Assembly (NCBI GenBank): GCA_038204725.1
Contig: JBBRCQ010000003.1
Coordinates: 84,148 to 148,147 of the forward strand
Source: Bacteroidales bacterium
GTDB lineage: Bacteria > Bacteroidota > Bacteroidia > Bacteroidales > JACABE01
DNA length: 64,000 nucleotides
Direction of reading: 5' to 3'
How positions within the stretch are numbered: the first letter of the stretch is position 1; each line of letters opens with the position of its first letter. This document shows positions 1 to 64,000 of this stretch, in pieces. Below the pieces are notes generated by a model, which saw only the letters and a list, made by a program, of their open reading frames with translations, did no database searches and was not told the DNA's origin. Both the position numbers and the translations under genes were made by a program.

Positions 1-352
1 GGCTTTCAAATAAGCGATCCTGGTTTAAGGGTTTGGTCATAAAATCAAATACAAAGTGATCGAAGCTATCACCGGCATATTTACGATGGGCAGTTATAAT
101 AATTACTTTAGTTTTGGAACAGTCGATATATTTTAACAATTGGAAACCATTTAAATGGGGCATATCGATGTCCAAAAAAATAAAATCAGGATTCATTTCA
201 TTCACTTTATCTACGCCGCTTATCACATCCAGACAATTATCAATACACTGAAATCCAACATGAATCTTCATTAAATCGCGAAGGTAATCAATGGAAAGAT
301 AATCATCATCTATAATGATGTAAGTATACGTTTTGGATTTTATTTTTCTCAT
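1..352 (-). CDS. Response regulator receiver domain (LytTR/AlgR-like), runs off the window edge
   Basis: Not in the ORF track. Manual translation from ATG at 352: MRKIKSKTYTYIIIDDDYLSIDYL...PDFIFLDIDMPHLNGFQLL...VIIITAHRKYAGDSF...DFMTKP. It has the acidic pocket DD, the phospho-Asp in LDIDMP, the conserved T and KP. TATATTTG box on the minus strand at 384-391. Confidence 0.85.
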   Translation of the reverse strand, partial: MRKIKSKTYTYIIIDDDYLSIDYLRDLMKIHVGFQCIDNCLDVISGVDKVNEMNPDFIFLDIDMPHLNGFQLLKYIDCSKTKVIIITAHRKYAGDSFDHFVFDFMTKPLNQDRLFES

Positions 353-752
353 TTCAATGCATATTGTATTTGCAATTTCAATGCAAATATAAAAAGAATA
401 GTTAATATTTGGTGACAAAAGGGGGATATAAATACATCTTTCTATGATACGGTTTGTTCCTATCGATATTACAGTATCTAGTTTTTTTTGTGTAGTATAA
501 ACTGTATAAGTGGATTTTAAGTATTAATTATTTGTGTTTTTCAAGATAATGTTCCAAAAAACCTTTGGCATCTTCGATGGAGATGTGTTTGGCAATAATT
601 TTGAAGTTTAAATTGATAAGGAATCAAATTTTTATTTTACAAACTTAAATAGTATCGATGTTGTCGTACCAAAGAATAATATGATATATTGTACCACTGC
701 AAAATATCAGATATTCAAAATGGACACATAGCTAGATTTTCAAATAAGCACA

Positions 753-1880
753 CTATCTATATATTTCTTTATTCAGTTTGTTTACTTTTCTTTTATTTAC
801 AACAAAACCGGTTTCTTTGGTGTAAGTACCACATTCTTCCACAGCCACATAGCCTTCTTCTCCTTTCCATTTAGCAATGTAGGGGTTGTAATGGCATTTG
901 GCAGGCTGTGAGTAAATATTATCCGGATCTTTTATGAATGCACGGCAATCGGTACATATATGGCGAAATTCACAATCTTTGCACACATCTATTTTATCCT
1001 TACAGATAAACCACAAATCCTTAAAGCCTGGCTTTTCCATAGCTTCTTTTAAAGTTGTATCTTTAATATTTCCAAAACTTTGTTGCATGCTCGGGCAGTT
1101 CTTTATTTCGCCATCTGCATCTATGCAGATTTTACGGTTAAGGCAGGTATTGTGGAGCTGGGATTCGGTGAAAAGAGGGAAATACACAGAAAAATATCTT
1201 TTGTCAATTACACCACATGTATTTTTACACATTAAATAATCAATTACTTCCAAATTACAATTTAATTTCACCTTTTTTACTGTATTATTTTGAGGTTTAA
1301 ATAGTACAATATCTTTTATTATTTCTAATTTATTAATAGCTTCAAATACAATAATTTCATTAAAGTCAATGTAATTATTATTTATATAAATGCTAACTGT
1401 TTTTACTTTTGAACTTTTTAATATATCTATTATCTTTAAAAATGTGTTTTTTGAAATGGGATTTAAAAATTCAAAAAGCAAATGGGGACAATTCAGTTCA
1501 TTAAATTGGATTATAGCTAATTCTAATGAAAAAATTGATTTATCTGAAAATTCGATAATTCCATTTGAAACATTACTTGGGAAATCCCAATGGAGCGACA
1601 TGGGAGGGAAAAACTTTTTTTCTGAATTTGAAATAAAAGTCGCATATTGATTAGATACCAGTAAGTCAACATATTCCGTAATTATTTTGGAATAATCCTT
1701 ATATTTAATTTGTAAATCATTAATCGAAACCCTTTTACATTCATATACAAAGTCAATTAAAGAATTCGGAATATTCTCAATTTTACTTCTTTGTAAATCC
1801 ATCAGTAATCCCTGTTTATAACCTTTAGTTAAAAAACAGGTAGAAAAAAAATGAAGATATTTATTATTAGTTTCTACCAT
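753..1880 (-). CDS. gwsS: Grasp-with-SPASM system SPASM-domain peptide maturase (module 1)
   Basis: N-terminal F..C...KG.....DLQR. C-terminal SPASM Cys pattern NTCLNRKICID..GEIKNCPSM...VCKDCEFRHICTDCR...KC. No CxxxCxxC. Adjacent to an ATP-grasp gene; matches my recollection of TIGR04193. Confidence 0.9.
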   Translation of the reverse strand: MVETNNKYLHFFSTCFLTKGYKQGLLMDLQRSKIENIPNSLIDFVYECKRVSINDLQIKYKDYSKIITEYVDLLVSNQYATFISNSEKKFFPPMSLHWDFPSNVSNGIIEFSDKSIFSLELAIIQFNELNCPHLLFEFLNPISKNTFLKIIDILKSSKVKTVSIYINNNYIDFNEIIVFEAINKLEIIKDIVLFKPQNNTVKKVKLNCNLEVIDYLMCKNTCGVIDKRYFSVYFPLFTESQLHNTCLNRKICIDADGEIKNCPSMQQSFGNIKDTTLKEAMEKPGFKDLWFICKDKIDVCKDCEFRHICTDCRAFIKDPDNIYSQPAKCHYNPYIAKWKGEEGYVAVEECGTYTKETGFVVNKRKVNKLNKEIYR

Positions 1881-2041
1881 CTCTTTATTTTACATATTGG
1901 TTTAAATAATAGTCGTACTATCTGATTATTTGTTTGAACTTTATCATTATTATCTTTTTGTGCTATTACTACTTTGTCATCCTCAAAATATCTGTAATTG
2001 AAAGGGAATAGTTTTAATTCAGTCTTTCTTAGAAAACGCAT
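1874..2041 (-). CDS. Small 55-aa ORF between ATP-grasp and SPASM genes (module 1)
   Basis: Below the track cutoff. MRFLRKTELKLFPFNYRYFEDDKVVIAQKDNNDKVQTNNQIVRLLFKPICKIKRW*. Fills the intergenic gap, its stop overlaps the gwsS start (ATGGTAG), and it is syntenic with 7205-7420. Confidence 0.6.
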   Translation of the reverse strand: MRFLRKTELKLFPFNYRYFEDDKVVIAQKDNNDKVQTNNQIVRLLFKPICKIKRW

Positions 2042-2056
2042 TATTTAAAATATATG

Positions 2057-3028
2057 TTAATTGATTGTTGAATATTTTGTAAGATTATTTGCAATTGTTC
2101 GTTCAATATAATAATTACAGCGAACACTCACATAATCAAATTGTCCCGCAGGATTGAGTTCTAAAAAAACGAAATCATTACCGTCATAGATTAAATCAAT
2201 TGAAGCACTTTCTAAGCCGATGTTTTTTAATAACTTTTTCAATTTTGTAATTATTTGAATTGGAAGATTAAAAGGAACCATTCTCGTTGAAAATGCATCA
2301 CCATCCCTTATATCAGTTATATTTTTGTCAATTGGGAATATAGCCATTGAAAAAATATTTTTTTGAAAAACGAAAGATCTAATCTCTATTTCCCTGTTTA
2401 TCTGATGTTGAAATAATGAATAATAAAATTCATCATCATTTTTAATAGCTTCTCTTTGCATGCTTCTAACGCATAAATCAAATAAATACTTTTCATTTTT
2501 ACGCCTAAAAACATCTTTAATAGTTTTTGTAATAATACGATTAGTAAGTGTAATATCTTCAGCTTTTTTACATATTACAGTTTCCGGAATTTTTAAACCT
2601 ATTTTAATCGCTTGTTGTAATACAATTAATTTATTTGAATTGTATTTTCTCATATCGTTGATATGATTTTTGGTAACAATAAATTCTCCAATAAAATCGA
2701 AAAGAGAATGTCTTTCTTCAGATAATTGGTGGTGAAACAATTTCTTTGCTTCAATTGGTATTTTTTTGTTTAAATAGGCAGATGGCGGTGGTGGTATAAT
2801 ATTAAAAAAGCCTCTTCTACACCATATAATTTTAAAATCAATAATATTATACAATTGATTATTGTATTCAAAAAAAACATCAATTTGTTGATTCGTAATA
2901 TTTATTTTTTGAATGATATTAGTACTCCATTCCTCGTCTAATCTTAAATAAGGGGTATTATAAAAATCTAACCATTCGCATACTTTATCGGTAGAGACAT
3001 CTCTTTGTTCACTCAAAATTAATATCAT
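2057..3028 (-). CDS. gwsG: Grasp-with-SPASM system ATP-grasp peptide maturase (module 1)
   Basis: MILILS...D.ST..VCEWL N-terminus; NKL..LQ.A...GL.IPET; SLFQ..I...EIR; FLELNPAGQFD. MvdD/RimK-like ATP-grasp fold. Confidence 0.9.
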   Translation of the reverse strand: MILILSEQRDVSTDKVCEWLDFYNTPYLRLDEEWSTNIIQKINITNQQIDVFFEYNNQLYNIIDFKIIWCRRGFFNIIPPPPSAYLNKKIPIEAKKLFHHQLSEERHSLFDFIGEFIVTKNHINDMRKYNSNKLIVLQQAIKIGLKIPETVICKKAEDITLTNRIITKTIKDVFRRKNEKYLFDLCVRSMQREAIKNDDEFYYSLFQHQINREIEIRSFVFQKNIFSMAIFPIDKNITDIRDGDAFSTRMVPFNLPIQIITKLKKLLKNIGLESASIDLIYDGNDFVFLELNPAGQFDYVSVRCNYYIERTIANNLTKYSTIN

Positions 3029-4179
3029 TTGTTGTATAATTTTATATCTTTCTCATTATACTTTTTTATTATTTTTTCTTGCTCTGCTTTATATTCATTT
3101 ATCATTGCTTCCGTTGCATTTTCTTCAATATCCATAAAGCTATTGCTATAGAATATGAAATCATTATTAAAATTTATTACTTTTTGTCGAAACTTCCACA
3201 GGCTTTTGTCTTGTTCTTCTTGAAATGAACACAAATAAATTTTTTCCCTTCTTTCGTTTACTTCTTTTTCTTGTTTTTTTGAAGGTTGAAATACCAATAA
3301 TTTATCGTAAAGTGTAAATCCATTTGAAGATCCTAAAAAGCCACCTCTATATTGACTAAATAATTTACTATATTCGGTATTAAAACATCGATCTATTAAT
3401 CTTGCATATACCTTATTATCCATTGTTCCATTACAAAGCTGTGCTTTTAAATACTTTAGCCACCTAATATCATGCCAGGCGGTTGAATGTATGATTAAAA
3501 CTTCCAGTATGCTTTCTGCATTTGCTGCATTTCTTCCAGTAATTTCTCCGTATTTTTCCCATAAGGCAATCAGCTTTATCATATTTATGGAATCTACAGC
3601 TCTGATGGTATCAGCAAAAGGAGTTTTGTAGAGCATTGGTTGAGTGTATTTAGCAATGCCTTCTCTTCTTATTTTTTGATCGGCTTCTTCTATACTTTCA
3701 AGTGCATCACTTAAACTATCAACTTTAAGATATTCAATTTTAACGGTATCAAAAATTTTGGGGAGACTTTTCCAATATTGCATTTTTGTTAAATCAGGAT
3801 AAGAATCAGCATATACTTCCAATTTTTCAGCTACATCAATTGGCTTGTGCCCAATTTTAAGTTTCAAAATAAGATAATTTATAATTGTAGCAGAATCTTT
3901 TGCAGATAAGCATTCTGCTACTAATGCTCTATGTAAATCAATGAGAAAAGGCTCTTTGTACTTAAATGCTTTTGAATAACACAGAGATGCTTTACGATAG
4001 TTCCCTTTAGTAATTTGTATTTCTGCTTTGTTTACATTGGTATAATATTCTTTTACACCTGATTTAAAATCCATTCCATCAAGATAAATGCTTTCAGGTG
4101 TTTTCGTTTGTGATATGCCTAATAATGGTACTGTCAAAATAAAAACGATATTTAGAAATAAATTTCTTAGGTTTTTCAT
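3025..4179 (-). CDS. Secreted hypothetical protein, DUF6624-like
   Basis: Signal peptide; motifs DQKIR, DSIN...KYG, YARLIDR and NERREKI resemble DUF6624 proteins; 4-nt overlap with the gwsG start. Confidence 0.6.
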   Translation of the reverse strand: MKNLRNLFLNIVFILTVPLLGISQTKTPESIYLDGMDFKSGVKEYYTNVNKAEIQITKGNYRKASLCYSKAFKYKEPFLIDLHRALVAECLSAKDSATIINYLILKLKIGHKPIDVAEKLEVYADSYPDLTKMQYWKSLPKIFDTVKIEYLKVDSLSDALESIEEADQKIRREGIAKYTQPMLYKTPFADTIRAVDSINMIKLIALWEKYGEITGRNAANAESILEVLIIHSTAWHDIRWLKYLKAQLCNGTMDNKVYARLIDRCFNTEYSKLFSQYRGGFLGSSNGFTLYDKLLVFQPSKKQEKEVNERREKIYLCSFQEEQDKSLWKFRQKVINFNNDFIFYSNSFMDIEENATEAMINEYKAEQEKIIKKYNEKDIKLYNK

Positions 4180-4183
4180 ATTG

Positions 4184-5275
4184 TTATGGTTTTATTGTAA
4201 TTTCTATTTTGTTGATTTTCATTTGTTCTGATAAAGATAATTTAGCTGTTGCCGGATACATTTCATCTTTCCCAATATACAATATCCGAGTAGCACTTAT
4301 TCCATATTCTATCAGATAATTAGCAATTGCTTGAGCTCTTTGCTTTGACAATATGTTATTTTCTTGATTTTTGATGGTGTAACAATTAATTTCAATGCTT
4401 TTCTTCGGATTGATTTTTAAAAAGTTAAATAAAATATCCAATGTATAAATTGATTTAGTTTCAAATTCTGGTTCATTCTCTTTAAAATAAATGCCTTCCA
4501 AAACAAAAGGTTTATTTACAGATTGCAAATCTTTTGAAAGCATATTTTCATAAGGCGTTAAAAAAAGATTATCAATATAGAATTGACAAATGCCCTCCCA
4601 AATTTTAGGATTGTGTTGACCTAAATCTTTAAAATTTCCAATAAGCAAGTAACTATAATCCATCGTTGGGATAAAGTAGGCAGTAAATTTAGTCCATTGT
4701 TTTATTGGTGTCGAATCATTTAATTTAATGCTGATGAATGGATTTAAGGTGATTTTATTTTTATATAGGTTGTACATAAAAGGTATGTCAAAAGAGTTTT
4801 TCGTTCTAAAAACGACACCAAAGTCTGCTTGATTAATAAGAAATGGATCTGCTACTTCTTCTTCTATTTTATTTGCATCTACCCTGTAATACATTTCAAA
4901 ATAATATACAACCCCTTTCATAATTGGCTGTTTTAGTTTTGCTTGCACCACGTTCTTATATTTACAGCCCAAACTTCGCATGTAACAATTTCCTTCATAA
5001 GGATAGATTGGATTAAAACTTACATCTTTATGATAATTCAACCTTGATTTAATAGATGGAATCAAGGTTTTATCAATATGCATACCCGTCCATGGTCCAT
5101 ATTGCCCCCGTGGTTGTATCCAATCCCAATCTTTTGCTCTGAAATATTTCCCGGATGTATCGTAAGTTTTTATTTCTTTTTCTTCAAATCCGGCGTTTGG
5201 GATAAGGTTTTGGGCTTTAAGGAATTGTATACTCCAACACAAAATTAATAATAACAGCCAATTTTTTTTTATCAT
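4184..5275 (-). CDS. Secreted protein with N-terminal beta-sandwich (QNLIPNAGFE) and C-terminal OmpA-like domain
   Basis: Start moved to MIKKNWLLLLILCWSIQFLKA (signal peptide). C-terminal LEGIYF...IEINCYT...NNILSKQRAQAIANYL..GI..TRI...G is an OmpA_C-like domain with a degenerate GHTD motif. Confidence 0.75.
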   Translation of the reverse strand: MIKKNWLLLLILCWSIQFLKAQNLIPNAGFEEKEIKTYDTSGKYFRAKDWDWIQPRGQYGPWTGMHIDKTLIPSIKSRLNYHKDVSFNPIYPYEGNCYMRSLGCKYKNVVQAKLKQPIMKGVVYYFEMYYRVDANKIEEEVADPFLINQADFGVVFRTKNSFDIPFMYNLYKNKITLNPFISIKLNDSTPIKQWTKFTAYFIPTMDYSYLLIGNFKDLGQHNPKIWEGICQFYIDNLFLTPYENMLSKDLQSVNKPFVLEGIYFKENEPEFETKSIYTLDILFNFLKINPKKSIEINCYTIKNQENNILSKQRAQAIANYLIEYGISATRILYIGKDEMYPATAKLSLSEQMKINKIEITIKP

Positions 5276-5296
5276 GGAATTTAATATATTATGTAT

Positions 5297-5328
5297 TAAA
5301 AGGCAGATTCCAATAAATCTGCCTTTTA
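5297..5328. terminator. Stem-loop directly downstream of precursor 1
   Basis: TAAAAGGCAGATT (5297-5309) / AATCTGCCTTTTA (5316-5328): perfect 13-bp inverted repeat. Confidence 0.7.
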
Positions 5329-5343
5329 TTAATAACCGAACGA

Positions 5344-5565
5344 TTATTCGTAGTACCATTTAACTGATTGTACAAACCAGCCACCTTCACCATCGGCCCA
5401 TTCGTGTACTGTATCCCCAGTGCTAGGATGATCAAATTTATCTGTTGTATATGTAGTAGCTCTGTCTTGTAATGTACCACGAACTGGATTTCTCCCTCCC
5501 ACCAATTCACTCATTTGTTCAGTTTCTAATTGATTTACTTTATTAATGGATTCTAGTTTTTTCAT
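5344..5565 (-). CDS. RiPP precursor peptide 1 (double-glycine leader)
   Basis: Leader MKKLESINKVNQLETEQMSELVGG, then a 49-aa core rich in T/S/K donors, D/E acceptors and W/Y/F. First gene of the ATP-grasp/SPASM operon. Confidence 0.88.
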   Translation of the reverse strand: MKKLESINKVNQLETEQMSELVGGRNPVRGTLQDRATTYTTDKFDHPSTGDTVHEWADGEGGWFVQSVKWYYE

Positions 5566-5701
5566 TATTATAATTTTTATTTATTAAACTTAAATTTCCA
5601 CTTTCACAGGAATTATGCACTTTGCATAAGAACCATCGCTTAAAATTTTCTTTCCCATCGGATTTTTAAGAAACCGGAAAATGTTGCAAAATTTATGTAT
5701 G

Positions 5702-5812
5702 TTTGCAACGCCTCCTTTATATACTTAAATACATGTCTCGTCTGGCACTTTTAAGTGGATTTTACGCCGCTGCAAACTTTAAAGGAGGTCTTTGCAGCGG
5801 CTTTTTTATTTG
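5702..5812. ncRNA. Conserved structured non-coding element, copy 1 (candidate cis-regulatory RNA or sRNA)
   Basis: 107/111 identical to 10046-10156. 11-bp stem GCCGCTGCAAA/TTTGCAGCGGC followed by T6. Loop TAAAGGAGG is complementary to the 5' CCTCCTTTA. Inner stem ACTTAAA/TTTAAGT. Confidence 0.7.
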
Positions 5813-5866
5813 GCTTTCATCGTTTATTATATTAATTTTTATGATTTTTATTTATAATTTCCATTG

Positions 5867-5874
5867 CAAATCTA
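5867..5874 (-). promoter_or_regulatory. Bacteroidota sigma-A -7 box for module 1
   Basis: TAGATTTG on the minus strand matches TAnnTTTG and would place the conserved element in the precursor 5' UTR. No clear -33 box. Confidence 0.45.
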
Positions 5875-6072
5875 TGTTAAAAAAGCAAACATTTTACATC
5901 GGGTTTTGAGTTGGTGACGTAGCAGTGATGAAAAAAAATAAAATTCGACTTAAACTGCTCAGCCCCTTGGATGAACGTAAAAAAAATAAAATGAAAAAAT
6001 GAAAAAATAAATGACTTGGGATTTTTTAATAATCAAAATCATTTAATTTGAACTGTTGAATGCATATTCAAG

Positions 6073-7221
6073 CTAGCTATTGATTCCCTGGTCTCCCCAT
6101 ATCTGTTTATTGAGTTTGTTTACTTTTCGTTTATTAACCACAAAGCCTGTTTCTGTATTGCTGCCACATTCTTCCACAGCTACATAACCTTCTTCGCCTT
6201 GCCATTTGGCAATGTAGGGGTTGTAATTGCATTTGGCAGGTTGTGAATACATATTTTCGGAGTCTTTAATAAAAGCACGACAATCGGTACATATATGGCG
6301 AAACTCACAATCTTTACACACATCTATTTTATCCTTACAGATAAACCACATATCTTTAAATCCGGGTTTCTCCATGGCTTCTTTTAAAGTTGTATCTTTT
6401 ATATTACCAAAGCTAAGGCTCATGCTCGGGCAGTTCTTTATTTCGCCATCGGCATCAATACAGATTTTACGGTTAAGACAAGTATTGTGGAGTTGGGATT
6501 CGGTGAAAAGACATGATTCTACTGAAAAGTATAATTTAGAGATATATCCATGACAACTGCTATTTTCATCTATTTTCCCTTTTACAAAAAGGAAATTACA
6601 AACAGGATCTGTCAAAGGAATTTTTCTAAAAAACGGAGCGGAAAATACGATAACAGAACCTATTCTAGGATATCTTTTTACTAGTAAAATTAATTCTTCT
6701 ACATTAATATTCTCGGTGTATTTTATATATAAGTCAATATATTTTATGGGTGTTCCCTCAAACAAATCACCTAACAGATTTATTTCTGAAAGTAAAAATT
6801 CAGTAAAAATTTTAATTTGCAAATTATCACATCTCAAATCGACCAATTCCATAATAATATGTGGTGAGAAATTGTGAATGTCTTTAATATCAATTATTGC
6901 ATTTGAAATGACAGCCGGATAATCCCAAGCTTTACTTAAAGCCGGGAAAAATTTTAATTCATTACTCGTACATGTAAATAACATTTCATTCTTTTCAAGG
7001 AAGGAAAAATAATTGTCTATAATTTCATTATTTTCACTATTATAAACTTGCTTTATTTCTTTTAAAGTTTTATTGGAATTTTTCTTAATAATATCATGTA
7101 GAATATTAGGAATAAAAACACTGATATCTCTTTGAAAATCACAAATCAATGATCTTCTATACCCTTTTACTATTTCGCAACATGCAAACATCTTAAAATT
7201 ATCTTTATCTTTCATTATCAA
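6073..7221 (-). CDS. gwsS: Grasp-with-SPASM system SPASM-domain peptide maturase (module 2)
   Basis: FACCEIVKGYRRSLICDFQR N-terminus; same SPASM Cys pattern; C-terminal ~138 aa differ from 753-1880 at ~12 positions; no CxxxCxxC. Confidence 0.9.
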   Translation of the reverse strand: MIMKDKDNFKMFACCEIVKGYRRSLICDFQRDISVFIPNILHDIIKKNSNKTLKEIKQVYNSENNEIIDNYFSFLEKNEMLFTCTSNELKFFPALSKAWDYPAVISNAIIDIKDIHNFSPHIIMELVDLRCDNLQIKIFTEFLLSEINLLGDLFEGTPIKYIDLYIKYTENINVEELILLVKRYPRIGSVIVFSAPFFRKIPLTDPVCNFLFVKGKIDENSSCHGYISKLYFSVESCLFTESQLHNTCLNRKICIDADGEIKNCPSMSLSFGNIKDTTLKEAMEKPGFKDMWFICKDKIDVCKDCEFRHICTDCRAFIKDSENMYSQPAKCNYNPYIAKWQGEEGYVAVEECGSNTETGFVVNKRKVNKLNKQIWGDQGINS

Positions 7222-7420
7222 CGTCTAATGATTTAGAGATTAATTTATAAAACCCCATCATCGTAAATTTATCAGTATCTAACATATTAACTTGAAATGG
7301 TATTCTTGATACTTTTTTACCCAAGCTTTTTTTACCAGATTTTAAGTAATAAAATAACAATGGAATATCTAATCCTTGTTCTTTCAGCTTCCTTCTTAAA
7401 AAAATCTCTTTTTTATTCAT
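7205..7420 (-). CDS. Small 71-aa ORF between ATP-grasp and SPASM genes (module 2)
   Basis: Overlaps both neighbours (translational coupling); basic, with IPLLFYYL and RIPFQ segments. Confidence 0.7.
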   Translation of the reverse strand: MNKKEIFLRRKLKEQGLDIPLLFYYLKSGKKSLGKKVSRIPFQVNMLDTDKFTMMGFYKLISKSLDVDNER

Positions 7421-8369
7421 GGTCGTTTTTTATTAAGAATTTTGCAATGTCTTTTTCGATAAAATAATTACAATATTTTGAAACAAAGTCAAATTGACCA
7501 ACAGGGTTAACCTCCAGAAAAACAAATTTATGGTCGGTAGTATAAATAAAATCCAATGAACCTGTATTCAATTGATACAAATCCATAAACTTTTTGATTT
7601 GTTTCTTTAAATGAGTGGGTAATGAGAAAGGTACACTTCTGTTAGGCTTTTCTTTATTGTAGTTTCTAAGATCAATTTTTGTCTTTTTATCTTTTTGCGA
7701 AAAAATAGCCATTGCAAACATTTTGCCATCCAAATAGAACACCCTGATTTCGTATCTTTTCTCAATCGCGTTTTGAACAAATGAAGGGAAAAGAGTTGTA
7801 TCTTCATTCTGTAATTTCTTTAAATCTACTAATTCAGTATAACATCCATAATTATTCGTTTCAACAGAAAACGGAAAACCTGGACTCAGTACTTTTGTTA
7901 TTAATTTGCTTTTTGATTCTTTCTCCAATAAATGAATATTCGTGATTACACTTGAATTAGGAATTAATAAGCCTGCTTTCTTTGCCAATTCAAGTGCTTG
8001 AAGTTTATTCGCATTTCCATTAAAAAAACTACCCAATGATTTTTTTGTTTCAAATTGAAAATGAATAAAATCAATAATGGTTTCAGTTTCTTTTAATAAC
8101 ATTTTATTAATATCAGAATATCCTGAATAAACATTAAAATAAAAACGAATCAAGTACCTGCGCATCCAACATACATAAATATCTATACTTGATGTCAATA
8201 CTTTGTTTAAATAAAATATTAATTCTGTTTTTTCATTATTAACAATTAACTCATACCATTTTAAATATGTATTGTCGTTTATGATAATGTATTTTACATC
8301 CCATAATTCGAGCCACCTTACTACTTCATAAGTGCTTATATCATTTTGGTCTGTTACAATAAGAATCAT
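7413..8369 (-). CDS. gwsG: Grasp-with-SPASM system ATP-grasp peptide maturase (module 2)
   Basis: MILIVT..ND.ST..V..WL; ANKLQALELAKKAGLLIP; FPSFVQ..IEKRYEIR; FLEVNPVGQFD. Confidence 0.92.
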   Translation of the reverse strand: MILIVTDQNDISTYEVVRWLELWDVKYIIINDNTYLKWYELIVNNEKTELIFYLNKVLTSSIDIYVCWMRRYLIRFYFNVYSGYSDINKMLLKETETIIDFIHFQFETKKSLGSFFNGNANKLQALELAKKAGLLIPNSSVITNIHLLEKESKSKLITKVLSPGFPFSVETNNYGCYTELVDLKKLQNEDTTLFPSFVQNAIEKRYEIRVFYLDGKMFAMAIFSQKDKKTKIDLRNYNKEKPNRSVPFSLPTHLKKQIKKFMDLYQLNTGSLDFIYTTDHKFVFLEVNPVGQFDFVSKYCNYFIEKDIAKFLIKNDHE

Positions 8370-8370
8370 A

Positions 8371-9615
8371 TTATTTTATTTCAATTTCAACAAATTCGCT
8401 TTTTGTTATTCCTTTTAATTCAATGGTATAGCTTCCTTTTTTAAGGAGCAATGGCTTTTTCTCTTTCTTGTTGTTCAATTGGATTACGTCAAAGGGTACC
8501 GCTTTTGAGATATCTTCGCCTTTACAATAAGCTTTTGCCAAGATTGGATATTGAATTTTGTGCTTTTTAGCATCAATATAATAAGGGATTCTATCTAATT
8601 GGTACAACCAATCCGGTCTTTCGTTACTATATTTAGTACGTGGGTGGAAGACTTGTATATCAATTGCATCTAAAAGATATTCATTTTTAAAACTATTATT
8701 CTTTTCATCAATAAAAACAAAAGGTTTATCCACATTGGCTAATTGAAAATAACGGTTTTCGATAGCGGTATCACTTCTTTCTGTCATTCTATCCTGGTCA
8801 ATGGCTAATGGACGGTTTTCTCGTCCTAAAAAATGCCAAAGATAGCTGCCCATCGAATAGCTATCCCATTTTCTTGATATATGCCCTAAACCTGCAAAAA
8901 GGATAACTCTTGCTCCAGTATCGGCTTTAAATATTTTCATTACGTTAAAAGCCTGACGAATTTCTCTTTCCATGCATTGTCCCTCATCAGCATGATTAAC
9001 GAGTTTCTCGTTATAAGGCACTACTCCTTTATCAAAGTCCATCTCATAAGAAAAAACAAAAAATCCTATTTTCATGGCTTCTCTTGCAACATTGCCCATT
9101 AAAGGTTCTGTAAGTAACCACGCATTGTAATTTAATAACGGATAACCTCTATTGTTTAACAATGAATCATAATGTAATGCCTCCATTCCCAAATACTTAA
9201 ACCCTTGGTTATACAATTTCTGTAGTAAAGAAATCATATAAGCCCGTTGCTGAGGCATATTATGACTTTCGTTTATCATAATCATCTTCTTATTTTTCGC
9301 CCTTTTGAGAATGTATTCGGTGGCATCAACGGCTTTGTAATTTGATACAAATGCAGCAGAATCGGCAGAAGATAAACTTTCTTTTTTTGTATTATCATAT
9401 ATTTCATCCATTGTTTTTATCGCTTGCTGGTATTCTCCAATAAATGTAAAATAAAAAGACTGCATATTTTTAATACTCCAATCAGACATTGAAGAATCTT
9501 TGAAACAAAGAATAGTATCTTTTAAATAATATGCAGGAGGTGGGATTTGTGCATTATTTATTATAAAAGTTAATAGTAAGAGTATTGTAAAACAAGTTTT
9601 TATTATTATTTTCAT
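8371..9615 (-). CDS. Secreted protein, putative EreA/ChaN/TIKI-superfamily hydrolase-like
   Basis: Signal peptide; ordered motifs INESH, YLGMEAL, REIRQA and LFAGLGHI resemble the xExH / xE / R / GxxH pattern of that superfamily (recognised by eye). Confidence 0.5.
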   Translation of the reverse strand: MKIIIKTCFTILLLLTFIINNAQIPPPAYYLKDTILCFKDSSMSDWSIKNMQSFYFTFIGEYQQAIKTMDEIYDNTKKESLSSADSAAFVSNYKAVDATEYILKRAKNKKMIMINESHNMPQQRAYMISLLQKLYNQGFKYLGMEALHYDSLLNNRGYPLLNYNAWLLTEPLMGNVAREAMKIGFFVFSYEMDFDKGVVPYNEKLVNHADEGQCMEREIRQAFNVMKIFKADTGARVILFAGLGHISRKWDSYSMGSYLWHFLGRENRPLAIDQDRMTERSDTAIENRYFQLANVDKPFVFIDEKNNSFKNEYLLDAIDIQVFHPRTKYSNERPDWLYQLDRIPYYIDAKKHKIQYPILAKAYCKGEDISKAVPFDVIQLNNKKEKKPLLLKKGSYTIELKGITKSEFVEIEIK

Positions 9616-9629
9616 AGAATTATAATTGT

Positions 9630-9667
9630 AAAAAATAAGGAAGTATTAAAAATCTTCCTTATTTTTT
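9630..9667. terminator. Stem-loop directly downstream of precursor 2
   Basis: AAAAAATAAGGAAG (9630-9643) / CTTCCTTATTTTTT (9654-9667): perfect inverted repeat with T tails on both strands. Confidence 0.75.
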
Positions 9668-9695
9668 GGAAAATTGCTATTTAGTTGATTTATTA

Positions 9696-9959
9696 CTAAG
9701 ATATAGTGTCAGGACATATCTTTTGATTTTCAGGTCTTACGTTTGCCCAATCTCCTTTATTGTCAGTTTCGCTTTCTCTTGCCCAAATTTTTCCATTGTC
9801 GGTATATTGTGCAGCAGTATGTGTAACTCCATCTGTTTGAGTTGAAGTACCACAACCTTGCTCTGAGTTTGTTCCACCTAATATTAAATTCAAATTTGTA
9901 ATTTCACTTTGATTTAATATACCAAAAGTATTGCTGTTTATTTCTTCGAATTTTTTCAT
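9696..9959 (-). CDS. RiPP precursor peptide 2 (double-glycine leader)
   Basis: Leader MKKFEEINSNTFGILNQSEITNLNLILGG, then a T/S/D/E-rich core with 2 Cys and 2 Trp. First gene of module 2. Confidence 0.88.
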   Translation of the reverse strand: MKKFEEINSNTFGILNQSEITNLNLILGGTNSEQGCGTSTQTDGVTHTAAQYTDNGKIWARESETDNKGDWANVRPENQKICPDTIS

Positions 9960-10045
9960 TTTTATAAAATTTAATTGTTTATACTTTTTTTTTACTTGTA
10001 GTTAGGAAATTATTGAAACTTGAAGTAAAACCTAACTAATAAAAT

Positions 10046-10156
10046 TTTGCAACGCCTCCTTTATATACTTAAATAAATGTCTCGTCTGGCAATTTTAAGT
10101 GGATTCAACGCCGCTGCAAACTTTAAAGGAGGTCTTTGCAGCGGCTTTTTTATTTG
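10046..10156. ncRNA. Conserved structured non-coding element, copy 2
   Basis: Direct repeat of 5702-5812 with 4 substitutions, all outside the predicted stems; 86 nt upstream of the precursor 2 start. Confidence 0.7.
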
Positions 10157-10447
10157 AAACGCATTGTATTCCTTCTATTTTTGTTATTTTGATTGAACTG
10201 TAACAAAAGATATTTTTGTTTTTTTTCTTACTTATTCAAATCATCACAAACTAAATCCAACTCCATTTATATTCTATTTTCAACCTTATTCTAAGACTAA
10301 ATTTCTTACACCTTCTCATTTTATGTAATTTCAATAAATGCTGAAAGCAAGAATAGGAAATTTAAGCACCCATTTTATTTTAAATTACAATACAAATGTA
10401 ATTTACCACACTGACAATTTTTGTCAGTCAGTAAATTATTTTTATAA

Positions 10448-10582
10448 TTTAACAAAATTGTATCCTTAGCTTTTGATAAAAACCCGTATTTGCTTTTTAT
10501 AGCTATCGAAATGCCTGGGATGAAAGGAAAGGAATTATTTGACGTCATTGATCCATCGATAATCGTCATCCATTTTTGCTGA
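10448..10582 (+). pseudogene. Decayed response-regulator receiver-domain fragment
   Basis: Frame reads KNPYLLFIAIEMPGMKGKELF, matching the (K)PDLLFLDIEMPGMNGxEL consensus with the phospho-Asp lost; bounded by stops. Confidence 0.6.
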
Positions 10583-10723
10583 CTATATGGATGATAATAA
10601 TCAGATAAATACTTTTTTTATCGATTTTCAGCAACATTCAACAGAAAAACAGGAATTTCTCTCTATTTTCAAAATTCATTCGCCGATTTTTTATAATTTC
10701 GCATTTTATTTAAAACGAAAACC

Positions 10724-12475
10724 ATGCTTAGAACACATACTTGCGGCGAATTAAACTTATCCAATATAAATCAGGAAGTTACATTGAGTGGTTGGGTACA
10801 ACGCTCCAGAGATTTAGGGGGAATGACTTTTGTGGATCTTCGCGACCGCTATGGCATTACTCAACTGGTTTTTAACATGGAATCGGATGCATCACTCTGT
10901 GAGCAGGCCCGTAAACTAGGCAGAGAATACGTAGTTAGCATCAAAGGGTTGGTAACAGAGCGCAGCAACAAAAATTCTAAAATGCCTACCGGTGAAATAG
11001 AAATCACTGTACATCATATCGAAATCCTTAATATATCTAAACTTCCACCCTTTACCATCGAAGACAATACGGATGGCGGCGACGAGCTGAGAATGAAGTA
11101 TCGTTACCTCGATTTACGTAGGAATCCCTTGAAGAAAAACCTTGAATTGCGCCATCAGCTTTCGATGGAAACGAGGAACTATCTCAACACCCTTAAATTC
11201 ATTGAAATTGAAACACCTTATTTAATAAAATCCACGCCCGAAGGGGCACGTGATTTTGTGGTGCCATCCCGCATGAATGCAGGAGAGTTTTATGCCTTGC
11301 CACAATCGCCACAGACTTTCAAGCAATTGTTGATGATTTCGGGCTACGACCGCTATTTTCAGATAGTAAGATGCTTCCGCGATGAGGATTTACGTGCCGA
11401 TCGTCAACCTGAATTTACACAAATCGATTGCGAAATGTCGTTTGTAAACCAGGAAGATATTCTCAATACTTTTGAAGGACTTACCAAACATCTGTTTAAA
11501 ACCATCAAAGGCATTGATATTAAAGAAGTACCCAGGATCAGCTATGCAGATGCCATGAAATATTATGGCTCCGACAAACCTGATATCCGCTTTGAAATGA
11601 AGTTTGTGGAAATGAATGATGTTTGCCAAAACAAAGGTTTCAAACTGTTTGATGAAGCCGAAATGGTGGTTGGTATCAATGCAAAAGGATGCAGCGAATA
11701 CACCCGCAAACAGCTGGATGAACTCACCGATTTTGTAAGGAAACCTCAAATAGGTGCTACCGGAATGATTTACCTGAGATATAATACCGATGGAAGCTTG
11801 AAATCATCTGTCGATAAATTCTATACACCAGAAGATTTAAAACATTGGGCTAAAAAATTCAATGCTCAACCCGGCGATTTGATATTGATATTGGCAGGCA
11901 AGACCGAAAAAACACAAAAAGCATTGTGTGAACTCCGTCTCGAAATGGGTCACAAGTTGGGACTGAGAAATCCTGACAACTATGCTCCTTTATGGGTAGT
12001 TGATTTCCCATTACTGGAATGGGGTGAAGAAGCCCAACGTTTTTACGCGATGCATCATCCTTTTACTTCACCGAAAGCAGAAGATATTGCCTTGCTCGAA
12101 AGCAATCTGCATGCAGTAAGAGCCAATGCTTACGATATGGTAATTAATGGCGTGGAAGTGGGCGGAGGCTCTATCCGTATTCACAACAAAGACTTACAGA
12201 AAAAGATGTTTACCATCCTTGGATTTACAGATGAGGAAGCTCAGCATCAATTCGGATTTTTAATGAATGCCTTTGAATTTGGTGCTCCACCTCACGGAGG
12301 CATCGCCTTTGGATTCGACAGATTGTGTTCACTTTTTGGTGGCAGCGAAAGTATCCGCGATTTTATTGCATTCCCAAAAAATAACGCCGGAAGAGATGTA
12401 ATGATTGATTCGCCATCTACCATCAGTAAGGTACAATTGGAAGAATTAAGGTTGAAGATTGAGAAGAAAATTTGA
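10724..12475 (+). CDS. aspS: Aspartate--tRNA ligase
   Basis: [55 protein letters not shown]. Confidence 0.98.
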
Positions 12476-12548
12476 TTGTGTGATTAAGATGGATTGTAAC
12501 AAGGTTTTCAACCCGTTGGGAACTCCGTACCCGACGGGAAAATGATCT

Positions 12549-12606
12549 TTCACTCTTCACTATTCACTATTCACTATTCACTGATAACTGATAACTGTTC
12601 ACTCTT
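12549..12606. repeat. Heptamer tandem repeats (TTCACTA)n/(CTGATAA)n between convergent aspS and lpxH
   Basis: ttcactc ttcacta ttcacta ttcacta ttcactg ataactg ataactg ttcactc. Confidence 0.85.
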
Positions 12607-13354
12607 CTTCAAAATACTTCAACTCCAGTTTTTCACCATCAAATACGATATAGGAAAAACTTTTCACCCAATCCCCGATATTCAGATAGCGTGAATTTTC
12701 GGCTATCTGAAGATCCAGTGGCAAATGGCGATGACCAAAAATAAAAAAATCGAAATGTTCTTTTTGTAAGATCTCTTTAGCATATAGAATTAAACGTTCT
12801 TTTTCTTCCCCTAAAAACACTTCATCTGTATCTCCATTGGCGATGCGGCTTTTTCGTGAAAAATACAAAGCCAGTCTGGTTCCAACATCAGGATGTAAAC
12901 ATGAAAACAACCACTGATTGAATGAATTGGAAAATACTTTTTTAATAAATTTATAGCCATAATCCTTCGGACCTAATCCATCTCCATGTCCGATAAAAAA
13001 CTTAAAATTACCATAGGTTTTGTGGATGGGAGCTTTGTATATATTGGCATTCAATTCTTTGCTGAAATAATCGAAAATCCACATATCGTGATTCCCGGTA
13101 AAATAATTGAGCTTAATTCCTGCATCCGAAATTTCAGCCAATTTGCCCAATAATCTGACATAGCCTTTGGGTACCACGGTTTTGTATTCGAACCAGAAGT
13201 CGAAAATATCGCCTAGCAAATATATTTCAACAGCATCTTTTTTTGCCTCATCCAGCCATCTTACCATCCGTTTTTCTCTCACCAGACTGCTCTCATAATC
13301 AGGAACACCCAGATGACTATCGGAAATAAAATAAATTTTTTGTTTGTTTTCCAA
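12599..13354 (-). CDS. lpxH: UDP-2,3-diacylglucosamine hydrolase
   Basis: Metallophosphoesterase motifs SDSHLG, LGDIFDFWFEY, GNHD, GHGDG, FGHRH, GDW. Confidence 0.9.
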   Translation of the reverse strand: MENKQKIYFISDSHLGVPDYESSLVREKRMVRWLDEAKKDAVEIYLLGDIFDFWFEYKTVVPKGYVRLLGKLAEISDAGIKLNYFTGNHDMWIFDYFSKELNANIYKAPIHKTYGNFKFFIGHGDGLGPKDYGYKFIKKVFSNSFNQWLFSCLHPDVGTRLALYFSRKSRIANGDTDEVFLGEEKERLILYAKEILQKEHFDFFIFGHRHLPLDLQIAENSRYLNIGDWVKSFSYIVFDGEKLELKYFEEE

Positions 13355-13366
13355 GTGTATATTCTT

Positions 13367-14140
13367 TTAAGGTTTAGGTTGACCGGTTGATTTTTGTGTA
13401 AGTTCTTTTTCGAGCTGCATCATTTTTCGTTGTTTTATCCTTTTGGCAAAGTTTACGGCATGCGAATTGGCAGGTAAAGCTTTTGACAAATCATTGCTTA
13501 CTTTTTCGAAAACAGCAAAATCAGCTTCTTCTTTCAATACAGCTTCACGGTTCAAGGGTTGGTACAACGCAATTAATGCAACCAGTGAACTGCTGTTTTT
13601 TATAATAAAATCAAGCTGGAATGCCCTTTGATTAGCAAGTATTGAAAGATAACAGCTATCCAGATCTTTTTTTATAGATTCTCTGTTGGCATCGTTGATA
13701 GCAGTTTTCCAAATAGTACCCAACGAATCGAGCTTTTGCAGATTAGGTTGTAAATGATTATTCAGTTCCATTAACAATTCACTATCAGGAGAGCCTTTGA
13801 CAGTATAAGATCTTTCAAAATCAGTATAATCAGCATTAAATGTAATTCGTTCACTTTTATCAGCAATAATGGAGATATAATGATTGGGATCTTTGCGCAA
13901 AAGATAGATTTCTTTTTCTATGGGTTTAACTACAAAAGTAAACTTGCCATCTTCGTCCAACTTCACGGAATCAATAGAAATTACTTCATTATAAGTAAGC
14001 TTTTGCAATACAATGATTTTTTGATCAGCATGGGTAATGGTGCCATCAATCACAAAACTATCTTCTGAAACCTTATTCTTCCCTTGATTGCAGGAAATGA
14101 GAATGTTGACAAGCAGGATAAAGAAAAGTAATTTTCTCAT
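13367..14140 (-). CDS. DUF4369-domain lipoprotein (no C-terminal redoxin domain)
   Basis: Start moved to MRKLLFFILLVNILISC (lipobox); TATCTTTG promoter box at 14154-14161; DSV..D.DGKFTF and YTVKGS motifs; no CxxC. Confidence 0.7.
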   Translation of the reverse strand: MRKLLFFILLVNILISCNQGKNKVSEDSFVIDGTITHADQKIIVLQKLTYNEVISIDSVKLDEDGKFTFVVKPIEKEIYLLRKDPNHYISIIADKSERITFNADYTDFERSYTVKGSPDSELLMELNNHLQPNLQKLDSLGTIWKTAINDANRESIKKDLDSCYLSILANQRAFQLDFIIKNSSSLVALIALYQPLNREAVLKEEADFAVFEKVSNDLSKALPANSHAVNFAKRIKQRKMMQLEKELTQKSTGQPKP

Positions 14141-14189
14141 ATTAAAATTTTTACAAAGATACTTTTTTTTGTTTATTGGTAAAAGGATA

Positions 14190-14435
14190 AAAAGACGGAA
14201 GTTGAGCGAAGCGAAATCCCGAGAGCGAAGCGATTCGGGAACAGAAGACAGAAAAGAGAAGATTTCAATTCCTCGTCTTTGATTGGGCGACCCCATCCCC
14301 ATCCTCCCGAAAAAACGGGACAGGCTTTCCCCTGAAAGGAGAAGGGAGGTTTTTTGAAGTTTTTTAATACATTATTCAATAAGTCCGAAGTTGGAAGACC
14401 GAAGACCGAACCAACGTCTGCCTACCGTCAGGTAG
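14190..14435. repeat. Cluster of REP-like palindromes and heptamer repeats
   Basis: TCCCGA...TCGGGA hairpin with duplicated GAGCGAAGCGA; C-rich/G-rich CCCCATCCCC...GGAGAAGGGAGG; (GAAGACC)n; CTGCCTACCGTCAGGTAG. GC-rich relative to the flanks. Confidence 0.55.
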
Positions 14436-14467
14436 ATAATTAGTTAAAAGTAAAACAATGCAAAATA

Positions 14468-15811
14468 TTATAAAAAAATATGTTTTAATTCAATCAAATA
14501 GCCTCTAACAGTTTTGGATGTCAACCGGTGATGTTCGTCGATTCTCCAGCCGATAATCCAAACAATATCATCACCTGAGCATAGCAACCAAGTATTTTCT
14601 TTTTCGAGGATGGAAAATTTTTGATCCGTAAAAAAATCGCTTACCTTCTTTTTGCCTTGCATCCCGAATGGAGAAAAGAAATCACCATGTTCCCATTTGC
14701 GGATCGTTAAAGGAAATTTCAACTTATCAAAATCCAGATAAGCCAGGTTTTTATCCGGATTAATCTTGATCATTTCCGATTCGGTGGTGATACGAAATTC
14801 AAGCATGAGCGGTTCTGTTATCAAAGTATCTGTTTCATTTACCCGATAAACTTCGTCTTTCAGAATGGTATGATTAATTTCTGTAATAATTAACTGTGCC
14901 CTATCTTTCAATAAGCGATGGGTAGGTGAAAAAAATTGCTTTCCTGATATATCGTCCAACGAAACGATTAAGCTTTCCACAACATCGTTATTAAAGCCAT
15001 AGGGCGTTAATAAATGAAAGAGATATGTTTTTAACGGATGCAATGCTTTTAGTTTTTCAATACTCAAGAATGTAGTAGCATCTTTTACAACTACAATTTC
15101 ATTTCGTTTCAATGCTATCATTTCATTAAAAATGATTTCAGCATCTTTAAATTTTTCTATGTTTTCAATCATTACTTTTTCAAATTCTCCGGCTAAATGC
15201 TTTAACTCGGGGATAATGATATGCCGAACCGCATTGCGCAAATATTTTACGGATGAATTAGAACTATCTTCTCTGAAATCCAGATGATTGTCAAAAGCAA
15301 ATTTTTCAATTTTACCGCGATTGGTAAAAAGCATGGGTCTTATTAAATGATGCTGTTTTGGTGATATGCCGTGCAAACCGGCAATACCGGTACCTCTGAG
15401 TAAGTTGATAAAAAATGTTTCGATTTCATCGTTTTGATGATGTGCTGTGGCGTAGAATTGATAATGCTCTTTTTCAAGGACCTCATCAAACCAGTCGTAC
15501 CTTAACTGACGGGCTGCCATTTGTATACTGACACCGGTTCCGGAAGCAACGTCCAATGTATTGAAATGATTGATATAGTAAGGAACTTTATATTTTGCTG
15601 CCAATGCTTCAACAAAAATTTCGTCGGTATCGGATTCAATCCCTCTCAACTGAAAATTACAATGTGCGATGCCAAATTTCAAACCTGCCTGATTAAAAAG
15701 ATCACACATTACAATGGAATCGATGCCACCGCTTACAGTTAGTAGTATGTTGTCTTTTCTGGCAAACAGTTTTTGAGAAGAAATGTATCGCTTGAATTGT
15801 TTTAACATCAT
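14468..15811 (-). CDS. tilS: tRNA(Ile)-lysidine synthetase
   Basis: SGGIDS PP-loop, AHCNFQLRG, QMAARQLRY, TAHH, LIRPML, REDSSN, TilS C-terminal domain. ATG at 15811 overlaps the upstream stop (ATGA). Confidence 0.96.
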   Translation of the reverse strand: MMLKQFKRYISSQKLFARKDNILLTVSGGIDSIVMCDLFNQAGLKFGIAHCNFQLRGIESDTDEIFVEALAAKYKVPYYINHFNTLDVASGTGVSIQMAARQLRYDWFDEVLEKEHYQFYATAHHQNDEIETFFINLLRGTGIAGLHGISPKQHHLIRPMLFTNRGKIEKFAFDNHLDFREDSSNSSVKYLRNAVRHIIIPELKHLAGEFEKVMIENIEKFKDAEIIFNEMIALKRNEIVVVKDATTFLSIEKLKALHPLKTYLFHLLTPYGFNNDVVESLIVSLDDISGKQFFSPTHRLLKDRAQLIITEINHTILKDEVYRVNETDTLITEPLMLEFRITTESEMIKINPDKNLAYLDFDKLKFPLTIRKWEHGDFFSPFGMQGKKKVSDFFTDQKFSILEKENTWLLCSGDDIVWIIGWRIDEHHRLTSKTVRGYLIELKHIFL

Positions 15812-16032
15812 ATTTTTTCGCACCCGTCTTCTATTGCTGTTTTCATCAATTTAATATCTTCTTTATCTATTGTTCCGGCATAACGCAGTAATTTATCAAG
15901 AGATATAACTTTTTTCCCAACCAGAGATGAGATATTATCAAAAAGTTTAAGTTTCTGAAATTTATCCAGCTTAGACAATGATTGCAATATTAAACTATTA
16001 ATATCTTGATCGTTGTATTTTATTGCTTGCAT
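15808..16032 (-). CDS. Putative orphan type II antitoxin-like small protein
   Basis: LLRYAGTIDKEDIKLMKTAIEDGCEKI resembles the C-terminus of small antitoxins that precede VapC/PIN genes; TATCTTTG promoter at 16051-16058. Confidence 0.55.
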   Translation of the reverse strand: MQAIKYNDQDINSLILQSLSKLDKFQKLKLFDNISSLVGKKVISLDKLLRYAGTIDKEDIKLMKTAIEDGCEKI

Positions 16033-16082
16033 ACTTTCTTTTTATTTTTACAAAGATAATATATAATATGCTTATGATATTA

Positions 16083-16110
16083 AAAAAAATCCCCCATAAG
16101 AGGGGGATTT
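16083..16110 (-). terminator. Intrinsic terminator after korB
   Basis: AAATCCCCC-ATAAGA-GGGGGATTT with a T-run on the minus strand. Confidence 0.75.
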
Positions 16111-16192
16111 CTGATATTTAAATGTGTTCAATTTTTATAAATCCCGAATCGTACTTACCGGGAAGAAGCAAAGCTAAGCTTTACAAACTGAA

Positions 16193-17227
16193 TTAATCAA
16201 TAACCCATGTTTCACCACTATTCAGCAGGTCGTCCATGTTTTTGATTTTCGAGTTTTCTTTCGCGTATTTTATCTGTTCTTCCACTAAGTCGTCGTAAGT
16301 TGGATACATAGCAGAACGGATTACGCCCAAAGCTACCGGTAGATTGGGTGGAGACATTTTGGCAAGCATCAGATGAATACCGGGATCCTGATCGTATTGA
16401 TCGTGAATCAGGATGTCTTCTTCAGTAATTCCGTCTTTACCAATTTCAACCACTTCGAGGTGACCATTTTTCATATGAATCCCTTTATTCTTTTCTTTTC
16501 CGAAAAGCATGGGTTCACCGTTTTTTAAAAGTAATTGATGATCGTCTCTTAAATCTTTTGAAGTGATTTGAGCATGGGTTTTGTCGGCAAAAATCACACA
16601 ATTCTGTAAGATTTCAACCACAGAAGTTCCGTCATGACGAGCGGCTTCAAACATAATTTCTGTCATCATTTTAGGATTGGTATCTAATCCTCTTGCAAAG
16701 AAAGTACCCTGAGCACCTAAAATCAATTCGCCAGGATTGAAAGGATGTTCAATGGTTCCCTGTGGAGAAGTTTTAGTAACACTTCCCATTGGTGTTGTAG
16801 GAGAATATTGTCCTTTGGTTAAGCCATATATCTGGTTGTTGAACAACATGATGTTGATATCAATGTTTCTGCGGATGATGTGGATAAAATGGTTCCCTCC
16901 GATAGCCAGAGAATCGCCATCACCTGTGGCCATCCATACGCTTAAATGTGGATTGGCTAGTTTAACGCCAGATGAAACAGCTGCAGCTCTTCCGTGAATA
17001 CTATGAAATCCATAAGTATTCATATAGTAAGGAAAGCGTGAAGAACATCCAATTCCGGAAATCAGGCAAAAATTTTCTTTACGGTAACCTATTTTAGGGA
17101 AAACATTGGCAACGGATGATAAGATGGCATGATCTCCACATCCGGGACACCATTTAACCATTTGATCGCTCACAAAATCTTCTTTTGTTAGCTCAACTTT
17201 TGATCTTTCTACTGTGTAATTTTCCAT
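16193..17227 (-). CDS. korB: 2-oxoacid:ferredoxin oxidoreductase subunit beta
   Basis: WCPGCGD, SGIGCS, HGRA, GDGD (TPP binding), YGLTKGQYSPT. Confidence 0.93.
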   Translation of the reverse strand: MENYTVERSKVELTKEDFVSDQMVKWCPGCGDHAILSSVANVFPKIGYRKENFCLISGIGCSSRFPYYMNTYGFHSIHGRAAAVSSGVKLANPHLSVWMATGDGDSLAIGGNHFIHIIRRNIDINIMLFNNQIYGLTKGQYSPTTPMGSVTKTSPQGTIEHPFNPGELILGAQGTFFARGLDTNPKMMTEIMFEAARHDGTSVVEILQNCVIFADKTHAQITSKDLRDDHQLLLKNGEPMLFGKEKNKGIHMKNGHLEVVEIGKDGITEEDILIHDQYDQDPGIHLMLAKMSPPNLPVALGVIRSAMYPTYDDLVEEQIKYAKENSKIKNMDDLLNSGETWVID

Positions 17228-17229
17228 GA

Positions 17230-19080
17230 TTATTTCTCCTCTAAAAATTGGTTAAACGCAACCGTTAATTCATTGACAAAAAATGGCAATCCCTGCACTT
17301 TATTAAATTGTTTGTATTGATTTTCAGGATGTTTCATTCTGAGATAATTCACAAACTGACCTGAATTCAACTCACAAACAATAATTTTCTTGTGTTTCCT
17401 TAAAATTTCAGCTGTATTTTTAGGTAAAGGCATGATATAGTTAAAATGAGTATGTGCAACGCTTTTCCCTTCGGCTTGTAATTGTTCCACTGCTGATAGC
17501 ACAGCACCTTGAGTACCGCCCCAGCTTACAACCAATAATTCAGCATCCTCTTTACCAACTAAGGTTTGAAGTGGTATAAAATCAGCTACTTTTTGAACTT
17601 TTGCCTCTCTTAAATCCACCATGATCTGATGATTCATAGGATCAGTTGAAACATTACCTATAATATCTTCTTTTTCGAGTCCACCAATCCGGTGACGTAA
17701 ACCTTCGGTTCCTGGAATCGCCCATTGTCTTGCCAATGTTTCAGGATTTCTGCGGTAGGGTTTATAATCGGGGTCGTTTGCTTTTGCAATCGGTGGATTT
17801 ATTTTTGGCATATCTGCCATTTTAGGAATTTTGAATAATTGAGATCCATTACCCAGGTAACCGTCGGTTAACAAAATAACAGGCGTCATGTGTTCCATCG
17901 AAAGTTTAGCAGCTTCAAATGCGAAATAAAAACAATTAGAAGGTGTGGAAGCAGCTAAAATAATACAGGGAGCTTCACCATTTCTGCCAAACAAGGCCTG
18001 GTATAAATCGGATTGTTCTGATTTTGTTGGTAAACCGGTTGAAGGTCCTCCTCTTTGAACATCTACAATTACAAGTGGTAATTCAGTCATAATGGCTAAC
18101 CCGATGGCTTCGCTTTTCAATGACAAACCCGGCCCCGAAGTACTGGTACAAGCCAGTGATCCTGCAAAACTTGCGCCAATAGCAGAACAAATGCCTGCAA
18201 TTTCATCTTCAGCCTGAAAAACTTTAGCACCCAATGATTTATGTTTGGCTAACTCCATCAATATTTCAGTAGCAGGTGTAATAGGATAAGAACCTAAAAA
18301 TAATGGAATACCTGATTTTTCGGAAGCGGCAAGCAATCCCCAGGCAGTAGCAATATTTCCGGTAATATTTCTATAGTTTCCTTTTTCTAAGGATGATTTT
18401 GGAATATTTATCTGTGATTCTAAAAGTTCCACATTTTCAGCATAAATATAACCGGATTTTATGACGGTTTTATTGATTTCGCTGATCAGTGGATTTTTCT
18501 TGAATTTCACATCCAGGTATTTAAAAGTAGTATCGAAATCACGGTTGAAAATAAAATAGATCATCCCTAAAGCAAACATATTTCTGCTTTTTTCGGCTGT
18601 TTTATTATCTGTGGTTAATTCTTTGATGCTTTCTTTTGTAAATGATGTAATAGGTGCTTTGATCAAGTTGTATTTGTCAAGACTCCCATCATCCATTGGA
18701 TTGGATTTGTAACCTGATTTTTCAATCGTTTTTTCGTCAAAACTATCTGCATCCACGATGATGGTTGCACCAATTTTAGCCCACTTTATATTTGATTTTA
18801 AAGAAGCAGGGTTCATAGCAACCAATACGTCGCACAAATCACCTGTGGTGTGAACTTTTCTTCCTATATGTACCTGAAAGCCTGATACGCCAGCTATTGT
18901 ATTATGCGGTGCTCTGATTTCAGCCGGATAATCAGGAAATGTTGCGATGTCATTTCCACCTATTGCAGCATTGTCAGAAAAAAGTGTTCCTGTAAGTTGC
19001 ATTCCGTCTCCAGAATCTCCCACGAATTTTACAACAACATCTTCTCTTTCAATGAATTGTTTTATTGTTTTATCAGTCAT
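17230..19080 (-). CDS. korA: 2-oxoacid:ferredoxin oxidoreductase subunit alpha
   Basis: GDSGDGMQLTG, YPITPATE, QAEDEIA, TSGPGLSLK, QRGGPSTGLPTK. Confidence 0.93.
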   Translation of the reverse strand: MTDKTIKQFIEREDVVVKFVGDSGDGMQLTGTLFSDNAAIGGNDIATFPDYPAEIRAPHNTIAGVSGFQVHIGRKVHTTGDLCDVLVAMNPASLKSNIKWAKIGATIIVDADSFDEKTIEKSGYKSNPMDDGSLDKYNLIKAPITSFTKESIKELTTDNKTAEKSRNMFALGMIYFIFNRDFDTTFKYLDVKFKKNPLISEINKTVIKSGYIYAENVELLESQINIPKSSLEKGNYRNITGNIATAWGLLAASEKSGIPLFLGSYPITPATEILMELAKHKSLGAKVFQAEDEIAGICSAIGASFAGSLACTSTSGPGLSLKSEAIGLAIMTELPLVIVDVQRGGPSTGLPTKSEQSDLYQALFGRNGEAPCIILAASTPSNCFYFAFEAAKLSMEHMTPVILLTDGYLGNGSQLFKIPKMADMPKINPPIAKANDPDYKPYRRNPETLARQWAIPGTEGLRHRIGGLEKEDIIGNVSTDPMNHQIMVDLREAKVQKVADFIPLQTLVGKEDAELLVVSWGGTQGAVLSAVEQLQAEGKSVAHTHFNYIMPLPKNTAEILRKHKKIIVCELNSGQFVNYLRMKHPENQYKQFNKVQGLPFFVNELTVAFNQFLEEK

Positions 19081-19317
19081 TGTGATGAAATTTTTATTGA
19101 TAAATATCCTGCAAAGTTAAATATTTTATGTTTTGAGGACCATAAATCTTTCATTTATTTTTCAATCCTTAAAATTAAAGATAAAATATAGCGATGCTTC
19201 TCAACTTAACAGTAGTTTTCAATAAATATTGTATAAAACTATATACATTTTAATAAAGCATTTTGAATGGAAATGGAAAAATTTTTATTTGAAAAAAAAT
19301 CAATGGATTGCTTGTAC

Positions 19318-20409
19318 TTACTTTCCAAACAGCAACTTTTTGAATTTATAAAATATATCCGTATTTTCCATAAAACCCATGAATTCTTCAGCGCCGGGGC
19401 CATAAGCAAAAATGGGAACCATAACTGCTGTATGATTGGTTGTAGAAAATTTACCGTCTGGCTTACCTTTCTTTAAATCGCCATTGGGTATTGTATATCC
19501 TCCTGTTTCGTGGTCACCAGTAACAACCACCAATGTTTCACCGTTCTTTTGTGCATACTCCAATACCATTCCTACCACATTATCAAAATCAATCATTTCG
19601 CTGATCAGCGAATCTTGGGTGTTGTTATGACAGGCCCAGTCGATCTGAGAACCTTCAATCATCATAAAAAACCCTTTTTTGTTTTTTTCCAGAATAGCTA
19701 TTGCTTTTTTGCTGGATTTACCCAACATTTCACCTCTCCCGTCTGCCATTAGTGGTGGATGTTCAGCATACAATAAGCCAGCAATTTTGCCTTTGGTAAT
19801 ATCGTTCAATTGATCCAGATTATAAACTACCTGATAGTTGTTTTTTCTCAAACTGTCGCTGAGGTTTCTTTTATCTGAACGTTTTTCAAAATAGTTTCGA
19901 CCTCCACCTATAAAAATATCCACATCTGTTTTTAAGTACCAGTTTGCAATGTCTTCATAACTATTCCTACCTGCCTCATGAGCTATAAAAGCAGCAGGTG
20001 TAGCATGCGTAACGGCACAACTGGCTACTAAACCTGTGGAAAGTCCCTTTGATTCGGCTAATTCGAGTATAGTTGGCAAAATCTGTTTATTGGTATCAAC
20101 AGCTAAATATCCATTTTTAGTTTTGGTTCCTGTTGAAAATGCTGTAGCTCCGGCTGCAGAATCAGTTATATAATCATTGGCAGAATAAGTTTTGTGAAAT
20201 CCTACCACCTTAAATTTTGCAATATTCAGATTATCTTTTTTGGCTGTAAGTGCTGCATAAATCTGAGCTGTTCCCATGCCATCGCCTATAAGAAAAATAA
20301 TATTTTTCGGTCTTTGTGCTTTTTTAGGATTGGGAGAACCGGCATAAATAGATGTATAACTATAAAGTGCGAAGAACATGATAAATACACATCTGATATA
20401 ATTTCTCAT
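19318..20409 (-). CDS. phoA: Alkaline phosphatase
   Basis: IGDGMG, TDSAAGAT (catalytic Ser), THATPA, EGSQIDWACH, GDHETGG; signal peptide. Confidence 0.92.
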   Translation of the reverse strand: MRNYIRCVFIMFFALYSYTSIYAGSPNPKKAQRPKNIIFLIGDGMGTAQIYAALTAKKDNLNIAKFKVVGFHKTYSANDYITDSAAGATAFSTGTKTKNGYLAVDTNKQILPTILELAESKGLSTGLVASCAVTHATPAAFIAHEAGRNSYEDIANWYLKTDVDIFIGGGRNYFEKRSDKRNLSDSLRKNNYQVVYNLDQLNDITKGKIAGLLYAEHPPLMADGRGEMLGKSSKKAIAILEKNKKGFFMMIEGSQIDWACHNNTQDSLISEMIDFDNVVGMVLEYAQKNGETLVVVTGDHETGGYTIPNGDLKKGKPDGKFSTTNHTAVMVPIFAYGPGAEEFMGFMENTDIFYKFKKLLFGK

Positions 20410-20434
20410 TATAATAAAATCTTGATTTTTAAAA

Positions 20435-20791
20435 TTATTCTTTTAATGGAGTAGATTGGCGTGCAGCAAGTTGATTGATTACTTCAATATATATCTGAGA
20501 GAGTTCTTTGGTATGAAAACAATAATATTCCATACTTTTTAAAAATTGTTGACGACTTATACTATGTTTTTTATATAAATAATTGTAATAATGCGTCGTG
20601 TTTTGTTTGAGAAGGGTAGTATCCTGAATAGAATTAACCAAAGCAGCTTCAATAAGATAAATATCGGTTAAGACATTCTTCATTTGTTCATGATTAAGTA
20701 TCGTCTCACGATTGACAGGCGTTGATTCCTTTTTAGCATTGCAAGCAAACAAAAGGAGTGCTACAAAAAATAAACAGATATTTTTTTTCAT
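20435..20791 (-). CDS. DUF4296-family lipoprotein
   Basis: Start moved to MKKNICLFFVALLLFAC (lipobox); M..VL.D..L.EA and F..S..YY motifs. Confidence 0.7.
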   Translation of the reverse strand: MKKNICLFFVALLLFACNAKKESTPVNRETILNHEQMKNVLTDIYLIEAALVNSIQDTTLLKQNTTHYYNYLYKKHSISRQQFLKSMEYYCFHTKELSQIYIEVINQLAARQSTPLKE

Positions 20792-20795
20792 TTTT

Positions 20796-22157
20796 CTATT
20801 TATTAAACAACAACCGCTGACCCTTAGTAGATTCATTGAATTGACCATCGCAATATACCAGATTTCCGTTTACAAAAGTATGGGTAATCTTCGATAAAAA
20901 AGTATGTCCTTCAAAAGGAGACCATGCACATTTGTATAATATATTGTTCTTATGTACTTCCCATGGGTTGTTCAAATCTATCAATATCAGGTCGGCATGG
21001 TAACCTTTGCGTATAAACCCTCTTTTTTCGATACCAAATAAAATAGCAGGATTGTGACACATTTTCTCAACAATTCTTTCCAGTGGTATTTTGTTCTTAT
21101 GAAACAAATCGAGCATAGCTACCAATGAGTGCTGTACCAAAGGACCACCCGAAGGGGTTTTGAAATAAGTATTTTGCTTTTCTTCCAGCGAATGCGGTGC
21201 ATGGTCGGTTGCAATAACATCAATATTATCGGACAAAACAGCAGCTAACAATGTTTCTCTATCCATGACAGTTTTAATGGCAGGATTCCATTTAATGAAA
21301 CTTCCCTTTTTGTCATAATCTTCGTTGGAAAACCATAAATGATGCACACAAACTTCAGATGTAATACGTTTTTCGCTCAATGGGATTGTATTGTCAAACA
21401 AAGCTGTTTCTTCAGCTGTGGATAAATGAAGGATGTGGATACGTGTATTGTGCTTTTTAGCTAAGTTTACAGCAAAAGAAGAAGATATAAAACATGCTTC
21501 GCGGCTTCTTATGAGTGGATGTGCCTGCATTGGAATCTCTTCACCGTATTTTTCCTTATAAATTTGCACATTTTTTCTGATTGTATTTTCATCTTCACAA
21601 TGCAAGGCAATGAGCATTTTTGATTTTGAGAAGATATTTTCCAATGTTTCGGGATTGTCAACCAACATATTACCTGTAGAAGCACCCATAAATAATTTTA
21701 TACCACAGACATTGCGAGGATTGGTTTTAAGCACTTCTTCGATATTATCGTTGGAAGCGCCCATATAGAAGGAGTAGTTTGCCAGGGATTTTTCCGCAGC
21801 TAACTTGTATTTTTCTTCTAACAATTCCTGTGTAAGAGTTTGTGGATTGGTATTCGGCATTTCCATAAATGAAGTAATGCCTCCGGCCACAGCAGCTTTG
21901 CTTTCTGAGTATATATCGCCTTTGTAAGTTAAACCGGGTTCCCTAAAATGCACTTGATCATCAATAATTCCGGGTAATAGATATTTCCCTTCTGCATTTA
22001 TTTTAATAAACCCGTCATATTTCCTATAAAAATCATCGGGATGACTATCAAAAGAGATTTCAAGAATGTGATCGTTCTCTATCGCTATATTTCCTTTTTT
22101 TATCTGGCCTTCATTTATAATGTTGGCTTGTAGGATTACATAATTCGATTGTTTCAT
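20796..22157 (-). CDS. pyrC: Dihydroorotase
   Basis: PGIIDDQVHFREPG, AAVAGGITS..EMPNT, KWNPAIK, ATDHAPH. Confidence 0.92.
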   Translation of the reverse strand: MKQSNYVILQANIINEGQIKKGNIAIENDHILEISFDSHPDDFYRKYDGFIKINAEGKYLLPGIIDDQVHFREPGLTYKGDIYSESKAAVAGGITSFMEMPNTNPQTLTQELLEEKYKLAAEKSLANYSFYMGASNDNIEEVLKTNPRNVCGIKLFMGASTGNMLVDNPETLENIFSKSKMLIALHCEDENTIRKNVQIYKEKYGEEIPMQAHPLIRSREACFISSSFAVNLAKKHNTRIHILHLSTAEETALFDNTIPLSEKRITSEVCVHHLWFSNEDYDKKGSFIKWNPAIKTVMDRETLLAAVLSDNIDVIATDHAPHSLEEKQNTYFKTPSGGPLVQHSLVAMLDLFHKNKIPLERIVEKMCHNPAILFGIEKRGFIRKGYHADLILIDLNNPWEVHKNNILYKCAWSPFEGHTFLSKITHTFVNGNLVYCDGQFNESTKGQRLLFNK

Positions 22158-22198
22158 GATCTCTATTTATAAAAAAACCGCATAAAGCGGTCTTTTGG

Positions 22199-22936
22199 TT
22201 ATTGTAATCGTTTGTATTTCTTAAACCAGCTTGACATTTTCATACTCAACACACCAATAAATGCTTCTTTGAAAATACTTTTGCTCATTTTTGAAGTTCC
22301 TTCCGTTCTGTCAGTAAAAATAATTGGAACTTCTACTACATTGAAACCTAGCTTGCAAGCTGTAAATTTCATTTCTATCTGGAAAGCATAACCCATAAAT
22401 TTTATTTTATCTAAATCAATGGCTCTCAATACCTCAGCACGGTAACATTTAAAACCAGCAGTGGTATCCATAATTTTCATCCTTGTAACCATTCTTACAT
22501 AGATAGATGCGAAATATGACATCAGAACACGACCCATAGGCCAGTTGACTACATTTACACCATTGATATAACGCGAACCAATAGCAACATCGCCGCCTTT
22601 GTTGGCACATGCATCGTACAAACGCATTAAATCCTCAGGATTATGAGAAAAATCAGCATCCATTTCGAAAATATATTCATATTTTTTAGTCAATGCCCAT
22701 TTAAATCCATGAATATAAGCTGTTCCCAGTCCAAGTTTACCTTTTCTTTCTTCAATAAAAAGTTTTCCGGGAAATTCCTGTATAAGTTTTTTAACTATCA
22801 TGGCAGTTCCATCCGGCGAATTGTCTTCAACTATTAATATATCAAATGATTGTTGAAGAGAAAAAACTTTACGGATAATACGTTCAATATTTTCTTTTTC
22901 GTTGTATGTTGGAATTATAACAATACTGTCTGACAT
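22199..22936 (-). CDS. Polyprenol monophosphomannose synthase (GT2)
   Basis: IIPTYNE, DNSPDGT, KLGLGTAY, EMDADFSHNP, GSRY. Confidence 0.9.
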   Translation of the reverse strand: MSDSIVIIPTYNEKENIERIIRKVFSLQQSFDILIVEDNSPDGTAMIVKKLIQEFPGKLFIEERKGKLGLGTAYIHGFKWALTKKYEYIFEMDADFSHNPEDLMRLYDACANKGGDVAIGSRYINGVNVVNWPMGRVLMSYFASIYVRMVTRMKIMDTTAGFKCYRAEVLRAIDLDKIKFMGYAFQIEMKFTACKLGFNVVEVPIIFTDRTEGTSKMSKSIFKEAFIGVLSMKMSSWFKKYKRLQ

Positions 22937-23059
22937 AGGATTACGTTTTATTTTGAATAACTATTTCTACCGGCAAAAATATATGAAATTAAATGAATTT
23001 CAAAGTAATCATTTAATTAAAAGTTACAATGACCAATGCTTTGTAATTAATAAATGTTT

Positions 23060-24112
23060 TTATTTTTCTTTAACCAAAAAAACATAAACCGGAAAATGGT
23101 CGCTATAGCCACCCATAAAAGTGGTTCCGACATAAGTTCTCCATGGATAACCTGAAAATGCTCCGTCTTTGGTAGTAAGATAATTTTTATTATAAACTTT
23201 GGCCTGATACAAACGATAGGACGATTTATCTTTTTCAATCAAAGCATAAGATACAATAATCTGGTCGAACAGATTCCATGAATCTCTATAAGCCAATGAA
23301 CCGACTCCATCTTTATACAACTTGTACATAGGGTTATACAAATCACTGGGTTTGGTTTCTTCTATTGTTTTTTTGGCTTTTAAATATTTTAATACACTGG
23401 CATTGGAAGGGTCATCATTTAAATCGCCCATAATCAATATTTTGGCATTAGGATCTTTTAGCATAATTGAATCAGCAATAGAACGACACACCTGAGCAGC
23501 CCTTGCACGTTTAGGTTCACTTTTTTTCTCACCTCCACTTCTTGAAGGCCAGTGGTTTACAATAACACAAATGGGATCTCCGTCAAACAGGCCATAAACA
23601 ACCAATTGAGAACGGGTATAAAAACCTGTATCACCAGGTAACTTAACTTCTACCGGATAGCTATTTGTAACCGTAAAATGCTGTTTTTGAAAGATTAATC
23701 CAACATCAACGCCTCTTTTATCAGGTGACTCGTAATGAACAATTCCGTAATTCATTGGTTTTAATGCAGGCTGATCGATTAAATCCTGCAAAACAGCTCT
23801 ATTTTCAATTTCAGCAATGCCCATAATAACAGGACCACCTTTTACCATTTCGTCTCCGATTTTAGAAATCACTTCCGAAATATTCTTCAACTTAATATAA
23901 TATCTTTCACTGTTCCATCGATTTTTACCTTCAGGTGTAAATTCATCCCCAAGAAAATTGTCTTGCAGTATGGTGTCGAATAAATTTTCGATATTATAAA
24001 ACCCGATACAACCTACTTTGGCCTGCTTTTGTTGTTGAGCATTGATTGTTTGAAAAAACAACATTGTGCTAACTATAAAATATATTCCAAAAACTCTGAT
24101 TTTTAAATTCAT
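23060..24112 (-). CDS. Secreted endonuclease/exonuclease/phosphatase family protein
   Basis: FYNIENLFD, EIEN, NHWPSR, MGDLND, FDQI, GYSDHFPV. Confidence 0.9.
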   Translation of the reverse strand: MNLKIRVFGIYFIVSTMLFFQTINAQQQKQAKVGCIGFYNIENLFDTILQDNFLGDEFTPEGKNRWNSERYYIKLKNISEVISKIGDEMVKGGPVIMGIAEIENRAVLQDLIDQPALKPMNYGIVHYESPDKRGVDVGLIFQKQHFTVTNSYPVEVKLPGDTGFYTRSQLVVYGLFDGDPICVIVNHWPSRSGGEKKSEPKRARAAQVCRSIADSIMLKDPNAKILIMGDLNDDPSNASVLKYLKAKKTIEETKPSDLYNPMYKLYKDGVGSLAYRDSWNLFDQIIVSYALIEKDKSSYRLYQAKVYNKNYLTTKDGAFSGYPWRTYVGTTFMGGYSDHFPVYVFLVKEK

Positions 24113-24320
24113 GCGTATTTTTTTAAGTGTTTACTTCCAATTTCAATGCAATAGGTCCTAAATTAACATACAAAGATACACTCTTTTTAAATACTCGAAT
24201 AAAAATATGTGTATCATTCTATTTTTTATCAACTTTTAACAATGAAAGCAAGAAACCAGTATGAAATTTGCATTAATATTTTTTATACTTTTGTAAATTA
24301 CAATTGTCAATTTATATTAT

Positions 24321-24872
24321 ATGAACAAAATACTCATATTGTGCTGCTTATGCTTTTCATTCTTTTCAGGAAATTTTCTGTTAACCAACAAAAACAGTAT
24401 TGCTGATAAAGAAAATAATCAAACTGATGCAAAAAAACTGAATATACTTTTGTTTGTAATAGAACGCAATATAAACAAAAATATCGTATGTTACGATGCA
24501 AATATTTTAAAAAACGGAACTTTAAATATAGAAGATCCTATTGATGCATATTGGCTGGAAAATGAGACGAATGGTAAAAGATCGGAATTAAGCTATTTAC
24601 AACGTCGTATGGCTTATGGATTTAGTTTTGAAAAAACGGCTATGGGAAATGTATATGTTACTCTAAAAGCTTTTGACAAAAGAAAAATATTGGTTTCGGT
24701 TGATAAAAAAGGCAATTCTCATGCATTGATAAAAATAAACGGTTCAGATGCCAATTTGACCAGAATTTTCGTAACTGCCAGGCCAAAAATGTACACAACT
24801 GTTGAATTCATTGAGTTATACGGAAATGATATCAGAACCGGAAAAGCGTTGTATGAAAAAATATTAAACTAA
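24321..24872 (+). CDS. DUF4833-like secreted protein
   Basis: LFVIERNINKNIVCYDAN...PIDAYW...LSYLQRRMAYG motifs; signal peptide. Confidence 0.7.
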   Translation: MNKILILCCLCFSFFSGNFLLTNKNSIADKENNQTDAKKLNILLFVIERNINKNIVCYDANILKNGTLNIEDPIDAYWLENETNGKRSELSYLQRRMAYGFSFEKTAMGNVYVTLKAFDKRKILVSVDKKGNSHALIKINGSDANLTRIFVTARPKMYTTVEFIELYGNDIRTGKALYEKILN

Positions 24873-24878
24873 AAAATC

Positions 24879-25346
24879 ATGAACAATAACGACATCTTGC
24901 GCCGTATCCGCTATACCTTTGATTTCAACGATTCTAAAATGATAGAAATATTCGGATTGGCTGATGTTCAGGTAACACGTGCACAAATCAGCAATTGGTT
25001 AAAAAAGGAAGATGATCCCGCTTACCAGGAACTCAGTGACAACGAACTGGCCATTTTCCTCAATGGCCTGATCAACGACAGACGAGGCAGAAAAGAAGGT
25101 GAGCAGCCCATTCCTGAAGATTTCCTAGACAACAATATGATCTTCCGTAAATTAAAAATTGCACTCAACCTGAAGGATGATGATATCCTTGAGATTCTTA
25201 AACTGGTAGATTTACGCATCGGCAAACATGAACTGAGTGCTTTTTTCCGCAATCCTAGCCAAAGCCAGTACAGGCCTTGTCAGGATCAGTTTTTGCGTAA
25301 CTTTATGCATGGAATGCAATTGAAATACCGTGCAGATAAAAAATAG
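24879..25346 (+). CDS. DUF1456 / YehS family protein
   Basis: MNNNDILRRIRYTFD, FLNGLI..RRG, NNMIFRKLKIAL, HELSAFFR, YRPCQDQFLRNF. Confidence 0.9.
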   Translation: MNNNDILRRIRYTFDFNDSKMIEIFGLADVQVTRAQISNWLKKEDDPAYQELSDNELAIFLNGLINDRRGRKEGEQPIPEDFLDNNMIFRKLKIALNLKDDDILEILKLVDLRIGKHELSAFFRNPSQSQYRPCQDQFLRNFMHGMQLKYRADKK

Positions 25347-25387
25347 AACTTTTTAAGAATAAAGAATAAATTTAAAGGTTCTTTATT

Positions 25388-25560
25388 ATGATAAAAAGAT
25401 TGTTTGCAATAGGAGATATCAACGAATGCTTCAATAAATTCCAAAAATTGATTGAAGAGAAAATTCAGATAAAAAAAATGATTACACCATTCTGTTTGGC
25501 GAATACATCGACAGAGGATCTGTCAGCAAAAATCTTGTTGATTACGATATATTTACAGCA
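25388..25560 (+). pseudogene. Frameshifted, truncated Ser/Thr phosphatase (metallophosphoesterase) remnant
   Basis: AIGDINEC (cf. GDIHGC), then after an A-run near 25470 a different frame reads ILFGEYIDRG (cf. LGDYIDRG); the rest of the gene is missing. Confidence 0.75.
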
Positions 25561-25674
25561 AAATAATCATAATAATTAGCTTATAAAATTGGTATTTATA
25601 ATTTGAATGAATTTTTAAGAAAAATATTCATTCAATTCCTCTAACTTTGCAAAAATTTTTAAAGCAATAAAGAA

Positions 25675-28600
25675 TTGCAGACACTAGATTTAACTAAATT
25701 GTATGCCGGGGACCAGCGTGTTTCCGGCTTGAGTGCTTTGTTGCATAAGGAAAAAACCCTGCGTTACAATATAAAAGGCTTGAATGGTTCTGCCCTTTCA
25801 TTGGTAGCCCATGCAGTCATCAAACAGAGCCCTGGCATTCATTTGTTTATCCTCAGCGACAAAGAAAAAGCAGCCTATTTTTACAACGATCTTGAAAACC
25901 TTTTCGGAGAAGCCGATTTTGATTATGGCAACAAAAATATATTGTTTTATCCTACTTCCTACAAACGGCCTTATCAGATTGAAGCAGTAGAAAATGCCAA
26001 TGTATTGTTGCGTTCGGAAGTCCTCAATCGTCTGAGCCATGCCAGGAAAAGCCCCATCATTGTCACCTATCCGGAAGCATTGTGCGAAAAAGTAATTACA
26101 CAAAAAAACCTGATCCGCAACACCTTAAAATTGCAAAAAGGAGAAAGTGTAAATCACGAGTTTATTACCGATCTGCTGATAGAATATGAATTTGAAAGGG
26201 TTGATTTTGTGACAGAACCCGGGCAGTTTTCAATACGCGGCGGTCTGGTTGATGTATTTTCTTTTTCCAACGATTTCCCTTACCGTATTGAGTTTTTTGG
26301 CGATGAAGTTGAGTCTATCCGTACCTTTAATCCTGTGAATCAACTGTCGAAACAACAATTGGATGCAATTTCGATTTTACCCAATATACAACATCAAAAG
26401 TTTGGAGAATACCGTGAAAGTTTGCTGCAGTTCATCCCAAAACCTGCAACGGTCTGGGTTGAAAACATGGAATATGCTGCTGAGAAAATACAAACCTCCT
26501 TCGAAAAAGCAGAACTTGCCTTTGAAGAAATAAAAGTAGATACAGGACATAAAAAACCAACCCAACTTTTTGTAACAGCCAGTGAATTTTTAAATGAAAT
26601 TCTGGATTTCAACATCCTCGAAATTGGGAATTACACGCTTTTACAAAAAAATAAAGACCTTGTTTTCAACACCAATTCACAACCGGTTTTCAACAAAAAC
26701 TTTGAACTGCTCTTTAGGAATCTTGTTGAAAATACCGAAAACAACTTTACCAATATCATTGTTTCGGAGAATCCGAAGCAAATTGAAAGACTGGACCGTA
26801 TTTTCTCAGAAATCAATACCAACAAAGAGCCTTTAATATACACCCACTTATCATGTGCACTCAACGAAGGTTTTATTGATAAAGACCTCAAAATCTGTTG
26901 CTATACCGACCATCAGATTTTTGAACGCTATCATAAATACAAACTCAACGAATTTTCGCAAAACAAAGAAGCCATCACCCTCAAGGAAATTTACGATCTT
27001 AAACCAGGTGACTTTGTAACACATACCGATCATGGGATCGGACGGTATGGTGGCCTCGAAAAGATCAACAACAACGGTAAAGAACAGGAAGCCATCCGTT
27101 TGATATACAAAGACGATGACATTTTATACGTAAGCATACATTCGCTGCACCGTATTTCAAGATATTCAGGACGAGAAGGAAGTTTGCCCAATCTCAGCAG
27201 ACTGGGTTCACCGGCATGGCAAAACCTGAAAAACAAAACCAAGCAAAAGGTCAAGGATATTGCAAAGGATTTAATTAAACTCTATGCTGAACGCAAGACT
27301 GCCAAAGGATTTGCCTTTAATGCAGATACATATTTGCAAAACGAGCTGGAAGCTTCTTTTATATACGAGGATACACCCGACCAATTGAAAGCCACCCTGG
27401 ATGTAAAAAGGGATATGGAAGCTGACTTCCCCATGGATCGTCTGGTATGTGGTGATGTAGGATTTGGTAAAACTGAAATTGCCGTTCGTGCTGCTTTTAA
27501 AGCGGTTGCTGACAGTAAGCAGGTAGCTGTACTGGTACCCACTACCATACTTGCTTTGCAACATTCCAAAACTTTTAAAGAAAGACTAGGTAATTTCCCC
27601 TGTAACATCGAATATATCAATCGTTTTAAAACTGCCGCTCAAAAAACACAAATATTAAAAGATCTTAAAGCTGGGAAAATAGATATTCTGATCGGAACCC
27701 ATCGTCTGGTTAGCAAAGATATCACTTTCAAAGACCTTGGACTTTTGATTATAGATGAAGAGCAAAAGTTTGGCGTTTCGGTGAAGGAAAAGCTCAAACA
27801 AATCAAGGTAGATGTGGATACACTCACACTCACTGCAACTCCTATTCCACGCACCTTGCAGTTTTCGCTGATGGGAGCCCGGGATTTGTCTATTATGAAC
27901 ACTCCTCCGCCCAACCGACATCCGATTCATACCGAATTACATTCGTTTAATGAAGAATTAATTAGAGATGCAGTATTACAAGAGGTATCCAGAGGTGGGC
28001 AGGTGTTTTTTGTCCACAACCGCGTACAAAGCATACTTGAAGTTGCCGGAATGTTGCAACGATTACTGCCCGACATTAAGATCGCCATCGGACACGGCCA
28101 GATGGACGGACACAAACTGGAAAAAATTATGCTCGATTTTATCGACGGGGAATATGATGTATTATTGGCAACTACTATTATCGAAAACGGGTTGGATATT
28201 CCAAATGCTAATACCATTATTATCAACGAGGCTCATACTTACGGATTGAGCGACCTGCATCAATTGCGAGGTCGTGTGGGCCGTTCCAACAAAAAATCTT
28301 TTTGCTATTTAATAGCTCCGCCATTGACTGTGCTTACCGATGAAGCCCGCAAAAGGCTGAAAGCTATCGAAGAGTTTTCCGATATTGGAAGTGGTTTCAA
28401 TATTGCCATGCGTGATTTGGATATCCGAGGAGCAGGAGATATTTTGGGAGGCGAACAAAGTGGTTTTATCTCAGAAATAGGATTTGATATGTATCACAAA
28501 ATTCTGGATGAAGCCATTACCGAACTTAAAGAAAACGATTTTAAAGCATTGTATTACAATGAAGATGAAGAAATTGAATTTGTAAAAGAATGTACCATCG

Positions 28601-29028
28601 AAACGGATTTAGAACTGATGATACCCGACGAATACATTCGGAATATTACAGAAAGACTAAGTCTTTACAAAGAACTTGACAATCTTGAAACCGATGATGA
28701 GTTAAATGCATTCAAAATCAGATTAGTCGACCGATTTGGCGAAATCCCTGAAGCTACTGTAGAACTTGTAAATACTATAAAATTAAGAAGAATTGCTAAA
28801 GAAACCGGTTTTGAAAAAATGATACTGAAACAGCATAAACTATTGGCTTTTTTTATCGCCAATCAGGATTCGCCCTATTTTCAATCGGATGCCTTTACCA
28901 GATTGCTTCAATATTTACAACTCAATCCACGACTTGTTAGTATCAAGGAAAATAAAGGAAGATTATCCGTCATTTTCGAAAATGTGGGAAGTATAAGTAA
29001 AGCATTGAGCATACTGGAACAGATCTAG
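25675..29028 (+). CDS. mfd: Transcription-repair coupling factor
   Basis: RGGLVDVF, CarD-like HGIG, GDVGFGKTE, DEEQKFG, TATPIPRTL, QLRGRVGR, TRCF domain; TAACTTTG promoter at 25642-25649. Confidence 0.97.
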   Translation: MQTLDLTKLYAGDQRVSGLSALLHKEKTLRYNIKGLNGSALSLVAHAVIKQSPGIHLFILSDKEKAAYFYNDLENLFGEADFDYGNKNILFYPTSYKRPYQIEAVENANVLLRSEVLNRLSHARKSPIIVTYPEALCEKVITQKNLIRNTLKLQKGESVNHEFITDLLIEYEFERVDFVTEPGQFSIRGGLVDVFSFSNDFPYRIEFFGDEVESIRTFNPVNQLSKQQLDAISILPNIQHQKFGEYRESLLQFIPKPATVWVENMEYAAEKIQTSFEKAELAFEEIKVDTGHKKPTQLFVTASEFLNEILDFNILEIGNYTLLQKNKDLVFNTNSQPVFNKNFELLFRNLVENTENNFTNIIVSENPKQIERLDRIFSEINTNKEPLIYTHLSCALNEGFIDKDLKICCYTDHQIFERYHKYKLNEFSQNKEAITLKEIYDLKPGDFVTHTDHGIGRYGGLEKINNNGKEQEAIRLIYKDDDILYVSIHSLHRISRYSGREGSLPNLSRLGSPAWQNLKNKTKQKVKDIAKDLIKLYAERKTAKGFAFNADTYLQNELEASFIYEDTPDQLKATLDVKRDMEADFPMDRLVCGDVGFGKTEIAVRAAFKAVADSKQVAVLVPTTILALQHSKTFKERLGNFPCNIEYINRFKTAAQKTQILKDLKAGKIDILIGTHRLVSKDITFKDLGLLIIDEEQKFGVSVKEKLKQIKVDVDTLTLTATPIPRTLQFSLMGARDLSIMNTPPPNRHPIHTELHSFNEELIRDAVLQEVSRGGQVFFVHNRVQSILEVAGMLQRLLPDIKIAIGHGQMDGHKLEKIMLDFIDGEYDVLLATTIIENGLDIPNANTIIINEAHTYGLSDLHQLRGRVGRSNKKSFCYLIAPPLTVLTDEARKRLKAIEEFSDIGSGFNIAMRDLDIRGAGDILGGEQSGFISEIGFDMYHKILDEAITELKENDFKALYYNEDEEIEFVKECTIETDLELMIPDEYIRNITERLSLYKELDNLETDDELNAFKIRLVDRFGEIPEATVELVNTIKLRRIAKETGFEKMILKQHKLLAFFIANQDSPYFQSDAFTRLLQYLQLNPRLVSIKENKGRLSVIFENVGSISKALSILEQI

Positions 29029-29104
29029 CTCTCTAAATCTCTACAAAGGTAAACTCTATCGGAGTGAATGATTTGGAAAGATTTGTTAATGCCCCGTAAT
29101 TAAA

Positions 29105-30112
29105 CTACATTGGTTTATACGTATAAATAATCGATTCGATTTGTTTCAACAAATCCCTTTTTGGCTTTTTGGGCGAATACAAAAAGCCATCTAACATAAT
29201 GATGCGGTTATTTTTTTCATCAACAAAAGTGTAATTGATAAATGGTCCTCCCATAAAATCACCTTTTAATTTCCACAAGCCTCTCATTTCAATGGCATAC
29301 AATCCATTGAAATTGATTTCTTTTGAAACAGGTGCAAACTCTTTTTCGCTGGTCATATATGAACCTTCGGTTGGACCCGGAATGTATTGTTTAGATATAG
29401 AATCGCGCAAGGCTATGATGTGTTGTGGATTTAATTGCTTCTTATCTTCATAGGGATAAGTATAAATCATCACTGCTTCAGTATAATCTTTTGATTCCTG
29501 ACGTATCCAGGCAAAATCTCTTGTTTTCTTAGAAACTTTGAAACCTTTTGGAAATACCATTGAAAAATTAAAAATTCTTTCTACTTGTTTACCTGTATTT
29601 ACTTCCTCCATTGATTTAAACGCCTGATTAATACGAATTCTTTCCGTTTCATCAAAAGTAGCTTTTATCATTTCTTTTTTTTCATTAAACAAGTGTAGAA
29701 ATGCCGCATTATTTGGTGCATTCAAAATAAATACTATTTGTGGTTTGGATTTGTAATCTTTCATGATTTCAAGTTTCTCTTTGCAGGTATCGTTAATATT
29801 AATCATGATAATATTACGATAAGTTTGAAACATTTTTGCATCTTCAAAAGCAGATAATGTAAGAAAAGGCAATGTAAACAATGGCTCTGATTGATTCAAC
29901 CCTGGCTGTTCCTGCATAAAATAGTCTTTCAATGCAGTTCCTACCGGTCCACCTATCAATGATTGATTAGCAACTACCAATATTTCACAAGTTTTGCCTG
30001 ATGATGAAGGTTTTTCTCCCAGCTGTTTTTTATCACAAGCTGTTGCCATTAAAGTCAATAAAATGCATAATGCAATAATTTTATTTCCGCTTTTAAATAT
30101 TTTTGAATCCAT
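29105..30112 (-). CDS. DUF4837-family lipoprotein
   Basis: Lipobox ATAC; GLNQSEPLF, RDS....IPGP, RGLW...GDFMGGPF. Confidence 0.8.
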   Translation of the reverse strand: MDSKIFKSGNKIIALCILLTLMATACDKKQLGEKPSSSGKTCEILVVANQSLIGGPVGTALKDYFMQEQPGLNQSEPLFTLPFLTLSAFEDAKMFQTYRNIIMININDTCKEKLEIMKDYKSKPQIVFILNAPNNAAFLHLFNEKKEMIKATFDETERIRINQAFKSMEEVNTGKQVERIFNFSMVFPKGFKVSKKTRDFAWIRQESKDYTEAVMIYTYPYEDKKQLNPQHIIALRDSISKQYIPGPTEGSYMTSEKEFAPVSKEINFNGLYAIEMRGLWKLKGDFMGGPFINYTFVDEKNNRIIMLDGFLYSPKKPKRDLLKQIESIIYTYKPM

Positions 30113-30150
30113 CTTTGTTGTTGGTTATTAATTTATTAAGTTATTAATTT

Positions 30151-30294
30151 ACTGAGCTTTTGCTCAGTCCCGAGCTACAATTTCTTACGAAGTATGAGTT
30201 AGAAATTGTTATTCAGGAAAATAGGAGTTAGGAATTGTTATTCGGTATTACGTTACTGATTTACTGAGTTTTGATCAGTCAAGAGCTGCAATTT
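30151..30294 (+). repeat. Two copies of dispersed palindromic element ACTGAGC-TTTT-GCTCAGT-CCCGAGCTACAATTT
   Basis: Copies at 30151-30183 and 30263-30294; also 48815-48847 (inverted, 1 mismatch), 41600-41619 and 46592-46630. Confidence 0.8.
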
Positions 30295-30320
30295 TTTACC
30301 TAATAACCATTAACTACATA

Positions 30321-31583
30321 TTAATTTGAAGAACGAATCGCATCCACCGGATTTAATCGGGATGCACTAAAAGCTGGTATAAATCCGGCTATTAAACCAA
30401 TTATAAATGAAACGCTTAATCCCAGGAAAATATTTCCCAGTGTCAGAATTAATGTAAAATCAAAAGCATAGGTAACAATAAGTGTACCCGCAAAGATAAC
30501 AATTAAGCCGATAGCTCCACCAATAAGTGAAAGGAATACCGCTTCAAACAAAAATTGTAACAAAATAAAATAATTTTTAGCTCCCAGCGATTTTTGAATT
30601 CCAATTATAGCCGTTCTTTCCTTAACCGACACGAACATAATATTGGCAATTCCAAATCCTCCGACAATAAGTGAAAAAGCACCTATAATCCATCCTATGG
30701 CACTGATTGTACTAAAAATTCCCTCAAAACCTTTCGTAATCAGACTCATTTCGTTGATGGCAAAATTATCATCTGCCGAGGGTTTGAGCCGCCTCACTGA
30801 ACGCATAATGCCGGTGAGTTCATCCTTCAACTCCTGGTTGCTCACATTGGATTTAGCTTTCACTATAATAGTAGGATCATTGCTCTCGTCTGTAACATCC
30901 ATCACATTGCGTGCAAAATTGATGGGCAGCATTACCTGGTTATCGCTGCTTTGGCCAAACATATTATCACCTTCCTTTTTAAACACTCCAACTACATTCA
31001 CTTTTCGGCCAAATACAGTAATCTCCCTTCCCAACGGATTCGCATTGTTAAACAGATTTTCAGCAATATCACTCCCTATAATAGCAACAGGTCTCCCTCC
31101 AACAGATTCACTGACTGAAAAATATCTCCCCTGATCGATATCAATGGAAATAACCTTGTCATAATCTTTTGAAACAGCCATAATCCGGGTATTTGAAATA
31201 CTGTTGTTTTTGTATTTAATCGTTTTTACGTTACCTACAATAAAAGTTGCTGCACTAAAAGCCTGGCTTCTTTTTTCTATTTCGCTGAGTTCGTTGATTT
31301 TTGCAACAGGACGGCTGAGATATTTCCACCAAGGGTAATCGCCACCAAATGCCCATGGCCACTTTTGTACAAATAAAACATTGTCGCCCAACGAATCAAT
31401 ACTGGTTTTAATCTTACTTTCGAGTGAATCAAAAACTGTAAAAACAGATATAATCGAAAAAATCCCAATGGTTATACCTGACAATGTGAGCAAAGTTCTC
31501 AATTTATTCACTACAATAGCCTGAAATGCAAATAAATAGCTTTCTCTGAATAATTTTACAAAAATAAACAATTTGTTTTCCAT
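30321..31583 (-). CDS. ABC transporter permease, MacB/FtsX family
   Basis: KLRTLLTLSGITIGI, VGGFGIANIMFVSVKERT..IGI.KSLGA, PAFSASRLNPVDAIR. Confidence 0.92.
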   Translation of the reverse strand: MENKLFIFVKLFRESYLFAFQAIVVNKLRTLLTLSGITIGIFSIISVFTVFDSLESKIKTSIDSLGDNVLFVQKWPWAFGGDYPWWKYLSRPVAKINELSEIEKRSQAFSAATFIVGNVKTIKYKNNSISNTRIMAVSKDYDKVISIDIDQGRYFSVSESVGGRPVAIIGSDIAENLFNNANPLGREITVFGRKVNVVGVFKKEGDNMFGQSSDNQVMLPINFARNVMDVTDESNDPTIIVKAKSNVSNQELKDELTGIMRSVRRLKPSADDNFAINEMSLITKGFEGIFSTISAIGWIIGAFSLIVGGFGIANIMFVSVKERTAIIGIQKSLGAKNYFILLQFLFEAVFLSLIGGAIGLIVIFAGTLIVTYAFDFTLILTLGNIFLGLSVSFIIGLIAGFIPAFSASRLNPVDAIRSSN

Positions 31584-31744
31584 TTTTTAAATTTGAATTT
31601 CAAGAATTTGTCAAAATATAATAATCTGTAAAATTATAAATTAATATGAAAATAAATTGGGTTTTGAGCTAAATTTTTAATAAAATTGCAAAATATTAAA
31701 TTTTTTTTACAAATCTGATTACCAGCTTCAAAAGTTTCAATACC

Positions 31745-33262
31745 ATGAAAAAAATTAACAGTGCACTCATCTCGGTTTATTCAAAAGAGGGAATTGAGCC
31801 AATTATTAGGAAACTAAACGAATTAAATGTAAAATTATATTCAACCGGTGGAACTTATGATTTTATTAAAACCCTTGGCATTGATACAGTGGCAGTAGAA
31901 ACTCTGACTTATTATCCATCTATACTGGGTGGCAGGGTTAAAACACTTCACCCTAAAATATTTGGGGGCATATTAGGACGACGAAATGTAGATACTGATA
32001 TACAAGAATTATATGAATATGGAATCCCTGAAATTGACCTAGTTATTGTTGATTTATATCCTTTTGAAAAAACTGCAGCTTCTTCAACAGAAGAGTCGGA
32101 AATCATCGAAAAAATTGATATTGGTGGCATTTCGCTCATCCGTGCAGCAGCTAAAAACTTTAACGATGTGGTCATCATTCCATCAGCAGATCAATATAAT
32201 GATTTATTGTCGTTGCTGACAGAAAAACAAGGAAATACCGAACTGGCTGACCGGAAATTATTAGCCTGTAAAGCTTTTAACATTTCCTCTCATTACGATT
32301 TGCAAATATTTAATTATTTCAACAAAGAAGCTGAAATACCTGTATTTAAGCAAAGCATATTACAATCCAATGCAATGCGGTATGGCGAAAATCCACATCA
32401 ACAAGCTTTCTTTTATGGCAATATATCTGATTATTTCAATCAGTTGCACGGTAAAGATATTTCATATAACAATATGCTAGATATAGATGCAGCCATTGCA
32501 TTGATTAGTGATTTTGAGGCAACTACTTTTGCGATTATCAAACACAACAATGCTTGTGGACTGGCGAGCCGGGAAAAGTTGATTGATGCATGGAAAGCAG
32601 CCCTTGCTGCTGATCCTGTTTCTGCATTTGGTGGAGTGTTGGTTTGCAACCGAAAAGTGGATGAAGAAACCGCTCTGGAAATCAATAAATTGTTCTTTGA
32701 AATAATAATTGCACCTGATTTTGAAAATAATGCCTTAGAAATACTAAAATCTAAGAAAAATAGAATAATTTTGCAAAAGAAAGATTTTGTATTGAACGAC
32801 AAGCAATTCAAAACGGTATTAAATGGAGTTATAGCTCAAAAAAGAGATACTTTAGTTGAAAAACCTGAGGATTTAAAACCTGTAACTCACATATTGCCTA
32901 CAGAAAAGCAAATAACAGATATGATATTTGCCAATATACTTGTAAAACATACAAAATCAAATGCGATCGTTTTAGTAAAAGACAATCAATTGCTGGCAAG
33001 CGGAGTAGGACAAACTTCAAGGGTGGATGCATTGAAGCAGTCAATTGCCAAGGCAAAGAGTTTTGGGTTTGAGCTGGAAGGAGCTGTAATGGCTTCCGAT
33101 GCCTTTTTCCCTTTTGCCGATTCAGTTGAAATTGCACACAATGAAGGTATAAAAGCTGTTATTCAACCCGGAGGATCTGTAAAAGATCAGGAGAGTATCG
33201 ATTTTTGCAACCAACACCAACTGGCAATGGTTTTTACAGGAAACAGGCATTTCAAACATTGA
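31745..33262 (+). CDS. purH: AICAR transformylase / IMP cyclohydrolase
   Basis: STGGT, GGRVKTLHP, IDIGG, RYGENPHQ, KHNNACG, ASDAFFPF, RHFKH. Confidence 0.97.
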   Translation: MKKINSALISVYSKEGIEPIIRKLNELNVKLYSTGGTYDFIKTLGIDTVAVETLTYYPSILGGRVKTLHPKIFGGILGRRNVDTDIQELYEYGIPEIDLVIVDLYPFEKTAASSTEESEIIEKIDIGGISLIRAAAKNFNDVVIIPSADQYNDLLSLLTEKQGNTELADRKLLACKAFNISSHYDLQIFNYFNKEAEIPVFKQSILQSNAMRYGENPHQQAFFYGNISDYFNQLHGKDISYNNMLDIDAAIALISDFEATTFAIIKHNNACGLASREKLIDAWKAALAADPVSAFGGVLVCNRKVDEETALEINKLFFEIIIAPDFENNALEILKSKKNRIILQKKDFVLNDKQFKTVLNGVIAQKRDTLVEKPEDLKPVTHILPTEKQITDMIFANILVKHTKSNAIVLVKDNQLLASGVGQTSRVDALKQSIAKAKSFGFELEGAVMASDAFFPFADSVEIAHNEGIKAVIQPGGSVKDQESIDFCNQHQLAMVFTGNRHFKH

Positions 33263-33339
33263 TAAATATATTATTGTAACTAATTTTCTGATTTTACGTT
33301 AGATAAATCATTTTAATCAGAAATATAATAAAAAAGAAT

Positions 33340-34362
33340 ATGGGACTTTTTTCTTTTTTAACAAAAGAAATAGCAATTGACTTAGGTACAGCCAACACTA
33401 TTATTATTCATAACGACAAAGTAGTTGTGGATGAACCTTCAATTGTAGCAATCGACCGTACAACCGGAAAAATTATTGCTGTGGGAAAAAAAGCCATGCT
33501 TATGCATGGTAAAACACATGAAAATATCAAAACCATACGTCCATTAAGAGATGGAGTTATTGCTGATTTTCAATCAGCAGAATACATGATACGGGAAATG
33601 ATAAAAATGATAAGCCCTAAAAAGCCCTTATTTCCTCCCGCATTGAAAATGGTAATTTGTATTCCCTCCGGTATTACCGAAGTGGAAGAAAGAGCCGTAA
33701 GAGATTCTGCCGAACAAGCCGGTGCCAAGGAAGTAAAATTAATTCATGAACCGATGGCTGCTGCAATCGGCATCGGAATTGACGTACTAGAACCCAATGG
33801 CAATATGGTTATTGATATCGGAGGTGGTACCAGCGAAATTGCCGTTATTGCCTTAGGTGGGATTGTTTGTAATAAATCCATCCGTATTGCCGGTGATGAT
33901 TTCAACCAGGATATTGAAGAATATTTACGCAAACAACACAACGTTGTGATTGGAGAACGTACAGCTGAGAGAATTAAAATTGAAGTTGGATCAGCTATTC
34001 CTGAATTGGACAATCCACCCGAAGATTTTGCGGTTCAAGGCAGAGATATGCTTACAGGAACTCCCCGTGAAGTTTATGTTAATTATACCGAAATCGCTCA
34101 TTGTCTTGATAAATCTATCTCTAAAATTGAAGCAGCTATTTTAAATGCACTGGAAATGACACCACCTGAATTGTGCGCTGACATTTACTGTACTGGAATC
34201 TATTTGGCAGGTGGTGGCTCAATGCTTAGAGGACTGGATAAACGAATAGCTCAAAAAACAAAACTCACTGTTCATGTAGCTGAAGATCCTTTAAGAGCTG
34301 TTGCACGTGGTACAGGCATTGCATTGAAAAACTTTGACAAATTTACATTCCTTATTAAATAA
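33340..34362 (+). CDS. mreB: Rod shape-determining protein MreB
   Basis: IDLGTANT, RPLRDGVIADF, EPMAAAIG, DIGGGT, AGGG. Confidence 0.97.
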   Translation: MGLFSFLTKEIAIDLGTANTIIIHNDKVVVDEPSIVAIDRTTGKIIAVGKKAMLMHGKTHENIKTIRPLRDGVIADFQSAEYMIREMIKMISPKKPLFPPALKMVICIPSGITEVEERAVRDSAEQAGAKEVKLIHEPMAAAIGIGIDVLEPNGNMVIDIGGGTSEIAVIALGGIVCNKSIRIAGDDFNQDIEEYLRKQHNVVIGERTAERIKIEVGSAIPELDNPPEDFAVQGRDMLTGTPREVYVNYTEIAHCLDKSISKIEAAILNALEMTPPELCADIYCTGIYLAGGGSMLRGLDKRIAQKTKLTVHVAEDPLRAVARGTGIALKNFDKFTFLIK

Positions 34363-34621
34363 GGATTCAAAATTTCTTGACTTTTTAAAACCACCGGAGT
34401 TATTCATTATTGGGTAATTGTCACCTTATTTTCTTGATTGATCCCAATATTCCATTTAATTATGTTGTATATCAATATATTACGAGACATTTCACTTCGA
34501 TTCGTATGACAAAAGAGAAATTCCCCATTTTACAACATTATTATATTTCGTAATTCGTAATTTTTATTTCGTAATTTATTATTAAATTTGCCAACAAGAA
34601 TTGACTCATAATCAAAAATAA

Positions 34622-35449
34622 ATGCGACAGCTTTTTGCGTTTCTGATAAAATATTATTTTTTTTTCTTGTTTATGCTACTTGAAATACTGGCATTTATTA
34701 TGATTGCCAATAACAGTAATTATCAGGGAGCTCGTATTCTGAATACCGCCAATCAGCTTACAGGAGGTGTTTACCAATCCTATAACGATGTTTTCGACTA
34801 CCTTTACCTCAAACAAAGCAACCGATTACTAGCCGAAGAAAATGCAAAACTTCGTGAAAAGATCGAAAATGCTTATGTTAAATTTACCACCCAAGAGTTT
34901 AAGATACACGATACCTTATACAAACAACAATTCAGTTACATAGATGCCAAGGTAATCAGCAATTCAACAGGGAAAAGAAATAACTACCTGATGCTGAACA
35001 AAGGTTATAACCAGGGAATCAGAAACAACATGGCTGTGGTAACTACAACAGGTATTGTTGGAATCGTGAGTGGCGTATCCGGAAATTTCAGTTCGGTAAT
35101 GTCGTTGCTGCATGCAGAAACAAAAATAAGTGCAAAACTAAAAAAATCCAATGCAACAGGATCCGTTACCTGGGATGGAGGAAGTTACAAGAAAGGAACA
35201 CTTACCGATATACCTTCGCATATTCGTTTAATAACAGGAGATTCAGTAATTACAAGCGGGTTTTCTCTTGATTTCCCCGAAGGGATTATGATTGGAACCA
35301 TTGCAACTTACAGTATGAATCCAGGAGATAATTTTTACAAAATCAAAATCAATTATGCTACGGATTTCAACAAACTGGATTATGTATATGTAGTTAAAAA
35401 CATGTTCAAAGACGAACAGTTGAAACTTAAAGAATCTCAACATGAATAA
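34622..35449 (+). CDS. mreC: Rod shape-determining protein MreC
   Basis: N-terminal TM, coiled coil LAEENAKLR, LNKG...GI, GIVG, TSG.S..FPEGI; synteny. Confidence 0.93.
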   Translation: MRQLFAFLIKYYFFFLFMLLEILAFIMIANNSNYQGARILNTANQLTGGVYQSYNDVFDYLYLKQSNRLLAEENAKLREKIENAYVKFTTQEFKIHDTLYKQQFSYIDAKVISNSTGKRNNYLMLNKGYNQGIRNNMAVVTTTGIVGIVSGVSGNFSSVMSLLHAETKISAKLKKSNATGSVTWDGGSYKKGTLTDIPSHIRLITGDSVITSGFSLDFPEGIMIGTIATYSMNPGDNFYKIKINYATDFNKLDYVYVVKNMFKDEQLKLKESQHE

Positions 35450-35951
35450 TCTCTTTTTCAGAAATATCATCCGTTTCTTTTTGTTGATACTTTTGCAGGT
35501 GTTAGTCTTTAATAATTTGCATATACAAGGCTATATCAATCCATATATTTACATCTTATTTATTTTACTCATCCCTTTCGAAACACCTCAATGGTTATTA
35601 TTGATTTCGGCATTTTTATTAGGGTTTGGTGTAGATTTATTTTCGGATACGATGGGAATGCATGCAGCAGCTTCTGTATTTATGGCTTTTTGCCGTCCCG
35701 GAATCCTTAGAATGGTGTATTCATCCAAAGACTATGAAGTTGGAATAACACCCGGCATCAGTGATTTAGGCTTCGAATGGTTTTTGAAATATGCTATTAT
35801 ACTTGTTTTCCTTCATCATCTTGTATTTTTTTATCTTGAAGTTTTTACTTTTAACGAATTTTTTTATACTTTTGGAAGAGTAATTTTGAGTACCATCACT
35901 ACTGTACTTTTTATTATTCTCAGTCAATATCTATTTTATATTAAGAAATAA
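35442..35951 (+). CDS. mreD: Rod shape-determining protein MreD
   Basis: Hydrophobic protein with LQVLVFN, PYIYILFI and G..VD.FS.T.GMHA; overlaps the mreC stop. Confidence 0.9.
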   Translation: MNNLFFRNIIRFFLLILLQVLVFNNLHIQGYINPYIYILFILLIPFETPQWLLLISAFLLGFGVDLFSDTMGMHAAASVFMAFCRPGILRMVYSSKDYEVGITPGISDLGFEWFLKYAIILVFLHHLVFFYLEVFTFNEFFYTFGRVILSTITTVLFIILSQYLFYIKK

Positions 35952-35997
35952 TCATCAACAGTTTATTTTCAATATTTATACATCAACAGATTAAAAA

Positions 35998-37692
35998 ATG
36001 AAAACAAAATCAATTCTTCCAATAATGGTAATGATAGTGCTATCCGTTACCATCGGATGTAAAAACAAAACCAACGTTAATATGGAACAACAACTTGCGG
36101 ATTTTATTAAACAACATGATTCTTTAACCGTTAACCTCAGCAAAGAAGTCAACCTTGCATACTGGGATGCCGCAATTACCGGGAAAGATGAAGATTATGC
36201 AAAAGTTGAAGCCTTATCGGTAAAACTCACCAATGTTTATGCAAATCCAGCTTCATTTGCCACATTAAAAACAATCAAAGCATCAGATCAAATCAAAGAC
36301 AAATTGCTGAACAGGCAATTAACCGTCCTTTATAATGCCTATTTGAGTGCAGCAGTGGATACCGCTAAATTAAATGCAGTCATCAAGCTACAAACTGAAA
36401 TAGAAAAGAAATTTTCCAATTTCAGAGCGGAAATCAAAGGTAAAAAACTTTCGGATAATCAAATTGAAGAAGTGCTCAAAACTTCGGTTAATTCAAATGA
36501 ACTGAAAGACACCTGGACAACTCAGAAAAAAATAGGAAGTCTGGTTAATGAAGATATTATTAAGTTAGTTAAAATGCGGAATGAAATTGCTAAAGAGCTT
36601 GGGTTTGATAATTATCATACCATGAGTTTACAACTGAGCGAACAAGACCCAAAGGAGATTGAATCATTATTTGATGAGTTGGATGGCTTAACAAAAGAAA
36701 CTTTTGCTGAATTAAAAAGTGAAATGGATGATTATTTTGCAAAACGATACAAAATAAGCAAAGCAGAACTGATGCCTTGGCATTATCAGAACCGTTTTTT
36801 CCAGGAAGCACCCAAATTGTATGCAGTAGATCTGGATAAATATTATGCAAAAGCTAATTTAGAACAACTTACAGCTGATTATTTCAAAGGTATAGGGTTA
36901 CCGATGGATGATATTCTTAAAAACAGTGATTTGTATGAGAAACCAGGCAAAAACCAACATGCATTTTGTACAGATATTGACAATGAGGGCGATGTAAGGG
37001 TATTATGCAATATTCAGCCTAATCAACAATGGATGGGAACGATGTTGCATGAATTTGGACATGGTGTTTATGATAAATTTATCGATCGCAGCCTGCCCTA
37101 TTCTTTGCGTGAACCGGCTCATACTTTCACAACCGAATCCATTGCTATGTTTTTTGGGAGATTATCCAGCAATCCTGAATGGATCAAAGCCATGGTTGGT
37201 ATCAGTGATATAGAAAAAGCAAAAATTGCAGAGGATTGTTTCCGTACATTGCGTCTCGAACAAATGGTTTTCAGCCGTTGGGCTCAGGTAATGTACCGTT
37301 TCGAAAAAAGCATGTATGCAGATCCTGATCAGGATTTAAATCAGCTTTGGTGGAATCTGGCCGAAAAATACCAGATGATTAAAAAACCTGCCGGCAGAAA
37401 TGCTCCTGATTGGGCTACTAAAATCCACATCGCTACTTTTCCTTGCTACTATCATAACTATTTAATGGGCGAACTGCTTGCTTCGCAATTTAGTTATTAT
37501 ATTACAGAAAAGGTTTTAAAACAATCTGATTTGAAAACACAGAGTTTTATTGGCAATCCTGAAATCGGCAACTATTTTAAAGAAAAAGTATTTAAACCAG
37601 GCAAAACAATGTATTGGAACGATATGATAGAACAAGCTACCGGTGAAAAACTGACAGCAAAATATTATGCTAAACAGTTTGTTACCAAATAA
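35998..37692 (+). CDS. Lipoprotein zinc metallopeptidase (M2/M3 gluzincin type)
   Basis: Lipobox TIGC; KNQHAFC, HEFGH, TESIAM, HI...P.YY.NY. Confidence 0.85.
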   Translation: MKTKSILPIMVMIVLSVTIGCKNKTNVNMEQQLADFIKQHDSLTVNLSKEVNLAYWDAAITGKDEDYAKVEALSVKLTNVYANPASFATLKTIKASDQIKDKLLNRQLTVLYNAYLSAAVDTAKLNAVIKLQTEIEKKFSNFRAEIKGKKLSDNQIEEVLKTSVNSNELKDTWTTQKKIGSLVNEDIIKLVKMRNEIAKELGFDNYHTMSLQLSEQDPKEIESLFDELDGLTKETFAELKSEMDDYFAKRYKISKAELMPWHYQNRFFQEAPKLYAVDLDKYYAKANLEQLTADYFKGIGLPMDDILKNSDLYEKPGKNQHAFCTDIDNEGDVRVLCNIQPNQQWMGTMLHEFGHGVYDKFIDRSLPYSLREPAHTFTTESIAMFFGRLSSNPEWIKAMVGISDIEKAKIAEDCFRTLRLEQMVFSRWAQVMYRFEKSMYADPDQDLNQLWWNLAEKYQMIKKPAGRNAPDWATKIHIATFPCYYHNYLMGELLASQFSYYITEKVLKQSDLKTQSFIGNPEIGNYFKEKVFKPGKTMYWNDMIEQATGEKLTAKYYAKQFVTK

Positions 37693-37808
37693 AATAATAA
37701 TTTCTTCTAAAATAAATAGCCGGAATAAACTTAATATTCCGGCTTTTTTTATAATAAATTTGTTTTAGTATGAAAAAAAATGTATGTTTGTAGAAAGAAA
37801 TTATTAAA

Positions 37809-38801
37809 ATGGCTCCAATAACAGACCAAGAAAGAAAAAGAACTTTCAATATCATAGCCCTCAATTCCACAGCTGTTTATGTGCTTGCTTTTTTGTTTGT
37901 ATATTTTATCTATCAGTTTATCACTGCATTTATTGCTGGTCAATACTTTATCAGGGTTATCTTATTATACAATGAAATTAAATTTCTAACTCCTGACAAC
38001 TCAAAATTTTGGTATTCCGATTCTGCTTTAACCGTTTTTGCAGCAGGTCCATTAATTTCGGCATTTTTGGCATTCGTATTTATTATGTTATACCGACGGT
38101 TTACCAATACCGACAGTATATTAAAACTATTTTTCCTGTGGGGTGCATTGCATTTTATCAACCGGGTATTTAGTTCATTTGCTATCGGAACAATTTTCTT
38201 ATTATATGGTTCTAATCTGATTGCCGACTGGTTATATCTTGGAATGGAAATTAAAATTTTAATGGTCGTTTTTGCCATTTTAATATTACTGATAATCGGA
38301 AATTTTTCTGTATTTCCTATCCTTACTTCAGCCAATTCCTTTTCACTGATTAATAAAAAAAACAGAGCAGGATTTATCAAAAACCAGATTTTTATACCCT
38401 GGATTGTAGGAAGCCTGATTTTATTTGTATTGTATCTTCCAAAATTCCCATTGCACGAAATACTTATCAATGTATCTATGCTTATTATGTTGATTCCAGT
38501 TTACCTGAAGTTCGATAAAATTATGATTCCAAATGTGGAAGAAGATGAACCTTACAGAGACCGACTTTCATGGATTTTTATTTTATTTTTTATAGCAGTT
38601 TTAGCAGCTTTCCGGATTGTTTTCGGGAAAGGCATACATTTTGGAACAGAAACAGAAAACTCTACGGGTGTTTTTGTAATTATGACCATTGTTGCCTTTA
38701 TATTGATAACGCTAATCATATTGGGAATAAGAAAGATAAGGGAAAGACGTAAAGAGGTATACAATATGATAACAAAAAGCCTTGCTGAAGATAAAGGGTA
38801 A
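37809..38801 (+). CDS. Multi-pass membrane protein, unknown function
   Basis: About 8 hydrophobic segments; AAGP motif as in M50-like proteins but no HExxH. Confidence 0.7.
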   Translation: MAPITDQERKRTFNIIALNSTAVYVLAFLFVYFIYQFITAFIAGQYFIRVILLYNEIKFLTPDNSKFWYSDSALTVFAAGPLISAFLAFVFIMLYRRFTNTDSILKLFFLWGALHFINRVFSSFAIGTIFLLYGSNLIADWLYLGMEIKILMVVFAILILLIIGNFSVFPILTSANSFSLINKKNRAGFIKNQIFIPWIVGSLILFVLYLPKFPLHEILINVSMLIMLIPVYLKFDKIMIPNVEEDEPYRDRLSWIFILFFIAVLAAFRIVFGKGIHFGTETENSTGVFVIMTIVAFILITLIILGIRKIRERRKEVYNMITKSLAEDKG

Positions 38802-39009
38802 AGGGAAAAAGCAAAATGGTCGGAAGTCGGAAAAATGAATTATTGTTTGCTTTTTGTCATCTTGAACTCGCTTATTGAGATATAAAAATCTCATCCTAAG
38901 GAAAAAGGAAAAAAATTATTTGTATTGAGCATAAACGATGAATAGAAGAATCACTTATGACTGTTCACAGAAAATTATCCTCTATCCACTATTTAAATTA
39001 TTATAGTAT

Positions 39010-39384
39010 TTATTTAACAAAAATTGTTTTTTTGACAGTTTCACCCGGTTTCAAACGTATGGAGGCTTCACCTATCAGCAATATATAAGCTGGAGGTGTA
39101 ACGGTAGTATCTGTAATGATACTGTCTTTGGCTTCCACATTTACAATTGCTTCTAGTGCAAATGTATGTTCGTATATCCCGGATGCATTTGCATTACCGC
39201 GAATATCGATATCATTTTGATGAATATGAATCTTTGCATAAGGAACAACAACAGTTGTATCACTAAAATTCTTAACAAGTATTTCCATTTTACAATCGGT
39301 TTCATCCTTACAGGAAGTATTGCCAAATATCAATACAATCGAGAAAATGGGTATAAAAAGTAAATAATTTAATTTTTTTTTCAT
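39010..39384 (-). CDS. Small hypothetical lipoprotein
   Basis: Signal peptide ending NTSC; beta-rich sequence. Confidence 0.7.
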   Translation of the reverse strand: MKKKLNYLLFIPIFSIVLIFGNTSCKDETDCKMEILVKNFSDTTVVVPYAKIHIHQNDIDIRGNANASGIYEHTFALEAIVNVEAKDSIITDTTVTPPAYILLIGEASIRLKPGETVKKTIFVK

Positions 39385-39469
39385 CTTTTAACTGATATTT
39401 TATTAATATTGCGTAGAAATTTAATTTTCAACAAACTTACATATTTTTTTATTAATATACCGTAAAATC

Positions 39470-40147
39470 ATGAAAAAAATAATTTTAACTTTTCTAGTAA
39501 CGACTGTATTCTTTGTTCAAACAGGAAAACAGGTTCAAGCTCAAACCCAGCAACAAACTGCAACAACAAAAGTAATTATTCATACCGGATATGGTGATAT
39601 TATCCTAAAATTATACAATGAAACACCATTACACAGAGATAATTTCATAAAACTTATTAAAGAAAAACAGTTGGATTCCACTTTGTTTCACAGAGTAATT
39701 AAAGCATTTATGATACAAGGAGGTGACCCCTCTTCCAAACAAGCAACAAAAGGTTCATTACTGGGAAATGGCGGACCTGGATATACCATCCCTGCTGAGT
39801 TTAAGAAAACACTGTATCACAAAAAAGGAGCTCTGGCTGCTGCCCGCGAAAGCGATCTGGTAAATCCTGTCAAGGCTTCATCCGGTTCACAATTTTATAT
39901 TGTACAAGGGAAAATATGGACGGTACAGGAATTGGATTTATTTGCCAAACGGTTATCGAAAACTTTTAGCCCGGAACAGGTTAAAACATATACTACCATT
40001 GGAGGGACGCCACATCTGGACGATAATTATACAGTTTTCGGAGAAATCATAAGTGGTTTTGACGTGCTCGATAAAATTGCTGCCGTACCCTGTGATAATA
40101 ACAACCGTCCATTGATTGACATCCCAATGACTGTAACATTAAAATAA
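39470..40147 (+). CDS. Cyclophilin-type peptidyl-prolyl isomerase
   Basis: TPLHRDNF, FHRVIKAFMIQGGDP, SSGSQFYIVQG, GGTPHLD..YTVFGE. Confidence 0.95.
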   Translation: MKKIILTFLVTTVFFVQTGKQVQAQTQQQTATTKVIIHTGYGDIILKLYNETPLHRDNFIKLIKEKQLDSTLFHRVIKAFMIQGGDPSSKQATKGSLLGNGGPGYTIPAEFKKTLYHKKGALAAARESDLVNPVKASSGSQFYIVQGKIWTVQELDLFAKRLSKTFSPEQVKTYTTIGGTPHLDDNYTVFGEIISGFDVLDKIAAVPCDNNNRPLIDIPMTVTLK

Positions 40148-40374
40148 AAAGCATCCTCCATACCTTTCTGAAAGGAGGCTTTTGCTTGATTGAAAGTTGT
40201 AGATTGCTATTTGCCTAAATCTAATGATCGTTATCAATGATATTTTAATTTTTGATAAACGATACCCAACTGCAAATATATAACGACAAAAGTGTTTTTA
40301 TGTCTTGATTCGCATAATTAATTAAGAATAATCAGTAATTTTGCATTTACAATAAAACTTAATACCCAACCACC

Positions 40375-41403
40375 GTGAAGGAGAAAATTGCTGTTTTAAA
40401 CGCTGAAATACTTGCTTTTGTTCCCGAAAACCAAGAGCAACTGGAACAATTCCGTATACAATTACTAGGTAAAAAAGGCCGCATACAGGATTTGTTTGCC
40501 GACTTTAAAAATGTAGCACCTGAATTGCGCAAAGAAACCGGTGTTATGCTCAATGACCTGAAAAACAATGCACAACAAAAACTGGATACTTACAAAGACA
40601 GTTTTCAGTCGTCTACAGAAACAAAAGCAGCCATTGACCTCAGCATGCCGGCTAACTCCATGGAATTGGGAGCACGTCATCCCCTATCAGTGATGCGCAA
40701 CGAAATAATCAGCATCTTTGCCCGAATCGGTTTTGTGGTGAACGAGGGTCCGGAAATTGAAGACGATTGGCATAATTTCTCTGCTTTAAACTTTCCACCC
40801 GAGCATCCAGCCCGCGATATGCAGGATACCTTTTTCATTGAAAAATCTGCAGAAAATGGGGATATTGCCTTGCGTACCCATACTTCATCGGTACAGGTGA
40901 GAATGATGGAAAACAACAAACCACCTATAAGGGCCATCTTTCCTGGCAGAGTTTTCAGGAATGAAGCCATTTCGGCAAGAGCACATTGCATCTTTCATCA
41001 GGTGGAAGGACTTTATATTGATAAAAATGTATCATTTGCAGATTTAAAACAGACTTTGTTGTATTTTGCCAAAGAAATGTTTGGCGAAAAAACAAACATC
41101 CGCTTACGTCCTTCTTATTTCCCATTCACAGAACCTTCTGCCGAAATGGATATTTCCTGCAGTATTTGTGGAGGTAAAGGTTGCAATATATGCAAATACA
41201 CAGGTTGGGTTGAAATACTTGGTTGTGGAATGGTAGATCCCAATGTTCTGGATAACTGTGGCATCGACAGCAAGGTATATACCGGTTTTGCCTTTGGGAT
41301 GGGCATAGAGCGCATTACCATGTTGCGTTATGGTATCAAGGATTTACGTCTTTTCTTTGAAAATGATGTCAGGTTTTTGAAGCAGTTCGAAGGCGTTTTG
41401 TAG
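40375..41403 (+). CDS. pheS: Phenylalanine--tRNA ligase alpha subunit
   Basis: HPARDMQDTF, LRTHTS, FHQVEG, RPSYFPFTEPS, GFAFGMGIER; TAATTTTG promoter at 40336-40343. Confidence 0.97.
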   Translation: MKEKIAVLNAEILAFVPENQEQLEQFRIQLLGKKGRIQDLFADFKNVAPELRKETGVMLNDLKNNAQQKLDTYKDSFQSSTETKAAIDLSMPANSMELGARHPLSVMRNEIISIFARIGFVVNEGPEIEDDWHNFSALNFPPEHPARDMQDTFFIEKSAENGDIALRTHTSSVQVRMMENNKPPIRAIFPGRVFRNEAISARAHCIFHQVEGLYIDKNVSFADLKQTLLYFAKEMFGEKTNIRLRPSYFPFTEPSAEMDISCSICGGKGCNICKYTGWVEILGCGMVDPNVLDNCGIDSKVYTGFAFGMGIERITMLRYGIKDLRLFFENDVRFLKQFEGVL

Positions 41404-41742
41404 TGGATAGCCTGAATAATAATGACTAAGTTATTGGATTCTTGCCTCACATAAAACTTCTTTTTTCTAAAATCTCCCATCGTTATTCGTTAATCGTCAT
41501 TTAGAGTGGGAGGTGATTGAGTTGTGGAAGATAGATAGATTTTTATTTAGTTGCAAGCGTTTAAAATCGGTTTTCCGACTATTCCCTTTTACTTTCCGTA
41601 ACTGAGCAAAAGATCAGTTACCTTTTTACTCTAACCTTTATCCTCACCTTTCATAACCATAGGTTAACTTTTCTTAAGTAAATTATATTTAGGAAATTAC
41701 CCATAATATGAGTACCTTTGCACCCGCATTTTATAAAAAATC

Positions 41743-43641
41743 ATGGAAAGAAATAATAATAAACGTCCTTTTGGAAAGCCCGAAAGGAGCAGAACTTCAG
41801 AAGGTTCATCGAATCATTCAAAACCGGATTGGAAAAAAAAAACCGATTCATCTTCTGAAAGATCCTATTCGTCATTTAAACCTAAATTTGGCAGCACCGA
41901 CAAACCTTATGGCAAACCTGCTTATGGCGACAGAGATAGCAAACCCAAATACGCTGATAGAAACGACAAGCCCAGATACGGCGATAAAGATTCCAAATCT
42001 TCTGACAGACCTTCGTATCAAGACCGAAACGACAAACCAAATTACGGAGATAAAAGAGAAAGTTCTTTCAAACCAAAGTTTGGTGACAGAGACAGCAAAC
42101 CTTCTTATCGTGGTAAAGAAGACAGAACTGGTCATGGAGGAAGAGACAACAAATCATCTGAAAGACCTTCATACGGTGACCGCAACGACAGACCCAGCTA
42201 TGGTGATAAAAGAGAAAGCTCTTTCAAACCTAAATTTGGCGACAGAGACAGTAAACCTTCCTATGGTGATAGAGGAGATAAACCCAGATATGCTGAAAGA
42301 GATTCAAAATCTTCTGACAGACCTTCGTATCAAGACAGAAACGACAAACCTGCTTACGGAGATAAAAGAGAAAGTTCTTTCAAACCAAAGTTTGGTGACA
42401 GAGACAGCAAACCTTCCTATGGCGACAGAGGAGATAAACCCAGATATACCGATAGAGATTCAAAATCTTCTGACAGACCTTCGTATCAGGACAGAAACGA
42501 CAAACCTAATTATGGAGAAAAAAGAGAAAGTTCTTTCAAACCTAAATTCGGCGACAGAGACAGCAAACCTTCTTACGGAGACAGAGGAGCTCAACCAAAA
42601 TACGGAGACAGAGATCAGAGATCATCTGACAGACCATCGTACAAAGACAGAGGCGACAAACCTGATTTTAAACCTAGAAGAGAAGGAGATGCCGGTGGAA
42701 GCTCTAATCCATCAAGAGATATCAAAAGAGGTTATCAGAAAGATGACCGTCCCTTTTCAGAAAAAAAGAGAAGTTACGACGACAATTCTTCCAACGAAAG
42801 ATACCTGCACAAAAACAAACCCCGTCGCAGAACTTCGGAAATTGACCTGCCGGTGCGTGATCGGCCTAAACGTGCCGATGTTCTTGAATTAAAAGATTTC
42901 AAAAGCACCAACCGTCCAGACGCATTTGCAACCATTCGACTGAATAAATACATCGCCAATGCAGGTATTTGTTCACGTCGCGAAGCTGATGACCTAATCA
43001 TCAGCGGAGCTGTTGCCATCAATGGTGTAATTATTACTGAATTGGGCACCAAGGTACTTCCTACCGATTCTGTACAATATGGTGGTGAAACTCTTGTAAG
43101 CGAGAAAAAAAAATACGTATTACTCAACAAACCCAAAGGTTACATCACAACGGTTGACGATCCACAAGAACGCCGTACCGTAATGGCGCTCGTTAAAGAT
43201 GCCTGCAAAGAAAGATTGTATCCCGTGGGCAGACTCGACCGCAATACTTCCGGCTTGTTACTTTTTACCAACGATGGTGATATTGCTAAAAAGCTAACCC
43301 ATCCCCGTTATGGCGTTACCAAACTTTACCATGTTGAACTGGACCGCGCACTTTCAAAATCTGATATGGATAAACTCTGGGATGGCGTTGAACTGGAAGA
43401 TGGTATCGTAAAAGTGGACGACGTTGCTTATATCGACGAAAATCAAAACAAAAGAGAAATCGGCATTGAAATTCATACCGGCAAAAACCGCGTTATCCGA
43501 CGTATATTCGAAACCCTGGGTTATGAAGTAGTAAAACTTGATAGAACCATGTTTGCTGGCTTGACAAAAAAAGATATACCACGCGGAATGTGGCGCTTTT
43601 TGAGCGAAAAAGAAGTTTCTTTTTTGAAAATGCTTCAGTAA
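41743..43641 (+). CDS. rRNA pseudouridine synthase (RsuA/RluB family) with long repetitive N-terminal extension
   Basis: S4 domain RLNKYIANAGICSRREAD, LNKPKG, catalytic VGRLD; ~390-aa R/D/K/S/G/Y-rich N-terminus; TACCTTTG promoter at 41713-41720. Confidence 0.93.
   Translation: MERNNNKRPFGKPERSRTSEGSSNHSKPDWKKKTDSSSERSYSSFKPKFGSTDKPYGKPAYGDRDSKPKYADRNDKPRYGDKDSKSSDRPSYQDRNDKPNYGDKRESSFKPKFGDRDSKPSYRGKEDRTGHGGRDNKSSERPSYGDRNDRPSYGDKRESSFKPKFGDRDSKPSYGDRGDKPRYAERDSKSSDRPSYQDRNDKPAYGDKRESSFKPKFGDRDSKPSYGDRGDKPRYTDRDSKSSDRPSYQDRNDKPNYGEKRESSFKPKFGDRDSKPSYGDRGAQPKYGDRDQRSSDRPSYKDRGDKPDFKPRREGDAGGSSNPSRDIKRGYQKDDRPFSEKKRSYDDNSSNERYLHKNKPRRRTSEIDLPVRDRPKRADVLELKDFKSTNRPDAFATIRLNKYIANAGICSRREADDLIISGAVAINGVIITELGTKVLPTDSVQYGGETLVSEKKKYVLLNKPKGYITTVDDPQERRTVMALVKDACKERLYPVGRLDRNTSGLLLFTNDGDIAKKLTHPRYGVTKLYHVELDRALSKSDMDKLWDGVELEDGIVKVDDVAYIDENQNKREIGIEIHTGKNRVIRRIFETLGYEVVKLDRTMFAGLTKKDIPRGMWRFLSEKEVSFLKMLQ
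41870..42690 (+). repeat. In-frame 156-bp (52-aa) tandem repeat, about 4-5 units
   Basis: KRESSFKPKFGDRDSKPSY recurs at 42051, 42207, 42363 and 42519 (period 156). Confidence 0.9.
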
Positions 43642-43731
43642 AAAGTTAGTTATTGGTTATTAGGTTACTGAAAAGTAACTGATAATTGATAATACAGCTC
43701 TTTGAAACGTTAAATTTAAAAATTACAATAA

Positions 43732-43780
43732 AAACAGGCTGATTGAGTTATTTAAACATAAGTACTCATCAGCCTGTTTT
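43732..43780. terminator. Terminator-like hairpin after the pseudouridine synthase
   Basis: AAAACAGGCTGAT...ATCAGCCTGTTTT inverted repeat. Confidence 0.7.
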
Positions 43781-43905
43781 AAATTTACAAAACTGATTTT
43801 TTCTTCCAAAACTGAAAAAAAATAAATGATGAAATTTTGTAAATTTCTACCTTCTAAATTTTAATCGTTTAACTTTAAGTACGCAACGTACTTCAATCAT
43901 ACAAT

Positions 43906-46554
43906 ATGACATCAACCAGCCAACCAAAAAATACGAGAAAATTAATTATCAGAATACTTCTGGGTGTTCTAATTTTTTTATTTCTGGCAACAGCTAGTGG
44001 GTTTTTATATTTTTATTATCATCAGGATTCCATTAAACAATTCTTTGTAGTTGAAATCAACAAATCACTTCAAACCGAAATTTCGGTGGAAGATATTGAA
44101 TTCTCGATATTCGACAAATTCCCCAATGCTTCAATTCGATTTACCAATGTAGTGGCTAGGGATGCAATTAAAGATTCAGAGAAAGATACATTATTGGTGG
44201 CTAAAAGTATTTTTCTGGAATTCAACTTGATGGATTTGTATTACAAACAATACCGTGTTAAAAATATTGAACTCAACGATGCAGTAATCAAACTGAGGAT
44301 TGATAAAGAAGGTAACGATAATTTTCATTTTTGGAAAACAACCGTAAAAGAAACTGCCGGTAATTTTGACTTTAGTCTCAAAAATATCAGGTTTAAAAAT
44401 GTACAAATCAGTTATATCAACAAAGCCAGCTTTCAATATTACGACATTCTCATTGAAGATGCCCTGGCAAAAGGAGATTTCTCTAATGATATACAGGCTA
44501 TTCAACTCAAAGGGAAAATGATTATACATCATTTCCAATCGGGCGATGTGGTATATTTTAGCAACGAAAAAGCTGATATTGATTTTGACGGCATTATCAA
44601 TACATTTGAAGAAACTGTAGAAATTAAGAGAGGTGATATTTTGCTCAACGACTTAGGTTTTGAAATCAATGGAAAAGTAGGATATGCTGATAATAATCAA
44701 ACATTAAACCTGAACATTAAAGGGAAAAATATCCAATTACACGATTTCATTAAAGAATTACCCGCCGAACATCAGTTAACTTTCAACAACTATCAAAGCA
44801 AAGGTATATTTGATTTCCGTATGGAAATAAAGGGAAAATATGGAGGCAAGCATCTTCCGATGGTAACTGCCAATTTTAATCTTCGCAACGGGGAGATTTT
44901 TCATACAAAAACCAAAGCCCGTCATACAAATGTAATGATTAAAGGCATGTTTACAAATGGTAAAGACGGCAAAGCCGAAAACAGCAAACTTGACATCCAA
45001 CAGTGCTCATTCAATCTGAAAAACGGGAATATGAGTGCACGCTTTACCATTCAAAATTTCAAAAATCCGATTATCCACTGCATTGCTACTGCAAATATCA
45101 ACTTGCAGGATTTACAGGAATTTATAAAGAATGAAAATATTATGACTATGCAGGGTCAATTGGTTATTGATTTTAATTTCAATGGAAAAATTAACAAAAA
45201 TGCATTGAAAGTTACAGATTTTATCAATAGCCAGACTTCGGGAAAAGCAATAGTAAGCAATGTCCAACTACGACTGAAAAACGATGCCCGACAATATAAA
45301 AATATCAACGGTGTATTTACATTTACAAATAACGATATTGAAATCAATTCTTTAACCGGAAACATTTCAGGTAGTGACCTCAGCTTAAAAGGTGTCTTTC
45401 GGAATGTGATTCCTTTTATCTTTCTCGAAAATCAAAAAATTGCCATCAATGCAGATTTGTATTCAAAAAATATAGACCTGGACGAAATAATTGGTACTAA
45501 ACACAATACAGCAGGAGCCAATGAATTTCGCTTAAGCGATTTTTACAATTTCAATCTATCACTGATTGTGAACAAGATCAAGTATAAAAAATTCAGTGCC
45601 AAAGAATTACAAGGCAAACTCAGTTACAATAATCATGTTTTCAAAGGAGAACAACTCAGGATGGAAAGCATGGATGGTTATTTAAATGGTTCATTGATGA
45701 TTGATGGTACCCAACCCAAAAAATTTCTGATCAGCTGTGATGTAAATACAACCAAAGTAAACGGACAGCAGTTGTTTTATGTATTTGATAATTTTGGACA
45801 AAATAATCTGAAATCTGATAATATCAGAGGAAGTATTACAGCCAATGTACAATTTGTCGCTTATTTCAATTCCTATTTAGAGGTAGATTCAAAGAGTATC
45901 TGGTCGAAAATAAATCTGAAGATTGAAAACGGGAAACTGCTCAACTATCAGCCTTTATTGAAATTATCGAGATTTATCAATGTAGATGATTTAAAAGAAG
46001 TAAGTTTTAAAACCATACAGAATCAACTTGTCATCAACAACGAAACCATTTACATTCCATTAATGGATATACAATCGAATGCAATCAACCTGGATATATC
46101 GGGAGAACATACCTTTAACAATATCATTAACTACCGTATCAGTATTTTATTATCGGAGTTGAATTCTAAAAAACGAAAGATTCGTAAACTTCAAAAACAG
46201 GAATCTTTAAAAGAGTTCGGTTATGAAGAAGATGATGGATTAGGAAGAACCAAACTTTTTCTGAAAGCTACTGGGAGCATCGATAACCCCATTTTCAGTT
46301 ACGATAGCAAGAGTTTGAAAGAAAAACTGATCCTTGATATTAAAAATGAAAAACGCAATCTGAATGTCATACTTAAAGAGGAATTCAAATGGATGCAAAA
46401 GGATTCTTCTGACATTATCCAACAAGAAAATTTCAAGATACAGGAAAAAGGAAAATATATTATAGACTGGGAAGAAACCAAAGAAAAATCAAAGAAAAAA
46501 ACAGTTTCCGATTCACTTCCTGTTTCTAAAGTAAAGATTCAGTGGGAAGAGTAG
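43906..46554 (+). CDS. AsmA-like family protein
   Basis: Single N-terminal TM, KFPNAS.RF, long beta-rich body, C-terminal I.SNA..L..SG.H.F...I.Y motif. Confidence 0.8.
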   Translation: MTSTSQPKNTRKLIIRILLGVLIFLFLATASGFLYFYYHQDSIKQFFVVEINKSLQTEISVEDIEFSIFDKFPNASIRFTNVVARDAIKDSEKDTLLVAKSIFLEFNLMDLYYKQYRVKNIELNDAVIKLRIDKEGNDNFHFWKTTVKETAGNFDFSLKNIRFKNVQISYINKASFQYYDILIEDALAKGDFSNDIQAIQLKGKMIIHHFQSGDVVYFSNEKADIDFDGIINTFEETVEIKRGDILLNDLGFEINGKVGYADNNQTLNLNIKGKNIQLHDFIKELPAEHQLTFNNYQSKGIFDFRMEIKGKYGGKHLPMVTANFNLRNGEIFHTKTKARHTNVMIKGMFTNGKDGKAENSKLDIQQCSFNLKNGNMSARFTIQNFKNPIIHCIATANINLQDLQEFIKNENIMTMQGQLVIDFNFNGKINKNALKVTDFINSQTSGKAIVSNVQLRLKNDARQYKNINGVFTFTNNDIEINSLTGNISGSDLSLKGVFRNVIPFIFLENQKIAINADLYSKNIDLDEIIGTKHNTAGANEFRLSDFYNFNLSLIVNKIKYKKFSAKELQGKLSYNNHVFKGEQLRMESMDGYLNGSLMIDGTQPKKFLISCDVNTTKVNGQQLFYVFDNFGQNNLKSDNIRGSITANVQFVAYFNSYLEVDSKSIWSKINLKIENGKLLNYQPLLKLSRFINVDDLKEVSFKTIQNQLVINNETIYIPLMDIQSNAINLDISGEHTFNNIINYRISILLSELNSKKRKIRKLQKQESLKEFGYEEDDGLGRTKLFLKATGSIDNPIFSYDSKSLKEKLILDIKNEKRNLNVILKEEFKWMQKDSSDIIQQENFKIQEKGKYIIDWEETKEKSKKKTVSDSLPVSKVKIQWEE

Positions 46555-46773
46555 CAATTGGTGATTGAGCGATTGAGCGATTCTAAGTAACTGCTCAGTC
46601 CCAACTACAACTTTCATAAGAAGTAAGATTATTGCCCGCCATTCACTTCACCGTTCACTCTTCACTAATCACAAATCACTCAGGAAGGGCATCAAAATAT
46701 GTTTCATGCGTTAGTTTTTTTAGTTTTTTGATATTTAATTTCCCCTTATGCTTTACTTTTCGTTTTCTTTCAC

Positions 46774-46841
46774 TAAATTTGCATCAGTAAAAAATAAATT
46801 GCCTTAGTTTTTCTACCTAACGGCTGGTAGGTTCGCGGCAA
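46774..46841 (+). promoter_or_regulatory. upxY promoter and leader hairpin with ops-like pause site
   Basis: TAAATTTG at 46774-46781; nested stems TTGCC/GGCAA and CTACC/GGTAG; GGCTGGTAG resembles the RfaH ops core GGCGGTAG. Confidence 0.55.
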
Positions 46842-46881
46842 AGAAGATTGATACTTTCATTAATAAAATCAGAAAAGAATA

Positions 46882-47382
46882 ATGAGTTATAATTGGTATG
46901 CGTTATATACTTTTCCAAGATTTGAGAAGAAGGTTTATACAAGGCTAGTAGATAGAAAAATAGAAGCCTATTTACCGTTGCAAAAAAAACTTCGTAAATG
47001 GAAAGACCGGAAAAAATGGGTAGAAGAACCTTTAATTCGGTCTTATATTTTTGTAAAAGTTAGTGAATCAGAATACTATAATGCATTAAATGTCGAAGGA
47101 GCTGTTAAATATATTAGTTTCTCTGGAAAAGCAGCCACTATACCTGAATGGCAAATTATCGCCATGCAGAAACTGTTAAATACCGAGCACGATGTTACCA
47201 TCAGTACTAAAATATTTAAACCGGGTACTGTGATTCGAATTGCATCTGGTGTTCTTGCTGGTTTTGAGGGAGAACTGATATCTTACATGGGCAAAAAAAG
47301 AGTCTTAATCCGTATCAGCCAGATCGGTCAGTCGTTGATAGTCACGTTGCCTTTGAGTGACCTGGATATGATTAATGGTTAA
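46882..47382 (+). CDS. upxY: UpxY-family (NusG paralog) transcription antiterminator
   Basis: WYALYT.PR.EKKV, YLPL....RKWKDRKKWVEEPL..SYIFV, KOW-like I.SG.L.G.EG. Confidence 0.93.
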   Translation: MSYNWYALYTFPRFEKKVYTRLVDRKIEAYLPLQKKLRKWKDRKKWVEEPLIRSYIFVKVSESEYYNALNVEGAVKYISFSGKAATIPEWQIIAMQKLLNTEHDVTISTKIFKPGTVIRIASGVLAGFEGELISYMGKKRVLIRISQIGQSLIVTLPLSDLDMING

Positions 47383-47510
47383 TGGTTATTAGGTAAAAAA
47401 AAATTAGCGATATTGTGATTTGAAAAATGCAACTATTCACTGTTCACTATTCACTATTCACAAATTAACTGTTCACTGATAAAAATTACTTACGTAAAAA
47501 AAAATAAAAG

Positions 47511-48791
47511 ATGGAATCACATAAAATTTGCATGATTGGTTTAGGTTACGTTGGATTGCCTTTAGCCGTTGAATTTGCCAAACATTTTCCGGTAACAGGA
47601 TTTGATATCCGGCAATCTCGCATAGATGATCTGAATCTGGGACATGACAGCACGCTGGAAGTAGATGATGAAAACCTTCAGTCAGTTCTATCTCAAAAAA
47701 AACCATCTTCTAAGGGACTTTACCTTTCAAGCAAAACAGAAGATATCCGAAACTGTAATGTATATATAGTAACAGTTCCAACGCCTGTGGATAAAAACAA
47801 TCGGCCTGATCTTACACCTCTGATAAAAGCAAGTGAAACCATTGGGAAAGTAATCAGCAAAGGAGATATTGTTATTTATGAATCAACGGTATATCCGGGT
47901 TGTACCGAAGAAGATTGTTTGCCAGTGATTGAGAAAACCTCCGGATTGAAACTCAATGTTGACTTTTACGCGGGTTATTCACCCGAACGTATCAATCCGG
48001 GCGACAAAGAACATACGGTAACTACCATTCATAAAGTAACTTCTGGTTCTACACCCGAAATAGCAGAAGTGGTGGATCAGTTATACAAAACGGTTATCAA
48101 GGCAGGAACGCACAAAGCTCCTTCTATCCGTGTTGCAGAAACTGCAAAAGTAATAGAAAACTCACAGCGGGATATTAATATCGCTTTTGTTAACGAACTG
48201 GCGCATATCTGTGCCCACATGAACCTTGATACAAAAGCTGTACTGGATGCAGCCGGTACGAAATGGAATTTTTTAAAATTCTCACCCGGCCTGGTAGGCG
48301 GACATTGCATTGGTGTTGATCCTTACTATATCGCTCAAAAAGCTCAGGAAATGGGTTATCATCCCGAAATTATCCTTGCCGGCCGTCGTATGAACGATGG
48401 AATGGGAGCCTGGATTGCATCACAGATTGTGAAATTAATGATCAAAAAAGACATCCCCATCAACAAATCAAAAGTATTGATTTTGGGCATCACTTTCAAA
48501 GAAAACTGTCCCGATGTTCGCAACACTAAAGTAGTAGATGTTGTGAACGAATTGCGACAGTTTGGTTGCTCTGTTGATATTTACGATGACTGGGCCAATG
48601 CAGTGGAAGTTCAACACGAATACAACGAAACATTAATCAAAAAGTTTAACATCGAAGATTATAACACTATTGTGCTGGCTGTAGCTCACAATGATTTTAA
48701 AACCATTGATTTTACAAAACGCTCAAAAATGAGTGTTTTATACGATATCAAATCGCTATTACCGCTTGATATTGTGGACGGAAGACTTTAG
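47511..48791 (+). CDS. UDP-N-acetylhexosamine 6-dehydrogenase (TviB/WbpO type)
   Basis: GLGYVGLP, VPTP, ESTVYPG, SPERINPGD, GGHCIGVDPY, FKENCPD.RN. Confidence 0.93.
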   Translation: MESHKICMIGLGYVGLPLAVEFAKHFPVTGFDIRQSRIDDLNLGHDSTLEVDDENLQSVLSQKKPSSKGLYLSSKTEDIRNCNVYIVTVPTPVDKNNRPDLTPLIKASETIGKVISKGDIVIYESTVYPGCTEEDCLPVIEKTSGLKLNVDFYAGYSPERINPGDKEHTVTTIHKVTSGSTPEIAEVVDQLYKTVIKAGTHKAPSIRVAETAKVIENSQRDINIAFVNELAHICAHMNLDTKAVLDAAGTKWNFLKFSPGLVGGHCIGVDPYYIAQKAQEMGYHPEIILAGRRMNDGMGAWIASQIVKLMIKKDIPINKSKVLILGITFKENCPDVRNTKVVDVVNELRQFGCSVDIYDDWANAVEVQHEYNETLIKKFNIEDYNTIVLAVAHNDFKTIDFTKRSKMSVLYDIKSLLPLDIVDGRL

Positions 48792-48923
48792 TTGGGAAGT
48801 CCGAAGTCGGAAGTAAATTATAGCTCGGGACTGAGCAAAAGCTCAGTTTACTTTCCAGTTTGCCTTTTACTTTTTCACTTCGGTCTTCGGTATTCCGACT
48901 TCTGACTCATTCTTTTTCCCTTT

Positions 48924-50534
48924 CTAAAAATCGTAATAAAAGTTATGTAAGCTTGTCCGGAGACCGATATAGAAATAAGTGGAATGGAATTTTGCAACAT
49001 CAGTTTGTTCGAGTCTGTCGCTCACACCTATGCTTACATTCAGATTGGTTTTCGGGTTGATGAGATAAGATATTCTGAGGTCGTTGTAAAGAACAGTTGT
49101 ACGAATGCCTTGTCCTACAAAATTATTATACTCCTTAGGATGATCCTCGTAGGATCTGAAGGGATCTTTCCCGAAATTGACACCTACACTATCAGCGCCA
49201 TAAACAATGTAATTTAGTTTGTATTCAGCAAAGAATCGTTTATAGTTGTATTTAACGATGGAAACCGATTCCCAAAAGTTAGCACCTACAGGATGAGCCA
49301 ATGCCTGATTATAATGTCCATAGTTTTGCAGCGATGAGCGGCTGGAATAAGTATAAGGCCTCACAAAGTTGAATTCGCTTTGTACATACAACGAACGGAC
49401 AGCAAATAAATCAAAAGCTTTGGCACCCAATTGAAAAGCCTGTTTGTTGCCCCACCATCCGTTTCCTGCTTGCACTTCACTCAACTTAAATTCATCCAGC
49501 ATTAACTGTCCGTAAATTAAATACCGATCTGCCAATTTATAGGAAATATTTAAGCCCAGTATAGCATTATCGGGAGATCCGAGAGAGAATTCAACAGGGC
49601 GGTAGAAAATAACCGGATTCAGGTAATTGATGTCAAAACCTCTAAAACCTGCACTATCCTGAGCTTTCCAAATAATAGATTCAAAAAGTCCGATATTTAA
49701 CCGTTTGTTTACTGCATAACTCAGATAATGAAATGTCCCGTATTTTTTACGAAAACCTAAATCATAAGAATGGGAAGCTTTCAGATCTTGAAACTCAGCG
49801 TACAGATTGGTATACTTGAATCGCCAAATATTGGTTGTTATTTTTAAATATGGATAATTAAAGGCATTGTCCGACAATAATAAAGAACGATATCCATCCC
49901 CGATAAAATTTTTGCCATGTCCGAACTGAATATTAAAATACCTGGAAGGGGTATAAGATATGTATCCGCTTGCCCAGGCATAATCATATCCGCTTTTGCC
50001 AAAACTTCTCACCATGCCTTGTCCGGGGACTACATTTGTGCTGCTTATGCTATTGTTGAGATAATCAATAAAAGTAGCCTGATTCTCATAAAAAGTAGAG
50101 GAGAATGAAAAATCTTTCCCTATGCTTCCTTCTATCAAAAATCCTCTGGTATTAACATATTTTGCATCCTGATGCCCGTTTACATCTTTCCCGAATTCAA
50201 AATTAAAAACTGGGTCGATGTTTGCCTTGAAGCCATCTTTATTAATTGTAATAAAGTGTTTATTAAATAATCTATCCCAAAGAAAATTGGGAATTTTTCT
50301 GCCAAAATCACGATTCATACTGTAACTATCTTGAAGCGAGTCGAAGTTGATAAGTTTATCAACTTCAGAAGCTAACCAGGGTTTTACTGCTGTATGAAAA
50401 TAATGATCAGGAGCATAAACGGTTTGTTCAATCTGGCAAAAGTAAGGATTGGCAAGTGGAAAATTTAGTTGTTGGGCTTGAAGTCCTATTACAACTAAGA
50501 ATGTACATAAAAAAATAATTTTTTTCAGCATCAA
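48924..50534 (-). CDS. Outer-membrane beta-barrel protein (RemB / Wzi-like)
   Basis: Signal peptide; GHGKNFIGDGYRSLLLSD, YLNP..F.RPVE, RPYTYS, LAHP.GANF; C-terminal Phe. Confidence 0.7.
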   Translation of the reverse strand: MMLKKIIFLCTFLVVIGLQAQQLNFPLANPYFCQIEQTVYAPDHYFHTAVKPWLASEVDKLINFDSLQDSYSMNRDFGRKIPNFLWDRLFNKHFITINKDGFKANIDPVFNFEFGKDVNGHQDAKYVNTRGFLIEGSIGKDFSFSSTFYENQATFIDYLNNSISSTNVVPGQGMVRSFGKSGYDYAWASGYISYTPSRYFNIQFGHGKNFIGDGYRSLLLSDNAFNYPYLKITTNIWRFKYTNLYAEFQDLKASHSYDLGFRKKYGTFHYLSYAVNKRLNIGLFESIIWKAQDSAGFRGFDINYLNPVIFYRPVEFSLGSPDNAILGLNISYKLADRYLIYGQLMLDEFKLSEVQAGNGWWGNKQAFQLGAKAFDLFAVRSLYVQSEFNFVRPYTYSSRSSLQNYGHYNQALAHPVGANFWESVSIVKYNYKRFFAEYKLNYIVYGADSVGVNFGKDPFRSYEDHPKEYNNFVGQGIRTTVLYNDLRISYLINPKTNLNVSIGVSDRLEQTDVAKFHSTYFYIGLRTSLHNFYYDF

Positions 50535-50547
50535 CAGGTTTTGTTAG

Positions 50548-51663
50548 TTATAGAGCGAGATTTTCAATACTATCTTTTGCGATTGTATCAGATTTCTTAT
50601 TTCGTTTACGGATTAAATAAAAAGGGATGTAAGATAAAATCAGACTTAGAACAAAAATAACCAACATTAGATTGATAATGCCAATATTTTGCAATAAAAA
50701 AGCCAATACAATAAAAACAATATTGACAAAAACAAGTATCATCATTGCTTGTGCGTGCGAAAATCCCAAATCCAGTAATTTGTGGTGCATATGGGTTCTA
50801 TCGGCTTTAAACGGGGATTGTTTGCGGGCAATACGGATCACAAAAACCCTGACAGTATCAAATAGAGGGATGATTAAAATTGAAAAAGACACTGCCGGAG
50901 ATGCTGAAATATGATAAAACCCTTTTATTTCCAGGTTGCTTTGATTAAACTGAATAGCAAATACAGCAATTAAAAATCCCAATATAAGAGACCCCGTATC
51001 ACCCATAAAAATCTTATTTTTTTGGCTGAAAAGATTAAACCATAAAAATCCGACCAATGACCCGGCTAAAGCAGCCGTTAAAAAAGCAAATTCAAATTGT
51101 TCCGTATTATAAAACCAAAATCCAAATGTAAATGAACATAAGATTCCAATACCAGCTGCCAGCCCATCAATGCCATCAATTAAATTAAATGCATTCACAA
51201 TAACGATCACTACAAAAATGGTAAGATAAAGACTCCAGTAATAATTCAAATCAGTAATTCCAAGAAATCCATGTAAACTGGATAATCGGATATTGGCAAA
51301 ATCGATAATAATAATAGCTGCAACTATTTGAGACCCTAATTTACTCCATGGAGCAATTACAAATATATCGTCTTTTATGCCCACAAAAAACATCAGAAGT
51401 ACACCTGCAACAATATATCTCATTTCCATTAATGTTCCAAAAGGAGGAAATAATAAAGCAGCAAAAATAAATCCTATAAAAATTGCGATTCCACCTAAGG
51501 TAGCCGTTGGTTTTTTGTGTGAAGTCCTGTCATTGGGAATATCAGTCAATCCCTTTGCGTGTGATATTTCCACAATGGGTTTGACCGATAAAAAACTTAC
51601 TACAAAAGCTGCAATAAAATTAATTAATAATGTTACAAAATGGGTTACAAAAAATACTTTCAT
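50548..51663 (-). CDS. Undecaprenyl-phosphate GlcNAc-1-phosphate transferase (WecA/MraY family)
   Basis: D.PN.R.SH..PT..LGG, GIKDD, NAFNLIDGIDGL, IFMGDTGS, DRTHMHH. Confidence 0.92.
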   Translation of the reverse strand: MKVFFVTHFVTLLINFIAAFVVSFLSVKPIVEISHAKGLTDIPNDRTSHKKPTATLGGIAIFIGFIFAALLFPPFGTLMEMRYIVAGVLLMFFVGIKDDIFVIAPWSKLGSQIVAAIIIIDFANIRLSSLHGFLGITDLNYYWSLYLTIFVVIVIVNAFNLIDGIDGLAAGIGILCSFTFGFWFYNTEQFEFAFLTAALAGSLVGFLWFNLFSQKNKIFMGDTGSLILGFLIAVFAIQFNQSNLEIKGFYHISASPAVSFSILIIPLFDTVRVFVIRIARKQSPFKADRTHMHHKLLDLGFSHAQAMMILVFVNIVFIVLAFLLQNIGIINLMLVIFVLSLILSYIPFYLIRKRNKKSDTIAKDSIENLAL

Positions 51664-51726
51664 CCAATTATTTATCTATTGCAAAAATATAAATATAAAA
51701 TTGATTTAAACAAAAAATAACAATAT

Positions 51727-52968
51727 TTAATCGATATCTGGAACCACTACAGGGAAATTATAATCAAAATCCTGATAGTATTTATGTTCTAAAATATTCC
51801 CCAAAAAATTATTATACGCATCGGTAAATTTAAATTTATTTACATCATAATAAGGTTTTGATAGTGTTTTATTGCCTATCGCTCCCATATCGATAGAAGA
51901 GGTATTAAACTCTTCCAGTTCCTGATAAGGAACAATTTTAGTCATAGTAGGCATTTGCCCATATTCTTCCCTTAATAACAGATCCACCACTTTGTCGGCC
52001 AAAGTAGTTGTGAGCCGACGATCGTACTGGCTACATTTCCCGCTCCGGGCATAATAACCTGTAATCTGACCTCTTGCTTCAATACCTAGTTTTTTAGATA
52101 TATCAGAAGCAATAACGCCACTGATACCACCAAACCTTGGATGACCATATTCATCCAATTCTGAACTTGCATACACTACATCCAGTTTACCTGTTTTATC
52201 GTCATACCATCTTACCCCTTCCGAAACCGGGATGATCAGCATTTTTTTCGGAGATCTTAAATAGGTTTCTTTCACAATTTCGAAGAAAAATTCTTTTCTT
52301 TCACTGGTCATTTCAAATTCTGGTATCAAGCCTAAATCGGCACCACCAAATAAAGCCGACCCTGTTAACCAACCTGCATCACGTCCCATCACTTCGAGCA
52401 CCATAATACGGGAATGCGATTCAGCAGTTGTCTTTAGTTTACCTGTAAAATCTGCTATAGCTTTTGCTGCCGAAGGAAAACCAGGACATAAAACAGCCTC
52501 AATGTCACTCCCATTGAATTTGTGCATCGACATTGTTTTTAAATCGTTATCGATTGTTTTTGGAAACCCTATAACAGGTATTCCTTCTGTTTCGTACAAG
52601 CGTTTTGCAGCTCCGTTGGTATCATCACCTCCAATGGTAACCAACACATCAATTTTATATCTTTTAAGGTTTTTCAGAATCTGAGGCACCCTGTTTTCAG
52701 GATTTTTCTTGGATGGAAAGGGATTGGTCCGGCTCGAACGCAAAGCTGTTCCTCCATACCATCCATCATAAGGTTGGTGGGTTAAATCAATAATATCTCC
52801 ATCTCCCAACAAGCCTTTCCAACCCTGACGGATCCCATATACTTTATACCCCAGCATCGAAGCTCTGTTACGTATGGATTCTATACTCGAATTGATGGCA
52901 GGTGTATCGCCACCTCCTGATAAGATTGCTAATGTTTTGCCCTTAAAAAGTTTATGCTCTGATTTCAT
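51727..52968 (-). CDS. 6-phosphofructokinase, PPi-dependent signature
   Basis: GGGDTPAIN, GGTALRSSR, GGDDT, PKTIDND, EVMGR. The GGDD plus PK pair is the PPi-type signature. Confidence 0.88.
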   Translation of the reverse strand: MKSEHKLFKGKTLAILSGGGDTPAINSSIESIRNRASMLGYKVYGIRQGWKGLLGDGDIIDLTHQPYDGWYGGTALRSSRTNPFPSKKNPENRVPQILKNLKRYKIDVLVTIGGDDTNGAAKRLYETEGIPVIGFPKTIDNDLKTMSMHKFNGSDIEAVLCPGFPSAAKAIADFTGKLKTTAESHSRIMVLEVMGRDAGWLTGSALFGGADLGLIPEFEMTSERKEFFFEIVKETYLRSPKKMLIIPVSEGVRWYDDKTGKLDVVYASSELDEYGHPRFGGISGVIASDISKKLGIEARGQITGYYARSGKCSQYDRRLTTTLADKVVDLLLREEYGQMPTMTKIVPYQELEEFNTSSIDMGAIGNKTLSKPYYDVNKFKFTDAYNNFLGNILEHKYYQDFDYNFPVVVPDID

Positions 52969-52988
52969 TATTATTAGTTTTTAAATTT

Positions 52989-53067
52989 TGTACTGCATAA
53001 GGGCTCGAACCTCCTTCTTCAGAATCCATGCATGAATCCTGATGCTCTTCCGTTGAGCTACTGCAGT
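52989..53067 (-). ncRNA. tRNA-like element or pseudo-tRNA with extended anticodon arm
   Basis: ACTGCA/TGCAGT acceptor stem, D-arm TAGCTCAACGGAAGAGCA, T-arm GAGG-TTCGAGC-CCTT; the anticodon region is a 10-bp stem with a 4-nt loop. Confidence 0.7.
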
Positions 53068-53171
53068 TTCAAGTATACTTTCTTTATTTTATTCTTCTGG
53101 ATCTTCATCTTAAATATAACTTTTAAGATTTTTTATAACTACTCAGTAGACTAAAAATACTTAAAGCTTTT

Positions 53172-54503
53172 TTATCTATAAAGTGGACTTCCCTTTTGAT
53201 TATTTTTATCATCTGCTTTACTTTTTACTTCTTTTATTTTTTTCCCTTTACTGTAGGTAACTTTATAAATTAAATCTCCTTTGGCATCCCAATATTGCCA
53301 AACACCATCTCTCAGTTGCAAATCATAAAATCCCTCACTTGATTTCTGTCCGTTTTGGAAATATTCTATCCATTTCCCGTTCAATCTGCCATTTAAAAAA
53401 CTTTGTTCTTTGTATTTTGCACCATATTTATCGAAAAATACCCAAAAACCATCCTTTTGATTTTCATTATAAGTCCCTTGTGATAAGATGATCCCTTTTT
53501 CGCTCCATTCTGTCCATTTACCATCTATTTTTCCGTTTTTATAAGCACCTTCACTCTTTTTAATTCCGTTTTCGTACCAATAAATATCAGTACCGTTTTT
53601 TAAATCTGCTGTATAATTGGTTTCGTATTTCTTTTTCGCGTTTTGATACCAGCCTTGCCATTTTCCATCCATTTTCCCTTCTTTAAAACTGCCGATATAG
53701 TCTGTTTTCCCATCTGCATACCATTGCTCCCACTTGCCATCCTCTTTACCATCTACAAACGATCCCTCGTGAAATTTTTGTCCGCTTTCGTACCAAACCA
53801 CCCAATGGCCGGTTTTCTTATTTTTATCAAAATGTCCTTCTTTCCATTTTTCACCGGTTTCGTAATAAAATACCCATAACCCTTCTTGCTGGCCTTCCAC
53901 AAAATTGCCTTTACTTCCTACATTCCCATTTTTAAAATAATAAACCCAATTACTGTCCTGTAAATCGTTTTTAAGTTTACCTTCCATCTCTTTAATCCCG
54001 GTATCAAACCACCATAGACCATAACCATTCAATTGATCATTGACATAGATTCCTTCAAAACTTTTTTTAGCATTTTTATGATACGAAGTGGTTATCCCTT
54101 GTTTTAGTCCTTTACTATACAAAATTTCTTCTTGAAGCACTCCGTTTTCGTACCAAGCTTTCCATTCACCTTCAAATTTCCCATCCTTTATTTTAACCTC
54201 ATTTTTTTTCTGTCCATTGGCATACCAGAATTGATTGATCCCATTCTCGATATATTCTTCACTTTGTTTTAAACCATCATCATAAAAAGCAATCCATTTC
54301 CCGGTTTTTTCACCTTTAGTATAATTTCCTTCTTTCCATAATTTACCGTTTTTATACCACCAAGTCCATTTTCCTTCGCGAAGCGAATCCTGAAGAACCC
54401 CTTCTCTTACTTTTTGCCCGTTGTCCCAAAAATCAGATTTCAAATCCTGTGTAAATCCAACAGCACTCAACGTTATAAAAATTATTATAAATAGATACCG
54501 CAT
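53172..54503 (-). CDS. Secreted MORN-variant repeat (YwqK-like) protein
   Basis: Signal peptide, then many ~24-aa G.W..(W/Y)Y.NG....EG.(Y/F)..G repeats. Confidence 0.88.
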   Translation of the reverse strand: MRYLFIIIFITLSAVGFTQDLKSDFWDNGQKVREGVLQDSLREGKWTWWYKNGKLWKEGNYTKGEKTGKWIAFYDDGLKQSEEYIENGINQFWYANGQKKNEVKIKDGKFEGEWKAWYENGVLQEEILYSKGLKQGITTSYHKNAKKSFEGIYVNDQLNGYGLWWFDTGIKEMEGKLKNDLQDSNWVYYFKNGNVGSKGNFVEGQQEGLWVFYYETGEKWKEGHFDKNKKTGHWVVWYESGQKFHEGSFVDGKEDGKWEQWYADGKTDYIGSFKEGKMDGKWQGWYQNAKKKYETNYTADLKNGTDIYWYENGIKKSEGAYKNGKIDGKWTEWSEKGIILSQGTYNENQKDGFWVFFDKYGAKYKEQSFLNGRLNGKWIEYFQNGQKSSEGFYDLQLRDGVWQYWDAKGDLIYKVTYSKGKKIKEVKSKADDKNNQKGSPLYR

Positions 54504-54518
54504 TTTTTTAAAATTAAA

Positions 54519-55493
54519 TTATTTTTTTCTTTCAATAGAAAACAAAACAAGTTGTTCCATTGCTATTTTTGCCTCACTATCGGGCATTTCCGACAATATC
54601 TGCAAAGCTTTGTCTTTATATACCAACATTTTATCTCTAGCATATTCAATTCCGCCACTACCGTTGACCTTATCGATAAGTTCTGTTACTTTTTCAGGTT
54701 TATTATGATGCTTTTTTACAATATTGATTGCGTTTCTTTTCACAGGATAAGAAGCATTGTTCAACATGTAAATTAGCGGTAATGTCATTTTTTGCTCTTT
54801 AATATCAATTCCATTAGGCTTTCCCGTTTCTCTACTTTTTTCATAATCGAACAAATCGTCTTTGATTTGGAAAGCAATGCCAACATATTCTCCGAACAGA
54901 TGCATTTTTTTTATCACATCTTCATTATTAGTGGTTGATGCAGCACCACAGGCACAACAGGAAGCGATGAGTGAAGCCGTTTTTTTACGGATAATTTCAA
55001 AATAAATTTCTTCTTTGATATCGAGATGACGTGCTTTTTCAATTTGCAATAATTCACCTTCACTCATTTCTTTAACGGCATTGGAAACAATTTTCAAGAA
55101 CTTAAAATCATTGTTGTCGACAGCCAGTAACAAACCTTTTGATAATAAAAAATCACCAACCAACACAGCAATTTTGTTTTTCCAAAGGGCATTGATGGAG
55201 AAGAATCCTCTGCGTTCGTTTGAATCATCCACTACATCATCATGCACCAATGTAGCGGTATGCAACAGCTCAATCAGTGAAGCTGCTCTATAAGTACTTT
55301 CATTAATCTCACCGCAAATTTGAGCAGACAAAAAAACAAACATAGGTCTGATCTGCTTACCTTTGCGCTTGATGATATAACGCGTAATTATATCTAGCAA
55401 TGGGACAGAACTTTGCATTGATACTTTGAATTTTTTTTCAAATATATCAATATTTTCGCTGATGGGTTTTTTTATGTCGCTGAGTGAAATCAT
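54519..55493 (-). CDS. ispB: Polyprenyl diphosphate synthase
   Basis: GKQIRP, LVHDDVVD (FARM), RRG, KTASL, AFQIKDDLFD (SARM). Confidence 0.9.
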   Translation of the reverse strand: MISLSDIKKPISENIDIFEKKFKVSMQSSVPLLDIITRYIIKRKGKQIRPMFVFLSAQICGEINESTYRAASLIELLHTATLVHDDVVDDSNERRGFFSINALWKNKIAVLVGDFLLSKGLLLAVDNNDFKFLKIVSNAVKEMSEGELLQIEKARHLDIKEEIYFEIIRKKTASLIASCCACGAASTTNNEDVIKKMHLFGEYVGIAFQIKDDLFDYEKSRETGKPNGIDIKEQKMTLPLIYMLNNASYPVKRNAINIVKKHHNKPEKVTELIDKVNGSGGIEYARDKMLVYKDKALQILSEMPDSEAKIAMEQLVLFSIERKK

Positions 55494-55610
55494 ATATTTT
55501 ATTCAAAAATCAAAATTAATGAAAATTTGTTTAGAAAAAACGTTTTATAATTTTCTTTTGTTGTTTAACGTTAAATGATGACCTTTGCATTCTAATTAAA
55601 TCATGCAAAC

Positions 55611-56390
55611 ATGAGTGGATTTTTATTTAATGAAATTATTTTCGGGCCTGTAAAAAGCAGAAGATTAGGTGTTTCGCTTGGCATTAATCTGTTGCCAACC
55701 CATCAGAAAATTTGCAATTACAATTGTATTTATTGTGAATGTGGTTGGAATAAAGAAATAATTCAACAAGATGCAAAACTTCCAACCAGAGAAGAAGTGA
55801 AAATGCTATTAAAAGAAAAATTAGTACAAATGAAAAAATCTGAAGAAACTTTGGATTCCATTACATTTGCCGGAAACGGAGAGCCCAGTTTACATCCTGA
55901 ATTTGAAGGTATCGTGGATGATGTAATTGAATTAAAAAATCAATATTTCCCTTCAGCAAAAACGACAGTTCTTTCCAATGCTGGATTGTTAAATGTTCCC
56001 TCTATTTTTAACGCTCTTCAAAAATTAGACAATACAATTTTAAAATTAGATGCAGGAACTAACAGAATGTATCATTTAATCAACAGAGGGTCAGAAAATA
56101 TCAGCGTGAATGATATAGTTGAAAATCTCAAAAGATTTAAAGGTAAGTTGGTTGTACAGACTTTGTTTCTGAAAGGCAAATATAAAGACGAAATCATCGA
56201 TAATACTTCCGATGAAGAAGTAAATGAATGGTTGAAACATATTGCTGTAATCAAGCCAGCATATGTCATGATTTATCCTTTTGCAAGAGCCACAGCTGCT
56301 GACAATTTAGAAATCATCGGGAGGGAAAAACTCGAAGAAATTGCTGCCAGAGTAAATGCAATTGGAATTGCGACAAAAGTATATGATTGA
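55611..56390 (+). CDS. Radical SAM protein (COG0731-like)
   Basis: FGPVKSRRLGVSLGIN, CNYNCIYC, FAGNGEP, KLDAG. Confidence 0.88.
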   Translation: MSGFLFNEIIFGPVKSRRLGVSLGINLLPTHQKICNYNCIYCECGWNKEIIQQDAKLPTREEVKMLLKEKLVQMKKSEETLDSITFAGNGEPSLHPEFEGIVDDVIELKNQYFPSAKTTVLSNAGLLNVPSIFNALQKLDNTILKLDAGTNRMYHLINRGSENISVNDIVENLKRFKGKLVVQTLFLKGKYKDEIIDNTSDEEVNEWLKHIAVIKPAYVMIYPFARATAADNLEIIGREKLEEIAARVNAIGIATKVYD

Positions 56391-56593
56391 TGGATTGGTT
56401 ATTGGTTATTAAGTTATTATACCCACGGATTGAACGTTGAGCGAAATCGAAATGTTTACTTTAACTTTTTTACTTACTTTTTACTATAAAAGCTCCCTTT
56501 CTCATTAAAAGCGAGATAGGATTACAAAACACAACACTACTTCGGTCTTCTGACTTCGGACTTCCGACTTTTTTACTTTTAACCTTCAACAAA

Positions 56594-57001
56594 ATGGAAA
56601 CATACGATATTAAAATATTACTGGCATTTGGAAAAGCAATAGAAGGACAAAAAGATTTTTTCAAATGGCTTTTGAACAATGGTTATCCTGAACTGGCAGC
56701 ATTATCCAATGCCATTAGAGGGGATGAAGAGGCATTGCAATGGCTCATCAATAACGGTTTCGTAAAATTGGCTATATTTAGTAATGCTATAGATAATGAG
56801 CCCAATGCAGTTCAATGGTTGATCAATTCAAAAAACGATTTACTGTTTCACTTCTCATTGGCATGCAGAGGCAATGAAGATGCCATAAATTGGTTCAGGA
56901 AACAAGAACTTCCTATTTTCCTTTATTTGGCACAACGCATCAATACACTATTGAAATTACAGACCAAGGAAAATACTTTCTGGTACAAAATCAAATTCTA
57001 A
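56594..57001 (+). CDS. Hypothetical protein with ~24-aa helical repeats
   Basis: Repeated WL.NNG...LA..SNAI....A..W units. Confidence 0.7.
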   Translation: METYDIKILLAFGKAIEGQKDFFKWLLNNGYPELAALSNAIRGDEEALQWLINNGFVKLAIFSNAIDNEPNAVQWLINSKNDLLFHFSLACRGNEDAINWFRKQELPIFLYLAQRINTLLKLQTKENTFWYKIKF

Positions 57002-57029
57002 AATCTACTTTGAATTTAATTGATAACAC

Positions 57030-57065
57030 AAAAAAAGCCGTCTTGCTAAAGCGAGACGGCTTTTA
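57030..57065. terminator. Bidirectional intrinsic terminator
   Basis: AAAAAAGCCGTCTTGC-TAAA-GCGAGACGGCTTTTT between convergent genes. Confidence 0.85.
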
Positions 57066-57081
57066 ATTTATCTAATGCAGA

Positions 57082-58401
57082 CTATTGTTCAATAAAATCA
57101 ACTCTTCTGTTGACGGAGTAATAGTTTCCCGAGAATGGATCGTTTTTACCTTTTCCTTCAAGAGAAAGTCTGTTTTTCTCAATTCCATATTTATTCACCA
57201 AAACATTGTAAACTTGTTCTGCACGCTTGTTACTCAGGTATAAATTGTATTCAATAGAACCTGTTTGATCGCAATTTCCAGTAATTTTTAGTTTTAAATT
57301 CTTATTGTTTTTCAAATGTTCAGCTATTGCAGCAATCTTAGTATTTTCCTCTTCCTTGATATTGAATTTATTTACATCAAAAAATACAGAAAATTGCAAA
57401 TAACCTGAGGTCATAGTCATGTTAATAGGATTTCTTTTTAAAGTGTCCATAATAGATTTATAAATTGACTCCCGTAAAGCGTCAACATTTACATCAGATG
57501 GAAGGGCTTTTACTTGAATTTCAAGCTCTTTAATTTTCGCATCTTGATTATCTACTCTGGTTTCCAACGCTTTTATTTTTTCTGCCATTGCTTCTCTCTC
57601 GGCTTTTACAGCTGGATCTTCAACATAATCAGGTTCGCCAAGTGTTGCTTTTTTATCTTTTGATTTAACTCGATCTCCACAATCTACAAAAGCTGATGGA
57701 TTCTTCCTCAGGTTAAACTTGAAAGTCAAACCTAAAGAAGTATAGGTTAAAATATCATATTTATGCCCTTCTCTTGTGGCATCAATATCATCTGAATTCA
57801 CACCTGTCCATATATTTTCCAGATTAAGTTCAAATCTTTTATCTAATCTGTATTTAAGTCCAAATCCTGTAAGCAGAATTGATTCTGTCTGCATTTTTTC
57901 TTTTACCGTCCCTTGCGAAGAATATCCACGACTATTAATAAAAGTTTCGCTGCCTAATCCTTTTTTAAGAGATCTGAAATCAATAAAACCGATACCGGCA
58001 ATTCCGTATAAATTAAGCCGTCTGCAAGGATTGTCGCCATAAATTAACCTGCTGAAATTCAAAGTTAAATTAACATTGTATTCATTAAATTCACCATTAA
58101 AATAGCTGGCCTTTATTCTTCTGGTTCCTGCTAAATCTCCTCTGATTAATTGTCCTCTTAATTCAAAAGCAGAACTTAATTTTTTAGTAAGCATGAATCC
58201 GAAAGCTATTTTTCTTTCATTTTCATAATTATATACAGGATAATAATCATATTGTCTTAAGTCGCCCCAAAACAAACTGGATCCCCCGTTTACATTTATT
58301 GACCAGTTGTCAAGAATACCATTCCTGCTTGCCTCTTGACTTGATGCAAAAAAAGGTAAGCTAAGAAAAGCAATTACAAAAAAAATAGTAAGTTTCTTCA
58401 T
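57082..58401 (-). CDS. OmpA family outer-membrane protein
   Basis: Signal peptide, N-terminal barrel, coiled coil, VFFD...ITG.CD.TG...YN..LS.KRA..V...NRRV. Confidence 0.9.
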   Translation of the reverse strand: MKKLTIFFVIAFLSLPFFASSQEASRNGILDNWSINVNGGSSLFWGDLRQYDYYPVYNYENERKIAFGFMLTKKLSSAFELRGQLIRGDLAGTRRIKASYFNGEFNEYNVNLTLNFSRLIYGDNPCRRLNLYGIAGIGFIDFRSLKKGLGSETFINSRGYSSQGTVKEKMQTESILLTGFGLKYRLDKRFELNLENIWTGVNSDDIDATREGHKYDILTYTSLGLTFKFNLRKNPSAFVDCGDRVKSKDKKATLGEPDYVEDPAVKAEREAMAEKIKALETRVDNQDAKIKELEIQVKALPSDVNVDALRESIYKSIMDTLKRNPINMTMTSGYLQFSVFFDVNKFNIKEEENTKIAAIAEHLKNNKNLKLKITGNCDQTGSIEYNLYLSNKRAEQVYNVLVNKYGIEKNRLSLEGKGKNDPFSGNYYSVNRRVDFIEQ

Positions 58402-58647
58402 AATGTTAATTATTTAGTTGATTGATAGAATTATTTAATTATACAATACCAGTTTATCTGTTGAAAAGTGGTTGATATGTTATTGTTTGCAAATATAACT
58501 TAATTTATCATAAAAAGTTCAAATATTTTAACATTATTTCCAACAGTAAAAATACGCTTAAATTTTACTCCCCACAAATGAATATTTTACTCATATTCAG
58601 TCTATAAAAAACCACTAAAAAAAATGTATCTTGAAAAAAAGATAGCT

Positions 58648-60273
58648 TTAATGAGATTCAATGGGTTTAAATCCTCTCACAAAACTTAACAACAAAAGTA
58701 AAAACCCTGAAAATAATGCGATTCTTCCGATGTAATCACCATATTTTACATAAAAAGTCAATTCGGTATTGGCATGAAGTGTTTGACGGATTACGGCGGG
58801 TTGCCAGTAAGATGTTTGCTGCAAAATATCACCTCTTTGGTTGACAAAACACGAAATTCCTGTATTAGCAGATCTTGCAATATCTCTGCGGGTTTCAACT
58901 GCACGCAATGCAGCATAGCTAAAGTGTTGGCGATGTCCGGCAGTATTACCCCACCAACCATCGTTGGTAATGATAAAGATAAGTGAAGCCCCGTTTTTTA
59001 CAAAATCTGCAACAAAACCACCATAAACAGATTCATAACAAATAACAGGACTCCCATTGAATCCATTTTCGGAATTAAATACTTTTCTAACCTCATCAAC
59101 ACCAAGACTACCCACAGTACCACCCAGATCGAGGGCTAATTTTTCAATAGGTTTGATGAATTTTTTAAATGGCATTTTTTCAACACCGGGTGTTAATCTG
59201 GATTTATGATAGCAGTCCAATTTTCCTGAATGATCCACAAACAATGCAGTGTTATAGGATTCGTAAAACCTACCCTTTTCATAAGGATATTCACGAGCCG
59301 CCAATGTGAGCGGCGCGTCCTTTGCTAACATTTGTCTGGTGGAAATACCTGCAACAACAGCTACACGGGGATATTTATTTGTAAAAGCTCTAAGCATAAA
59401 CACACTCGGTGATGCATCCAACTGGTCTTCCCAGGCATATTCCTGCAATGCACTTTCTGGGAAAAGCACAAAGTTCACATTGCTGTCTGTTTTGCTTTCG
59501 GCCAGTACCAGCATGCGTTGCAGAATTTCTACTGGAGGAGTTGTATATTGTTCGGAATACGGATCTACATTCGGTTGAACTGCTACAACTTCCACAGCTT
59601 TCCCTTTTTCCTGATAGCAATGGTAAGTGATCAGTGAAAAAACCAAAGGGATTGTAAAAATTATAAAACAAGCAAAGCTGTTGAAAAAAAACTTATTTTT
59701 AAGATGAAATAAAAACCGGTCTTTGTTTTTGAAATGCAATATGATTTCAAACAATAAAATATTGATCATCAAAACCCACAAAGTTCCGCCAAAAGTGCCA
59801 GTATATTCATACCATTGTATCATCTCTGGATAAGCGGCGAAAACATTGCCAACTGTTAACCAAGGCCAGGTTAAATCCCAGTTCATGTGGAAGTATTCAA
59901 ATGCTATCCAATACAATACCAGCGCCATATAGGCTTTCCCTTTTTTAAAGACTACTTTGCGTGAATAATGGTAAAAATTAAACACGATGGTCATCATAAA
60001 AGTGTTGAGCAACAATGCAAAAATAGCACCTATCACCGTAGAATTCCATATCCAGTAAGTAGTAAGTGCATTCCAGGTGAAAAAACCAACAAAAACGATG
60101 AAGAAAAAGCTAAACTTCCCGTGTTTAATTGGATCTTTTGATATAATATCTTCTATCCAAAGTATTGGAATAAACGCGAAAAAGATGAGCCAGGCAAAAC
60201 CATTCAATGGCCAGGCAGCCGCCAGCAAGATACCTGAAAGTAAAGAGAGAAGAAGAAGTTTGTATTTTTGCAT
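58648..60273 (-). CDS. lnt: Apolipoprotein N-acyltransferase
   Basis: TM N-terminus, WPW..GN, VQPN, FPES (E), YHK (K), ICYES (C), ITNDGWW, RAVE.RR..RSANTGIS. Confidence 0.93.
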   Translation of the reverse strand: MQKYKLLLLSLLSGILLAAAWPLNGFAWLIFFAFIPILWIEDIISKDPIKHGKFSFFFIVFVGFFTWNALTTYWIWNSTVIGAIFALLLNTFMMTIVFNFYHYSRKVVFKKGKAYMALVLYWIAFEYFHMNWDLTWPWLTVGNVFAAYPEMIQWYEYTGTFGGTLWVLMINILLFEIILHFKNKDRFLFHLKNKFFFNSFACFIIFTIPLVFSLITYHCYQEKGKAVEVVAVQPNVDPYSEQYTTPPVEILQRMLVLAESKTDSNVNFVLFPESALQEYAWEDQLDASPSVFMLRAFTNKYPRVAVVAGISTRQMLAKDAPLTLAAREYPYEKGRFYESYNTALFVDHSGKLDCYHKSRLTPGVEKMPFKKFIKPIEKLALDLGGTVGSLGVDEVRKVFNSENGFNGSPVICYESVYGGFVADFVKNGASLIFIITNDGWWGNTAGHRQHFSYAALRAVETRRDIARSANTGISCFVNQRGDILQQTSYWQPAVIRQTLHANTELTFYVKYGDYIGRIALFSGFLLLLLSFVRGFKPIESH

Positions 60274-60299
60274 AAAAGTTTCTTTTTAGTTTTGTGTTT

Positions 60300-60635
60300 T
60301 CAACCCTGTTTCCAACCCTGATTCCAAACCTGTTTCAAGATTCCAACCCTGACAGGGTTTTTTAAATAATTAATCCTACTTTAATTATCTTCCAACCTAT
60401 TTATTCTACATTAATTATTTTCCAACCCTGACAGGGTTTGGAACCCTGTCAGGGTTTCAATTATCAAACAGGTTTCGATTATCAAACAGGTTTCAATTAT
60501 CAAACAGGGTTTCAATTATCAAACAGGTTTCAATTATCAAACAGGTTTCAATATCAAACAGGTTTCAATTATCAAACAGTTTCCGATTATCAAACAGGTT
60601 TCACTATCAAACAGGTTTCGATTATCAATCGGTTT
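60300..60635. repeat. REP-like palindrome AACCCTGACAGGGTT plus 10 x 18-bp tandem array (GGTTTCAATTATCAAACA)
   Basis: Palindromes at 60346-60360 and 60424-60456; tandem units of 17-19 bp at 60453-60630 with no spacers. Confidence 0.9.
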
Positions 60636-60644
60636 ACAACCTTC

Positions 60645-61184
60645 TTAATCCGTTATTACCTCATCCATTTTAACATCATATTCATCTACCGGCACGTGAT
60701 CTATCATTTGGAAATCGAAACCTACGGCTATCTTATAAGCGTTCATTTTATTCAAAAGTTTATCATAATAGGCTTTCCCGCGTCCTAAGCGATTATTTGA
60801 CTTATCAAATGCAACACCCGGTACTATCACCACATCTATCTTTGCAAAATCGTCAAAATCTTCGCCTTCGGGTTCCTGTATACCATATTTTTCGCCTGTT
60901 TTAAGGCTTTGCATTCCATTAAATTTTCTGAGAACAAGCTCATCGTTTTGTACCGAAGGGAGTATGATTTGTTTAAATGCTGCCCATTTGATCACGAAGT
61001 CATGGGTTTGCACTTCATCATTCATCGACCAGTAAAGCATTACACAACTTGCTTGTTGAAAAAATTTGTTTTGCTCAAGTTTTAAAAAAATTATTTTTGA
61101 GCGTTGCAACTTTTCTTCAAGGCTGATAGCTGTTTTGAGTTGCTTGATATCTTTACGAATTTGTTTTTTTTGTGCGTCTATCAT
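60645..61184 (-). CDS. 5-formyltetrahydrofolate cyclo-ligase
   Basis: K..IR, DEVQT, YGIQEP, VPGVAFD...RLGRGK.YYD, D.K.D.VI. Confidence 0.93.
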   Translation of the reverse strand: MIDAQKKQIRKDIKQLKTAISLEEKLQRSKIIFLKLEQNKFFQQASCVMLYWSMNDEVQTHDFVIKWAAFKQIILPSVQNDELVLRKFNGMQSLKTGEKYGIQEPEGEDFDDFAKIDVVIVPGVAFDKSNNRLGRGKAYYDKLLNKMNAYKIAVGFDFQMIDHVPVDEYDVKMDEVITD

Positions 61185-61247
61185 GGGTAGTTAAATTTTT
61201 ACTCCAAAATTAATGCTCAACAATATACAAGTTGAAATTTAATATCC

Positions 61248-61883
61248 TTATGTTGTTATATTTTCTGTAACTTCTTCTTTCTCCGTATTTTTAAAAAATC
61301 TTTTCTGAAAAATAATCAACAAAGCCACTCCAACCGAAATGGATGCATCGGCTACATTAAAAACCGGGCGAAAAAAGATGAATTCATCTCCACCCCAGAA
61401 TGGAAACCATGAAGGATAATGACCTTGTAGTATCGGAAAATAGAACATATCCACCACTTTTCCATGCAGAAAAGTTCCGTAACCTCCATCAGCAGGGAGA
61501 AATTCAGCTACATTAAAATAACTTTCGTTAAAAACCAATCCATAGAAAGCGCTGTCGATGATGTTTCCTATGGCACCGGCAAATATCAATGACATACATA
61601 TAATATAAAGCTTATCTGTATTTTCACGAATGAGTTTAAGCAGATACCAGCCAATGCCGGCTACTGCCACAATTCGGAAAAGGCTTAAAAGCAGTTTTCC
61701 ATAACCACCCCCAAATTTCATCCCAAAAGCCATGCCTTCGTTTTCGGTAAAGTGGATAATTAAACGGTTACAACCAAAAAGATACATTTCTTCTCCGATT
61801 TGCATATTGGTTTTTATCCATATTTTGATTATTTGATCAATCAATAAAATAAGAAAGATAAGGAGGAGGGATTTTTTTAACAT
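61248..61883 (-). CDS. lspA: Lipoprotein signal peptidase
   Basis: DQ..K, N.GMAFG, GAIGNIID, VVDM, FNVADA; ileS-dksA-lspA synteny. Confidence 0.95.
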   Translation of the reverse strand: MLKKSLLLIFLILLIDQIIKIWIKTNMQIGEEMYLFGCNRLIIHFTENEGMAFGMKFGGGYGKLLLSLFRIVAVAGIGWYLLKLIRENTDKLYIICMSLIFAGAIGNIIDSAFYGLVFNESYFNVAEFLPADGGYGTFLHGKVVDMFYFPILQGHYPSWFPFWGGDEFIFFRPVFNVADASISVGVALLIIFQKRFFKNTEKEEVTENITT

Positions 61884-62096
61884 TTTTAGCTTTTAATAAA
61901 ATTGCTTGTTTTTATAATTATGATGATGTTTGATTGTGCAAATGGCACTACTTTTTTCTCATTGAAAAAATGTTGAATTTAAATCATTAACGGGTTTTAT
62001 CTTCTTCTGTTATCCGATTAAAAAAAAACAAACGAATTCATTTTTGGAACAGCCTGGCTATTTTGCACCCTAACGTCCTAAATTTTATACCACAAA

Positions 62097-62131
62097 AAAG
62101 TATAAGGAAGTTTAAAACTTCCTTATACTTC
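62097..62131. terminator. Hairpin after dksA
   Basis: AAGTATAAGGAAGTT-TAA-AACTTCCTTATACTT. Confidence 0.7.
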
Positions 62132-62167
62132 CCATTTAAAAAACAACAATGCTATTTTTTATACGTA

Positions 62168-62578
62168 TTATTTTCTTTGATTTTGCAATAACTTGGCATC
62201 AATGCTCAGGGTAGCATGGGGAACAATTCTCAATCGTTCTTTTGAAATCAATTTGCCGGTTTCCCTGCAAATGCCATAGGTTTTATTTTCGATGCGGATC
62301 AAAGCGTTTTCCAATGACTGAATAAATTTGTCCTGACGTGCAGCCAACTTTGAGTTCTCTTCTTTCGACATTACTTGATAACCTTCCTCCAATACCTTGA
62401 AAGTAGGAGAAGTATCCATTATATCGTTTCCTCCACTGGTAGTAAAAGCTTCAGTGAGAATCTCCAAATCCTGACGTGCTTTATCAAGCTTTTTCAGAAT
62501 GATTTCTTTGAATTCCATCAATTCTTCGTCAGAATATCTTGTCTTAGCAGCTTCCTGCTCATTTTCTTTATTTATCAT
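62168..62578 (-). CDS. dksA: TraR/DksA family transcription factor
   Basis: RYSDEEL.EFK, DTSPTFK, AL.RIENKTYGICRETGKLI.KERL..VPHAT (Bacteroidota type). Confidence 0.9.
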   Translation of the reverse strand: MINKENEQEAAKTRYSDEELMEFKEIILKKLDKARQDLEILTEAFTTSGGNDIMDTSPTFKVLEEGYQVMSKEENSKLAARQDKFIQSLENALIRIENKTYGICRETGKLISKERLRIVPHATLSIDAKLLQNQRK

Positions 62579-62596
62579 AGCACTTTGTTTTTAATA

Positions 62597-64000
62597 TCAT
62601 AACTTGTTAATTACAATGAAAATCTTTATTTCATCGCTTAAATCTATTTCTACTTTATTTTCATTGTCAATTACATCTACCAACTTTAAAGATTCTGATA
62701 AAGTTTCAGAACAAATATACGAATAATTATTATTCAAAGGTAATGTAATTGCATCGTTTTTTTCAATTTCTACTGAAATTTTGTCAGTTACTTCAAAATT
62801 AAGCTCTTTGCGAAGATTTTGAATGCGGTTTACCAATTCTCTGGCAATCCCTTCTTCAATTAATTGTTCGGTTAAAGTGATATCCAGAGCTACGGTTAAA
62901 ACACCCATGTTGGCTACTACCCAACCTGGAATATCTTCTGTAACAATTTCAACATCCGACAATAACAAATCAACCGTTTCGCCATCCACCTTAAATTGAT
63001 ACAATCCATCGGTTTCCATTTTTAAGATCGCTTGCTGATCAAAACCTGCAATTTCGCATGCTATTTGTTTCATCAGTTTGCCATATTTAGGACCCAGTGT
63101 CTTGAAATTGGCTTTGATTTTCTTTACCAATATTCCGGCTGATTCTGACAAATATTCAATTTCCTTTATATTAACTTCAGAGAGTATCAGTTTTTCAACG
63201 GCTTGTAGCTGATTTTTGAACTTATCGCTGCTAACCGGTATCATTATTTTGTTCAATGGCTGGCGTACTCTGAGACTGGTTTTTTTCCGTAACGACAATA
63301 CCATAGAGGTAATTTGTTGTGCCAGTTGCATCCTTTCTTCAAGGTCTTTATCAATAAAAGCCTCGTTGGCAACAGGAAAATCCGTTAAATGGATAGACTC
63401 TGCCTTTATTTTTCCTGTTATCGCATTAAGATCAGTAAAAAGGCGATCGGTAAAGAAAGGAGCAATGGGAGCTGATAGTTGTGCAACTGTAGTTAAACAT
63501 TGATACAACGTTTGATATGCCGAAATTTTGTCGGCTGTATAATCGCCTTTCCAGAAACGTCGACGGCACAAACGCACATACCAGTTGCTTAAATACTGAT
63601 CTACAAAATCCTGTATAAATCTTCCGGCTTTGGTAGGTTCGTAATCTGCATAGCTTTCATCCGTATTTTTGATCAATGTATTCAATTCCGAAAGAATCCA
63701 TCTATCGATTTCGGGCCGCTGTGTTATTGGGATTTCCTCTTCGCTGTAAGTAAATCCGTCAATATTAGCATACAACGCAAAAAAGTTATACGTATTGTAT
63801 AATGTACCGAAAAACTTGCGTTGTACCTCCCCTATTCCTTCGATGTCAAATTTCAAATTGTCCCAGGGTTGCGAATTGGTAATCATGTACCAACGGGTAG
63901 CATCGGGACCGTATTTTTCGATGGTTTCGAAAGGATCAACCCCATTTCCGAGACGTTTCGACATTTTGTTCCCGCTTTTATCCAATACCAACCCATTGGA
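62597..64000 (-). CDS. ileS: Isoleucine--tRNA ligase, C-terminal part (5' end outside window)
   Basis: KMSKRLGN, DATRWY, LSNWYVR..RRRFW, SIHL, VRQPL, EGIARELVNRIQ. Confidence 0.96.
   Translation of the reverse strand, partial: SNGLVLDKSGNKMSKRLGNGVDPFETIEKYGPDATRWYMITNSQPWDNLKFDIEGIGEVQRKFFGTLYNTYNFFALYANIDGFTYSEEEIPITQRPEIDRWILSELNTLIKNTDESYADYEPTKAGRFIQDFVDQYLSNWYVRLCRRRFWKGDYTADKISAYQTLYQCLTTVAQLSAPIAPFFTDRLFTDLNAITGKIKAESIHLTDFPVANEAFIDKDLEERMQLAQQITSMVLSLRKKTSLRVRQPLNKIMIPVSSDKFKNQLQAVEKLILSEVNIKEIEYLSESAGILVKKIKANFKTLGPKYGKLMKQIACEIAGFDQQAILKMETDGLYQFKVDGETVDLLLSDVEIVTEDIPGWVVANMGVLTVALDITLTEQLIEEGIARELVNRIQNLRKELNFEVTDKISVEIEKNDAITLPLNNNYSYICSETLSESLKLVDVIDNENKVEIDLSDEIKIFIVINKL

What the first reader, a model, noticed from the sequence alone, without database searches (positions are those of the whole stretch)
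5702..10156. 111-bp structured non-coding element duplicated upstream of both RiPP precursors: candidate novel RNA switch or sRNA
Seen: 5702-5812 and 10046-10156 are 107/111 identical, although the adjacent DNA, precursors and enzymes are highly divergent. All 4 substitutions (5732, 5748, 5762, 5763) fall outside the predicted stems. On the + strand the fold is an inner stem ACTTAAA/TTTAAGT enclosing TGTC-TCGTCT-GGCA, then an 11-bp stem (5766-5776/5791-5801) followed by U6, like a terminator. The 14-nt loop carries TAAAGGAGG, the exact complement of the 5' CCTCCTTTA (5711-5719). That gives a pseudoknot or, extended by TGCAA/TTGCA, a mutually exclusive antiterminator helix. Copy 1 has TAnnTTTG boxes facing in from both sides (+ 5698-5705; - 5867-5874). 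Inference: either a ~105-nt sRNA antisense to the precursor 5' UTR or a leader switch controlling RiPP expression. The SD/anti-SD-like pair is odd in a phylum that rarely uses Shine-Dalgarno sequences.
Basis: partly seen in the sequence, partly recalled or inferred. Interest (0 to 1): 0.85.

Follow-up and report, generated by a model that had tools for sequence, protein, structure and literature searches.

The report
Repeated small-RNA module beside secreted-peptide operons
The 111-base repeat is the core of a previously undescribed, structured non-coding RNA module that uncultured Bacteroidales place in front of operons for modified peptides and other secreted proteins, probably as a small antisense RNA paired with a long regulatory leader.

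Summary

I found 35 copies in MAGs, metagenome contigs and one complete chromosome of uncultured Bacteroidales, 1-11 per genome. No Rfam family matches.

On the + strand, 23 of 29 copies have an exact Bacteroidota -7 box 3-7 nt before the RNA. The RNA ends in a GC-rich hairpin followed by a U-run. Compensatory changes at several positions support a 9-12-bp helix between the 5' tail and the terminator loop.

The element is not specific to RiPPs. 11 copies face GG-leader RiPP operons, 20 face lipoprotein, T9SS or other signal-peptide genes, and 4 lie at contig ends.

The repeat is part of a larger module. The minus strand carries a covarying 5' leader, inward-facing -7 boxes, and a conserved 2-5-codon mini-ORF that stops 3-4 nt before the hairpin.

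My best reading is a ~97-nt countertranscript opposing a long, mini-ORF-bearing leader of the secreted-product operon. Expression could not be tested. I rate it a new variant of a known kind, of moderate to high interest.

The parts
5698..5705 (+). Bacteroidota-type -7 promoter box (TATGTTTG = TAnnTTTG) of copy 1
   Evidence: An exact TAnnTTTG sits at the same place in 23 of 29 copies, 3-4 nt (once 7 nt) before the model start. The box consensus itself is recalled knowledge.
5709..5807 (+). Predicted ~97-99-nt sRNA, copy 1. The start is inferred from the box and the end is the U-run.
   Evidence: Model R1 scores 111.5 bits, E 6e-21. Fold is -30.1 kcal/mol, z -3.8. No expression data were available.
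5710..5719 (+). 5' tail GCCUCCUUUA, which pairs with the terminator loop
   Evidence: the helix is kept in the copies through compensatory changes at several positions.
5722..5757 (+). Stem-loop 1: an invariant ACUUAAA/UUUAAGU base with a variable inner hairpin
   Evidence: The base stem never covaries (0 of 7 pairs). The top varies in sequence, and its spacer is 18-24 nt.
5766..5807 (+). Intrinsic-terminator-like hairpin (11 bp, 14-nt loop holding UAAAGGAGGU at 5780-5789) plus U6
   Evidence: (3 of 11 pairs have changes on both sides). The scan tool did not call it because its loop limit is 8 nt.
5806..5820 (-). Minus-strand mini-ORF ATG AAA GCC AAA TAA (MKAK). Its stop ends 4 nt before the hairpin.
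   Evidence: an equivalent mini-ORF is in 25 of 31 distinct flanks (shuffle mean 2.5, maximum 8 in 2000), giving at least 12 different peptides.
5867..5874 (-). Minus-strand -7 box (TAGATTTG) facing the element; a candidate distal promoter of a long operon leader
   Evidence: a box lies within 150 nt in 18 of 31 flanks, against a shuffle mean of 2.4 (maximum 8). Plus-strand boxes occur in 8 of 31.
5593..5678 (-). Conserved structured 5' leader of the precursor operon. It has a P1 hairpin whose loop pairs with a downstream AUUUUAAG, then GCGAUGGUUC, a P2 hairpin, and a GUGAAAGUGGAAA block about 29 nt before the ATG.
   Evidence: The P1 stem and the loop pairing covary between loci. A pattern search found the leader only beside element copies.
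5344..5565 (-). GG-leader RiPP precursor 1 (73 aa), first gene of grasp-with-spasm cluster 1 (753-5565, minus strand)
   Evidence: TIGR04192 and TIGR04193 enzymes lie downstream. TIGR04149 matches only weakly (E 0.0012).
10042..10049 (+). Copy 2's counterpart of the -7 box (AAATTTTG, one mismatch to TAnnTTTG)
10053..10151 (+). Predicted sRNA, copy 2 (terminator 10110-10145, U-run 10146-10151)
   Evidence: Model R1 scores 110.4 bits. Fold is -30.1 kcal/mol, z -4.0.
10150..10164 (-). Minus-strand mini-ORF of copy 2 (ATG CGT TTC AAA TAA, MRFK)
10393..10400 (-). Minus-strand -7 box (TACATTTG) beside the hairpin ACTGACA-N5-TGTCAGT. The same block lies downstream of the C34 copy.
9696..9959 (-). GG-leader RiPP precursor 2 (87 aa), first gene of grasp-with-spasm cluster 2 (6073-9959, minus strand)
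10460..10570 (+). Remnant of a LytTR response-regulator gene downstream of copy 2
   Evidence: tblastn gives 59% identity over 37 aa to residues 43-79 of the regulator that follows the element in L032.

Best explanation
The 111-bp repeat is the gene for a small structured RNA of about 97 nt on the + strand. It has its own Bacteroidota -7 promoter and an intrinsic terminator.

Its 5' tail pairs with the loop of its own terminator hairpin, forming a pseudoknot-like closure of 9-12 bp.

It sits inside a larger conserved regulatory module that heads operons for exported products, either GG-leader RiPP precursors or lipoproteins and T9SS proteins.

On the opposite strand, a promoter beyond the sRNA terminator probably starts a long operon leader. 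That leader would first translate a 2-5-codon mini-ORF ending 3-4 nt before the same hairpin. It would then run antisense through the sRNA gene into a second covarying structure (P1 loop pairing, P2 hairpin with a U-rich tail) before the first gene.

On this reading the sRNA is a countertranscript. By pairing with the leader, or by convergent-transcription interference, it would hold the operon down. Because copies within one genome are alike, it could also act on sibling loci.

Shown: the repeat, the family, the promoter and terminator motifs, the covarying helices, the mini-ORF, the minus-strand boxes and the gene contexts.

Inferred: transcription of either strand, the direction of regulation, and action in trans.
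For: Family and distribution: there are 3 full copies in G000 plus one truncated relic. Model R1 finds the element in 8 of 17 genomes of the GTDB family and in 4 of 151 genomes sampled from the order. One complete chromosome holds 11 copies. R1 matched 29 times over the window and 24 loci and 6 more times over 15 metagenome stretches.

Promoter: exact TAnnTTTG in 23 of 29 copies, at a fixed 3-4 nt (once 7 nt) before the model start.

Terminator: a GC-rich 9-11-bp stem followed by a T-run.

Structure, from the pair-counting tool: 92.8% of cells pair, against 90.0 +/- 0.4 in shuffles (0 of 500 reach it). The covariation score is 0.094 against 0.061 (0 of 500). Slid partners give 30-52%. 5 of 11 tail:loop pairs and 3 of 11 terminator pairs change on both sides.

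Structure, from my own table of 26 distinct tail/loop combinations: 241 paired cells against 232.7 +/- 1.9 when loops are swapped between copies (0 of 2000 reach it). Wobble pairs that fit the + strand number 11; A.C mismatches, which would be wobbles on the - strand, number 5.

Strand energies: + strand -30.1 kcal/mol (z about -3.9) against - strand -24.2 (z about -2.3).

Minus-strand features: mini-ORF in 25 of 31 distinct flanks against 2.5 expected. Inward -7 boxes in 18 of 31 against 2.4 expected. The leader covaries and occurs only beside the element.

Context: in all 31 copies with readable upstream DNA, a divergent gene starts 37-196 nt from the element. 11 of these genes are GG-leader RiPP precursors and 20 have signal-peptide-like N-termini.

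Within-genome likeness: copies in one genome are each other's nearest relatives whatever gene they face.
Against: No transcript has been seen on either strand, because no RNA run holds this DNA.

The copies are related, so the compensatory changes reduce to a handful of independent events. In the helix core there are about three: UCUCC/GGAGA, CCUUC/GAAGG and ACUCC/GGAGU. More occur at the helix ends.

The base of stem-loop 1 never covaries, so it could equally be a protein-binding site or a DNA site.

The T-run can partly be explained by minus-strand needs, namely the Lys codon, the stop and the A-rich spacer.

In the G166 copies the top terminator pair is C x A on the + strand but U.G on the - strand, which favours the minus-strand hairpin there.

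Six of 29 copies lack an exact -7 box, copy 2 among them.

A proximal minus-strand promoter placed back-to-back with the sRNA promoter cannot be excluded. If it is the only operon promoter, there is no antisense overlap.

Unrestricted duplex prediction between the sRNA and the non-overlapping part of its leader was no better than for non-cognate or shuffled leaders.
Confidence: 0.5

Rival explanations
1. Only the minus strand matters. On this view the element is a segment of a long cis-acting 5' leader of the operon. Translation of the mini-ORF up to the hairpin would remodel the CCUCCUUUA-loop / UAAAGGAGG pairing and the downstream P1/P2 structures, giving leader-peptide-style attenuation. 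No sRNA would be made, and the + strand promoter-like and terminator-like motifs would be by-products of an AT-rich palindrome and an A-rich spacer.
For: The mini-ORF is in 25 of 31 flanks. Inward minus-strand -7 boxes are in 18 of 31. Leader covariation includes G.U pairs in the mRNA sense. There is a U.G at the stem top on the minus strand in the G166 copies. The roughly 20 nt conserved beyond the + strand U-run are explained only by the minus strand.
Against: An exact TAnnTTTG sits at a fixed distance in 23 of 29 copies. The uninterrupted T-run follows a GC-rich stem, and the spacer As are not needed by the mini-ORF. Wobble pairs in the tail:loop helix favour the + strand, 11 against 5. The + strand fold is 6 kcal/mol more stable. 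The purine-rich stretch is not followed by a start codon in any copy read.
Confidence: 0.22
2. A trans-acting seed sRNA like FopS. The 5' CCUCCUUUA tail would pair with purine-rich sites near the start codons of unlinked mRNAs. The terminator-loop pairing would only mask or stabilise the seed. The position next to secreted-product operons would reflect shared transcriptional control, for example by the LytTR regulators nearby.
For: The element has a 5'-terminal single-stranded pyrimidine tail, a standard -7 promoter and a terminator, and is multicopy per genome. FopS sets a precedent in Bacteroides (PMC11697453, passages read). LytTR regulators follow the element in 6 of 35 copies, with a remnant after copy 2 and another regulator at window 1-418.
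Against: The seed itself varies between sibling copies, together with its loop partner, which is unexpected for a shared trans seed. A genome-wide list of AAAGGAG sites before ORFs in G000 gave 144 mixed hits with no theme. This reading does not explain the mini-ORF or the minus-strand boxes.
Confidence: 0.13
3. A DNA-level element: a portable bidirectional promoter/operator cassette (or a MITE-like repeat). Its palindromes (CTTAAA-N20-TTTAAG twice, and TTGCAAAATTA-N3-TAATTTTGCAA) would be binding sites for a regulator such as the LytTR protein. The RNA folds would be incidental.
For: The invariant arms of stem-loop 1 have a near-constant spacer, 18-24 nt and mostly 21-23. The same half-sites recur in the leader. 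The cassette is duplicated in front of unrelated genes within a genome, and once includes the first four codons.
Against: Compensatory changes and wobble pairs in three helices argue for RNA. The leader's CTTAAA/TTTAAG spacer grows from about 20 to about 66 nt in L035 and L037. No terminal inverted repeats or target duplications were seen at the copy boundaries, which differ between loci. Every copy keeps the same position and orientation relative to a gene start (31 of 31).
Confidence: 0.08
4. A + strand leader or attenuator for the downstream LytTR response regulator. The tail:loop pairing would tune termination at the hairpin, and so tune read-through into the regulator gene.
For: A co-directional LytTR regulator starts about 270 nt after the U-run in L032, L034, L036, L038 and L039a, and further away in L111. 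There is a remnant after copy 2.
Against: Only 6 of 35 copies, plus one remnant, have such a gene. Copy 1, L035 and 8 of the 11 G166 copies are followed by convergent genes.
Confidence: 0.05

Closest known systems
FopS / GibS multicopy sRNAs of Bacteroides thetaiotaomicron (PMC11697453; passages read)
   Same: Both are paralogous multicopy sRNAs in the order Bacteroidales, with up to 11 copies per genome here and 14 there. Both have standard sigma-A-type promoters, a 5'-terminal single-stranded pairing region, a terminator hairpin and a link to cell-surface or exported functions.
   Different: No sequence relationship is shown. Model R1 hit only 4 of 151 sampled genomes of the order, all from uncultured lineages. 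Here the 5' tail is paired to the terminator loop. Each copy holds a fixed place next to one operon. There is an opposing-strand mini-ORF and leader. No RbpB link was examined.
pCF10 prgQ/prgX, Anti-Q countertranscript (PMC3181467; passages read)
   Same: Both have convergent promoters one to two hundred nt apart. Both have a structured antisense RNA of about 100 nt complementary to the 5' leader of an operon whose first product is a small exported peptide. In both, the leader contains a terminator-like hairpin.
   Different: The phylum differs and there is no homology. [quoted passage not shown] No PrgX-like repressor gene is present. Nothing here has been shown experimentally.
Plasmid countertranscripts (Rfam RF00242, ctRNA_pT181)
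   Same: This was the best sub-threshold Rfam match. The general shape, two hairpins with the last acting as a terminator, is similar.
   Different: The score is 24.3 bits against a gathering score of 56, E 0.39, so it is not a member. The setting is chromosomal, not plasmid replication control.
Leader-peptide translational attenuation of the ermC/cat type (recalled from general knowledge; no paper read)
   Same: A very short ORF ends just before a hairpin, and a CCUCC-type strand hides an AGGAGG-type strand.
   Different: No start codon follows the purine-rich strand. Bacteroidota seldom use Shine-Dalgarno pairing (recalled). The ORF is only 2-5 codons long.

Membership tests
Any Rfam 15 family | Score at or above the family's gathering threshold | tested here: not met
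   One search scanned the whole window at gathering threshold and found only a tRNA at 52991-53067. One search scanned 5600-5900 at E<=10. The best hits were RF00242 at 24.3 of 56 bits and RF02278 at 17.8 of 50.
FopS/GibS sRNA family | Sequence homology to the FopS consensus and its R1' seed | not tested
   No FopS sequence was fetched. Indirect only: model R1 matched 4 of 151 sampled genomes of the order.
FopS/GibS sRNA family | Sigma-A-type promoter, 5' single-stranded seed and terminator, in several copies per genome | tested here: met
   This shows it works like that family, not that it is a member.
Independently transcribed sRNA gene | Promoter motif at the right distance | tested here: met
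   Exact TAnnTTTG in 23 of 29 copies, 3-7 nt before the model start
Independently transcribed sRNA gene | Intrinsic terminator (GC-rich hairpin plus U-run) | tested here: inconclusive
   The stem and T-run are present in the sequence. The scan tool does not call it because the loop is 14 nt and its limit is 8. The T-run also overlaps the minus-strand stop codon.
Independently transcribed sRNA gene | A detectable transcript with defined ends | not testable with these tools
   No RNA run holds this DNA
cis-antisense RNA / countertranscript | An opposite-strand transcript that overlaps it | tested here: inconclusive
   Minus-strand -7 boxes are in 18 of 31 flanks and the mini-ORF in 25 of 31. Both imply such a transcript, but transcription has not been seen.
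MITE / REP repeat | Terminal inverted repeats, target duplications, and scatter without regard to genes | tested here: not met
   In 31 of 31 readable copies the element lies 37-196 nt from a divergent gene start, in the same orientation. Copy boundaries differ between loci: 111 bp in the window and about 2.3 kb in G166. Terminal repeats were checked by inspection only.
+ strand riboswitch or leader of a downstream gene | A co-directional gene downstream in most copies | tested here: not met
   6 of 35 copies plus one remnant
Small protein gene within the element | A conserved reading frame | tested here: not met
   The + strand ATG-initiated frames differ between copies and stop early in the L039 and G166 copies. 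The spacer length varies from 18 to 24 nt, not in steps of three.

The most novel reading that the evidence does not exclude
The module is a two-strand RNA switch of a kind not yet described. On this reading a translated 2-5-codon mini-ORF lets the ribosome itself open a hairpin whose loop and partner strand imitate a Shine-Dalgarno/anti-Shine-Dalgarno duplex. A countertranscript carrying the mirror-image duplex competes for the same strands. Together they would form a bistable, copy-to-copy coupled switch, perhaps fed by LytTR peptide sensing. That switch would turn on a whole set of RiPP/bacteriocin and secreted-protein operons in a phylum that otherwise hardly uses Shine-Dalgarno pairing.
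Probability: 0.12. Interest if true: 0.85.

Novelty: new variant of a known kind. Interest (0 to 1): 0.6.

Why it matters
RNA-based regulation in Bacteroidota is known mostly from a few gut Bacteroides species. This would add a covariation-supported RNA family from uncultured freshwater, groundwater and sediment Bacteroidales.

The family is tied to natural-product (RiPP) and secreted-protein operons. It would therefore give a sequence marker for finding such operons in metagenomes. Copies flag grasp-with-spasm, radical-SAM and lanthipeptide-like clusters as well as unannotated secreted proteins.

It would also give a compact, apparently portable regulatory cassette. And it offers a testable case of sense/antisense plus mini-ORF control in a phylum with unusual translation initiation.

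Tried and rejected
Rfam at gathering threshold and at E<=10 gave no family.

Public runs: no RNA holder was listed. Only DNA runs of one sediment study hold the stretch, and one of them may be the source. I laid no reads.

Literature searches: 'grasp-with-spasm' returned 1 unrelated paper. Bacteroidetes + small RNA + anti-Shine-Dalgarno + terminator returned 3 unrelated papers, listing only. Bacteroidota + RiPP + antisense RNA returned 0 papers. I found no prior description in those searches. Supplements were closed and I did not see them.

Target hunt: listing AAAGGAG sites 2-21 nt before ORFs of at least 50 aa in G000 gave 144 mixed hits with no theme, and no proper gene calls were available. 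I dropped it.

sRNA-leader pairing: unrestricted duplexfold on 22 loci gave long spurious duplexes. Cognate energies were not better than non-cognate or shuffled ones, so this gives no support.

scan_promoters_terminators uses the TTGACA/TATAAT consensus and a loop limit of 8 nt. It called neither the boxes nor the hairpin, so it is uninformative here.

A search for the 16S 3' region in the MAG found nothing. That the tail resembles the 16S anti-Shine-Dalgarno therefore rests on recall.

A coding small ORF on the + strand was rejected because the frames are not conserved. A MITE/REP was rejected because of the fixed position and orientation. The sigma-54 and ECF-promoter readings of the leader blocks were considered by eye and dropped, because the spacing varies from 32 to 39 nt.

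I did not build a covariance model for the leader, because the MAFFT alignment A7 was too rough at P1. The leader evidence is therefore inspection of 15 sequences plus the pattern search.

Signal peptides and lipoboxes of the neighbouring genes were judged by eye from the N-termini. Only two neighbours have a Pfam Por_Secre_tail hit.

Full report
**1. The observation**

Window 5702-5812 and 10046-10156 are 107/111 identical with no gaps, while the flanks cannot be aligned. The four substitutions (5732, 5748, 5762, 5763) are all unpaired in the minimum-free-energy fold.
- the ACTTAAA/TTTAAGT stem
- the inner TGTC/GGCA hairpin
- the 11-bp stem 5766-5776/5791-5801 with T6
- the loop TAAAGGAGG, complementary to 5711-5719
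- the two TAnnTTTG boxes, 5698-5705 on + and 5874-5867 on -

As RNA, the + strand folds at -30.1 kcal/mol (z -3.8 and -4.0; 0 of 200 shuffles as good). The - strand folds at -24.2 (z -2.4 and -2.2).

**2. The surroundings**

All genes around both copies are on the - strand. Each copy lies upstream of a GG-leader precursor, at 5344-5565 and 9696-9959. Each precursor heads a 'grasp-with-spasm' RiPP cluster, with TIGR04192 ATP-grasp and TIGR04193 SPASM maturases. The + strand RNA therefore points away from the RiPP genes.

**3. A family, not a pair**

- G000 holds a third full copy on contig C34 and a truncated relic on C33.
- BLAST found the element in 8 of 61 relatives' genomes, G000 included.
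- A gapped pattern scan of one genome per species returned 29 stretches. By inspection, 21 are this element and 8 are unrelated terminator-like hits in other phyla.
- The record titles name uncultured Bacteroidales/Bacteroidota MAGs from lakes, groundwater and similar sources. One record is a complete 4.18-Mb chromosome.
- I built covariance model R1 from 24 distinct sequences. It finds the element in 8 of 17 genomes of the GTDB family and in 4 of 151 genomes sampled across the order.
- In three genomes reached through loci it finds 11, 1 and 1 copies.
- It matched 29 times over the window and 24 fetched loci, and 6 more times in 15 metagenome stretches. That makes 35 copies; 27 of the first 29 rows are distinct.
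- No Rfam family reaches threshold.

**4. Plus-strand gene features**

An exact TAnnTTTG precedes the model start by 3-4 nt (once 7 nt) in 23 of 29 copies. (That this is the Bacteroidota -7 consensus is recalled.) The other six copies, copy 2 among them, are one-mismatch or weaker versions. The RNA ends in a 9-11-bp GC-rich stem followed by a T-run, TTTTTT in most copies.

**5. RNA structure**

Counted on the model alignment with the tail:loop helix written as a pseudoknot:

| Measure | Observed | Control |
|---|---|---|
| Cells that pair | 92.8% | 90.0 +/- 0.4 in shuffles (0 of 500 reach it) |
| Covariation score | 0.094 | 0.061 (0 of 500) |
| Slid partners | n/a | 30-52% paired |

Pairs with changes on both sides: 5 of 11 in the tail:loop helix, 3 of 11 in the terminator, and 0 of 7 in the base of stem-loop 1.

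That alignment misplaces a 4-nt insertion in seven rows, so I re-registered the helix by script. Results over 26 distinct tail/loop combinations, for positions -5 to +4:
- 230 Watson-Crick pairs, 11 G.U, 5 A.C and 14 other
- 241 paired cells, against 232.7 +/- 1.9 when loops are swapped among copies (0 of 2000 reach it)

Tail/loop pairs seen:
- CCUCCUUUA/UAAAGGAGG, the majority form
- AUCUCCUUUA/UAAAGGAGAU
- GCCUUCUUUA/UAAAGAAGGC
- ACUCCUUUA/UAAAGGAGU
- several G-C, A-U and G.U variants one and two positions further 5'

Exceptions also occur. There is a U x U or C x U mismatch in the L036/L122 lineage and an A x G in L038, and two decayed copies (L108b, and partly L110). Because the copies are related, these amount to a few independent events, not dozens.

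The helix reaches the first nucleotides after the promoter, which fits a transcription start there. With only 1-3 nt on one side of the loop, the full helix and the full stem may not coexist without fraying. I could not compute this.

**6. Gene context**

All 31 copies with readable upstream DNA face a divergent gene that starts 37-196 nt away (window).

Eleven of these genes are GG-leader RiPP precursors:

| RiPP cluster type | Copies |
|---|---|
| grasp-with-spasm | window x2, L035, L041, L102, L106 |
| TIGR04148 radical-SAM system | L033 |
| other radical-SAM/SPASM maturases | L031, L037, L111 |
| LanC-like with thiopeptide-type dehydratase | L101 |

Twenty face genes with signal-peptide or lipoprotein-like N-termini, judged by eye. 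Two of these have a T9SS sorting domain. Four copies sit at contig ends.

A co-directional LytTR response regulator follows the element in 6 copies. A 37-aa remnant of one follows copy 2 at 10460-10570. Another LytTR regulator ends cluster 1 at window 1-418.

In G166 the repeat is about 2.3 kb. It starts at the sRNA promoter and includes a convergent 308-aa gene.

Copies within one genome are each other's closest relatives, whatever gene they face. Once the duplicated block includes the leader and the first four codons.

**7. The minus strand**

Three features show that the repeat is only part of the module.

(a) A conserved leader lies between the element and the first gene; in copy 1 it is 5593-5678 on the - strand.
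- It has a P1 hairpin whose stem changes between loci while staying paired (CAGG/CCUG, AGGC/GCCU, AGGU/ACCU, CGG/CCG, UCAC/GUGA).
- The P1 loop UUCUUAAAAUA pairs with a downstream AUUUUAAG. L038 and L031 show compensatory changes there, and L101/L102 show an mRNA-sense G.U.
- Next come GCGAUGGUUC, a variable P2 hairpin with a U-rich tail, and a CUGCGAGAGUGGAAA-type block 26-31 nt before the ATG.
- A strict pattern for the leader hit 7 places in 2 of 5 genomes, all beside element copies, and 0 in the reversed-pattern control. In G000 the last block occurs only at C34 with up to 3 mismatches.
- Copy 2 has lost most of this leader.

(b) Minus-strand TAnnTTTG boxes face the element within 150 nt of the terminator in 18 of 31 distinct flanks. 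The shuffle mean is 2.4 with a maximum of 8, and plus-strand boxes occur in 8 of 31. Copy 2 and C34 have a box further out, next to a shared hairpin.

(c) A minus-strand mini-ORF, ATG plus 1-4 sense codons plus stop, ends 3-4 nt before the hairpin in 25 of 31 distinct flanks. The shuffle mean is 2.5 with a maximum of 8 in 2000. Under looser limits it is 27 of 31. At least 12 different peptides result (MKAK, MRFK, MRFR, MLFK, MNNK, MKFK, MNIK, MNTK, MKTLE, MKMLE, MKLLE, MK and others). The start and stop are kept while the codons between them drift. This explains why about 20 nt beyond the + strand U-run are conserved.

**8. Reading**

The + strand has what an sRNA gene needs. The - strand has what a long, translated, structured operon leader needs. 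The two overlap across the whole element.

The most economical account is therefore a sense/antisense pair: a ~97-nt countertranscript opposed to a leader that begins with a mini-ORF. The closest mechanistic precedent I could read is pCF10. There, convergent promoters 223 nt apart give the small RNA Anti-Q, which enhances termination in the leader of an operon whose first product is a small exported peptide (PMC3181467, passages). The closest precedent within the order is the FopS family of multicopy, 5'-seed sRNAs (PMC11697453, passages).

Neither is a family this element belongs to.

The rival readings remain open, and I give them about half of the probability in total:
- the leader acts alone
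- the sRNA acts purely in trans
- the element is a DNA operator or portable promoter cassette
- the element attenuates the LytTR regulator gene

**9. What is missing**

No RNA data exist for this DNA, so transcription, RNA ends and the direction of regulation are all inferred. Target prediction and sRNA-leader duplex prediction gave nothing usable. The resemblance of the tail to the 16S anti-Shine-Dalgarno rests on recall, because no 16S gene was found in the MAG.

**10. Verdict**

This is a real, conserved, structured non-coding module that I could not find described. It is also richer in anatomy, with two strands, a mini-ORF and a second structured leader. I rate it a new variant of a known kind (antisense RNA / sRNA with leader control), with interest 0.6.

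Noticed in passing
window 5593-5678 (-): A conserved, covarying 5' leader of the precursor operon: P1 hairpin, loop-to-downstream pairing, P2 hairpin and a GUGGAAA block. It was found only next to the element in the genomes searched. Copy 2 (9960-10045) has only a degenerate version.
   Followed up: partly
window 5806-5820 (-) and 10150-10164 (-): Four-codon mini-ORFs (MKAK, MRFK) whose TAA ends 4 nt before the hairpin. An equivalent is conserved in 25 of 31 distinct flanks across genomes.
   Followed up: yes
window 10460-10570 (+): Remnant (37 aa, 59% identity) of the LytTR response regulator that follows the element in other genomes.
   Followed up: partly
window 1-418 (-): A LytTR-type response-regulator gene at the far end of RiPP cluster 1. 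It runs off the window start (tblastn hit at C3:83771-84481).
   Followed up: no
G000 contig C33, about 4869-4889 (-): A fourth, truncated copy: leader, promoter and the first ~20 nt of the RNA, after which the sequence is unrelated. No intact divergent gene is present.
   Followed up: partly
G000 contig C17, about 58633-58720 (+): Another candidate sRNA. It has the same TAATTTTGCAA box, then a ~70-nt RNA whose pyrimidine-rich 5' end pairs with a purine-rich 3' arm just before a U-run. It is not matched by model R1.
   Followed up: no
G166 (loci L099-L108), from the element to about +2300: In this complete chromosome the repeat unit is about 2.3 kb. It comprises the element, about 800 nt at ~75% identity that holds a ~92-aa minus-strand ORF, a convergent 308-aa gene with a C-terminal CarboxypepD_reg domain at 91-96% nucleotide identity (95.7-99.7% at protein level), and a repetitive tail.
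   Followed up: partly
window 10401-10440 (+); also L031, L033, L035, L037: A conserved hairpin, ACTGACA-N5-TGTCAGT, directly beside the minus-strand -7 box downstream of several copies.
   Followed up: no
window 5683-5709: An AT-rich palindrome (GTTGCAAA-N11-TTTGCAAC) formed by the sRNA -7 box and a near-consensus box on the other strand. It could be a second, proximal operon promoter, a protein-binding site or an RNA hairpin.
   Followed up: partly
window 753-9959 (-): Two tandem grasp-with-spasm RiPP clusters with very different precursors. Their maturases are 30% (ATP-grasp) and 50% (SPASM) identical.
   Followed up: partly
window 52991-53067 (-): A tRNA gene, the only Rfam match in the window at gathering threshold.
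   Followed up: no
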